This document shows positions 1-32,000 of a DNA stretch of 32,000 bases, piece by piece; positions within the stretch are counted from its first letter, which is position 1; each line of letters opens with the position of its first letter. A model generated the notes under the pieces. It saw only the letters and a list, made by a program, of their open reading frames with translations. It did not search any database and was not told where the DNA came from. Source of the DNA: Candidatus Thorarchaeota archaeon (GTDB lineage: Archaea > Asgardarchaeota > Heimdallarchaeia > Hodarchaeales > Hodarchaeaceae). The stretch is from the NCBI GenBank assembly GCA_048882505.1, contig JBHLRO010000018.1, positions 30,001 through 62,000 on the forward strand, written 5' to 3'. The position numbers and the translations under genes are program-made.

Positions 1-513
1 ATTGCAAAAGGGGTCCAAACCCTTCTGAAACGTCACATTGTTGATGAATTCGGAACAGGAAAAGGTCCAGAAACGGGAGAGGGTTCAGAACATAGAATCC
101 TAACTCCTCTAGCCAATCTACTGGCACGATTTATTGATGAAGATTCAGAGTATTTTTTGGATGTAATAGAAACGCATGGTTTCAAATTTGTCCTCATTGG
201 CAGATTAGTACCGTTTATTCCATTTGATGCGGTATCTTACGGTGCTGGTATGACAAGGATTCGTTTCTGGAGTTTTTTCATTCCCACTTTAATAGGTACT
301 ATTCCACGTGTTGCTTTTTACGTTTTATTAGGTGCTGGATTGGTATCCTTCGCTGAAACAGATCTAAACCTCTTTTTTATCATTCTCCTGGGAACAGCTC
401 TTGGAATTTTAGCTTTATACATTATTTTCATGAAAAAACTGAAACAATACGTCAGTAGAGAGGAAGAATCACAAGTTGACTTAGCTGAATCCCAATTTGG
501 ATCATTAGAGTGA
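1..513 (+). CDS. TVP38/TMEM64 (DedA/VTT-domain) membrane protein, 5'-truncated
   Basis: Frame 1 is open from base 1 to TGA at 511-513. It carries the VTT-family motif 'LIGRLVPFIPFDAVSYGAG' followed by two hydrophobic helices. Confidence 0.85.
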   Translation: MAKGVQTLLKRHIVDEFGTGKGPETGEGSEHRILTPLANLLARFIDEDSEYFLDVIETHGFKFVLIGRLVPFIPFDAVSYGAGMTRIRFWSFFIPTLIGTIPRVAFYVLLGAGLVSFAETDLNLFFIILLGTALGILALYIIFMKKLKQYVSREEESQVDLAESQFGSLE

Positions 514-757
514 ACTTATGGCATCTTCCCTCCTTTTTACTCTGATTCCGCATCGTTTGGTGTTTGGGATGTGAGGTAAAGGTCAAAATATGCAAGTATT
601 GATCCATTGGACTCCGAAAACGCGAGATCTCTCCCTTTAGAATAAACTGGTGTTCCAATAAATATAGCCATATTCAAAGATACGGGATCTACCGTTCTTT
701 TAAAACCAATAACCGCTAGTTTTCCTTCGACCGTTACTCGTCAGTGTTCGTTGTACA

Positions 758-1135
758 CTATATTAAAACTGCATCCACCGTACCAGTTTGGCCTGGACGA
801 CTTGTGACTCGAGCTAATCCTTTTTTGGTACGAATGATTGCTCCTTTCGTAATAATTTTACGGCGAGCAAAGTCACGATTCGCAGAATTATCTTCAATGT
901 CTTCAATTTCCAATTTTTCTGTTTTTCTCGGTTTTCCTGTTGATATATTGGCAAACTGAGTTACCTGAAGCCGGATTTTTCTATTTCCTCCACGAGTTCG
1001 AATAATCTTCTTCCGCCCCTCACCGAGATTTGTTAAAGCTGGGGGTCGTGCAAGGTCACGGCTTTTCTTTTTGGTGGAAACGTGATAGCGTCCTCCGCTA
1101 GGTTTACGCTTCGATCTTCTTTGTGTTCGCGCCAC
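758..1135 (-). CDS. rps8e: 30S ribosomal protein eS8
   Basis: 'RSKRKPSGGRY', 'IRTRGGNRKIRL' and 'ITKGAIIRT...ARVTSRPGQTG.VDAVL' are eS8 signatures. GTG start. Confidence 0.97.
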   Translation of the reverse strand: MARTQRRSKRKPSGGRYHVSTKKKSRDLARPPALTNLGEGRKKIIRTRGGNRKIRLQVTQFANISTGKPRKTEKLEIEDIEDNSANRDFARRKIITKGAIIRTKKGLARVTSRPGQTGTVDAVLI

Positions 1136-1219
1136 ATGTGTACCTTCCTATGATGAAGCTCTATGAGTCTTAGACAACCTGTCGAGCACAGGTTAAGCGA
1201 TTAAGGTTATTTATCATCC

Positions 1220-1552
1220 TTAAAGGGTGGTCTTTTGTGTTTTTTTCCCTCGTTTTTTACGAGTAAAACTCTTCAGCTTTTTTCTAACGGGGCGTTCTCC
1301 GATATAAATCACGTCATCTGATTTTACAAGCTGATAGATTTCTTTTTTCACTGCAATAACAATCCACGGACTTCGTGTTGAGCCAATCACCTCAATAATC
1401 TCCCCTATTTCCTTATATACACCATTTTTCCTAACGACAGCACGGGTTCCAATTTTTGGTAATTTTCCTTCTTTGACCTGAACAAGAACCTTTCCTTGGG
1501 TCTTTTTTGCACAAATTCCTAGTCTTTTTGGGTCTTGTGGCACGATCAACAT
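1220..1552 (-). CDS. gar1: H/ACA RNP subunit Gar1/Naf1 family protein
   Basis: 'LPKIGTRAV...IGEIIEVIGST.SPWIVI' matches the archaeal Gar1 beta-barrel pattern. Basic C-terminal tail; lies upstream of rps8e. Confidence 0.8.
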   Translation of the reverse strand: MLIVPQDPKRLGICAKKTQGKVLVQVKEGKLPKIGTRAVVRKNGVYKEIGEIIEVIGSTRSPWIVIAVKKEIYQLVKSDDVIYIGERPVRKKLKSFTRKKRGKKTQKTTL

Positions 1553-1636
1553 TTTCTCAGATAAATTTATATTATTTCTGAGGAGATATGAAGGCTAACT
1601 CAGAAAGATCTCGATTCAGAAAGCAAACGATAGAAA

Positions 1637-2860
1637 ATGGCTGATTTTGACGTGATAGTTGTTGGTGCTGGCCCCGCGGGGTTATCAGCAGGAATTACAA
1701 CAGCCCAATCTGGTTTAACTACCTTTATTATTGAAGAACACCAAGAAATCGGGCAACCTCTCGCTTGTGGGGAGGGAATCTCTGCAGAGAAGCTTTTAAC
1801 GCTCGAAAACATGCCAAAACCTCAAATTCAACTCCGAAAATCCCAACTTGAGTTACAAAGAACAGGGTCATTCATCGAACGTGGCTTAAATGTCCAACGC
1901 TTTTTTTTTGGAAATACAGGAGTAGCAACATCAAATCTTCCAGCTCTTACAATTAACCGCCCCAGATTTGATCAGATTATGGCGGAAAATGCCACAAAAA
2001 TGGGTGCTGAAATTAACCTGGGAACACAGGCTACTGGATTTCAATCTCAAAACCAAATGATGAAGGTTCAAACTACTAATGGAGATTACACCTGCAATGT
2101 AGTTATAGGGTGTGATGGCCCCTCTGCTCATTCAGTAAGAGAAATTGGATTGGAACCGCCCTCCGAGTACGTATCTGGTGTTGAATACCAGATCCAAGGT
2201 GTCCATACAGATGCCTTAGAATTTTATTTTGATTTCTCTAGATTACCAAAGATGCATTACGGCTGGGTATTCCCAAAAAGGAATTATACCAATGTAGGTA
2301 TTATCAGTGATCTTATATCACATCCTATGAAAATATTAGACGAATTCATTGGATATCTTAACCATAAAGAGATTGGAAACAGCAAAATTGTCAAAAAAAT
2401 AGCCGGAATCATGCCAGCTAGTGGGCCGATCCCTCAACCCTACACAGATCACTTTTTGGCGGCTGGCGATGCCGCTGGTCTTACAAATTCAATATTTTAT
2501 GGGGGAATCGCTATAGCTGTACACTCTGGTATGTTAGCAGGACAAACGACCGTCGAAGCACATGCCAACAACCGATTTGATGAAAGACAATTAAGTATAT
2601 ACCACAAAAAGATTATGGCCATGGATTATACCAGTCCAACGATAAAATCAGCCCACAATATCCTCTATACCAAGTTTACTGGTAAAGATCTTGAAGATTT
2701 TGGGCAAATGATTGATGGATGGAATATTACCTCTCTGAGTGCAATACAGAAACTCGTGCTTCCTTTAAAAGCTATTTTTCACCCGCGTTTGCTTCGAAAG
2801 TTCAGGGATGCCCGAATCGTAGCGCAGGGATTTAGTATTAGTCGAGATTGGGGTTTCTGA
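1637..2860 (+). CDS. Geranylgeranyl reductase family FAD oxidoreductase (digeranylgeranylglycerophospholipid reductase-like)
   Basis: N-terminal GxGxxG ('VVGAGPAG'), 'ACGEGI', 'INRPRFDQ', GGR motif 'YGWVFP' and 'AGDAAG'. Confidence 0.9.
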   Translation: MADFDVIVVGAGPAGLSAGITTAQSGLTTFIIEEHQEIGQPLACGEGISAEKLLTLENMPKPQIQLRKSQLELQRTGSFIERGLNVQRFFFGNTGVATSNLPALTINRPRFDQIMAENATKMGAEINLGTQATGFQSQNQMMKVQTTNGDYTCNVVIGCDGPSAHSVREIGLEPPSEYVSGVEYQIQGVHTDALEFYFDFSRLPKMHYGWVFPKRNYTNVGIISDLISHPMKILDEFIGYLNHKEIGNSKIVKKIAGIMPASGPIPQPYTDHFLAAGDAAGLTNSIFYGGIAIAVHSGMLAGQTTVEAHANNRFDERQLSIYHKKIMAMDYTSPTIKSAHNILYTKFTGKDLEDFGQMIDGWNITSLSAIQKLVLPLKAIFHPRLLRKFRDARIVAQGFSISRDWGF

Positions 2861-2988
2861 GATGTTTGTACTGTTTTCCGTTTATCGTTTTAAAACGAAG
2901 TACGTATAGAGTCGGATGGAGAGTCTTTAAGTAACGACCATACGGGCTCCACTTTGTAGAGATCTCGTCGAATTAGGAATGTGTAAAT

Positions 2989-3135
2989 GTGAAGAGTAAC
3001 GCAAAGTCTTTCCTAGCCCTTGGTCTTGGGATTATTTTCTTAACCCTGGCTATTTCCATCAACCAATTCGAGCTGATTCAAGAAATTATCTCTGAAATCA
3101 CTGACAGTGCCACTGCTGGTTTACCTCTCCCCTAG
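2989..3135 (+). CDS. Small single-TM hypothetical protein (48 aa), not in ORF track
   Basis: Hand translation from GTG 2989 gives MKSNAKSFLALGLGIIFLTLAISINQFELIQEIISEITDSATAGLPLP*. It has a clear hydrophobic helix, and its stop overlaps the AGGTG ribosome-binding site of the next gene. Confidence 0.65.
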   Translation: MKSNAKSFLALGLGIIFLTLAISINQFELIQEIISEITDSATAGLPLP

Positions 3136-3145
3136 GTGTATATCC

Positions 3146-4057
3146 ATGGGTTATCATAAAAAACCGAAAGTTAATCTTACTAAACTCCGGCTTTTCCGTG
3201 TGTTCGTTCAGGGTGTTATGTTTTTACTCCTAAATTTGACTTTTTTTTCTATTGGAGCAACTTGGTTAGTTCTTCCTGTGGTAATGCCTCGAGCTCTGTT
3301 TACTACCAGTGAGGGAGCTTTTGATCTCCTACAACGGATGTTAACAATGGCTATTGTTCCGTTAGTTCCACTCGCCGTGTTTTTGATCATCGGTGCGCTA
3401 GTCGGTCGAATGTTTTGCGCGTGGGCATGTCCAATTGGACTTGCCCAAGACTTGGTTGGATTTGCCACCACCTGGAAAAGGAAGTACGAACCTACTCGTG
3501 AAACCAATTTGAATCTACGTCAAATAGGAGAATTCATAACAGGAGCTACTTTGTTGATTTCGATCTTTATCGGGATTAATGTTGGACTTGGAAACACAGC
3601 TGAAGTAGAAGATGCCTTTGGTTTCTTTGCTTATCAACCCTGGACCCTTTTAAGTCCCGCAACCTTCTTGTTTGTCATAATTCCCGGTCTTTTCTATTGG
3701 GGGGGAATTAGTAACCTCTTGGTTTGGGAACAGCTCGTCCTTATTGACATCATATTTTGGATTCGATTAGCGATCTTCGTATTTGCCTTCATTCTCGTTA
3801 TTTATGTACCGAAGGGTTGGTGCAGATGGTTCTGTCCAGTGGGAATCATCATGGGGTATTTGGCAAAACATTCGATTGTTGGGGTTGGTAGAAATGTCAC
3901 AAAATGTACACACTGCGGTTGGTGTGAAGACGTATGCCCCACAGGGGTACGTGTGCTTGCACATCCTCCAGAAAGGGTGAGATCCGAGCAGTGTATCAAT
4001 TGTTTGGATTGTATTGCGGTCTGTCCTGATGATGCCATGGAACTAAAGCTTTTCTAA
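3146..4057 (+). CDS. Membrane-bound 4Fe-4S protein of NapH/MauN/RdxA (quinol dehydrogenase-like) family
   Basis: Two CxxxCP motifs ('FCAWACPIG', 'WCRWFCPVG'), two C-terminal CxxCxxCxxxCP ferredoxin motifs and several TM segments. ATG 3146 follows SD-like AGGTG (3134-3138) and is preferred over GTG 3107. Confidence 0.88.
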   Translation: MGYHKKPKVNLTKLRLFRVFVQGVMFLLLNLTFFSIGATWLVLPVVMPRALFTTSEGAFDLLQRMLTMAIVPLVPLAVFLIIGALVGRMFCAWACPIGLAQDLVGFATTWKRKYEPTRETNLNLRQIGEFITGATLLISIFIGINVGLGNTAEVEDAFGFFAYQPWTLLSPATFLFVIIPGLFYWGGISNLLVWEQLVLIDIIFWIRLAIFVFAFILVIYVPKGWCRWFCPVGIIMGYLAKHSIVGVGRNVTKCTHCGWCEDVCPTGVRVLAHPPERVRSEQCINCLDCIAVCPDDAMELKLF

Positions 4058-4162
4058 GTATTGCGCAGCTTGAGGCGTTTAGTTGGATAAGGAGCTCTGA
4101 TTTGATATTTCATTAGTCCTAAGGAGTATTAGAAAGGAGGAATCGACATAAAACTAAAAGGA

Positions 4163-5008
4163 ATGGAGAAGCTGCAAGAGAAACTCCCAAATTATCCTGG
4201 AAAACGACTTATCTTAATTCCTCTTCTTTTCTTCATCTCCTTCATTTTTGGGCTGTTCTTTTTGCTAATTTCTTATACGTTAACGGATGCATTTCCCAAT
4301 AATGAATTTTCAATTGTCCTGAAACCCAGTTTGCCTATATTTGGTCAAACTTTGCTGGTCGGAATAGGATTCTTCCTGATATCCCGTGTTTGGGCACGTA
4401 GAAACCATTTGATCACTCAAAGCTACGAACTCGCATTCCAACGAGGATTCATATGGGGTATCCTTGGGATTCCACTTGTCCTAGCTACAATAACTCACAA
4501 TTATTTTCTTGTATTTCTGCCTGAACAGCCTGTAAATACATTTTTTGCCTATTTATTTGACTCTATAATAACTATACTCGATCTACCTCAGCTAATATCC
4601 TTGATCGCTCAATCAACAGGAATTTTTTTCTTATTATTGGGAATGTTGACTGGCTATAGAGCTTTAGCAACATTCGGGGTGGATTACATGGCCCTGATCT
4701 ATCTTTACTATCCAGAAGAGTCGGAACTTCAAGACCACAAGATTTATTCAGTTCTTCGTCATCCTGCATATTTTGGGTTGGTATTGGTAGCGGTTGGTGG
4801 ATTTTTTTTCCGATTATCTGGCTATGCACTCTATACGCTAATCATTTTCTTAATCGGAATAAAAATACATCTCGTTCTTGTTGAAGAAAAGGAATTAATA
4901 GAAAGATTTGGAGATTCATACCGTCAATATAAGATGCGGGTACCTGCACTGATGCTTGAACCTGGACAAGTAATATCTTTTCTTCGATTCATCCTAGGTC
5001 GTGAATGA
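4163..5008 (+). CDS. Isoprenylcysteine carboxyl methyltransferase/phospholipid methyltransferase (ICMT/PEMT) family membrane protein
   Basis: C-terminal 'IYSVLRHPAYFG...EEKELIERFGDSYRQYKMRVP' motif, multiple TM helices and an upstream AGGAGG SD. Confidence 0.85.
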   Translation: MEKLQEKLPNYPGKRLILIPLLFFISFIFGLFFLLISYTLTDAFPNNEFSIVLKPSLPIFGQTLLVGIGFFLISRVWARRNHLITQSYELAFQRGFIWGILGIPLVLATITHNYFLVFLPEQPVNTFFAYLFDSIITILDLPQLISLIAQSTGIFFLLLGMLTGYRALATFGVDYMALIYLYYPEESELQDHKIYSVLRHPAYFGLVLVAVGGFFFRLSGYALYTLIIFLIGIKIHLVLVEEKELIERFGDSYRQYKMRVPALMLEPGQVISFLRFILGRE

Positions 5009-5028
5009 CTAATTTCAATTTTGGAAAC

Positions 5029-5247
5029 TTAGCTTCCCCAACGTAGGCGTTCAAGTTTTCGGTCTTTCTTCAGCTGCTTCTTTATTTTCCGATAGTGGTC
5101 GGCGCAAAGATGTACCTTTGTTTTTTTGTCTCGAACCGCTAGGCCCAATCCAGCTTGTTGGATCGCCGCACCAGCTTTTTCACGGGAAACTGTCCGCTTA
5201 CTTTCATTAACACAATTTTCGACGTCACAATTCTTCCTAGGAGCCAT
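5029..5247 (-). CDS. Small basic putative Zn-binding conserved archaeal protein (72 aa)
   Basis: MAPRKNCDVENC...VHLCADHYRKIKK...KLERLRWGS has C-x4-C and C-x2-H motifs and a very basic C-terminal helix. Co-directional with the upstream KaiC-like gene; start could be 5271. Confidence 0.75.
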   Translation of the reverse strand: MAPRKNCDVENCVNESKRTVSREKAGAAIQQAGLGLAVRDKKTKVHLCADHYRKIKKQLKKDRKLERLRWGS

Positions 5248-5277
5248 CGCCATCAAACCAATAATAGCCATAATGCT

Positions 5278-6033
5278 TCAATGAGGAGTAAGTTCAATAT
5301 GACCAGGACTCGGGCTGAATCCGAATTCCGTCGCCTCCAATTCTGCAAGTCGAATGCCAGGAACCTTAAGAATCTGGAGCATCTCCATAGAAACGTCCGT
5401 TTCATCTGAAGGAATCACGTTTCGAAGACGTAACACTCCATCACAATAATGTTCTATAGCTTTAACGATCTGGGCGTTGTGAACATCTGTATGTAGTGTG
5501 AACAGACTTACGATTCCCATTTCTTTGTCCGTGGCGATTTTGTGTTGTAAGAAGGCCATGGGAGCCTTTAACGTGTCAGAGACCAAAAGAATAGTGGTTA
5601 AGGAGTCAAGTACTCCACGAACAGGTTGATTGCGAACGTGGAGGAGAGAGCGCCGGATTTGATCGGTTACCTGGCGGGGTTGCGTGATGTCTCGAACCAC
5701 ATTCTCCGCGGCAGTCGTCATTGGGCGTCCCTCGGAGTACCCAAAGGGATTGGAAAACGCATCCAAAAATACCAACCGCTTGGTCTCAAAGGTAACTTCA
5801 GAGATATTGTAGGGGACGAACAAGGGCGAGTAATGGCCGAATAGATGTTCTGTGCTAAGAAAATAACCATATTCTCCAGTTCTAAGGCCTTCTGATAAGA
5901 ATTGGACCAAAATGTGTTCAGTGTTAATGCCAACCTCGTCCTCAATTAGGATGATGGAACCGCGGGGAACACCACCACCGAGTGCATCGTCCAATAAGGG
6001 GATTCCGAACTTAGCTCGATCTTCTAAAGCCAA
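5278..6033 (-). CDS. RecA-superfamily KaiC/RAD55-like ATPase-domain protein, degenerate P-loop
   Basis: 'FGIPLLDDALGGGVPRGSIILI', 'RGVLDSLTT' and 'AIEHYCDGVLRL'. The Walker A position reads EDEVGINT. Confidence 0.85.
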   Translation of the reverse strand: MALEDRAKFGIPLLDDALGGGVPRGSIILIEDEVGINTEHILVQFLSEGLRTGEYGYFLSTEHLFGHYSPLFVPYNISEVTFETKRLVFLDAFSNPFGYSEGRPMTTAAENVVRDITQPRQVTDQIRRSLLHVRNQPVRGVLDSLTTILLVSDTLKAPMAFLQHKIATDKEMGIVSLFTLHTDVHNAQIVKAIEHYCDGVLRLRNVIPSDETDVSMEMLQILKVPGIRLAELEATEFGFSPSPGHIELTPH

Positions 6034-6123
6034 TAGATATGTCTCCTGTTGAATTGTTAAGCCTGCTATTGATTTAGCAGCTTACTGTTTTCAGCATATG
6101 TTGATTTCGAACATGCTTTCAAC

Positions 6124-7002
6124 ATGTTAAAAGAATGTCCTATTGATGTTAATAAGGAAATGAAATATCCGATTAATAATGGTGAATATCTCGTGAAAAT
6201 CGAGTTTCTTGGGGTTCCGACACCCTCTAAAGTCACAAAATTGGATCAAAACATAACATCAATTCTGCTCGATGCGTTCGAATCCAATAATTTCGTTTTA
6301 CGCGATAGGGATGTTATTATCATCGCCAGCAAGATTGTTTCTATCGCCGAAGGGGGGCAGCGGCCAATGGATTCTATTGCAGAGGTTAGCGAACGCGCAA
6401 AGGAAATTGCGTATATGGCAAAGCTGGATCCACGATTTGTCGAAACGGTTTTGCAGGAAGCGGATGACGTTTTTGGAGCCGTTCCGGGAGCTGTCCTTGC
6501 CTTACGAGATAAAGTTCTCCAAGCTAATGCCGGAGTAGATCAAAGTAATGCGGGAGGAGAGGGTTTTTTAATCGTTTTACCTAAGGATCCCGTAAAAACC
6601 GCAAAATCGATCCATGATGAGATTTATGCTCGTACAAGAAAAAAAGTGGGGATAATTATTTCGGATTCGAAAACCCACCCCCTGAGACGAGGCACATCAG
6701 GTTTTGCCCTCGCAGTTGCGGGATTTAGTCCGATTATTGATGATCGTGGATCTTTAGACCTTTTTGGACGTTCGATGAGGATAACATCTCGTGCTATTGC
6801 GGACAATCTCGTGTGTGGTGCCGAAATACTCATGGGCGAGTCCGCGCAACAGGTACCTATTGTAATTGCTCGGGGATGCGATGAACTTTCCTTCCATAAA
6901 GGGAAGGTAGATGAGTACGAAAACAACCAACAGATGAAGATGGATCCGGAATTGTGTCTATATATGGGTCCATTATGGTATTCTCGAAAAGAAGAAGGGT
7001 AA
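6124..7002 (+). CDS. cofE: CofE/COG1478 family gamma-glutamyl ligase (F420-0:glutamate ligase or FolC2-like)
   Basis: 'DVIIIASKIVSIAEG', 'ANAGVDQSN', 'IIISDS', 'RRGTSGFAL' and 'DLFGR.MRIT..AIADNL'. Confidence 0.88.
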   Translation: MLKECPIDVNKEMKYPINNGEYLVKIEFLGVPTPSKVTKLDQNITSILLDAFESNNFVLRDRDVIIIASKIVSIAEGGQRPMDSIAEVSERAKEIAYMAKLDPRFVETVLQEADDVFGAVPGAVLALRDKVLQANAGVDQSNAGGEGFLIVLPKDPVKTAKSIHDEIYARTRKKVGIIISDSKTHPLRRGTSGFALAVAGFSPIIDDRGSLDLFGRSMRITSRAIADNLVCGAEILMGESAQQVPIVIARGCDELSFHKGKVDEYENNQQMKMDPELCLYMGPLWYSRKEEG

Positions 7003-7017
7003 TTGAGGTTGAAATAG

Positions 7018-7869
7018 GTGTTGATTGAAGGGACGCTTGGTGGTAAACCCCTAGGCGATAAGGAACCTACCCAAATTATGGGTGTAATTAATCTATCTCC
7101 TGGTTCGTTTTTCAAGGGGAGCGTGAAAACCTCAAAATCTGAGATTGGCTCTCAAATATCAAAGATGATTGAGGCTGGCGCAGACTTCCTAGATGTTGGG
7201 GCGATCTCCAGTGCCCCCACGTTTTTATACCAGGGATCAGATATTGTCTCGGAATCAACAGAGCGAGAGCGTCTATCTAAGTTCTTTGATGCCTTCAATG
7301 ATGTTGGCGAGGAAATACCTGTGTCAATAGATACCCAATCTGCTGAAACCGCAGAATACGCCCTCTCGAAGGGAGCCACCATCATTAATGACATCTCCGG
7401 GTTTAAAAGCGATCAGCGTCTTCCAACCGTAATTGCAGATCATCAAGCCTCAGCAATAGTCATGTCATGCCGGGATAAACCAGGAGATGTTTATGTTATG
7501 CCAAAAATCCTGTTAGAACTACAAAACAGTCTAAATATTGGACAGAATGCGGGTATTCCTGATTCTAAGATGGTTGTGGATCCTGGCCTGGGCGGGTGGG
7601 TACCAGAGCGTGAAATTGAGGCGGATTATAATATTCTCAAGGATTTACCTGAAATGAGATCTTTGGGTCGCCCTATCTTGCTTGGAATTAGTCGAAAGTC
7701 ATTTATAGGCAAAGTATTGAACGAGCCACCAGATGGACGACTTTCTGGATCTTTAGCGGCAACAGCAATTGGAGTCTCACTTGGTGCACATATTATACGC
7801 ACCCATGATGTGAGAGAGACCAAAGATGCTTGTAAAGTTGCGTTTTTATTAAAACAATACAGTTTATAG
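7018..7869 (+). CDS. folP: Dihydropteroate synthase
   Basis: 'IMGVINLSPGSF', 'SIDT', 'INDISG', 'DPGLG', 'GISRKSFIG' and 'IRTHDV'. Confidence 0.93.
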   Translation: MLIEGTLGGKPLGDKEPTQIMGVINLSPGSFFKGSVKTSKSEIGSQISKMIEAGADFLDVGAISSAPTFLYQGSDIVSESTERERLSKFFDAFNDVGEEIPVSIDTQSAETAEYALSKGATIINDISGFKSDQRLPTVIADHQASAIVMSCRDKPGDVYVMPKILLELQNSLNIGQNAGIPDSKMVVDPGLGGWVPEREIEADYNILKDLPEMRSLGRPILLGISRKSFIGKVLNEPPDGRLSGSLAATAIGVSLGAHIIRTHDVRETKDACKVAFLLKQYSL

Positions 7870-7895
7870 GGATTTTTCTGAGCGAGGCTTTCCAA

Positions 7896-8294
7896 TTGGA
7901 TGAAAAACTCGAATTCCTTGCCAATCAAAAACTTCTTCACCTAGCTACAATGGATAAAGACGGTCATCCCCATGTAGTTCCCGTCTGGTATCAATATGTT
8001 CATGGAAAACTTTACATTGGAAGCCATACGCGTACAAAAAAAGTAAAAAACATCCTAAATGATCCACGCATTAGTTTTTGTGTGGATGTTGGCATCCGTG
8101 CCCCCATTTATGGTGTTATGGGAGTTGGAGATGCTCATATACTGCTGGATAATAAGCGTGTTGTTTCAATTGCAGAGCAGATCCTCCTTCGCTATTTCGA
8201 TACCCTTAAGCATCCAAATGCGGCGGAGATCCTAGCTGATACAAATTGTGTCATTGAAATCACCCTACACTCAATTGTCTCATGGAAATACTGA
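7896..8294 (+). CDS. Pyridoxamine 5'-phosphate oxidase family (split beta-barrel flavin/F420-binding) protein
   Basis: 'LATMDKDGHPHVVPVWY' and 'KVKNILNDPRISFCVD'. Confidence 0.88.
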   Translation: MDEKLEFLANQKLLHLATMDKDGHPHVVPVWYQYVHGKLYIGSHTRTKKVKNILNDPRISFCVDVGIRAPIYGVMGVGDAHILLDNKRVVSIAEQILLRYFDTLKHPNAAEILADTNCVIEITLHSIVSWKY

Positions 8295-8472
8295 ATGCTC
8301 ATAGGCTCATCTCAATAAGAGATGACTTATAATATCTCAAGGAGAAGTAAAAAACAACGAAGGTACCGGAAAGTACATAGTAATAGTAACAAAACCAACC
8401 CCGTTTTCACTTAATAATAACTGGTTTCCTCGTTACTGTTGCCAAAGACGACCTTAGTGATGTGTATTAATA

Positions 8473-9180
8473 GTGACCAACCTAGATGAATTTTTCGGTG
8501 AAGATCAAGACCGAAACGTGCAAATTTTAGTTGAAATGACAAAAAAATTCTTCTTGTTCGTCTCTCAATTGGCAGAAATTACCGAAGAGCTCGATGCGAA
8601 GGTAAACACACTTAATGCGAGGTTGGATGCCCTTGGTTCAAGTCCCTCAAGGGTAATAACTCAAACAACAAGTGCGCTATCTCCTTCAGTTGCTTCACCA
8701 GTTCCACCTAGCCCTGGTATGGGAGGATCTACACCATCACCTGCACCCCCTTCTGCTAAAATTGCACCACCACCCACGCCTGCAGTTTCAACTTCATCCC
8801 CACCCCCTGTTCCCTCCATGGGAGGAACTGCCCCCCCACCTCCACCTTCTTCAGGGAGCGGAGGCTCAGGTTTTCCGTCTCCTCCCACTCTTCCTTCAAG
8901 TTCGCCAGCACAGCCTACGTCCCCATCTCCTCCATCTGGTCTACCACCCTTGCCAGGGTTTGGTCAATCCACAAGTCCCACAAGTCCCGCTTCGACCTTT
9001 CCCCCTCCCCCTGGTCTCACTCCTCCTAGTTCTGGGCCTCCAGGTGCTGTTCCTCCATCACAACCGCAAGCTCCTGGTTCTCCTGCTCGTATGTCTCCCA
9101 TGGCTCTAAAAGCCCAGATGAATGACGAACTAAGGGCCGCTTTTGCAAGAATTAAGAAGAATTGGGATGATGAGGATTAA
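8473..9180 (+). CDS. Proline-rich protein with N-terminal coiled coil and C-terminal helix plus W-acidic tail (WAVE/WASP-like architecture, hypothetical)
   Basis: Residues ~18-54 form an amphipathic coiled coil, the central region has about 50 Pro, and the C-terminus is 'MALKAQMNDELRAAFARIKKNWDDED'. The coding status is well supported; the function is inferred. Confidence 0.75.
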   Translation: MTNLDEFFGEDQDRNVQILVEMTKKFFLFVSQLAEITEELDAKVNTLNARLDALGSSPSRVITQTTSALSPSVASPVPPSPGMGGSTPSPAPPSAKIAPPPTPAVSTSSPPPVPSMGGTAPPPPPSSGSGGSGFPSPPTLPSSSPAQPTSPSPPSGLPPLPGFGQSTSPTSPASTFPPPPGLTPPSSGPPGAVPPSQPQAPGSPARMSPMALKAQMNDELRAAFARIKKNWDDED

Positions 9181-9320
9181 CTGCACATCATTGCGCTAAT
9201 CACCTTTTTCAATTGAGAGTGGCTGTTCCTACTGATGTTTTTCGCGAATATCTGAGAGGATGCATTTTCTAATACAATCCGTCAAGTACCTCCATTTAAT
9301 CTGAAAAACATATCTTTTTA

Positions 9321-10292
9321 TTATTTCATGGCGCCATACAAAAGGTTAGCTAAGGTCCGTAGGTTTCCCACTCCCCGAATTTCATGTTCATACATCTTGA
9401 TCTCTGAAATTTCGTATTCATTGTACAATTCATGGATTTTTGCTAATGTTTCATTCTGATTGGCAAAACGGGCCGTACAATAAGCACAATGAGGATTCTC
9501 TGGTTGAACCTGGTTGATATAGATTTTGGAGATCGGAAAGGCTACTTCGTATAATGCCTTGATAAGACGCTCCGTTTCCCATAAGGCCATTATTGTTGGT
9601 ATCGTGACTGCCACGAACTCTGCTTCTTGAGGATTTTGCAGATGCTCACGGGCAAATTCTACTTGATCTCGTAGTTCCTCCAATTTTTCAAAAGCTTCTT
9701 TTTCGCTTGGTCCCGATCCCCCTCCAAAAAACGCTTTCATACCAGTCATTATTCCCCCGAGGCGTTTTCGCATTTTAATTAGTCTAAACAGCCATGTCTG
9801 AGTCATTTCAGGGAGTTGTAACAATCTAAGGGTATGTCCGGTCGGAGCTGTATCAAAAATGATGGTATCAAACTCAGGGTTTCTAATGAATTCAAGAAGT
9901 TGGATAAAGGCGACTGTTTCATCTGCACCGGGAGGAGACAAGGTAGAGGGGTCATCACTTCCAAGAAGATCGGAAATAAGCCCTGATGGATCTTGTTGTG
10001 ATACAATATCAGAATAAGAACGCATTGCATTTTGAGTATCTAGTTCAATCGCTTGAAGTCCAGAGACTCCCGTGACTTCAGTATATGTATCACCTCCGAT
10101 TTGTTGGTTTAAGCTGTCCGACACAGAGTGCGCGGGATCCGTAGAAACAAGAAGAGTGCGAATTCCCAAATCGGCAGCCTTAATAGCAGTGGCGGCAGCC
10201 ATGGTAGTTTTTCCAACTCCTCCTTTGCCGCCAAAAAAAAGAAATTTCTTCTCAAATAACGAAGATGACCTATGAGATGACATGAGTCGCAT
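9321..10292 (-). CDS. get3: Get3/TRC40 (ArsA-family) ATPase, single-domain
   Basis: 'GGKGGVGKTT', 'STDPAHS', 'PGADE', 'DTAPTGHTLRLL', a Met/Gly-rich insert, and C-terminal 'CAYC' followed by 'HELY'. Confidence 0.88.
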   Translation of the reverse strand: MRLMSSHRSSSLFEKKFLFFGGKGGVGKTTMAAATAIKAADLGIRTLLVSTDPAHSVSDSLNQQIGGDTYTEVTGVSGLQAIELDTQNAMRSYSDIVSQQDPSGLISDLLGSDDPSTLSPPGADETVAFIQLLEFIRNPEFDTIIFDTAPTGHTLRLLQLPEMTQTWLFRLIKMRKRLGGIMTGMKAFFGGGSGPSEKEAFEKLEELRDQVEFAREHLQNPQEAEFVAVTIPTIMALWETERLIKALYEVAFPISKIYINQVQPENPHCAYCTARFANQNETLAKIHELYNEYEISEIKMYEHEIRGVGNLRTLANLLYGAMK

Positions 10293-10327
10293 TTTTACTA
10301 CCGGAGAAAAAAAGTTTTTTAACCAGA

Positions 10328-11035
10328 TTGATAACTAAAGAAAAAAAGACTACTGAAACGCAGATTAAACGGCTTCGGGTGATGAAGAAAATGCGATCTT
10401 ATCAATTTTATCTCCTCGCAATACTAGGCATTGCGTTTGTAGCACTCATTTGCTTATCTACCATAATAAATCCAATTACATTTTCAACTACTGCCCAACC
10501 AACCGTAATGCCATCAGGGAACAATATTGCCTCGAAGATCTCGAAGGAGTATCCTGCTCTAATTGCCACGAAGTCGATTGATAAGACCGAGGTCACTTTA
10601 GGGGAGACAATAATTGTGACGGTTATTATTCGAAACTTCGGAAATCAAACAGCCTATAATGTCACATACATTGAAAGATTCTCAAATCCATGGATTTTTA
10701 ACACCACAGGATTAGGTAAACTTTCTTACACACAGATTGGTCCCAGTGAAACGCGAGTGTTCGGTTATTCTATCACTGCCAACGCGATCGGGAAATTTAG
10801 TATACAGGCTGCCGCTATTGAATATTATGATTCTGAAACCAACGCGATCAGATTCATTACATACACGAATTCGTTAGAAATCACAGCCATGGAGCCCCCT
10901 GAAGATTTTTCTATAGCAAACTTTTATGCAGCCCTCATCCTACTGATTACACTTATTATGATTGATGTTATGCTTTTAATTCGTCTAGTTGCTCCTAAAT
11001 TCAATCGTAGAGAACAACAGGCCAATAATTTTTGA
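10328..11035 (+). CDS. Membrane-anchored Ig-fold protein, TRAP-beta (SSR2)/DUF11-like
   Basis: N-terminal hydrophobic helix, Ig-like 'LIATKSI...GETIIVTVIIRNFGNQTAYNV...IGPSE...IGKFSIQAAAIEY', then a C-terminal TM and basic residues. The true start may be ATG 10391, which follows GGTGA. Confidence 0.7.
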   Translation: MITKEKKTTETQIKRLRVMKKMRSYQFYLLAILGIAFVALICLSTIINPITFSTTAQPTVMPSGNNIASKISKEYPALIATKSIDKTEVTLGETIIVTVIIRNFGNQTAYNVTYIERFSNPWIFNTTGLGKLSYTQIGPSETRVFGYSITANAIGKFSIQAAAIEYYDSETNAIRFITYTNSLEITAMEPPEDFSIANFYAALILLITLIMIDVMLLIRLVAPKFNRREQQANNF

Positions 11036-11064
11036 ATAGATCCATAAAACCTGGTGCATGACTG

Positions 11065-11613
11065 TTGGATACACCAATTCCTGCCCAATTAGTCGGAAAT
11101 CAGGTCGTGATTTGGGATTCTGATGCTGGGAGCAGCGTTTATCAACTTGGTTATTATGGAAAGCCTGTTGGGATCCGGAAACCAAAATCTCCCCGATTCG
11201 ATAGGCCACTTGAGCTTACTTTACTTGAGGCCGCATTTCTTCAAGAAAAAAAAATCATTAGTATCGCAGAGGGGTTAAAACATCTTGAGAGAGAAGAGTT
11301 CCAGAGGATTTGTAGAGACCGTTTTGCCAAGTTTGAAGATTTATATGCCGTTTATCTCGATCTCCGACGCTTAAGATACATTGTACGCCCTGGATTGAAA
11401 TTTGGCACGGATTTTGCCGTTTATAAAAGGGGGCCAGGTATCGACCATTCCCCTTTCCTCATTTCGGTAATCCCGAACAGTTCTCGTCTGGAACCTATTG
11501 ACTTGGTTCGTGCGGGGCGTTTGGCTACTTCAGTCCGGAAGCGTTATGTAATCGCAACAGTTCTTTCTGATAGACAGATTCGGTACTATGCATTTCAGTG
11601 GAATCGTCCCTAG
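11065..11613 (+). CDS. endA: tRNA-intron endonuclease (tRNA-splicing endonuclease, alpha subunit)
   Basis: 'LELTLLEAAFL', 'VYLDLRRLRYIVRPGLKFGTDFAVY', 'DHS' and 'VRK' include the catalytic Tyr, His and Lys positions. Confidence 0.95.
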   Translation: MDTPIPAQLVGNQVVIWDSDAGSSVYQLGYYGKPVGIRKPKSPRFDRPLELTLLEAAFLQEKKIISIAEGLKHLEREEFQRICRDRFAKFEDLYAVYLDLRRLRYIVRPGLKFGTDFAVYKRGPGIDHSPFLISVIPNSSRLEPIDLVRAGRLATSVRKRYVIATVLSDRQIRYYAFQWNRP

Positions 11614-11827
11614 ATTTTCATGAACAATGCAATGGCAGAATTACAATCTATTCCATTTGAATCCAAAATCTCCATCAAAAGAAATGATACACATCTGGAT
11701 GCCCTACTGCTCCCCTTACGTAGGCAAACATGTTCTAATGTATCCTGTTTAACAAAATCAGTAACTTGATTCCCATTAAACTTGTGGAACTATTCAGGAG
11801 AGTATGATCAACGTTTTACGGCCAAAA

Positions 11828-12496
11828 TCACTCAATATAGGAATATACGCTTGGATTTGGCTCGAAAAACTCGCCCGAATCCAATAGTTCCGTTAATGCA
11901 GCAGAAATTTGTTCTTCATCAATCTTAGGAAATTCTGCAACCAGTTGATCATATCTTACCCCAGAGCCAGCATCTAATCGTTTAACCGCCTGTTTCAATT
12001 TAGCCTTCAGATCCTCAATGGAGACTACTCCTGTGAGTTCTATTCCTCCTACTACAGCAGATCGAACGGTATCGACCCTTGTCACTTTCCTGTTTTCTAA
12101 GATCTTCAGTCGATGCACTAAAAACCAATTATCATCAGTTATTCGGGTAACAATGTCAGGTGTGACCGTCACATCCACTCCATCCTCCGTAGGAGAAACC
12201 GAGATAGCCCCCAGCACCTCTATCCTATCCCAGCGCTGAAATTCATTGAACTTCTCATCTAGTCCAATAACTCGTACTACACCACTCCCGTCATCGACGG
12301 ATAAGCTAATCCGGTCGTCATCAACAATTTTATCTGTGATAAAACCCATTATCCATACTCGAAAAAGGAAACGATCATCGGGGGTTAATAGGCGCCATCT
12401 CCCTTCTTGCTCCTGTATCACTTCACCTCGTGATATGCTTGCAATCTTAACACGTGAATAGGGTGTACGCCGTCTCACTAGGATTCCACTTTTCAC
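11828..12496 (-). CDS. Replication protein A 32 kDa-like subunit (OB-fold plus C-terminal winged helix)
   Basis: OB fold 'RVWIMGFIT...SVDDGSGVVRV...VEVLG' and WH tail 'GVRYDQLV...ISAALTELLDSGEFFEP'. The GTG start overlaps the ndk stop. Confidence 0.8.
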   Translation of the reverse strand: MKSGILVRRRTPYSRVKIASISRGEVIQEQEGRWRLLTPDDRFLFRVWIMGFITDKIVDDDRISLSVDDGSGVVRVIGLDEKFNEFQRWDRIEVLGAISVSPTEDGVDVTVTPDIVTRITDDNWFLVHRLKILENRKVTRVDTVRSAVVGGIELTGVVSIEDLKAKLKQAVKRLDAGSGVRYDQLVAEFPKIDEEQISAALTELLDSGEFFEPNPSVYSYIE

Positions 12497-12963
12497 AGTT
12501 TATCCAAGGATGCCTTTCCTGAAATCTCAGGCGGAAAGAAAATCGATAATTCATATTGAGCACGTTCGGGAGCATCTGAACCATGGGCTATATTCTTGGT
12601 TAGGGCCAGGCCAAAATCGCCACGAATGGTTCCAGGTAGTGCCTCGATAGAATTAGTAGCGCCCAATAATTTACGAACAACTTTTACAGCATTTGTTCCT
12701 TGTACTGCAATTGCAACCACTGGACCGGAACCAATAAAAGATTTCAAATCCGGATAGAATTCCTTACCGATATGAATGTCATAAAGACGATCGATCTGGG
12801 AATCAGTGAGATGTACCATCTTCAATCCAATGATTTCGAGTCCCTTGGATTCTACTCGAGCAATAACCTGGCCTATAAGGCCTCTTCTAACCCCATCAGG
12901 CTTAATGAGCAGCAAACTTCGTTCTGAGTCGTTTTCTGGATTTCCTGAACTCATTTGTTTCAC
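12493..12963 (-). CDS. ndk: Nucleoside diphosphate kinase
   Basis: 'LLLIKPDGVRRGLIG', 'PGTIRGDF' and 'NIAHGSD'. Start may be ATG 12954. Confidence 0.97.
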   Translation of the reverse strand: MKQMSSGNPENDSERSLLLIKPDGVRRGLIGQVIARVESKGLEIIGLKMVHLTDSQIDRLYDIHIGKEFYPDLKSFIGSGPVVAIAVQGTNAVKVVRKLLGATNSIEALPGTIRGDFGLALTKNIAHGSDAPERAQYELSIFFPPEISGKASLDKL

Positions 12964-13038
12964 ACTCTATTTCAATTTCATCTTTGATTGAGTAAGTATC
13001 TAAAATGAAAAAAGAGGGTGAAGAATACCCCCAAGGTA

Positions 13039-15537
13039 TTATGATTCACCTAGGGCAGCCATTCTTCGGTTACTTTTCCTGTACGCCCACACAAACAGTA
13101 CAAACAGTCCCGCGGCAACCAAAGTCAAGATGAGGCTCAGTTGCGGATCATGGCTAGATTCAACAAGAAGTGGAGCTAAAATCAGACTCACTAAATTCAC
13201 TACTTTGATCATGGGGTTTATAGCAGGACCTGCGGTATCTTTTAGGGGATCTCCAACAGTATCCCCTACGACACCTGCCTTATGGCGTTCTGAACCTTTT
13301 CCCATATTCTTCTCTATATCCTGAGACTCGTCTTCGATAGCTTTCTTCGCATTATCCCATGCTCCCCCAGCATTAGCCATGAAAACAGCTAATAATTGTC
13401 CAGATGCGATGATCCCTGCTTGAAATCCTCCTAGGACTTCGACCCCCGAGCCGATAGTATGGAGAGCATCTTCCGATAAACCAGTCATGGCACCGCCCTG
13501 GGCAATCAGGACGCCAAATAGAATTCCAACCATAATGGGGACTGATACTGCGATTACTGCAAGGCTCACCAACTCTTTTTGGGCCGCAGCCGTGGAAATT
13601 CCCACAGCTTGTCTATAATCTGGCTTTTTTGTTCCTTCCATTACCCCTGGGATTTTGAATTGTCTTCTCACTTCCTCTATAATGTCACCAGCCGCACGAC
13701 TCACTGCCCGGATGTTAAATGCAGCGAAGATCCAAGGTAATGCCGCGCCAAGGAGTAATCCTACGAACACTGCTGGAATATTCACACGTAAACCGTCAGC
13801 CAACGGATTTACTATATCAGGAAACTCATTTCGTAAGCTATCAACAACAACTTGAATATCTGTTACAAATGAAGCAAACAGACTCACTGCAGCAATAACT
13901 GCACTTGCAATTGCAATGCCTTTCGTTATGGCTTTAGTTGTGTTACCTACTGCATCAAGCTCTTCCAATACACTAGCTGACTCTTTGTCCATGGAGGTCA
14001 TTTCAGCGATGCCTTGTGCGTTATCACTGATAGGACCGAATGAATCCATCGCAACATTGTTACCTGTGTGAGATAACATTCCGATTCCGATCAAGCTGAT
14101 ACCGTACAACATATATTGGAGTATGCTGTCTGTATCAACGTATAGTTCCGGCACGGGTAATATCGAACCGATAAATTGATTCCCGGGTAGGATAAGAAAT
14201 GTTGCAACTGCGATCACAAACGAAATACAAATCGCTGCCACAGCCCAAACAGAAGATTCGTATCCAAGGGCTAAACCAGACAATATTGTTGTTGCCGGAC
14301 CGCCGTGCATCGAATCGACAACTTCTTGAACTGGACCACGTTCCTTAGCCGTAAATCGGGCTGTAATAGGATTAAAAGAGACTGCTAACATCACCCCAGT
14401 GGCAATTAACAAAGCAAGACGCCAATCTCCAGCGTAGAAGGTTGCGAAGAGAAAGGATGTGAAAATGGTAATTGCACTGGAAAGTTCATAGGAATTGAAC
14501 ATTGCTTTCTCGGCATCGGGCGTTTTCCAGAGGGCAACAGCGAAAGTGCCAACGATGGAACTAACCACTCCAATGCCACGGACTATAAGAGGGAACATGA
14601 TCCAAACCACTGATTGGGCTAAGGGCTGCCCTGCATCCAGGGCGAGCTGATAGAGGAAGAGGCCAAGGATCAGTGAGGAGACGATCGTTACTTCGTAGGA
14701 TTCAAAAATATCTGCCGCCATTCCTGCGCAATCACCAACATTGTCCCCCACGAGATCAGCGATTACTGCGGCGTTGCGAGGGTCATCTTCGGGTATTTGG
14801 GCTTCAACCTTCCCGACAAGATCGGCGCCTACATCTGCTGCTTTTGTATAAATGCCTCCGCCCACTCGCATAAAAAGTGCAAGAATTGTTCCACCAAAGC
14901 CAAAACCTAACAAGGCATCGGGTGCTGCGGTTCCAAAAATTATAAAAATCACTGTCCCTCCTAACAAACCAAAGCCATCGGTCAACATGCCTGTTACAGT
15001 ACCTGCATGGTATGCTATGGAAAGTGCTTTATTGTACCGTCTGTCAACGTCTAAAACATTACCTGATTCATCTGTTGCGCTTGCCGCAGCGGCGGCAACT
15101 CGAAGGTTACCCTGAACAGCAATACGCATTCCAAACTGACCGACCATAAGTGAAAAGCTTGCACCTAGGATAAATGCGAATGTTCTTCCGAGTGCTATCA
15201 TTAATGTCGGATCGAGTCCAAGACCCGCCGCAAGGGTACCAGGTCCGAATTCAGTCTGTGCCGCTCTCGATGGATGAACCAACCAGACACTTAAGAAAAG
15301 AGCGCCCGTCAATATAATCACAATGGGTAAGATTGATCTAAGCTGCTTACCGAGATACGCATCGGCCCCCTCTTTGATAGCTCGCCAGACAGTTTGCATA
15401 TCTTCAGTACCAGTTTTTTGCCTCATGACGTCGTTTCTGAGCCACCATGAGTATGCAAAGCTCAGAATTGCGACCAAGATCACCCCTATGAGAACTAATT
15501 GTTCAAATAGGTCTAACTGAAAGAATGTGGTAAACAT
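13039..15537 (-). CDS. hppA: Membrane-bound H+-translocating pyrophosphatase, K+-independent type
   Basis: 'GGGIYTKAADVGADLVGKVE', 'DNVGDCAG', 'DAVGNTTKAITKG', 'GGAWDNAKK' and 'GDTVGDPLKDTAGP'. Confidence 0.97.
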   Translation of the reverse strand: MFTTFFQLDLFEQLVLIGVILVAILSFAYSWWLRNDVMRQKTGTEDMQTVWRAIKEGADAYLGKQLRSILPIVIILTGALFLSVWLVHPSRAAQTEFGPGTLAAGLGLDPTLMIALGRTFAFILGASFSLMVGQFGMRIAVQGNLRVAAAAASATDESGNVLDVDRRYNKALSIAYHAGTVTGMLTDGFGLLGGTVIFIIFGTAAPDALLGFGFGGTILALFMRVGGGIYTKAADVGADLVGKVEAQIPEDDPRNAAVIADLVGDNVGDCAGMAADIFESYEVTIVSSLILGLFLYQLALDAGQPLAQSVVWIMFPLIVRGIGVVSSIVGTFAVALWKTPDAEKAMFNSYELSSAITIFTSFLFATFYAGDWRLALLIATGVMLAVSFNPITARFTAKERGPVQEVVDSMHGGPATTILSGLALGYESSVWAVAAICISFVIAVATFLILPGNQFIGSILPVPELYVDTDSILQYMLYGISLIGIGMLSHTGNNVAMDSFGPISDNAQGIAEMTSMDKESASVLEELDAVGNTTKAITKGIAIASAVIAAVSLFASFVTDIQVVVDSLRNEFPDIVNPLADGLRVNIPAVFVGLLLGAALPWIFAAFNIRAVSRAAGDIIEEVRRQFKIPGVMEGTKKPDYRQAVGISTAAAQKELVSLAVIAVSVPIMVGILFGVLIAQGGAMTGLSEDALHTIGSGVEVLGGFQAGIIASGQLLAVFMANAGGAWDNAKKAIEDESQDIEKNMGKGSERHKAGVVGDTVGDPLKDTAGPAINPMIKVVNLVSLILAPLLVESSHDPQLSLILTLVAAGLFVLFVWAYRKSNRRMAALGES

Positions 15538-15624
15538 ATGTCACATTTCCTCTTTCTCTATTCCATTAGATTCCAATGATGTACATAGATCCCATGAGAA
15601 GGGGATATAATAGCAATTCCCCTC

Positions 15625-15644
15625 GTTAAAATCGGAATTTTAAC
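15625..15644. promoter_or_regulatory. Inverted repeat GTTAAAAT-N4-ATTTTAAC upstream of hppA (candidate operator)
   Basis: Perfect 8-bp arms in the hppA/rpoE1 divergent intergenic region, just upstream of a minus-strand TTATAT element at about 15605-15610. Confidence 0.4.
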
Positions 15645-15876
15645 TTTTGGGTCTGCTTATATCACCAAACTGTATCGAAAACCTCAATAATCTATCATAC
15701 AAACCCTGCATTGGATTAATAATCCGATTTCCTTAAGAAATGACCGAAGATCTCTTCAGTCACCTAGTTAAATCACTGCCGTCTGAATGAGGGTTAATCG
15801 TTACCGATTTCAAGCCCGAATTGCGGAAAAAATATCTGCGGATCTCGCAAAAAAACCTATCTAACCTGGAAAGAAG

Positions 15877-16428
15877 ATGTATTACCTAACTAGAATTCGC
15901 GAAACTATCCGAGTTCCTCCCAAACGCTTTGGCGAACCGATTGAAAACGTCATCCTTGATATTAGTCGACAAAAGAATGAAACAACAATTGGCGCAGATG
16001 TAGGCATGATTGTAGCGGTTTTGTCGATCCTTCATATTTCGCCTGGTCGTATCGTCCCAGGACACGGCGAAACATTCCATGATGTTGAATATGAAGCAAT
16101 CACTTTCCGACCGTTAAACAACGAAGTATCGGAGGGTGAGGTGGTGGAAACGACCAAATTTGGGTTTTTTATGCGTATTGGTTGTACAGATGCATTAGCT
16201 CACATCAGTCAAATCTCAGATGAATTCTTTCAAATGTCATCTAGAGCGTCGGGGGTTCTTGTCGGACGAGAATCGGGACGAACCATTAGGCAAGGAGATC
16301 TCGTACGAGGAAGAATTATTACGGCTACGGTCGACCATGTAAGTATGAAAATTGCAGTAACAATGAAAGGGGAAGGTTTGGGCCTCAAGACTTGGTTGGA
16401 TGAAGAAAAAAATCAGGAGCCGACATAA
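15877..16428 (+). CDS. rpoE1: DNA-directed RNA polymerase subunit E' (Rpo7)
   Basis: 'IRVPPKRFGE', 'EGEVVETTKFGFFMRIG..DALAHISQI' and 'TMKGEGLG...WL'. Confidence 0.96.
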   Translation: MYYLTRIRETIRVPPKRFGEPIENVILDISRQKNETTIGADVGMIVAVLSILHISPGRIVPGHGETFHDVEYEAITFRPLNNEVSEGEVVETTKFGFFMRIGCTDALAHISQISDEFFQMSSRASGVLVGRESGRTIRQGDLVRGRIITATVDHVSMKIAVTMKGEGLGLKTWLDEEKNQEPT

Positions 16429-16623
16429 GTGGTAAATTATAGGGCCTGCAAAAAATGTAAAAGCATTGTGCATGGGGAGGAGGTTTGCCCAATCTGCAGA
16501 ACTCACAATCACCTATCGAAGAACTTTAGCGGTATGGTAATAATTCGAAATGCGAAAGAAAGTAAGATCGCTCGTAAATTGAATGTTTCTCGACCGGGCA
16601 TATATGCTATTAAAGTACGGTAG
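16429..16623 (+). CDS. spt4: Transcription elongation factor Spt4 (RpoE'')
   Basis: 'RACKKC...CPIC...FSGMVII...SKIARKLNV..PG.YAIKVR', directly after rpoE1. Confidence 0.96.
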   Translation: MVNYRACKKCKSIVHGEEVCPICRTHNHLSKNFSGMVIIRNAKESKIARKLNVSRPGIYAIKVR

Positions 16624-16641
16624 GAATTCCCTCCGTGGAAG

Positions 16642-17217
16642 ATGGGAACTTTTTTGACAGGCGGCTATAAGCTTCCCAAGTCTTTACGAGAGTCATTACG
16701 TAGCCCAATTGGCCAAATATTTACTGGAGAACCTGGTAAAGTAGCAATAGAAACTGTAAGATTTATCAGCTCTCGTTCTCCACCCCTGGTAATTTCTGTG
16801 GGCGATTTTTGTACGGCCAGTCTATTCAATGTGAATTTCTTCCCCAATATCGTTATTTATGATGGCCAAACCCTAAGATCAGATACGGTAACACTGGACC
16901 TCGCTTTGTACAAGGAATTGGTCTTACAAAATCCTCCTGAATGGATACTTGACGACGCTATCGATATAATCAAAAACGCAATAAGTTTTTCATCCAGGTC
17001 GAAAATTCGTGTTTGTGTCCGGGTTTCCGGTGAGGAGGATCTTCTCACAATCCCGTGTATCCTCTGGTCACCTCTCGGAAGTATGGTTCTATACGGCCAA
17101 CCCCCTATCGAAAATAGGGAAACCGGAATCGTAGTAGTCACGATTACGCAATCATTGAAAAACAGAATAACTGTATTACTTGACCAATTCGAGTACTATA
17201 ATGAATACCGTGGGTAG
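16642..17217 (+). CDS. GTP-dependent dephospho-CoA kinase (DUF359)
   Basis: 'LRESLRSPIG', 'ISVGD', 'NPP', 'V.GEEDLL' and 'VLYGQP', at the canonical position between spt4 and rps24e. Confidence 0.92.
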   Translation: MGTFLTGGYKLPKSLRESLRSPIGQIFTGEPGKVAIETVRFISSRSPPLVISVGDFCTASLFNVNFFPNIVIYDGQTLRSDTVTLDLALYKELVLQNPPEWILDDAIDIIKNAISFSSRSKIRVCVRVSGEEDLLTIPCILWSPLGSMVLYGQPPIENRETGIVVVTITQSLKNRITVLLDQFEYYNEYRG

Positions 17218-17220
17218 ATC

Positions 17221-17520
17221 ATGGAAATACAAATTCAAGAAGAGAGATATAACCCCTTAGTAGAACGTAAAGAGGTTTCAGTAATTATCACGCATCTCGG
17301 GGAGATGACTCCAACACGCGAAGCCGTTCGAGCTAAAGTCGCCGCTCAATTAAACATAGACTTAGAACGGGTCGTGATCCAAAGTATGCAAGGTCACTTT
17401 GGGAAACCTATCTCGAGCGTCGTTGTTCATTGCTACGATAAAGCCCAGAATGCAATGGAGTTCGAAGCGCGCTATCGATTGGTTCGGAATAAAATAGTGG
17501 AACCGAAGCCTAAAGGTTGA
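17221..17520 (+). CDS. rps24e: 30S ribosomal protein eS24
   Basis: 'NPLVERKEV', 'TPTREAVR' and 'FG...VHCY'. Confidence 0.95.
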   Translation: MEIQIQEERYNPLVERKEVSVIITHLGEMTPTREAVRAKVAAQLNIDLERVVIQSMQGHFGKPISSVVVHCYDKAQNAMEFEARYRLVRNKIVEPKPKG

Positions 17521-17526
17521 AAGATC

Positions 17527-17691
17527 ATGCCTAATCGTAGGAAACAAGCACACGAATTTTATGATCTCGATTACAAAAAAAAGACGAAGCTTGCCAGATC
17601 TAGGAAGTTCTGCCCCCGTTGTAAAGGCTCTTTTTTAGCGGAACATAAGGATAGACGTTCTTGTGGGCACTGCGGATATACAGAATATTAG
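17527..17691 (+). CDS. rps27ae: 30S ribosomal protein eS31 (S27ae), not ubiquitin-fused; missed by ORF track
   Basis: Hand translation: [54 protein letters not shown] (54 aa), with a CPRC...CGHCGYTE zinc finger. Confidence 0.96.
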
Positions 17692-17710
17692 TGCGAGTTT
17701 TGTATAACCG

Positions 17711-18703
17711 ATGGAGATCAGTGATCCAATTATACTGGGATTTGAGGGAACAGCCCACACTGCTGGGATTGCGGTTGTCCGTGGTCACGAAATTATTGTA
17801 AATAAGGCGAAAACATACCTCCCTGAAAGGGGAGGAATTCATCCCCGAGAAGCAGCTCAATTCCTGTCAGGGGCGTTTCCTCCGCTTTTGGAGGCTGTCA
17901 TTAAGGAACTTCCGTTTTCGATAAAAAAGATCGATGCAATTGCGTTTTCACAAGGCCCAGGGCTTGGTCCTTGTCTTCGAGTTACTGCAACTCTAGCTAG
18001 AACTATGGCATCGTACCTCAAACGGCCGCTAATCGGAGTCAATCACTGTATTGCTCATATCGAATTGGGACGAGTCGTTGCCCCTATTCACGATCCATTG
18101 GTGTTGTACGTGAGTGGGGGGAATACTCAACTCATTGCTTTTCTTAATAAACGATATCGTGTATTGGGAGAAACCCTAGATATAGCTATAGGCAATGCTT
18201 TAGATACACTTGGAAGAGAATTGGGTCTACGCCATCCAGGGGGCCCTCAAATTGAAAAGCTTGCCAAAAACGGAAATACCCTCCTACCCCTTCCTTACAC
18301 GGTAAAAGGGATGTCATTTGCTTTCTCAGGTGTAGTAACGGCAGCGAAAAAATTGATCCCCCAAAATACGATAGCGGACATTTGTTACTCTTTTCAAGAA
18401 TATACATTTTCAACGCTAGCGGAAGCAACAGAGAGAGCCCTGGCCTGCACAAAGAAACCAACTTTGCTATTAACGGGAGGAGTGGCCGCCAATCTTCGTC
18501 TTCAAGAAATGATGGAAAAAGTGGGTGTTGAACAGGGGGTCGAATACTTCGTGGTACCTCGACATCTTGCAGGAGACAACGGGACAATGATTGCCTTGAC
18601 AGGTGCACTCTTGTTCAAGTATCAGGACTTTCTTACGATTGAAGACTCTTTTGTTAGGCCCCGTTGGCGGACAGATCAGGTAAAAGTGAGTTGGGTAGCA
18701 TGA
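17711..18703 (+). CDS. kae1: KEOPS complex t6A tRNA threonylcarbamoyltransferase Kae1
   Basis: 'LGFEGTAHT', 'GGIHPREAA', 'GPGLGPCL', 'HCIAHIE', 'YVSGGNTQ' and 'GDNG.MIA'. Confidence 0.97.
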   Translation: MEISDPIILGFEGTAHTAGIAVVRGHEIIVNKAKTYLPERGGIHPREAAQFLSGAFPPLLEAVIKELPFSIKKIDAIAFSQGPGLGPCLRVTATLARTMASYLKRPLIGVNHCIAHIELGRVVAPIHDPLVLYVSGGNTQLIAFLNKRYRVLGETLDIAIGNALDTLGRELGLRHPGGPQIEKLAKNGNTLLPLPYTVKGMSFAFSGVVTAAKKLIPQNTIADICYSFQEYTFSTLAEATERALACTKKPTLLLTGGVAANLRLQEMMEKVGVEQGVEYFVVPRHLAGDNGTMIALTGALLFKYQDFLTIEDSFVRPRWRTDQVKVSWVA

Positions 18704-19344
18704 AATTAGTACAAGAAGGACTGATTGCCAAGGGAGCTGAGGCGATGATTTATAAGGGCAAATTTCTGGATTTACCTGTTATTATCAAACGACGTCCCCC
18801 TAAGAAGTACCGACTTCCCCAGATTGATCAAATCATTCGGTTACAGAGGCTACGGGCCGAAGCACGTATAATGACATTGGCCTGGCAATTGGGGATACGA
18901 GTTCCAGCACTGCTGGGCATTGATACAGAAAAACGAACTCTAATTATAGAAGAGATACAAGGGATTACTCTATATGAGCTCGTGGTGACCCTTCCTGAAA
19001 CCCATCTAATTCCTATTTTTCACGAGCTAGGCAGACAGATAGGGCTCCTCCACAGAAATGATATCGTCCACGGGGATCTGACAGTATTTAATGTCATCGT
19101 TGTTGAGAATATTCCATGGTTGATAGATTTTGGGCTAGCACAAATGACTATTGAGCAGGAAAAGCACGCAGACGACTTATTATTGTTTCAAAACACTCTA
19201 AAAGCCGTCTCTGCACGCTACAAAGACCTATTCGCGGGTTTTCAATCCATTTATGTGGAAACAAATGAAAATGGCCCTAAGGTATTTGAGCAGGTTAAGA
19301 AGATCGCATCACGAGCCCGTTACATACCCAAAAATGAAAGGTGA
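18700..19344 (+). CDS. bud32: KEOPS complex kinase Bud32
   Basis: 'GAEA', 'IVHGDLT.FN' and 'LIDFGL'. ATG 18700 overlaps the kae1 TGA (ATGA). Confidence 0.95.
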   Translation: MKLVQEGLIAKGAEAMIYKGKFLDLPVIIKRRPPKKYRLPQIDQIIRLQRLRAEARIMTLAWQLGIRVPALLGIDTEKRTLIIEEIQGITLYELVVTLPETHLIPIFHELGRQIGLLHRNDIVHGDLTVFNVIVVENIPWLIDFGLAQMTIEQEKHADDLLLFQNTLKAVSARYKDLFAGFQSIYVETNENGPKVFEQVKKIASRARYIPKNER

Positions 19345-19362
19345 AGTTGAGATGAAGATCCG

Positions 19363-20118
19363 ATGAAATTTAAGATCTTTAACGAAAGTCCCGAAATCCT
19401 CGACCAATGTCGAATCTTCGTCGCAGGATGGCATGGGCTTGGTGAAACGGGCTATATTACAGTTACTCATCTGGTACAGGAACTCAATCTGACCCGATGT
19501 GCAACTATCCTTTCGAGCGGGGCTCCACCCTTTATTTCTGTTCAGGATAACCGTCTCCGATTACCTTTTGAAATTTATGCTGGTCAAAATCACGATCTTG
19601 CGATCTTTGTTCCACATTTACAGCCTTACCGACACGTTCAAATCGAGTTCTCAGAAAAACTTTCGGAATGGATATTAAATCACCCGAACCTCGAAGTTGC
19701 GTATTTTTTGGGAGGAGTGGACGAAGTATTAAAGGCAGGGGACAATCCCCTTCAGTATATCCCAAGTCGTGCCTTCTATACCTATCAAAACGTACCAGAT
19801 GGGTTTATCAATGAAGTTCGGGAGAATCTCCTAGACCCTGGCCTCTTTGTTGCTGGACCTCTGGCTGTAACCCTGGGGTATCTTGATATTAACATGTTTC
19901 CTGCAGTGGGGATTTTAGCCTACGCCGCACGGGACCGACCGGATCCTCTTGCTGCTGTTTCTGCGGTTAACAAGTTAAATACTCTTCTGAAGGTTGACGT
20001 AAGCACAGAAATGTTGATAGAAAATGCGCAAAAGATCCAAGAGCAAATAAAGCGCCAATTGGCTCCGATTGAAGAAACCGACCGAGACAAGGATTTGTCC
20101 CGACGTATGTATACCTGA
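19363..20118 (+). CDS. PAC2-family proteasome assembly chaperone
   Basis: 'GWHGLGETGYIT..HLVQEL', 'LGG' and 'PDPLAA..AV..LN..L...V....L...A..I'. Confidence 0.88.
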   Translation: MKFKIFNESPEILDQCRIFVAGWHGLGETGYITVTHLVQELNLTRCATILSSGAPPFISVQDNRLRLPFEIYAGQNHDLAIFVPHLQPYRHVQIEFSEKLSEWILNHPNLEVAYFLGGVDEVLKAGDNPLQYIPSRAFYTYQNVPDGFINEVRENLLDPGLFVAGPLAVTLGYLDINMFPAVGILAYAARDRPDPLAAVSAVNKLNTLLKVDVSTEMLIENAQKIQEQIKRQLAPIEETDRDKDLSRRMYT

Positions 20119-20159
20119 TTGAATTGAGTCCTACTCTCTTATATTTTATCTGGGGTAAG

Positions 20160-20942
20160 TTACCGGCCATACCGTCTGTGTCGTGACTGATAGGTTCGAA
20201 TAGCACGCCATAGATCGATTTTACGAAAACCGGGGAAAAATACATCGGCAAAATATAGTTCGCTATACGCAGATTGCCAAGTTAGAAAACCGGATAGTCG
20301 TTCTTCTCCTGAGGTACGGATAATAAGGTCTGGATCTGGAATGCCGTTTGTATAAAGGTGTCGAGTAACTACGATTTCGTTGATATCCTCTACTGCCATT
20401 TCTTTGGTCGCGACTTTTCGTGCTATTGATCTAATTGCGTCGATCATCTCAGCTCGGCCGCCATAGCCAATAGCTATAATTAATATAGGGCCATCATTGC
20501 TCGCAGTAGCCTCCTCGGCCTCCTTGATGGCGACTTGGACTTTAGAAGGGAGTAGATGTGTTCTGCCTATAGTTTTGATTTTTACATTGCGTTTTTTGAT
20601 TTCTGGATGAGCTACAATCTCCCGAAATGCCTTTTCAGCTAGTTTCATTAGCTCCTTCACTTCACGATCCGGACGTTCGAAATTTTCTGTAGAAAAGGCG
20701 TATAATGTCACGTACTTAATCTTTAGATCCCAAAACCAGTTAAGAACTTCTTTTAGTTTTTCCTGTCCAAACCTGTGACCTAGAAAACTTGGTAGATTTC
20801 TTTCTCGGGCAAATCGCCTATTGCCATCCAGGATCATGGCAACATGCTCGGGATGAACCCCCTGAGTGATCCCATCCTTGATTTGTGACCAGAGGCGTCT
20901 TTCATACAGCCGATAGAGGACTGAATCAAGCCTGAATTTCAA
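20160..20942 (-). CDS. uppS: cis-prenyltransferase (polyprenyl/undecaprenyl diphosphate synthase)
   Basis: 'HVAMILDGNRRFA', 'YAFSTENFER', 'PDPDLIIRTSGEERLSGFL.WQSAYSEL' and C-terminal RxG 'RRYGR'. Confidence 0.97.
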   Translation of the reverse strand: MKFRLDSVLYRLYERRLWSQIKDGITQGVHPEHVAMILDGNRRFARERNLPSFLGHRFGQEKLKEVLNWFWDLKIKYVTLYAFSTENFERPDREVKELMKLAEKAFREIVAHPEIKKRNVKIKTIGRTHLLPSKVQVAIKEAEEATASNDGPILIIAIGYGGRAEMIDAIRSIARKVATKEMAVEDINEIVVTRHLYTNGIPDPDLIIRTSGEERLSGFLTWQSAYSELYFADVFFPGFRKIDLWRAIRTYQSRHRRYGR

Positions 20943-21180
20943 ATCAAAACCCTCGTTGTCCTAAAATCTCTGAAGCTTTTTACGGAGGCAAAAGGTAATA
21001 AGGACATCTGAATGGTTATTCCGCAAAACCTTTACACCTACTCTACTGGACGCTAATGATAATGCGATTTTCAACGATTCCGACCGTAGAAGTGGCAGAA
21101 CTGCCTTTCTTCTTCTTTTTTTTCCTATCAATAATGATTCTTGCATCATTATTTCGGTATTTCAACGCGAAGAATTCTGC

Positions 21181-22023
21181 TTAGGCAAAATTTCCAGTCA
21201 ACTGGGCGTCTAATTTGGTGAATGTGATGAATATGGCTTCTTCTAGCCGTAAAGATCGTGTTCCGTAGTTCGAAATGATGGAAAGACAGAGGTTAAAGAC
21301 ATCCTGAACTTTTTTCCCTTCACTTTTGAGCATATTGGGAATCCCGTTATAAGGGCCTCCAAATGCTATCAGAAATCCCTGCGAGGATTTTTCCTTGAAT
21401 GTGGCTGCTGATAGAGGCTGGCAGCTCCTTGATGTAGCTATAAGAATCTCTTTTCGATTCAATAGGGCCCTACTTAGAAGCGCCTCTGAAAGATTTACTG
21501 AATAACCCCAATAGAGGTTCCGAGGAGGATCAGTTATATTGGCCTGCCATTTCTCTTTGATTTCTTCAATCTTGACTGTGTATCGCACAGTTCGGTCCGT
21601 TAATGAATGTCGGGGAGGATTTGAAACCTCAAGAAGGTGAGGACCGCCGACATCAGCCACAACCCTTCCTTGATGCAGAAAAACCGCGGCCTCTCGTATT
21701 TCTCCTCTTTTTAGTGCACGAGAACGACCATGGTGTGGAGTAGCTAACGGAGGGAGGATTCCAACTGCCGCCGTTTCTCGATAAAGGGGAAATAACCGTT
21801 TTCTCAGGTATTGAGGACACTCGATGTAACGAAGAATACGGGAAATTATTTTTCGTTCATGTTTGGCCCTAGACGGCTTGAGAAAGGGATCATGGTAAAT
21901 TAAAATCTCAGATGCTCGGAAGATCGCCACTGCTCGTGCGATTTGATAAAGTTTCTCTGTTTTAATTCTCAGATCCGAGGTGTCAGATACCGCTGAGTCG
22001 GGAATTGCGCAGACTAAATGCAT
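21181..22023 (-). CDS. SPOUT-class RNA methyltransferase (DUF171/SPOUT1-like)
   Basis: 'AIPDSAVSD', 'IARAVAIFR..EI.IY', 'ECPQYLRK.LFP', 'YWGY', 'FGGP..G' and 'LRLEEAI'. Confidence 0.88.
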   Translation of the reverse strand: MHLVCAIPDSAVSDTSDLRIKTEKLYQIARAVAIFRASEILIYHDPFLKPSRAKHERKIISRILRYIECPQYLRKRLFPLYRETAAVGILPPLATPHHGRSRALKRGEIREAAVFLHQGRVVADVGGPHLLEVSNPPRHSLTDRTVRYTVKIEEIKEKWQANITDPPRNLYWGYSVNLSEALLSRALLNRKEILIATSRSCQPLSAATFKEKSSQGFLIAFGGPYNGIPNMLKSEGKKVQDVFNLCLSIISNYGTRSLRLEEAIFITFTKLDAQLTGNFA

Positions 22024-22073
22024 GGTCTCTCTTCACCCGTTTCAACGTTTTAGGAGAAGATTAAATCAGGGAA

Positions 22074-22952
22074 TTATGGAGGATTGGCATTGTAGAAGTC
22101 TATATACGCACGAATCACATCTTTCTGGTTGATGATCCCCGTAACTTCTCCATCTACATCCACAACAGGCAATTGGTCAATTTTTTTTGTGACCATCTTT
22201 CTGCATACTTCAGAGATTGTACTGTCTTGGTAGCAAATCTCGATGTTTCGTTCCATGATCTCGCGTACCTTGAGATCGCGAGGTAAGGTCAGGATTTTAG
22301 CTCCAATTATCAGAACGGACTCTGAATCCCACGAGGAGCTATCATTTTCAGCTCCATGCCCAGTCAAACTCTTACTTTGAGTATCGAGGATTTGGACAAC
22401 TTTCAAAAAATCATTTTGACTTATTATCCCCACCATTTCGGATTCATTGATCACAGGGATTCCTTTTTGATGAGACAGGCGCATCACACGAGCTGCTACG
22501 GTAATAGGTGTTTCTTCCCAGATAGTCGTAACATTCTTATTAAAATAGTCCTTTACGTCGGCCTCAAGTTTGGAAGGGTTGATTACCATCCTTACAATAT
22601 CCGTACGGGAGATGAGACCCCGGAGTTGGCCGTTTTCATCTGTGATAGGAATTCTTTGGAAAATCTCTCGTGCAAAAATTTTTGCGGCTTTGATTATGGT
22701 GTCAGAAGGCCGCAGCGTTATCACATCACGTTTCATGAGCAAAGATAATTGAGTTTCACTCGGATTTCTGAATAGATCCGATCGTGAAACGACTCCCACC
22801 AGCGTATCTGAATTTTCTTTCAAAACTGGATATACACTCAGACCAGTCTTCTGGATAGTCTCCAGTAAAATGTCCCTATTCCCTGGTATATTCAGACAAA
22901 CGAGTTTCTCCCGTTTTGTCATAATCTTGGAAATAGGTATATCCGTTACCAT
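22074..22952 (-). CDS. CBS-domain protein (two CBS pairs)
   Basis: Four CBS repeats ('LVGVVSRSDL', 'LRGLISRTDI', 'MVGIISQNDF', 'VTGIINQKDV') and 'WEETPI'. Confidence 0.9.
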   Translation of the reverse strand: MVTDIPISKIMTKREKLVCLNIPGNRDILLETIQKTGLSVYPVLKENSDTLVGVVSRSDLFRNPSETQLSLLMKRDVITLRPSDTIIKAAKIFAREIFQRIPITDENGQLRGLISRTDIVRMVINPSKLEADVKDYFNKNVTTIWEETPITVAARVMRLSHQKGIPVINESEMVGIISQNDFLKVVQILDTQSKSLTGHGAENDSSSWDSESVLIIGAKILTLPRDLKVREIMERNIEICYQDSTISEVCRKMVTKKIDQLPVVDVDGEVTGIINQKDVIRAYIDFYNANPP

Positions 22953-23040
22953 TTGTTCCCGCCAATGTATTTATTAGTGTTGAAGTTTCGTAAACAGAAT
23001 AATTGAAGTTTGCTTTAATTAAATGAGAGAAGATCAAAAA

Positions 23041-23226
23041 TTATCCTGTTCCAAGGATGTTTAACAAGAGAATGAAAGCAACGAACACAGCAGCAATCAC
23101 AGCAGTCCACATGGGTCCCAACTTTAAGCCCGGTGAATCACTTTCCGAATAGAATCTTATCAGGCCTGCTCCCGTAGCTGGCATGGGAGAATCGTCCTTT
23201 CGTCTACTTTTTCGCAGTGTACTCAA
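23041..23226 (-). CDS. secG: Protein translocase subunit Sec61beta/SecG
   Basis: 'GAGLIRFYSE..SPGLKLGP' plus a single C-terminal TM helix. Confidence 0.93.
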   Translation of the reverse strand: MSTLRKSRRKDDSPMPATGAGLIRFYSESDSPGLKLGPMWTAVIAAVFVAFILLLNILGTG

Positions 23227-23405
23227 TTATAGGGTCACCATTGATCTTTCTATTCGATCTGCCATAACATTTTATGATCCTTATTATCTTGGTGCTTCTG
23301 CAACTTAAGATCTTTTTTGTTCGTACTGATCCGTTTGCTTAGTATACAAACCCCCATCCCTGACCCATAGGGCTGTAATTTTTTGAAAAAAATTAGCAAA
23401 CGCCC

Positions 23406-24164
23406 TTATCGATTACCTAGGACCCAAGAATAAAGCGAACTTATTCGGTACCAGAAATAATCCAGCCAATCAGCAAACTGGTCTATTATGGGTACGGGAC
23501 CCCACTTTTCAATCAAGAAGGCGAAAAAAATCGTTCCGAAGAATCCAATAACCTTCGAAGAGACATCATGAGCCCAGTAAAATGCTGTTTCGGCGTCCAT
23601 CCCAATCTGAGTGACCAAAAAATGAACCGACCATAAATGAAACGCGATTCTTAAAGCATTACCAATAAACAAAGCTATGAGGAAGGCAATACTAGCACGA
23701 AGGCGAGCTAACCAGGGGGCCTCCGTTACAATAATGAGGGCAATCAGCAATCCGCCAGCCTGCATCCCAGTACAGGCTTTAACTATCCAATAGTCTCCAT
23801 TTGTAGAAGGAATGTAAATTCCTGGGGTTTTGGTGGTAGCCTCCAAAAAAGGGAATAACCCTCCCCTCAGAAACTCTGGTATGATTCGTGTTGGATTTCC
23901 GTTCGGAATCAAGCTATTTTCGATTCCGGCAAAATTTAATAGCATATGGATAATGTCTCTGGTGGGAATTTCCAGGAAAACCCAATCTGGTACGGTATAT
24001 AAAAGAACAGTAATCGTGGCTGCAATTAGGAGTGTAGAGAGCATGAGTTTATCATCGTGAAATCGTTTTTTCTGGGTAACTGTTACTGGCTTTACCACTA
24101 CGTCATCAGTGGTTTTTTCTTGGGTCACGGGAGGTGTCACAACACCATGAACCTTTGTTGTCAT
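23406..24164 (-). CDS. Archaeosortase/exosortase family transpeptidase
   Basis: Catalytic Cys in 'IVKACTG', Arg in 'GNALRI', His in 'HD', and multiple TM helices. Confidence 0.85.
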   Translation of the reverse strand: MTTKVHGVVTPPVTQEKTTDDVVVKPVTVTQKKRFHDDKLMLSTLLIAATITVLLYTVPDWVFLEIPTRDIIHMLLNFAGIENSLIPNGNPTRIIPEFLRGGLFPFLEATTKTPGIYIPSTNGDYWIVKACTGMQAGGLLIALIIVTEAPWLARLRASIAFLIALFIGNALRIAFHLWSVHFLVTQIGMDAETAFYWAHDVSSKVIGFFGTIFFAFLIEKWGPVPIIDQFADWLDYFWYRISSLYSWVLGNR

Positions 24165-24286
24165 TTTACTCTCTCTTTATAATTAAATTGGATATTTTAG
24201 CATGTTTCTGGGTATATTTATCCAAAGGCCTTCATAAATTTATTGTTTTACCTTTCGAACGGCTGTGTTTTCCTGGTAACTTGACA

Positions 24287-25912
24287 TCATGATCTGTCAA
24301 CCTGAAACGCTGAGGGATTGAGCAGCTGATACCATCCGAATTTTACTTGGGCGACTCCCTTATCTACAAGAGAACGTAAAGCTTGTTTAATTTGATCTTT
24401 CGGTAATTTAACCTCTGGAGAAAGCAAATTGGTTTGCGCTTTATAATTAGGCCTTTGTAATAGGGCCTGAATTACTTGTTGTTCTTCAGGTGTAAGTTTC
24501 AAGCCAGATGGGGTCTCAAATTGTTGTTGAGGGACATTTTGCTCCGTAAACTGGCCACTACGCCTGTGTTCTAATATATTCTTATCTTTTAAAATGTACC
24601 AACCGTAGGATACCCGTAATATACCTTTATCTACTAAGTTACGCAAAACCTCTTTTAAAACGCTTTGTTTTAATCCTGTCGGGCGTGTTAATAGATTAGA
24701 TTGTGCTTTAAGATTTGGCCGGGATTTGATCGCTTTTATGGTGGAGATTTCTTCTTGGGTAAGTCCCTCACCAACCCGTGATATTCTCGGTGATTTCTTC
24801 GTTTTCTTCCGTTTAGCATCAGAATCTGCAAAGGTCTTCTTAAAAAACGGAAGATGACTCTTTTTTATAATAAACCATCCTACTTGTGTTCTCAGAAGAC
24901 CCTTTGTGATTAATGATCGTAAATGCATTTCGGCTTCCGAGACTGGCATACCCATGTCCGATGCCAGAATCTCTGGTTTAGTTCTATGTTTTATTCTGTG
25001 ATAGGTTCGTTCCAGGATTTCCATTTCAAGTTCTGATGGTAAATCCTCCTCCCAATTATCTCGCCGGAAGAGAGAGGTAGTTTGCTTAAGATATGGTGCT
25101 ATATCATCAGAATATTCTCTGTTAGGGAGTGATGGATGAAAAAGGTCCAAACTGTCTTCTTTTTCAATATCAGCCAATTCAGTCTCCTCTATGCCTTGAT
25201 CCTCATTTTTTTCATCCATTTCTTTGTCCAAGTCTGTATCGTATTCGGGAGTATCTAATGAGTGGGCTTCAATATGAGGGATCTCCACGGCAATAGTCAT
25301 TGAAGATTCGGAGGAAGATTGACTGGATTGACTGGATTGAATGGAGGACCTTGAGGTTTTGGTCTGAACTTTAGGAGAGACTTTAGAAGGTATGGGAGGA
25401 GAAACAGGTTCTGGTTCAAAATTTGACGCGGGAGAGGGTTTAGATGAAGATATAGCGGCAGGTGGGCTTCTGGAGATGAGAGGCGCTTCTGCTCGACCGA
25501 AAACGAGCGTCTTTTGAATACCAGTGGTGTTATAATTCTGGGTGTTAATGAGATCTAGGATTTCTTCGTTAAGTTTTTCAAAAGGAGGTCCAATTCCTGT
25601 AAGTTCAACGGTGAACGTTTCACCTGCGTCAGAAGTCAAAAAGTATTTTGTTTTTGTGTCTATCAGAACGTTAGCATGGCCAGCAAAGAACTCTCGTATC
25701 TCTCTATTCATAACTGCGGATTCATTTCCTGTGATTTCAAGTGTGTAATATTGTTCTGCCCCTGATTGTTCAATGTAGAAAATAAGAGATGGCAAATCAG
25801 GAATGCGAGGAATTGCTTGGACCGTATTTTCAACAAATTCAATTGAACGAAATCGACCCCGGGCTTTTAAAAAGTTAATAAAATCGTTTAATACGGCATT
25901 TTGCCTATACAC
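24287..25912 (-). CDS. Hypothetical protein with three C-terminal winged-helix repeats
   Basis: Three ~60-aa repeats 'L..EE...I.......(K/R)......L.....L....L.....L..L..KG......GW' preceded by a Ser/Pro-rich and acidic linker. GTG start. Confidence 0.8.
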   Translation of the reverse strand: MYRQNAVLNDFINFLKARGRFRSIEFVENTVQAIPRIPDLPSLIFYIEQSGAEQYYTLEITGNESAVMNREIREFFAGHANVLIDTKTKYFLTSDAGETFTVELTGIGPPFEKLNEEILDLINTQNYNTTGIQKTLVFGRAEAPLISRSPPAAISSSKPSPASNFEPEPVSPPIPSKVSPKVQTKTSRSSIQSSQSSQSSSESSMTIAVEIPHIEAHSLDTPEYDTDLDKEMDEKNEDQGIEETELADIEKEDSLDLFHPSLPNREYSDDIAPYLKQTTSLFRRDNWEEDLPSELEMEILERTYHRIKHRTKPEILASDMGMPVSEAEMHLRSLITKGLLRTQVGWFIIKKSHLPFFKKTFADSDAKRKKTKKSPRISRVGEGLTQEEISTIKAIKSRPNLKAQSNLLTRPTGLKQSVLKEVLRNLVDKGILRVSYGWYILKDKNILEHRRSGQFTEQNVPQQQFETPSGLKLTPEEQQVIQALLQRPNYKAQTNLLSPEVKLPKDQIKQALRSLVDKGVAQVKFGWYQLLNPSAFQVDRS

Positions 25913-26044
25913 CGTAAACCATATCCCTAAAAATGCAGAATAAAGGAGAAATATCTCAATATGAAGGATATAACCCGCGTAGATGCTTCCTTTAAGCCAG
26001 TTGAAAAATTTTTTGCATACAAAATTTGTTTATGGCATTTTCAC

Positions 26045-26491
26045 CTAAAGCTTACTCAAAAGTAAGGCTCGGATCTCTTCAGGTTCATGCTGCTTCAGCG
26101 TTGGGACTAAATCGGGTGGAACCGTGAATACTTGGCGCTTGAGTCGTTCCTGAGCAACTTGATCTTCGCTCTGTTGAAGACCTTCCCAAATAGCCAGATA
26201 TTCCTGCATTGGAAGCCCCAACGATGTATGGGTCAGATCATTGGGATGTTTACTTGGATGAATCTGCTCATTGGACGACTTCTGAGCTGATAGAACCAGG
26301 CCAAAATGAAACAGTTCACTCACCACTGCAATGCAAGATAATACATCAATTTGGAGGTCTGCTGCAATTTGAGGAATATTAGATGGTTTTTTGGCAAGTA
26401 ATCGAAGTATTGGGATAGTTATTGGGTTTTTTAGAAGTTGTTCTATCACGAATCGTTCCTTCCTTGAAATTCCAACACATGATATCCGCAC
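26045..26491 (-). CDS. Winged HTH (ArsR-like) domain hypothetical protein
   Basis: 'LLKNPITIPILRLLAKKPSNIPQIAADLQI......VSELFHFGLV' resembles an ArsR-type HTH. Confidence 0.65.
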   Translation of the reverse strand: MRISCVGISRKERFVIEQLLKNPITIPILRLLAKKPSNIPQIAADLQIDVLSCIAVVSELFHFGLVLSAQKSSNEQIHPSKHPNDLTHTSLGLPMQEYLAIWEGLQQSEDQVAQERLKRQVFTVPPDLVPTLKQHEPEEIRALLLSKL

Positions 26492-26586
26492 CGTTAAAAA
26501 TAGTTTTAAATTGAATCCTATTTATGTATATCGCGTGAATTTTAGTAAAACTTAGGCCTAGTTATAAATAAAAGGAAGCGGATTGC

Positions 26587-27288
26587 ATGTCAAAGAGCGA
26601 TGTCATTGTTAAGTGTGTAGATCTCAGAAAGAGTTATATACTCGGTGAGGGTATCCGGGTAGACGCTCTACGCGGAATTTCCATGGAAATCAAGCGAGGC
26701 GAGATGGTTTCAATTATGGGGCCTTCTGGGTGCGGGAAAACGACGCTTTTAAACCTAATTGGATCTTTAGATCGTCCATCATCAGGAAAAATACTCTTGG
26801 AGGGAAGAGACATCTCGGCAGCTTCCGAAAAGGAACTTACGGAAATACGAAGAGCGAAAGTGGGATTCGTATTCCAATTCTACAACCTTTTGCCAGTGTT
26901 AACCTCACTCGAGAATGTAGAGCTCCCCATGTTAATCGCGGGTGTTCCAAAGGAAGCACGACAGGAGCGAGCCCTAAGTCTTTTAGAAAAGGTCGGGTTG
27001 AGTGAACGAAAAGACCACAAACCTGACGAGTTGAGCGGCGGGGAGCGTCAACGTGTGGCCATTGCACGCTCTTTAGCCAACACTCCTACCATCTTGCTTG
27101 CAGATGAACCAACAGGAGATTTAGACACTGAAACAGGAGATGCTGTGCTGGACTTACTAAAAGAGTTAAATAGAGAACTAGGTCAAACTACGATTCTAGT
27201 AACTCATGATATTAACATCGCCCGACAATCTAATAGAATTTTTCACATTCGTGACGGGCAAGTATCTTCAGTTGAAGAAGTCAATTAA
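26587..27288 (+). CDS. ABC transporter ATP-binding protein (LolD/MacB family)
   Basis: Walker A 'GPSGCGKTT', Q-loop 'GFVFQFYNLL', signature 'LSGGERQRVAIAR', 'LADEPTG' and 'VTHD'. Confidence 0.95.
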   Translation: MSKSDVIVKCVDLRKSYILGEGIRVDALRGISMEIKRGEMVSIMGPSGCGKTTLLNLIGSLDRPSSGKILLEGRDISAASEKELTEIRRAKVGFVFQFYNLLPVLTSLENVELPMLIAGVPKEARQERALSLLEKVGLSERKDHKPDELSGGERQRVAIARSLANTPTILLADEPTGDLDTETGDAVLDLLKELNRELGQTTILVTHDINIARQSNRIFHIRDGQVSSVEEVN

Positions 27289-27305
27289 AGCCATCTTGAG
27301 AATTG

Positions 27306-28250
27306 TCAGGTTAACAAAGTACGAAGTGGATCAGTCCCGGTCTCTTTCGCTTCATCCTCTAGAATTCTGATCAGCTCTTTAAAGCGGTTTCGAATGGTTA
27401 CAGGGGTGATTCGGGCTACTGTGGATATTTCCTGTTGAGTTCTACGTTCACCAGTCTGGATGGATGCTATGTAAATTGCTGCCGCTGCCAAAGACATAGG
27501 ATTCTTCCCTACAGTAGCTCCATGTCTCCTCGCAATATTGAGAATTTCAACTGCTTTGCGTCGGACTTTCATTGAAACCCGTAGATTTACACCTAATCGA
27601 TGCACGAGGCCCCGATAGTCACTTTGACTCACTTTAAGATCGAGTTTATGTAAAATGATTCGAATACAGCGTCCTAAATCCTTTGTTGAGATATAGGAAA
27701 CTGCAGCAATATCCTTCAATGTTTGAGGTAACCTTTTCTTTCGAGATGCTAGATATAAACTCGCAGCTACCATACAGTCTATTGATCGCCCACGGATTAG
27801 GTTTTTCTTCAATGCTCTTCTGTAAATGCGAGCTCCCATCTCTGCTACATCTTCTGGAAGCTCAAGATGGCTCTTTATCCGTTTTAATTCCTTAAGAGCG
27901 AGACGAAGATTCCTTATTTCTGATTTCCGTGTTCGGTTATCGATCCGTGATAAACGGCGGTATTTGGTTTGGGATGCGTAGGATAAGGTTCTTCCAGATA
28001 TATCTTTCCGAATACCGCCGATTTGGGTACGTAAACCCATTTCGGGTTTTAGAGGAGTAATTGGACTACCCGTACGCGCCCGTTCTGCCATTTCACTCGA
28101 ATCGTACGCCCGCCACTCCGGGCCTAGATCTATACGCGTTTCTAATACAAGGCCACAGGAAGCGCAAATCGAGGTGCCCTTTGTCATATCATTAACAATA
28201 TCGACAGAACCACATTCTGGACATTTTCCATCTTGGGGTTTTTGTGACAT
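27306..28250 (-). CDS. tfb: Transcription initiation factor IIB (TFB)
   Basis: Zn ribbon 'CPECG...CASCG', B-reader 'GPEWRAYD', and cyclin repeats 'LIRGRSI', 'GKNPMSLAAAAIYIA', 'TIRNRFKEL'. ATG 28250 preferred; ATG 28280 possible. Confidence 0.96.
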   Translation of the reverse strand: MSQKPQDGKCPECGSVDIVNDMTKGTSICASCGLVLETRIDLGPEWRAYDSSEMAERARTGSPITPLKPEMGLRTQIGGIRKDISGRTLSYASQTKYRRLSRIDNRTRKSEIRNLRLALKELKRIKSHLELPEDVAEMGARIYRRALKKNLIRGRSIDCMVAASLYLASRKKRLPQTLKDIAAVSYISTKDLGRCIRIILHKLDLKVSQSDYRGLVHRLGVNLRVSMKVRRKAVEILNIARRHGATVGKNPMSLAAAAIYIASIQTGERRTQQEISTVARITPVTIRNRFKELIRILEDEAKETGTDPLRTLLT

Positions 28251-28335
28251 CAAATTATCAACCCCTCCAAAGTTCCTCATGATTGTGGGAAGGTTCCGCT
28301 AGCTCAGGTTGCTGGGCAAAGATTTAAAAGGGGAG

Positions 28336-28343
28336 TTTATAAA
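28336..28343 (-). promoter_or_regulatory. Putative TATA box for tfb
   Basis: TTTATAAA lies about 55-85 nt upstream of the candidate tfb starts and matches the archaeal TATA consensus. Confidence 0.5.
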
Positions 28344-28638
28344 TCATTGGGATCTACCAATTTTGTTATCCCATTTGCATGTCGTAAATCATTCAAATAC
28401 TAGCGAATCGGTTCCGATTACAGAATTTTGCCATAACTGACTCATCTTTGTTTTTAATGATGAATTGCTCATATTTTGAGATTTGATATTTCCGAGATGA
28501 GAGAAAGAGCTTGAACTGCCTGTGTCAACATAACACTGCTGCTACTGATCTCATTAAAATGGCAGATATACCGTTTCGAGACTATCATCTCGCTTAGAGC
28601 CTGATTAAAGGCATAAAATCGTATTTCTATATAGCATC

Positions 28639-28667
28639 TTTTTAAACTTTATAAACTCACTTATAAA
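28639..28667 (+). promoter_or_regulatory. Cluster of TATA-like boxes upstream of tbp
   Basis: TTTTTAAA (28639-28646), TTTATAAA (28648-28655) and TTATAAA (28661-28667). Confidence 0.5.
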
Positions 28668-28718
28668 CATTGAAACGAATGGCCAATTAGAGAAAGCTAG
28701 ATAGACCATTCAGATGGT

Positions 28719-28738
28719 AGATTCGGTATACCGAATCT
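28719..28738. repeat. Perfect 20-bp palindrome in tbp 5' region
   Basis: AGATTCGGTA|TACCGAATCT lies immediately before the GGTGA SD at 28741-28745. Confidence 0.85.
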
Positions 28739-28750
28739 TTGGTGATTTTC

Positions 28751-29347
28751 TTGTCAGAGGATACAAAAAAAGCCGATTTATATGCTGAAGTGCAGAATGT
28801 TGTAGCATCAGTTGACCTTCGCTGCAAAATCAAGCTGGAACGAGCAGCTAGCAGGTTGCCAGGTGATGTACAGGTTTCGTATATTCCCGAACAGTTTCCT
28901 GGAGTCGTTGTGAAGATAAAGAAGCCAAAAGTTTCTATCCTAGTCTTCAGTAGTGGAAAGCTCGTTGTTACAGGGGCAAAATCGGTTCCCATGATTGAAG
29001 AAGCCGTAGAGGTGATTTCGGAGCTTCTGCGACAGGCGGGGCATAATGTTAAGCATGAGGCGACGATTACGGTCCAAAATATAGTGGCCTCGGGAACCCT
29101 GGGAAAGCGAATTAATCTCGAATTGGCGGCCCTTTTACTAGAACACTCAATGTATGAACCAGAACAGTTTCCTGGACTGATATATCGTATGCAGGAACCC
29201 AAGGTCGTGCTATTATTGTTCCAATCAGGAAAATTGGTTTGTACTGGTGCGAAGAAGGAAGAGTACGTATATCAATCCATTGAAAAGATATACTCCATTT
29301 TGGAAGAAATCGAAGCGTTTGAGGTCATGACCGCGACTGCAGCTTAA
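28751..29347 (+). CDS. tbp: TATA-box binding protein
   Basis: Two repeats 'QNVVAS.DL / QNIVASG.L', 'Y.PEQFPG' twice and 'F.SGKLV.TGAK' twice. TTG 28751 follows GGTGA; the ORF is open from 28739. Confidence 0.97.
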   Translation: MSEDTKKADLYAEVQNVVASVDLRCKIKLERAASRLPGDVQVSYIPEQFPGVVVKIKKPKVSILVFSSGKLVVTGAKSVPMIEEAVEVISELLRQAGHNVKHEATITVQNIVASGTLGKRINLELAALLLEHSMYEPEQFPGLIYRMQEPKVVLLLFQSGKLVCTGAKKEEYVYQSIEKIYSILEEIEAFEVMTATAA

Positions 29348-29351
29348 CCCC

Positions 29352-30878
29352 TCATTCGTTCCCAATAAAATCCAATCCTTCTTGGACTGCAAGGGGTATA
29401 TGTTCGAGTAGCTGAGGTAAAGAGAAGTTCTTAATTGAAAGTTCCCCGGCCCGTCCGTTAACGTAAACCCCAATACAGGCTGCATAAAACAGTGAAGCCG
29501 TTTGGGGAATCAAACCTGCGATTAATCCTGCAAGAACATCACCAGTTCCTCCTCGAGTCATGAGAGGTGTTCCAGTCTTGTTAACTTTCAACATGTTTTT
29601 GTCTGCGACAATATCCCAATGTCCCTTCACGACCCATATGTTTGGAAAACCGCTGGTTACTTGATAAACTAATTGCTTTCGTTTTTCAAAGTGATTCATC
29701 CCTGCGGGAAGTTTTTTTCCTGTAAGTTGCTCAAACTCCCCAGAATGAGGGGTGAGAATAGTATGCTCAGATAAGTGTCTAATATCGGTCAATTTAAGTG
29801 CATCCGCATCGATTACTATGGGTTTATTATGTCTATTAGCCATATCAAGAATTGATTCAACAGCTTCCGCTGTATCCGCATGTGTTCCGAGGCCTGGGCC
29901 GAGTAAAATAACATCATTTCGCGAAATTAAATCTGATGAGATCCCTTCTTTTGTTAGATGAGGTGTTGGAAGGGGTTGAACAATCAATTCAGGAGAGTAA
30001 GATCTAATTGCTGCACTTATATTATCAGGAGTAAGAATTGTGAGGAGATCCGTCCCTGCCCGAATCGCTGCCATTGCAGCCAGTGTAGGTGCACCAGAAT
30101 AAGTCTCATTTCCCCCAATAACGAGAATTTTCCCGTGATCCCCTTTTTTTGTCCAGGACTGCCTAGTTTTTAGGGCCAATAAGTCGCCTGGCCCAATTAT
30201 TTCCTCAGCTTCGGGGGGAACCCCAATCGGAATGACGTCTATGTGTCCAGAGTTTTCCGGAGACAGTCCTTGTTTCTGTCTATGTAGACAAAAAGTCCTT
30301 TGAGGAGTTAAAAATATATTAGATAATTCTCCAGTATTTGGATTTACACCCGTTGGGGTATCAATACTAATGACAAATGCACCTTTTTTTTTCCAAGCGT
30401 TGATCTTGTTGAGTACTGAAAGGATAGGATTTTTCATCTCTCCACGTAAACCTGTCCCAAGTAATGCGTCAATGATCAAAGTCTTGGGGTGGGATTGTAT
30501 TTTTGTGACATCTGTACTATCTTTGATTTCGGTCGTCCTAACAGAATTGGTCATTTGGCATAGAATATTCCAATTTGCTTTGGTACTGGCTTTATTTATC
30601 GTATGGCTAGAACCTATCAAGTATACATGGATAGGGAGGTGCCAAGCAAGATGACGGGCAGCCACCATCCCGTCACCCCCGTTTCCACCTTTTCCAGCAA
30701 AAATAATAACCTCACTTCTGTTGGTTTCCTGGCAGATTTTCCACACTAAATCAGCTATCCCCCGACCAGCGTTTTCCATAAGAAGATGACGGCTTACACC
30801 AAGGAACTCGGAATTTACATCAATAATGCTCATTTCTAAAGTAGAAATAGGTTTTTCATGCACTTCTTCCAGCTCCAA
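29352..30878 (-). CDS. nnr: Bifunctional NAD(P)H-hydrate epimerase/dehydratase (YjeF/Nnr)
   Basis: 'LMENAG', 'GKGGNGGDG', 'IDALLGTG', 'SIDTPTG', 'KKGDHG', 'GPGLG', 'LTPHSGEF' and 'GGTGDVLAG'. Confidence 0.96.
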   Translation of the reverse strand: MELEEVHEKPISTLEMSIIDVNSEFLGVSRHLLMENAGRGIADLVWKICQETNRSEVIIFAGKGGNGGDGMVAARHLAWHLPIHVYLIGSSHTINKASTKANWNILCQMTNSVRTTEIKDSTDVTKIQSHPKTLIIDALLGTGLRGEMKNPILSVLNKINAWKKKGAFVISIDTPTGVNPNTGELSNIFLTPQRTFCLHRQKQGLSPENSGHIDVIPIGVPPEAEEIIGPGDLLALKTRQSWTKKGDHGKILVIGGNETYSGAPTLAAMAAIRAGTDLLTILTPDNISAAIRSYSPELIVQPLPTPHLTKEGISSDLISRNDVILLGPGLGTHADTAEAVESILDMANRHNKPIVIDADALKLTDIRHLSEHTILTPHSGEFEQLTGKKLPAGMNHFEKRKQLVYQVTSGFPNIWVVKGHWDIVADKNMLKVNKTGTPLMTRGGTGDVLAGLIAGLIPQTASLFYAACIGVYVNGRAGELSIKNFSLPQLLEHIPLAVQEGLDFIGNE

Positions 30879-31011
30879 CGAGTTAACGAGCTCCGAACTC
30901 GTTTATAAGGTGTTGCTGCGGCAGCCTCAACAAATCAGGCCTCATTAAAAAGCTAATTACAAAGCCCATCAAAAAATCCATTATCTACTCTTGGGCTAGA
31001 GTCGGTTCGAA

Positions 31012-32000
31012 ATGGATCAGTTTTTTTTCCTATTACTTTTAATAAACATATGTTCAGGAATACTACTGCTCCCCTACCCTCTCAATTTATTATTTCTAAC
31101 CCTTTCTTCCTCTAGATGGGGTGACCCCCAAATCACAAAGTATTATGAAAAACCTGAGCTTCCAACGGTAACAATTCAAATCCCCGTTTATAACGAACCT
31201 CGCATTATCCAAAGCACGCTTCGAAACATTGCAAACCTTCTGTATCCACCTGACCAGCTGAAGGTTCAGATAATCGATGATTCCACAGATGAAACAGCTG
31301 AAAAGCTCGATCAGGAGGTCTCCAATCTTTGCCAACAAGGTATTCACGTGGATCTAGTCCGTCGTTCGGGCCGTACTGGGTACAAAGCGGGGGCACTCGC
31401 CCATGGTTTGAAACAAATCCAATCTGACCTTGTTGCCATTTTTGATGCGGATTTTCAAGTCGATCCGAACTTTTTACAACGTTCTGTTCATTATTTCAAG
31501 TCGAATCCATATCTGGGCGCCCTCCAAACACGCTGGGAACATAGGAACCTGCATTACTCGCTATTCACTCGGGCGATGTCGATAGGGCTTGACGGGCATT
31601 TCCTTGTAGAAAAGCCTGGACGATTGAAACGAAACGCCTTCATTACGTTTAATGGGAGCGGAGGGATTTGGAAACGTGATGCGATTAATACGATAGGAGG
31701 TTGGAGCTCTGAAACGTTGGCTGAAGACCTAGACCTTGCATATCGGGCTCAGATTCAGGGATATGAGATATTATACTTGAGAGAGTTGACAAACTCCCAA
31801 GAAATTCCCCCCACAATACGATATTGGACAATTCAGCAAACACGATGGGCAAAAGGATTTTCTCAAAATCTGAGGAAGAATTTCAGACTGTTCTGGCAAA
31901 CGGCACCTCCGAAATCGCGAATTCAGGGAGTCCTGCATCTTAGCCAATATTCGGTTCCAGCATTAATTCTGGTTAATACAACAACAGGGGCAATCTTGTT
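31012..32000 (+). CDS. Processive GT2 glycosyltransferase (cellulose-synthase-like/CslA type), 3'-truncated; not in ORF track
   Basis: Hand translation from ATG 31012 is open to the window end: N-terminal TM, 'TIQIPVYNE', 'IIDDSTD', 'GYKAGAL', 'IFDADF', 'FNGSGG', 'LAEDLDL' and 'QQTRW' (D,D,D,QxxRW). Confidence 0.93.
   Translation, partial: MDQFFFLLLLINICSGILLLPYPLNLLFLTLSSSRWGDPQITKYYEKPELPTVTIQIPVYNEPRIIQSTLRNIANLLYPPDQLKVQIIDDSTDETAEKLDQEVSNLCQQGIHVDLVRRSGRTGYKAGALAHGLKQIQSDLVAIFDADFQVDPNFLQRSVHYFKSNPYLGALQTRWEHRNLHYSLFTRAMSIGLDGHFLVEKPGRLKRNAFITFNGSGGIWKRDAINTIGGWSSETLAEDLDLAYRAQIQGYEILYLRELTNSQEIPPTIRYWTIQQTRWAKGFSQNLRKNFRLFWQTAPPKSRIQGVLHLSQYSVPALILVNTTTGAIL

What the first reader, a model, noticed from the sequence alone, without database searches (positions are those of the whole stretch)
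8473..9180. Archaeal protein with complete WAVE/WASP-type nucleation-promoting-factor layout
Seen: a 235-aa ORF ordered as N-terminal coiled coil, then ~150 aa with about 50 prolines, then an amphipathic basic helix, then terminal WDDED. Established: eukaryotic WAVE, WASP and WASH share the order N-terminal complex-assembly helix, polyproline, WH2/C helix, and acidic tail with a conserved Trp that activates Arp2/3. Asgard archaea have actins and profilins. Inference: this could be a minimal prokaryotic ancestor or analogue of Arp2/3 activators, or an actin/profilin-recruiting scaffold. I know of no described archaeal NPF with all four parts.
Basis: partly seen in the sequence, partly recalled or inferred. 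Interest (0 to 1): 0.9.

Follow-up and report, generated by a model that had tools for sequence, protein, structure and literature searches.

The report
Asgard coiled-coil, polyproline, basic-helix protein
This gene is a real, conserved small protein of Hodarchaeales (Asgard archaea) built from a pairing helix, a long proline-rich tether and a conserved end helix; that makes it an untested candidate actin/profilin scaffold closer in design to Ena/VASP than to WAVE/WASP, and the genome has no Arp2/3 complex for it to activate.

Summary
Window 8473-9180 (+) encodes 235 aa: an N-terminal helix (residues 12-55), 50 prolines within residues 58-205, a C-terminal helix (209-233) and the ending WDDED.

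The gene is single-copy in all 23 Hodarchaeales genomes searched. Both ends and an SGLPPLPG motif are conserved.

The WAVE/WASP reading is only an analogy:
- Pfam and PDB sequence searches gave no WH2, WAVE, WASH or BRK1 match.
- The Trp is confined to one genus. Sister lineages have I, A or F there.
- The genome has one actin, no Arp2 or Arp3 paralogue and no ARPC2. It has only ARPC4-like genes.

The protein is the Hodarchaeales form of an unannotated Asgard-wide family. A profile of another Asgard lineage hits 261 of 400 genomes, and its best hit in four Hodarchaeales genomes is this gene. In that lineage the C-terminal motif resembles the F-actin-binding block of human VASP: 13-15 bits against a background maximum near 9. 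For the Hodarchaeales form alone the likeness is only indirect (2.8 bits).

The genome's profilin is a close relative of heimProfilin (PDB 6YRR), which is reported to bind polyproline.

This scan has found the same family before in other Asgard genomes.

The parts
8473..8505 (+). Start codon (GTG) and N-terminal acidic/aromatic cap, M-x-N-L-D-E-F-F-G-E-D (residues 1-11). D5, F8 and nearly always F7 are conserved across the order.
   Evidence: AF2 predicts a short helix at 2-7. Equivalent caps are EEFEWAL in family f31 and AEEFxSFL in f20.
8506..8637 (+). Long heptad helix, residues 12-55, the presumed oligomerising coiled coil. It holds the conserved core VTKKFF-x-FVSQLAEI.
   Evidence: AF2 helix 12-55 with block pLDDT about 79-89. 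Heptad register with 10 of 13 a/d positions hydrophobic. hhalign against the f31 family gives 95.6% probability, E 1.1e-8. PDB hits are only generic coiled coils.
8638..9096 (+). Disordered Pro/Ser/Gly/Thr-rich tether, residues 56-208, with 50 Pro. PPP(+) runs lie at residues 99-101, 110-112, 121-125 and 177-180.
   Evidence: This is the second most proline-dense ORF in the six-frame translation of the genome.
8869..8886 (+). Conserved proline motif 1, G-F-P-S-P-P (residues 133-138). The order-wide pattern is G-[FL]-P-[TSAP]-P-P.
   Evidence: Alignment A4 has invariant P135, P137 and P138. Coordinates.
8935..8958 (+). Conserved proline motif 2, S-G-L-P-P-L-P-G (residues 155-162). It is near-invariant in the genus (S-[GNSP]-L-P-P-L-P-[GN]) and reads GLPPPPG in the sister family.
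   Evidence: Local pLDDT rises to about 65. Coordinates checked against the sequence.
9097..9171 (+). C-terminal helix, residues 209-233, with a basic end (ARIKK). The family motif is L-[KRQ]-x-Q-[ML]-x-x-E-L-[KR]-x-x-[FL]-x-[RK]-x-[KR].
   Evidence: AF2 helix 209-233. Conserved across the order. A profile built from Loki-type tails scores genus members 9.8-17.1 bits against a background maximum of 9.3. The target's own tail scores 6.1.
9163..9180 (+). Tail W-D-D-E-D plus the stop codon. The Trp is specific to the genus. An acidic ending is common to nearly all Hodarchaeales-type members; metagenomic P0034 ends KKKFDK.

Best explanation
SHOWN. The ORF encodes the Hodarchaeales representative of an unannotated protein family found across Asgard archaea. 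The family plan has four parts:
- a short acidic/aromatic N-terminal cap;
- a heptad helix of about 45 residues;
- a disordered low-complexity tether;
- a conserved C-terminal helix with a basic end.

The Hodarchaeales form stands out in three ways. Its tether is long, about 150 residues with 50 Pro in the target. It carries two conserved proline motifs, G[FL]P[ST]PP and SGLPPLPG. An acidic ending follows the basic helix, and in this genus that ending carries a Trp.

INFERRED mechanism. The N-terminal coiled coil oligomerises the protein, so several tethers hang from one hub. The proline motifs recruit a reader of polyproline helices. The best candidate in this genome is its profilin, a close relative of the Heimdallarchaeota LC3 profilin that binds a PPPAPPLP peptide in vitro. 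The C-terminal helix docks on a second partner, and the candidate is actin. That idea rests on the likeness of the family's tail, in another Asgard lineage, to the F-actin-binding block of Ena/VASP.

On this reading the protein is a minimal Ena/VASP-like factor with permuted domain order and no EVH1 domain. It would deliver profilin-actin to filaments or bundle them. It would not activate Arp2/3. Family membership is well supported (about 0.9). The actin/profilin mechanism is a hypothesis, and the confidence below refers to the mechanism.
For: Conservation:
- The gene is in 21 of 21 genus genomes and 2 of 2 sister-family genomes, single-copy apart from a 48-aa N-terminal fragment in G018, with conserved ends and motifs.

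Family link:
- hhalign of the Hodarchaeales alignment against the f31 alignment gives 95.6% probability, E 1.1e-8.
- The f31 profile hits 261 of 400 Asgard genomes.
- Its best genome-wide hit in four Hodarchaeales genomes is this gene, at E about 1e-6.
- Loki-type tails (SP-x-SLRGAIMGELKELFAKRKK) align without gaps to the Hodarchaeales tail. Their profile scores genus members 9.8-17.1 bits against a background maximum of 9.3.

VASP likeness:
- Human VASP FAB is 259[20 protein letters not shown]278 (PMC10340426).
- It scores 15.5 bits against the all-Asgard tail profile and 13.1 against the f31 profile.
- The best non-self window in 4.52 million six-frame residues of this genome scores 9.4 and 9.3. 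VASP GAB scores negative.

Partners present in the genome:
- One actin, at 440 bits to Pfam Actin.
- Two gelsolin-domain genes.
- One profilin: Pfam 24.2 bits and E 1.6e-35 to PDB 6YRR. 6YRR is heimProfilin, whose N-terminally truncated form binds a VASP polyproline peptide with KD 0.30 mM (PMC8410842).

Context: the target is one of the two most proline-dense ORFs in the genome. As of 2022 the Asgard filament-nucleation machinery was still described as undiscovered (PMC9433394).
Against: - No binding was shown or modelled.
- The VASP-FAB likeness is weak for the target's own lineage: 2.8 bits with the Hodarchaeales-only profile and 4.7 with the Loki-type profile, both below background.
- The likeness is short and was noticed after the fact, so it may be convergence or chance.
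- The target's helix plus tail has net charge -1, against +4 in the other lineages. That is unfavourable for binding acidic F-actin.
- No Pfam WH2 or other actin-binding family matches.
- No actin, profilin or gelsolin gene lies within 9 kb of the family gene in 20 loci from three Asgard families. In Hodarchaeales the neighbours are folP and get3.
- heimProfilin binds polyproline only weakly, with sub-millimolar to millimolar KD.
- Coiled-coil composition can inflate profile-profile scores.
- In one Loki-type genome the whole module is fused to an Arf-like GTPase, not to an actin-binding domain.
Confidence: 0.38

Rival explanations
1. It is a multivalent adaptor with no actin role. The coiled coil oligomerises, the proline motifs bind some other reader of polyproline helices, and the C-terminal helix binds a trafficking, GTPase or membrane-associated partner. 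On this view the likeness to VASP is convergent.
For: In a Loki-type genome the whole module (cap, coil, linker, basic helix) is fused to the C-terminus of an Arf/Rag-like GTPase (L152: Arf 78 bits, Gtr1_RagA 71 bits). A Ras-family GTPase gene lies about 3 kb from the f31-type gene in 11 loci of that family. No actin-related gene is nearby in 20 loci. No actin-binding Pfam family matches.
Against: No alternative partner was identified. I did not search the genome for SH3, WW, GYF or EVH1 domains. Synteny with the GTPase is seen within one family only and may just reflect relatedness. The f31 tail still scores well above background against VASP FAB.
Confidence: 0.33
2. It is a WAVE/WASP-type nucleation-promoting factor or its ancestor. 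The basic helix plus the Trp-acidic tail would act as a CA element that activates an Arp2/3-like complex.
For: The order coil, polyproline, basic helix, acidic tail with Trp is real in this genus. Nearly all Hodarchaeales-type members have an acidic ending after the basic helix. Two ARPC4-like ORFs exist in the genome.
Against: The genome, 94.55% complete, has one actin and no Arp2/Arp3-like paralogue at tblastn E<=10, and no ARPC2 (the Pfam control rang nowhere, so this is weak on its own). The Trp is replaced by I, A or F outside the genus. There is no WH2. There is no sequence likeness to WAVE, WASH, BRK1 or Abi chains in PDB. Family members in f15, f19, f20 and f31 end in KRKK-type basic clusters without the Trp-acidic ending.
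Confidence: 0.04
3. It is a membrane-tethered proline-rich protein. The C-terminal helix would lie in the membrane interface as an amphipathic basic anchor, and the coil and tether would project from the membrane.
For: Basic C-terminal helices anchor many prokaryotic cytoskeletal proteins (general knowledge). The tail sits C-terminal to an Arf-like GTPase in one fusion. A Trp stands next to a Lys cluster in the target.
Against: Hydrophobic moments are low: 0.28-0.31 for the Hodarchaeales helix and 0.08-0.10 for the Loki- and f31-type helices on the Eisenberg scale. The net charge of the target's helix plus tail is -1. There is no signal peptide or transmembrane segment in the sequence.
Confidence: 0.1
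4. It is a GET-pathway accessory protein, with a Get5/Mdy2-like C-terminal dimerisation helix, working with the adjacent Get3 ATPase.
For: The gene is convergent with a Get3/ArsA gene (277 bits), and this arrangement is kept across the genus. Pfam MDY2_C matches the tail of 2 of 12 orthologues weakly, at 12.8 and 15.4 bits.
Against: Those scores are far below the 25-bit cut-off. Ten other orthologues do not match, although several of them have the same helix. The genes converge, so they are not co-transcribed. In the sister family the neighbours are different: archease and an acyltransferase-like gene in one genome, a MoxR-like ATPase and S8e in the other (by eye). There is no ubiquitin-like domain.
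Confidence: 0.03

Closest known systems
Ena/VASP proteins (EVH1, proline-rich region, then EVH2 with GAB, FAB and a tetramerising coiled coil)
   Same: Both combine an oligomerising coiled coil, a proline-rich region with profilin-type motifs (PPLP, GPPPP) and a short helix ending in a basic cluster. In the f31 lineage the family's tail (GGMMGELKALLAARRRKA) matches human VASP FAB ([20 protein letters not shown]) at 9 of 18 positions without gaps, by my count. VASP FAB scores 13-15 bits against the family profiles, with background near 9.
   Different: The order is permuted, with the coil at the N-terminus rather than the C-terminus. There is no EVH1 domain, no WH2-like GAB and no Pfam VASP_tetra match. 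The target's own tail is only indirectly similar to FAB (2.8 bits) and is followed by an acidic ending with Trp. Homology is not established and function is untested.
WASP/WAVE/WASH nucleation-promoting factors (VCA module)
   Same: The gross order is N-terminal assembly helix, polyproline, amphipathic basic helix, acidic tail with Trp. This applies to this genus only.
   Different: There is no WH2 and no WHD, WH1 or WAHD1 likeness. The Trp is not conserved in the order. The acidic residues follow the Trp rather than surround it. The genome has no Arp2, Arp3 or ARPC2.
Unnamed Asgard family of small coil, low-complexity linker and basic-helix proteins (annotated only as 'hypothetical protein'; Loki-type f20 and f31-type members)
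   Same: They share the cap, the coil core, the linker and the C-terminal E-L-K-x-x-[FL]-x-[KR] motif. Detection is reciprocal by profile.
   Different: The Hodarchaeales members have a much longer tether richer in Pro, Ser and Thr, with an LPPLPG motif in place of GGPP repeats (f20) or Ala-rich linkers (f31). They also have an acidic ending, with Trp in this genus, in place of a purely basic end.
Formin FH1 regions
   Same: The repeated unit [GL]-P-P-(P)-L-P-G resembles FH1 profilin-binding tracks. This is recalled from general knowledge and was not tested.
   Different: There is no FH2 domain or any other fold in the protein.

Membership tests
WASP/WAVE/WASH NPFs | WH2 (V) motif that binds G-actin | tested here: not met
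   Pfam WH2 (PF02205) searched over the whole genome at E<=10 does not hit this locus. hmmscan of 12 C-terminal pieces at E<=10 gives no WH2.
WASP/WAVE/WASH NPFs | Acidic tail with a conserved Trp (A region) after a C helix | tested here: not met
   W231 is conserved in every genus tail I examined. The sister family has I or A there, and metagenomic relatives have I and F. Members in f15, f19, f20 and f31 lack the Trp-acidic ending.
WASP/WAVE/WASH NPFs | Family-specific N-terminal domain (WAVE WHD/SHD, WASP WH1, WASH WAHD1) | tested here: not met
   The N-terminal profile against all PDB sequences at E<=10 finds only generic coiled coils. Pfam scans of 13 N-termini at E<=10 list no WAVE, Abi, BRK1 or WH1 family.
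WASP/WAVE/WASH NPFs | An Arp2/3 complex in the same organism to act on | tested here: not met
   There is one Pfam Actin match and no actin paralogue by tblastn at E<=10. There is no ARPC2 (but the control genomes gave no signal). Two ARPC4-like ORFs are the only Arp2/3-related genes found. ARPC1, ARPC3 and ARPC5 were not searched. The genome is 94.55% complete.
WASP/WAVE/WASH NPFs | Stimulates Arp2/3-dependent nucleation | not testable with these tools
   This needs biochemistry.
Ena/VASP | EVH1 (WH1) domain | tested here: not met
   The whole protein has no Pfam family at E<=0.1. The only folded elements are two helices.
Ena/VASP | Proline-rich region with profilin-type motifs | tested here: met
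   50 Pro in 148 residues. Runs APPPPPS and FPPPPG are present, as are the conserved motifs GFPSPP and SGLPPLPG. Binding itself was not tested.
Ena/VASP | GAB (WH2-like G-actin-binding block) | tested here: not met
   Human VASP GAB scores -0.4 to -3.6 bits against all four tail profiles. No WH2 was found.
Ena/VASP | FAB (F-actin-binding block, [15 protein letters not shown]) | tested here: inconclusive
   VASP FAB scores 15.5 bits (all-Asgard profile) and 13.1 (f31 profile) against background maxima of 9.4 and 9.3. It scores only 2.8 (Hodarchaeales-only) and 4.7 (Loki-type), both below background.
Ena/VASP | C-terminal tetramerisation coiled coil | tested here: not met
   A coiled coil exists, but at the N-terminus. 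Pfam VASP_tetra is not among the matches at E<=10. The oligomeric state is unknown.
Asgard coil, linker, basic-helix family (unnamed) | Homologous N-terminal cap plus coiled-coil core | tested here: met
   hhalign gives 95.6% probability, E 1.1e-8. The f31 profile's best hit in four Hodarchaeales genomes is this gene, at E about 1e-6. The reverse search finds f31, f20 and f19 members at E 1e-3 to 3e-5.
Asgard coil, linker, basic-helix family (unnamed) | C-terminal E-L-K-x-x-[FL]-x-[KR]-x-[KR] helix at the very end of the protein | tested here: met
   Ungapped alignment across lineages. The Loki-type tail profile scores genus members 9.8-17.1 bits against a background of 9.3. The target's own, more divergent tail scores 6.1.
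Get5/Mdy2 C-terminal dimerisation domain (PF18514) | Match over Pfam's gathering score | tested here: not met
   12.8 and 15.4 bits against a 25-bit cut-off, in 2 of 12 orthologues. The target does not match.

The most novel reading that the evidence does not exclude
This family is the missing actin-assembly factor of Asgard archaea. It would be a coiled-coil hub whose proline tethers load profilin-actin and whose end helix holds the filament, making it a functional and possibly evolutionary forerunner of the Ena/VASP EVH2 module. In Hodarchaeales, the archaea reported (recalled, not checked here) to be closest to eukaryotes, the added acidic ending with Trp and the long LPPLP-rich tether could be a further step towards eukaryote-style VCA or polyproline regulators.
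Probability: 0.2. Interest if true: 0.9.

Novelty: new variant of a known kind. Interest (0 to 1): 0.62.

Why it matters
Asgard archaea have eukaryote-like actin, profilin and gelsolin. No filament nucleator or elongation factor has been identified for them, and a 2022 paper states that such machinery is still to be discovered (PMC9433394).

Polyproline binding by an Asgard profilin has been shown only with a borrowed animal VASP peptide (PMC8410842). The natural ligand is unknown.

This gene offers a concrete, small and easily expressed candidate ligand from the lineage of that profilin's close relative, with defined motifs to mutate. If it binds profilin and actin, polyproline-guided actin assembly would date to before eukaryogenesis. 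If it does not, the family is still one of the most widespread uncharacterised small proteins specific to Asgard archaea, and it has a link to small GTPases.

Tried and rejected
The single job was counted and gave no verdict. I did not try to get round this with another tool.
- Expression. No RNA holder was listed for window 8300-9300.
- Protein Atlas. The search by features with the N-terminal 58 residues gave no usable hit. The structure matches to a single helix are meaningless.
- Library-wide profile search with the N-terminal alignment. Beyond the family it returned mostly repeat-rich coiled-coil proteins. Two useful relatives came out of it, P0022 and P0034.
- False positives of the N-terminal profile in other Asgard genomes. 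By eye these are V-ATPase subunit D-like and GrpE-like ORFs and long coiled-coil proteins. A second hit in sister-family genome G022 (C58) is a Ser-rich coiled coil without the tail.
- Genomic context. No conserved neighbour across families; only within-family synteny.
- Get5/MDY2_C lead: sub-threshold and inconsistent.
- ScpB chain 1t6s matched the N-terminal profile at E 0.07. I treated this as chance.
- Motif ideas recalled from memory and checked only by eye. The ESCRT MIM1 spacing does not fit the tail. A PIP-box (L4, F7, F8) or FFAT-like reading of the N-terminal cap was not tested.
- Membrane-helix idea: hydrophobic moments are low.
- Literature. Searches for the family's motifs and for Asgard together with EVH2, nucleator or WH2 found no description of this family.
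- Gelsolin-fusion lead from earlier notes of this scan: not seen in this genome's two gelsolin genes and not searched elsewhere.
- One search was a mistyped script with no result.
Full report
WHAT IS THERE

Window 8473-9180 (+) is an open frame of 235 codons that starts with GTG, the first start codon after an in-frame stop. Orthologues begin at the same residue with ATG or TTG, so the start is sound. The protein has 51 prolines, 50 of them in residues 58-205. The rest of that stretch is mostly Ser, Gly, Thr and Ala.

AlphaFold2 on a 16-sequence alignment predicts a short helix at 2-7 and a long helix at 12-55 (block pLDDT about 79-89). Residues 56-208 are disordered, with a small confidence bump at the SGLPPLPG motif. 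A C-terminal helix spans 209-233 (pLDDT about 80). The long helix keeps a single heptad register, with 10 of 13 a/d positions hydrophobic. The protein ends IKKNWDDED.

THE ORGANISM AND ITS ACTIN TOOLKIT

The window is contig C18:30001-62000 of a 4.3-Mb, 83-contig genome that is 94.55% complete. Database relatives of the protein are labelled Candidatus Hodarchaeales or Hodarchaeota.

The genome encodes:
- one eukaryote-like actin, at 440 bits to Pfam Actin, with no second actin-like gene by tblastn even at E<=10;
- one profilin, at 24.2 bits to Pfam Profilin and E 1.6e-35 to PDB 6YRR;
- two gelsolin-domain genes;
- two ARPC4-like ORFs;
- no ARPC2 (that search rang in no control genome, so it is weak on its own).

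So there is an actin-profilin-gelsolin system, but no Arp2, Arp3 or recognisable Arp2/3 complex.

CONSERVATION

The gene was found in all 21 other genomes of the genus and in both genomes of the sister family of the same order. It is single-copy apart from a 48-aa N-terminal fragment in one genome.

Across the order the conserved parts are:
- the N-terminal cap, x-x-x-[LI]-D-x-F-F;
- the coil core, VTKKFF-x-FVSQLAEI in the genus;
- two proline motifs, G-[FL]-P-[TSAP]-P-P and S-G-L-P-P-L-P-G (GLPPPPG in the sister family);
- the C-terminal helix, S-x-x-S-L-[KRQ]-[AS]-Q-[ML]-x-x-E-L-[KRH]-x-x-[FL].

The Trp is not conserved. It is present in every genus tail I examined, but the sister family has I or A at that position. 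Two metagenomic relatives have I and F. An acidic ending after the basic helix is common to nearly all Hodarchaeales-type members; P0034 ends KKKFDK.

Within the genus the gene lies between folP and a convergent Get3/ArsA gene. In the sister family the neighbours are different, so the context gives no functional hint.

TESTS OF THE WAVE/WASP READING

- The whole protein has no Pfam family at E<=0.1.
- A profile of the N-terminal 60 residues, run against every PDB chain sequence at E<=10, finds only generic coiled coils: GCN4, Lpp, coronin and designed helices. It finds no WAVE, Abi, BRK1/HSPC300 or WASH-complex chain.
- A profile of the C-terminal 36 residues finds nothing.
- Pfam WH2 searched over the whole genome at E<=10 does not touch this locus. 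Scans of 12 tails and 13 N-termini at E<=10 list no NPF-related family.

Taken with the non-conserved Trp and the missing Arp2/3, an Arp2/3-activating role is unlikely. I put it at about 0.04.

A WIDER FAMILY

A library-wide search with the N-terminal profile recovered two more distant relatives with the same plan, P0022 and P0034. P0034, read by eye, repeats the tail-like helix internally.

Searching 400 Asgard genomes with the N-terminal profile gave weak but recurrent hits to small ORFs in other families. Read through, these ORFs have the same architecture:
- Family f31: cap EEFEWALQDP, coil, Ala/Pro linker, tail GGMMGELKALLAARRRKA.
- Families f20, f19 and f15: cap AEEFxSFL, coil, GGPP/PPPPP linker, tail SP-x-SLRGAIMGELKELFAKRKK. 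Relatives of the f20 type are labelled Lokiarchaeota or Promethearchaeota, all as 'hypothetical protein' with no Pfam domain.

The link to the target is supported by three results:
- hhalign gives 95.6% probability, E 1.1e-8, over 52 N-terminal columns.
- The f31 profile hits 261 of 400 Asgard genomes. In four Hodarchaeales genomes its best genome-wide hit is exactly this gene, at E about 1e-6.
- A tail profile built only from Loki-type members scores Hodarchaeales genus tails 9.8-17.1 bits and f31 tails 17.5-21.8. The best of 4.5 million background residues scores 9.3.

The target's own tail is the most divergent of its genus and scores 6.1. Tail profiles of Hodarchaeales and f31 do not detect each other directly; the Loki-type tails bridge them. 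Coiled-coil composition may inflate the N-terminal scores. Even so, the shared position, cap, linker and tail make common descent the simplest reading (about 0.9).

THE VASP LIKENESS

While reading the f31 tails I recalled the F-actin-binding block of Ena/VASP. I checked it in the literature: human VASP FAB is 259[20 protein letters not shown]278 and GAB is 223-APGLAAAIAGAKLRKVS-239 (PMC10340426).

| Tail profile | VASP FAB (bits) | Best non-self background window (bits) |
|---|---|---|
| All-Asgard | 15.5 | 9.4 |
| f31 only | 13.1 | 9.3 |
| Hodarchaeales only | 2.8 | 8.7 |
| Loki-type | 4.7 | 9.3 |

GAB scores negative against all four profiles. The background is the six-frame translation of this genome. 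The likeness is therefore real for one lineage of the family and only transitive for the target. It is short and was picked after the fact, so convergence cannot be excluded.

Ena/VASP is still the closest known design, since it combines polyproline, a basic actin-binding helix and an oligomerising coiled coil. The family differs from it in several ways. The order of parts is permuted. There is no EVH1 domain and no GAB. In the target an acidic ending brings the net charge of helix plus tail to -1, against +4 in the other lineages.

PROFILIN

PDB 6YRR is the Heimdallarchaeota LC3 profilin. Its N-terminally truncated form binds a VASP peptide containing PPPAPPLP with KD 0.30 mM, and the full form binds with KD 3.3 mM (PMC8410842).

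This genome's profilin aligns to residues 24-147 of that chain. It therefore corresponds to the truncated, better-binding form. The natural proline ligand of that profilin is unknown.

The target is one of the two most proline-dense ORFs in the genome. The other combines a zinc-ribbon-like CxxC motif, a proline-rich stretch and a coiled coil. This makes profilin a reasonable candidate partner, but it is inference only.

EVIDENCE POINTING ELSEWHERE

- In a Loki-type genome the entire module is fused to the C-terminus of an Arf/Rag-like GTPase. This confirms part of a lead from earlier notes of this scan.
- I saw no gelsolin fusion.
- No actin, profilin or gelsolin gene lies within 9 kb of the family gene in 20 loci from three families.
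- A non-actin adaptor role, for instance in GTPase or trafficking pathways, is therefore nearly as likely as the actin role.
- A membrane-anchor role for the tail is not favoured, because hydrophobic moments are low.
- A Get5-like reading rests on sub-threshold Pfam matches in 2 of 12 orthologues.

WHAT COULD NOT BE DONE

No RNA run holds the locus.

EARLIER WORK IN THIS SCAN

After I had reached the VASP reading, look-ups showed that this scan has reported the same family several times in other Asgard genomes, with the same closest-known assignment. The present window adds three things:
- the Hodarchaeales form, with its long LPPLP-rich tether and acidic tail carrying Trp;
- the measurement that its FAB likeness is only indirect;
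- the link to a profilin lineage with published polyproline binding.

VERDICT

The gene is a new, lineage-specific variant of an undescribed Asgard family whose nearest known design is Ena/VASP. Function is untested. Interest is 0.62.

Noticed in passing
window 9321-10292 (-) and 10328-11035 (+): A Get3/ArsA-type ATPase (277 bits) lies head-to-head with a TRAP-beta-like membrane protein (38 bits). The order folP, target gene, get3, TRAP-beta is kept across the genus but not in the sister family.
   Followed up: partly
G000:C83:1134-1421 (+) and G000:C30:34128-34415 (-): Two ARPC4-like ORFs of about 153 aa match positions 68-162 of Pfam ARPC4 at 34-39 bits. The genome has no Arp2 or Arp3 paralogue and no detectable ARPC2.
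   Followed up: partly
G000:C20, + strand, stop-to-stop frame of 299 codons starting near nt 24,250: This is the most proline-dense ORF of the genome. It has a zinc-ribbon-like CxxC motif, about 130 residues with PPPP and PPLP motifs, and a C-terminal coiled coil. It is another possible profilin or polyproline-reader ligand.
   Followed up: no
L152:529-1812 (+) (G165:C115): A 428-aa protein in a Loki-type genome has an Arf/Rag-like GTPase domain followed by the family's whole module. The module runs from a cap-like ADYALTDP, through the coil and a short linker, to the tail VLSELKNLFDKKKS.
   Followed up: partly
L003:1498-1866 (+) (G000:C4:87134-87502): The genome's profilin starts at the position of residue 24 of the heimProfilin chain 6YRR. 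This supports the internal ATG that the authors of that structure considered as a possible true start.
   Followed up: partly
L048:1492-1635 (-) (G018:C162): A 48-aa fragment copies only the N-terminal cap and coil core of the family, in addition to the full gene in the same genome. It is probably a remnant of a duplication.
   Followed up: no
G122:C457:2851-3168 and 3336-3587; G123:C202:85-399 and 602-925: In family f15 the family gene occurs as a tandem pair.
   Followed up: no
P0034 (metagenome contig L081:219-830): A 203-aa relative has the same cap and coil but a proline-poor middle. That middle holds, by eye, two internal copies of the tail-like helix, one of them WH2-like (ELRGVLRGGSPKLMTV). 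The protein ends KKKFDK. Its organism is unknown.
   Followed up: no
window 6124-8294 (+): A CofE/F420-ligase-like gene, a pterin-binding enzyme (folP-type) and a PNPOx-like gene sit in a tight co-directional cluster just upstream of the target.
   Followed up: no

Follow-up and report, generated by a model that had tools for sequence, protein, structure and literature searches.

A Hodarchaeales protein family with a probably self-associating N-terminal helix that resembles the WAVE homology domain only generically

The stretch of DNA analysed here (the window; 32,000 nucleotides of contig JBHLRO010000018.1 from a Candidatus Thorarchaeota archaeon) carries on its forward strand, at 8473..9180 (+), an open reading frame with a GTG start that encodes a small proline-rich protein of 235 aa plus stop. 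From the N to the C terminus, the protein consists of an LDxFF motif with a long helix, a disordered Pro-rich linker and a constrained basic helix. Gene order around the ORF is kept among close relatives (CofE-like, FolP, ORF 8473-9180, Get3, TRAP-beta-like, tRNA endonuclease). These conserved neighbours are housekeeping genes and give no functional clue, and no conserved small helical gene was found adjoining the ORF. Neither the whole protein nor residues 1-60 or 195-235 matched any Pfam family (hmmscan, E ≤ 10), but since PF27560 and PF27569, the models for the WAVE N terminus, are missing from the Pfam set used, this null result is no test of the WAVE homology domain (WHD). The listed sequencing runs with this sequence include no RNA runs; all are sediment or unspecified metagenome DNA from two studies, of which one may be the source.

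The protein belongs to a sharply defined and strongly constrained family that is seen only in Hodarchaeales. We found 16 homologs with a size of 156-246 aa, and every named one comes from Hodarchaeales or Hodarchaeota; it is by these names that we refer to the order as Hodarchaeales. All of the 21 other genomes of the same genus carry the family, as do both genomes of a second family within the order, and it is convincingly present in none of 376 other Asgard genomes. Three of five marginal matches have a long open frame and turned out to be unrelated proteins, namely V-ATPase subunit D, a DinB-like protein and a 730-aa coiled-coil protein. The remaining two are weaker still: one (G144) is interrupted by a TAG stop and the other (L033) is a 51-aa second match in a same-genus genome (G063). 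When 1.84 billion representatives were searched exhaustively with HMMER, the whole profile was matched in one stretch by only four proteins, three of them full-length with the same architecture and one an 83-aa fragment. Fusions to other domains were not encountered in this search, and its many multi-stretch matches are repetitive coiled-coil proteins.

Every ortholog starts with the motif N-[LI]-D-[DE]-F-F (residues 3-8; 8479..8496, +), in which D5 and F8 are invariant in the ortholog alignments and for which AF2 places a short helix at residues 3-6. A long helix with a continuous heptad repeat follows at residues 12-56 (8506..8640, +; AF2 pLDDT 82-94). Read from the sequence, the heptads are unbroken from residue 16 to residue 54, with V16, T23, V30, V37, V44 and L51 at the a positions and L19, F26, L33, L40, L47 and L54 at the d positions, a pattern that is conserved family-wide. 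Across residues 16-40 the e and g positions are hydrophobic as well, and the resulting a/d/e/g face persists in members whose identity across the N-terminal ~58 residues is down to 28-34%; for the 28%-identical homolog, AF2 predicts a helix H3-62 with pLDDT up to 98. The two halves of the helix differ in constraint. Residues 15-40 (8515..8592, +) are nearly invariant within the genus, and codons 2-40 have a pN/pS of 0.18 at a saturated pS of 0.70. In residues 41-55 (8593..8637, +) pN/pS rises to 0.55 and only the a/d pattern is kept. Residues ~12-56 thus form a genuine, selectively constrained heptad-repeat helix, and the continuous heptads in a confidently predicted long helix place it in the coiled-coil class. 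A search of the ESM Atlas with residues 1-58 gave no feature match; its structural matches were generic single helices only (MreC, PilN, phage scaffold) and are meaningless.

The linker (residues 57-208; 8641..9096, +) is rich in proline and predicted to be disordered, with AF2 pLDDT of about 50-57 and no secondary structure. Its length and sequence differ among orthologs, and its alignment is indel-rich. Within it the alignments reveal the motif S-G-L-P-P-L-P-G (residues 155-162; 8935..8958, +), whose LPP core is invariant throughout the family, divergent members included. Near its C terminus the protein has a basic amphipathic helix (residues 209-233; 9097..9171, +; AF2 pLDDT 81-86), behind which lies an acidic tail. 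Over 24 codons of this helix pN/pS is 0.08, and L212, Q215 and L220 are invariant. Conservation of W231 is confined to the genus, divergent members having I, F or A instead, and the basic 'KK' has no fixed column across the family. We rejected the C-terminal helix as a WH2 motif, given that the ORF has no Pfam WH2 match (E ≤ 10), whereas the WH2 of a 559-aa vertebrate WASF1 (P0068, vole) was recognised as positive control, and that no WH2 or VCA chains were retrieved from the PDB with the C-terminal profile. The combination of WH2, C helix and acidic tail with a conserved Trp that characterises a VCA module was not found. EF-hand-like 'EL.EAF' matches (plastin, troponin C) and a viral IL-10 match to the C-terminal helix were discarded as chance.

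Our modeling suggests that copies of the protein probably associate through the N-terminal helix. For residues 1-58 in three copies, a parallel, in-register three-helix bundle was predicted with an ipSAE of 0.73 (runs 0.73, 0.72 and 0.74), whereas the best of three controls reached 0.01. Partner pLDDT did not fall below 83, and the runs had at least 91% of the contacts in common. Same-numbered residues meet in the bundle (19-19, 33-33, 37-37, 40-40, 44-44, 47-47 and 51-51), and the modelled interface, to which all three copies contribute, comprises heptad positions a, d, e and g together with residues 4, 5 and 8. Among 30 proteins whose solved structure is a pair of one chain, 20 attain the ipSAE mark, as does 1 of 23 that were solved as single chains, a calibration on two copies only that is here applied to a three-copy model with an alignment built in this analysis. 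Coiled coils are easily bundled by such structure models, and three is the only copy number modelled. The preliminary description of this locus had proposed a homo-oligomeric bundle, and the three-copy model supports that part of the proposal.

As a whole, the explanation that we favour and hold to be reasonably probable is that the helix is a self-associating parallel coiled coil which serves as oligomerisation module of this Hodarchaeales family, its likeness to WAVE being merely generic. Residues ~12-56 would associate as a parallel, in-register bundle, modelled as a trimer, although the wide a/d/e/g face of residues 16-40 would also permit a higher oligomer order, and the LDxFF motif may pack against the neighbouring chain. 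Joining of copies would render both the Pro-rich arms with their LPPLPG motif and the C-terminal basic helices multivalent. The helix is thus best described as a putative self-association module analogous to the WAVE assembly helices, homology with WAVE not being demonstrated.

The same hydrophobic face could instead bind one or several other helical proteins, which would make the helix part of a hetero-oligomeric assembly, an analog of WAVE/Abi/BRK1 and no homolog. Between residues 16 and 40, hydrophobic residues occupy four of the seven heptad positions, also in the members with 28-34% identity, and constraint here is far stronger than in the canonical half with its a/d-only pattern. However, the homotrimer model already appears to bury e and g with high confidence, and neither a conserved small helical neighbour gene nor another partner candidate was found. 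We regard a hetero-oligomer as unlikely. Less probable still is a closed, autoinhibited state in which the N-terminal helix docks onto the protein's own C-terminal amphipathic helix, either alone or on top of self-association. No other part of the protein is as constrained as these two helices (pN/pS 0.18 and 0.08), they co-occur in every member including one that has no Pro-rich linker (P0160), and the N-terminal helix has spare hydrophobic surface. On the other side, the two AF2 monomer runs have low pTM (0.25 and 0.32) and gave no sign of a compact fold.

The N-terminal module might also serve, as a peptide with spacer, for docking to a partner outside the cytoskeleton, PIP-box-like and unrelated to actin, which we consider very unlikely. 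In its h-x-x-F-F spacing, M-x-N-[LI]-D-[DE]-F-F resembles clamp-binding motifs of the PIP-box type, and its position is fixed at residues 1-8 in all orthologs. But the canonical Gln is absent, nothing else ties the protein to replication, and residues 4, 5 and 8 pack between the chains in the trimer model; such inter-chain packing alone would explain their conservation.

The preliminary description had further suggested a kinship of the helix with WAVE1, based on an ungapped alignment of residues 18-54 (8524..8634, +) with WAVE1 residues 40-76. Its raw material is sound. The residues were quoted exactly and map to 8524-8634 of ORF 8473-9180(+), the WAVE1 letters are correct throughout for residues 40-76 of human WASF1/WAVE1 (PDB 3p8c_D), and we reproduced the 9/37 identities, with a BLOSUM62 score of 25. 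The hydrophobic registers also match, the a/d core being hydrophobic or small in both proteins. The reported cluster of identities exists, with six of the nine in residues 44-54, but it falls into the fast-evolving half of the helix (pN/pS 0.55 versus 0.18 for residues 2-40). What did not hold up is specificity beyond chance, which was examined with other registers, genome windows and coiled-coil controls. When the same 37-mer was placed at WAVE1 start 54 (+14), it gave a score of 25 with 9 identities, equal to start 40, and at start 33 (-7) it still scored 16 with 6 identities. Other members of the family favour other heptad shifts, +7 or +14, and no unique, family-consistent register for an alignment with the WHD emerged. 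A scan of 1.07 million 37-residue windows from the own-genome ORFs of at least 100 aa with the WAVE1 peptide retrieved 471 windows with at least 9 identities and 63 with a score of at least 25. Heptad-preserving shuffles yielded p = 0.006, a value that refers to one fixed alignment before correction for registers and candidate families.

Profile comparisons gave the same picture. The family profile (A3) against WASF1 1-95 reached 6.9% in hhalign (P = 0.005), compared to 3.7% (P = 0.012) when both sides were reversed, and both HMMER and hhalign picked the +14 register (profile 30-54 versus WAVE1 66-90) instead of the proposed one. The WAVE side of this comparison is shallow because, among the matches listed (120 of 1,404), there are only vertebrate WASF1 sequences at 94-100% identity. 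When scored with the family HMM, WAVE1 1-95 obtained 9.2 bits (E = 0.26 at Z = 3720) and ranked just above all 3,719 own-genome ORFs, the next of which had 8.2 bits. In the PDB, the family profile matched best to GCN4 variants, Lpp and the coronin-1A trimerisation domain (E = 0.06-4), none of them significant. Designed coils were retrieved as well, and WAVE1, Abi2 and BRK1 were absent at E ≤ 10 although they are contained in the searched bank. Profile similarity to the WHD helix hence did not exceed that of the controls. The same is true for the BRK1 helix, with 0.6% in hhalign (P = 0.09) and, with the family HMM, 3.6 bits (human BRK1) and 6.8 bits (Dictyostelium BRK1) compared to 0.5-2.4 bits for reversed BRK1 and 3.7 bits for reversed WAVE1. 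When the own genome was searched in six frames, WASH_WAHD (PF11945) had no match at E ≤ 10, and CCDC53 (PF10152) had none on the ORF and one stop-riddled chance match elsewhere. Likewise, the own genome (94.6% complete) gave no match to human BRK1 11-75 at E ≤ 10 and none to Pfam FragX_IP (Sra1) and Nckap1 (Nap1) at E ≤ 1, with queries for which there is no prokaryotic positive control.

Scores no better than those of unrelated coiled coils had been named in advance as the outcome that would speak against a kinship with WAVE, and such scores are what HMMER and hhalign produced. The suggested ancestry to the WAVE/Abi/BRK1 trimer likewise finds no support, with profiles at control level, a register that is not unique and no WASH_WAHD or CCDC53 match on the ORF. 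As far as can be detected by sequence comparison, the likeness to WAVE is the generic resemblance of two heptad-repeat helices, with no detectable homology. A genuine remote homology with the WHD helix, or survival of an ancestor-like form of it, is extremely improbable: the identities, the matching register, the top rank of WAVE1 by the family HMM, a succession of helix, polyproline, basic helix and acidic tail that recalls WASP-family proteins and the standing of Hodarchaeales as the archaeal order reported as sister to eukaryotes are outweighed by the equally good +14 register and the differing heptad shifts, the control-level hhalign scores, the generic coils retrieved from the PDB, the location of the identity cluster and the missing matches to WASH_WAHD and CCDC53 on the ORF and, with the queries used, to BRK1, Sra1 and Nap1 in the genome. 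In addition, the bundle of the WAVE regulatory complex (WRC) is a hetero-trimeric four-helix bundle and no homo-oligomer (PMC5614565).

If the archaeal order closest to eukaryotes did possess a genuine WAVE-type assembly helix, nucleation-promoting factors would have originated before eukaryogenesis. Since the sequence argument fails on the evidence presented here, we advise against citing the helix as homologous to WAVE. The order-restricted, constrained family itself is still of value, with its likely self-associating helix, the LPPLPG motif of its polyproline linker and its highly conserved helix at the C terminus.

To our knowledge, WASP-family or Ena/VASP-type machines are not currently known in Asgard archaea. 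The own genome encodes a eukaryote-like actin (440 bits; C1:456287-457393), gelsolin-domain proteins, two ARPC4-like ORFs and a profilin (C4:87137-87493), which matches PDB 6YRR at E = 1.6e-35. This structure is the Heimdall LC3 profilin, which binds a VASP polyproline peptide (PMC8410842), and judged by sequence the own profilin is an ortholog of this polyproline-binding protein. In the literature up to September 2026, only profilins and gelsolins are known as actin regulators of Asgard archaea (PMC13716822), which makes the family described here a concrete candidate for a native polyproline ligand. A link of the family to actin is plausible, and we infer that a multivalent scaffold built by the self-associating helix would serve the actin system, for example by recruiting the own profilin. 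The more specific proposal of a Hodarchaeales actin-assembly factor, in which the coil would cluster Pro-rich arms that recruit profilin-actin and C-terminal helices that contact actin or the ARPC4-like proteins, is tentative and in our estimation unlikely. If true, the family would be the archaeal equivalent in function of the eukaryotic WASP-family or Ena/VASP-type machines, either by convergence or by ancestry.

Compared with known systems, the family shares with the WHD of WAVE (human WAVE1 ~26-81; PDB 3P8C, 4N78, 7USC) a long, amphipathic heptad helix at the N terminus and, behind it, a Pro-rich region. The WAVE helix assembles into a helical bundle, as the family helix does in the model. 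In the case of WAVE, however, it joins Abi and BRK1 in a hetero-trimeric four-helix bundle on Sra1/Nap1 (PMC5614565), whereas the family helix is modelled as a parallel homo-oligomer, and unlike WAVE the family protein has neither a meander region nor a Pfam WH2 match. With BRK1/HSPC300 (PDB 3P8C chain E; Dictyostelium Brk1 3PP5) it has in common one short coiled-coil helix segment, and the local likeness to 'TLN..L.AL' of BRK1 is limited to the variable helix half of this species. Free BRK1 is a homotrimer, the same state as modelled for the family helix. The Val/Leu pattern at a and d is also that of GCN4 variants, Lpp and coronin-1A, from which the family differs by invariant features of its own: the LDxFF cap, T23 and the hydrophobic e and g positions in residues 16-40. 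Finally, oligomerising actin factors include Ena/VASP with its C-terminal tetramerisation coiled coil, Chlamydia Tarp and Vibrio VopL. Domain order differs from these proteins and there is no sequence relationship, but the proposed logic would be common to all of them: a self-associating helix that renders both profilin-recruiting Pro-rich arms and a short actin-binding helix multivalent. The mode of action of the Hodarchaeales protein may be closer to that of Ena/VASP or of the coil of a bacterial oligomeric nucleator than to that of the hetero-trimeric WAVE helix.

The open reading frame at 8473-9180 (+) starts with GTG, encodes 235 aa and has an in-frame stop at 8458-8460, 15 nt upstream of the start. 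Residues 18-54 correspond to 8524-8634. The preliminary description had aligned this segment without gaps to a helix of human WAVE1 (WASF1) and suggested a homo-oligomeric bundle ancestral to the WAVE/Abi/BRK1 trimer. Everything reportedly seen there exists: translation of 8524-8634 yields the 37 residues quoted, and the reference peptide is exactly human WASF1 residues 40-76 (PDB 3p8c_D, 4n78_D, 7usc_C), the longer stretch 24-94 being likewise confirmed against PDB chains. The alignment contains 9/37 identities with a BLOSUM62 score of 25, and the a and d positions are hydrophobic or small in both helices.

The match is no more than chance. Slid along WAVE1 1-95, the same 37-mer again scored 25 with 9/37 identities at start 54, two heptads downstream, 16 with 6/37 at start 33, one heptad upstream, and at most 6 at out-of-register offsets. 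This recurrence at heptad shifts reflects periodicity and not position-specific descent. Compared with the WAVE1 peptide, 471 of 1.07 million 37-residue windows taken from own-genome ORFs of at least 100 aa have nine or more identities, and a score of 25 or higher is attained by 63. With one fixed alignment, heptad shuffles in which core and non-core positions were permuted separately scored as high as the real segment in 0.6% of trials, which is not significant once in-register offsets and the roughly five candidate families of the preliminary description are allowed for. The identity cluster (KVNTLNARLDAL) sits in residues 43-54, the variable half of the family's helix, where most orthologs carry D/K-Y/F-x-E-L-S-x-K-V-D-Q; pN/pS is 0.55 for codons 41-55 versus 0.18 for codons 2-40.

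For profile comparisons, the N-termini of 21 family members were aligned, two of them from the second family of the order and just 28-34% identical. In hhalign against WASF1 1-95, this alignment gave a probability of 6.9% (P=0.005) in a register of +14, not the one originally proposed, and the control with both alignments reversed gave 3.7% (P=0.012). The family HMM scored WAVE1 1-95 at 9.2 bits (E=0.26, 3,720 sequences), slightly more than the 8.2 bits of the top unrelated ORFs from the own genome; the best domain pairs profile positions 30-54 with WAVE1 66-90, again at +14. Individual members peak at different registers: the window's protein and L028 at the original one, L027 at +7, and L006 and L011 at +14. 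BRK1 of human and Dictyostelium reached 0.6% (P=0.09) in hhalign and 3.6-6.8 bits, the level of reversed controls. An earlier profile of 14 same-genus sequences, searched against all PDB sequences (E<=10), retrieved designed three-helix proteins, GCN4 variants, Lpp and the coronin-1A coiled coil, among others, at E=0.06-4; WAVE1, Abi2 and BRK1 were absent from these matches though present in the bank. A six-frame search (E<=10) gave no match of Pfam WASH_WAHD or CCDC53 on the ORF. With HMMER and hhalign, and with a WAVE side that is a shallow alignment of near-identical vertebrate WASF1 sequences alone, scores thus did not surpass those of unrelated coiled coils. Because no runnable membership test placed the helix among those of WAVE, Abi, BRK1 or WASH, the proposed ancestry is not supported, and the helix should be classed neither as a homolog of theirs nor as an ancestor.

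What the segment does form can be approached by modeling. AF2, run with a 23-sequence full-length alignment, predicts a short helix at residues 3-6, a single long helix at 12-56 (pLDDT 82-94), disorder over residues 57-208 and a second helix at 209-233 (pLDDT 81-86). In the second family, a 150-aa homolog is predicted to have helix 3-62 (pLDDT up to 98), then disorder and helix 125-149. The heptad repeat runs unbroken along the long helix of the window's protein, the family alignment having V16, T23, V30, V37, V/Y/F44 and L/V/I51 at a and L19, F26, L33, L40, L47 and L54 at d. The e and g positions of residues 16-40 are also hydrophobic, even in the most divergent members. A three-copy model of residues 1-58, supplied with our own family alignment, reached an ipSAE of 0.73 (runs 0.73, 0.72 and 0.74; best of three controls 0.01), with partner pLDDT of 83 or higher and no less than 91% of contacts common to the runs. 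Each chain touches both others, and the confident contacts join same-numbered a/d residues (19-19, 33-33, 37-37, 40-40, 44-44, 47-47 and 51-51) as well as e and g. In a calibration limited to two copies, the ipSAE mark was attained by 20 of the 30 proteins whose solved structure is a pair of one chain and by 1 of the 23 whose solved structure is a single chain. The model supports self-association of residues 1-58; the proposed homo-oligomeric bundle is retained as a predicted parallel, in-register assembly, here built from three copies, a number that the model does not fix, and the predicted object is more than a generic two-helix coil.

Every ortholog starts with M-x-N-[LI]-D-[DE]-F-F (8476-8496, residues 2-8), and residues 4, 5 and 8 of this LDxFF motif pack onto neighboring chains in the three-copy model. 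PIP-box-like clamp-binding motifs of the FEN1 and Pol eta types have h-x-x-F-F spacing; the N-terminal motif shows it as well, without the Gln.

Homologs measure 150-246 aa, and all named ones belong to 'Candidatus Hodarchaeales' or 'Hodarchaeota'. A scan of 400 phylum genomes with the N-terminal profile gave matches in every other genome of the window's genus (21/21) and in both of the second family (2/2), with no convincing match elsewhere; three marginal matches with a long open frame outside the order were examined and rejected as members. Exhaustive searching of 1.84 billion representatives with HMMER contributed P0145 and P0160, just two more divergent members, and revealed no fusion of the module to another domain. 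All members consist of the N-terminal motif and helix, a linker, usually Pro-rich, of variable length and sequence containing S-G-L-P-P-[LP]-P-G with LPP invariant, and a C-terminal basic amphipathic helix with invariant L212, Q215 and L220 and an acidic tail. In P0160 (L043:219-830:+), the most divergent member, the linker is not Pro-rich and an internal stretch (RSLRQAVHDEFKSAA...) resembles the C-terminal helix, a hint that this helix may have been duplicated. On its contig P0160 also lies among other genes than its relatives do (dNK-type kinase, ABC transporter). Another frame inside the gene holds a 145-aa ORF (8672-9109, +) with a high Leu, His and Pro content; it appears to be a side effect of the CCN-rich linker and no gene. 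In this uncharacterised family, specific to Hodarchaeales, the segment is a genuine and conserved coiled coil with a predicted role in self-association.

Gene order around the ORF is kept among relatives, the neighbors being housekeeping genes. A Get3/ArsA-type ATPase (9321-10292, -) and a divergent gene (10328-11035, +) lie nearby; the latter has a Pfam TRAP_beta call in three orthologous loci, and the pairing is retained in the relatives carrying them.

The C-terminal basic helix has a pN/pS of 0.08, and the Trp that gives its end a likeness to the WASP-family acidic tail is found within the genus only. Pfam WH2 had no match on the ORF and recovered the WH2 of vole WASF1 as positive control; the C-terminal profile retrieved no WH2 or VCA chain from the PDB. 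Weak PDB matches of this helix include plastin-2 and troponin C. Residues 219-227 (9127-9153) read E-L-x-x-A-F-A-R-I like an EF-hand entering helix, a likeness that is probably chance because no calcium-binding loop follows.

In the window's own genome (completeness 94.6%) there are a single eukaryote-like actin, with 440 bits to Pfam Actin, gelsolin-domain proteins and two 153-aa ORFs resembling ARPC4, subunit 4 of Arp2/3 (G000:C83:1134-1421 and G000:C30:34128-34415; Pfam ARPC4 37.4 and 34.3 bits, above the curated cut-off and covering profile positions 68-162). The contig of the C83 copy is short, with a length of at least 2.5 kb (L036, C83:1-2522), so the two ORFs may be duplicates created by assembly. 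A 122-aa profilin (G000:C4:87137-87493; L035:1498-1866:+) matches PDB 6YRR at E=1.6e-35 and Pfam Profilin at only 20.6 bits, under the cut-off. 6YRR is the Heimdallarchaeota LC3 profilin, which by NMR and ITC binds a VASP polyproline peptide containing APPLPA (PMC8410842). In the view published up to September 2026, profilins and gelsolins are what Asgard archaea chiefly lean on, with no factor of the WASP/WAVE type described for them, and formins and Ena/VASP are treated as eukaryotic machinery only (PMC13716822). A self-associating helix would cluster LPPLPG-bearing arms and, in this setting, may plausibly provide profilin with a native, multivalent ligand.

The segment may be similar in function to the assembly or oligomerisation helices of eukaryotic actin regulators. 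In architecture, the predicted bundle is unlike that of the WAVE regulatory complex: the latter is a hetero-trimeric four-helix bundle of WAVE1, Abi2 and HSPC300 on Sra1/Nap1 (PMC5614565), whereas the helix of the ORF is modeled as a parallel, in-register bundle of copies of one chain.
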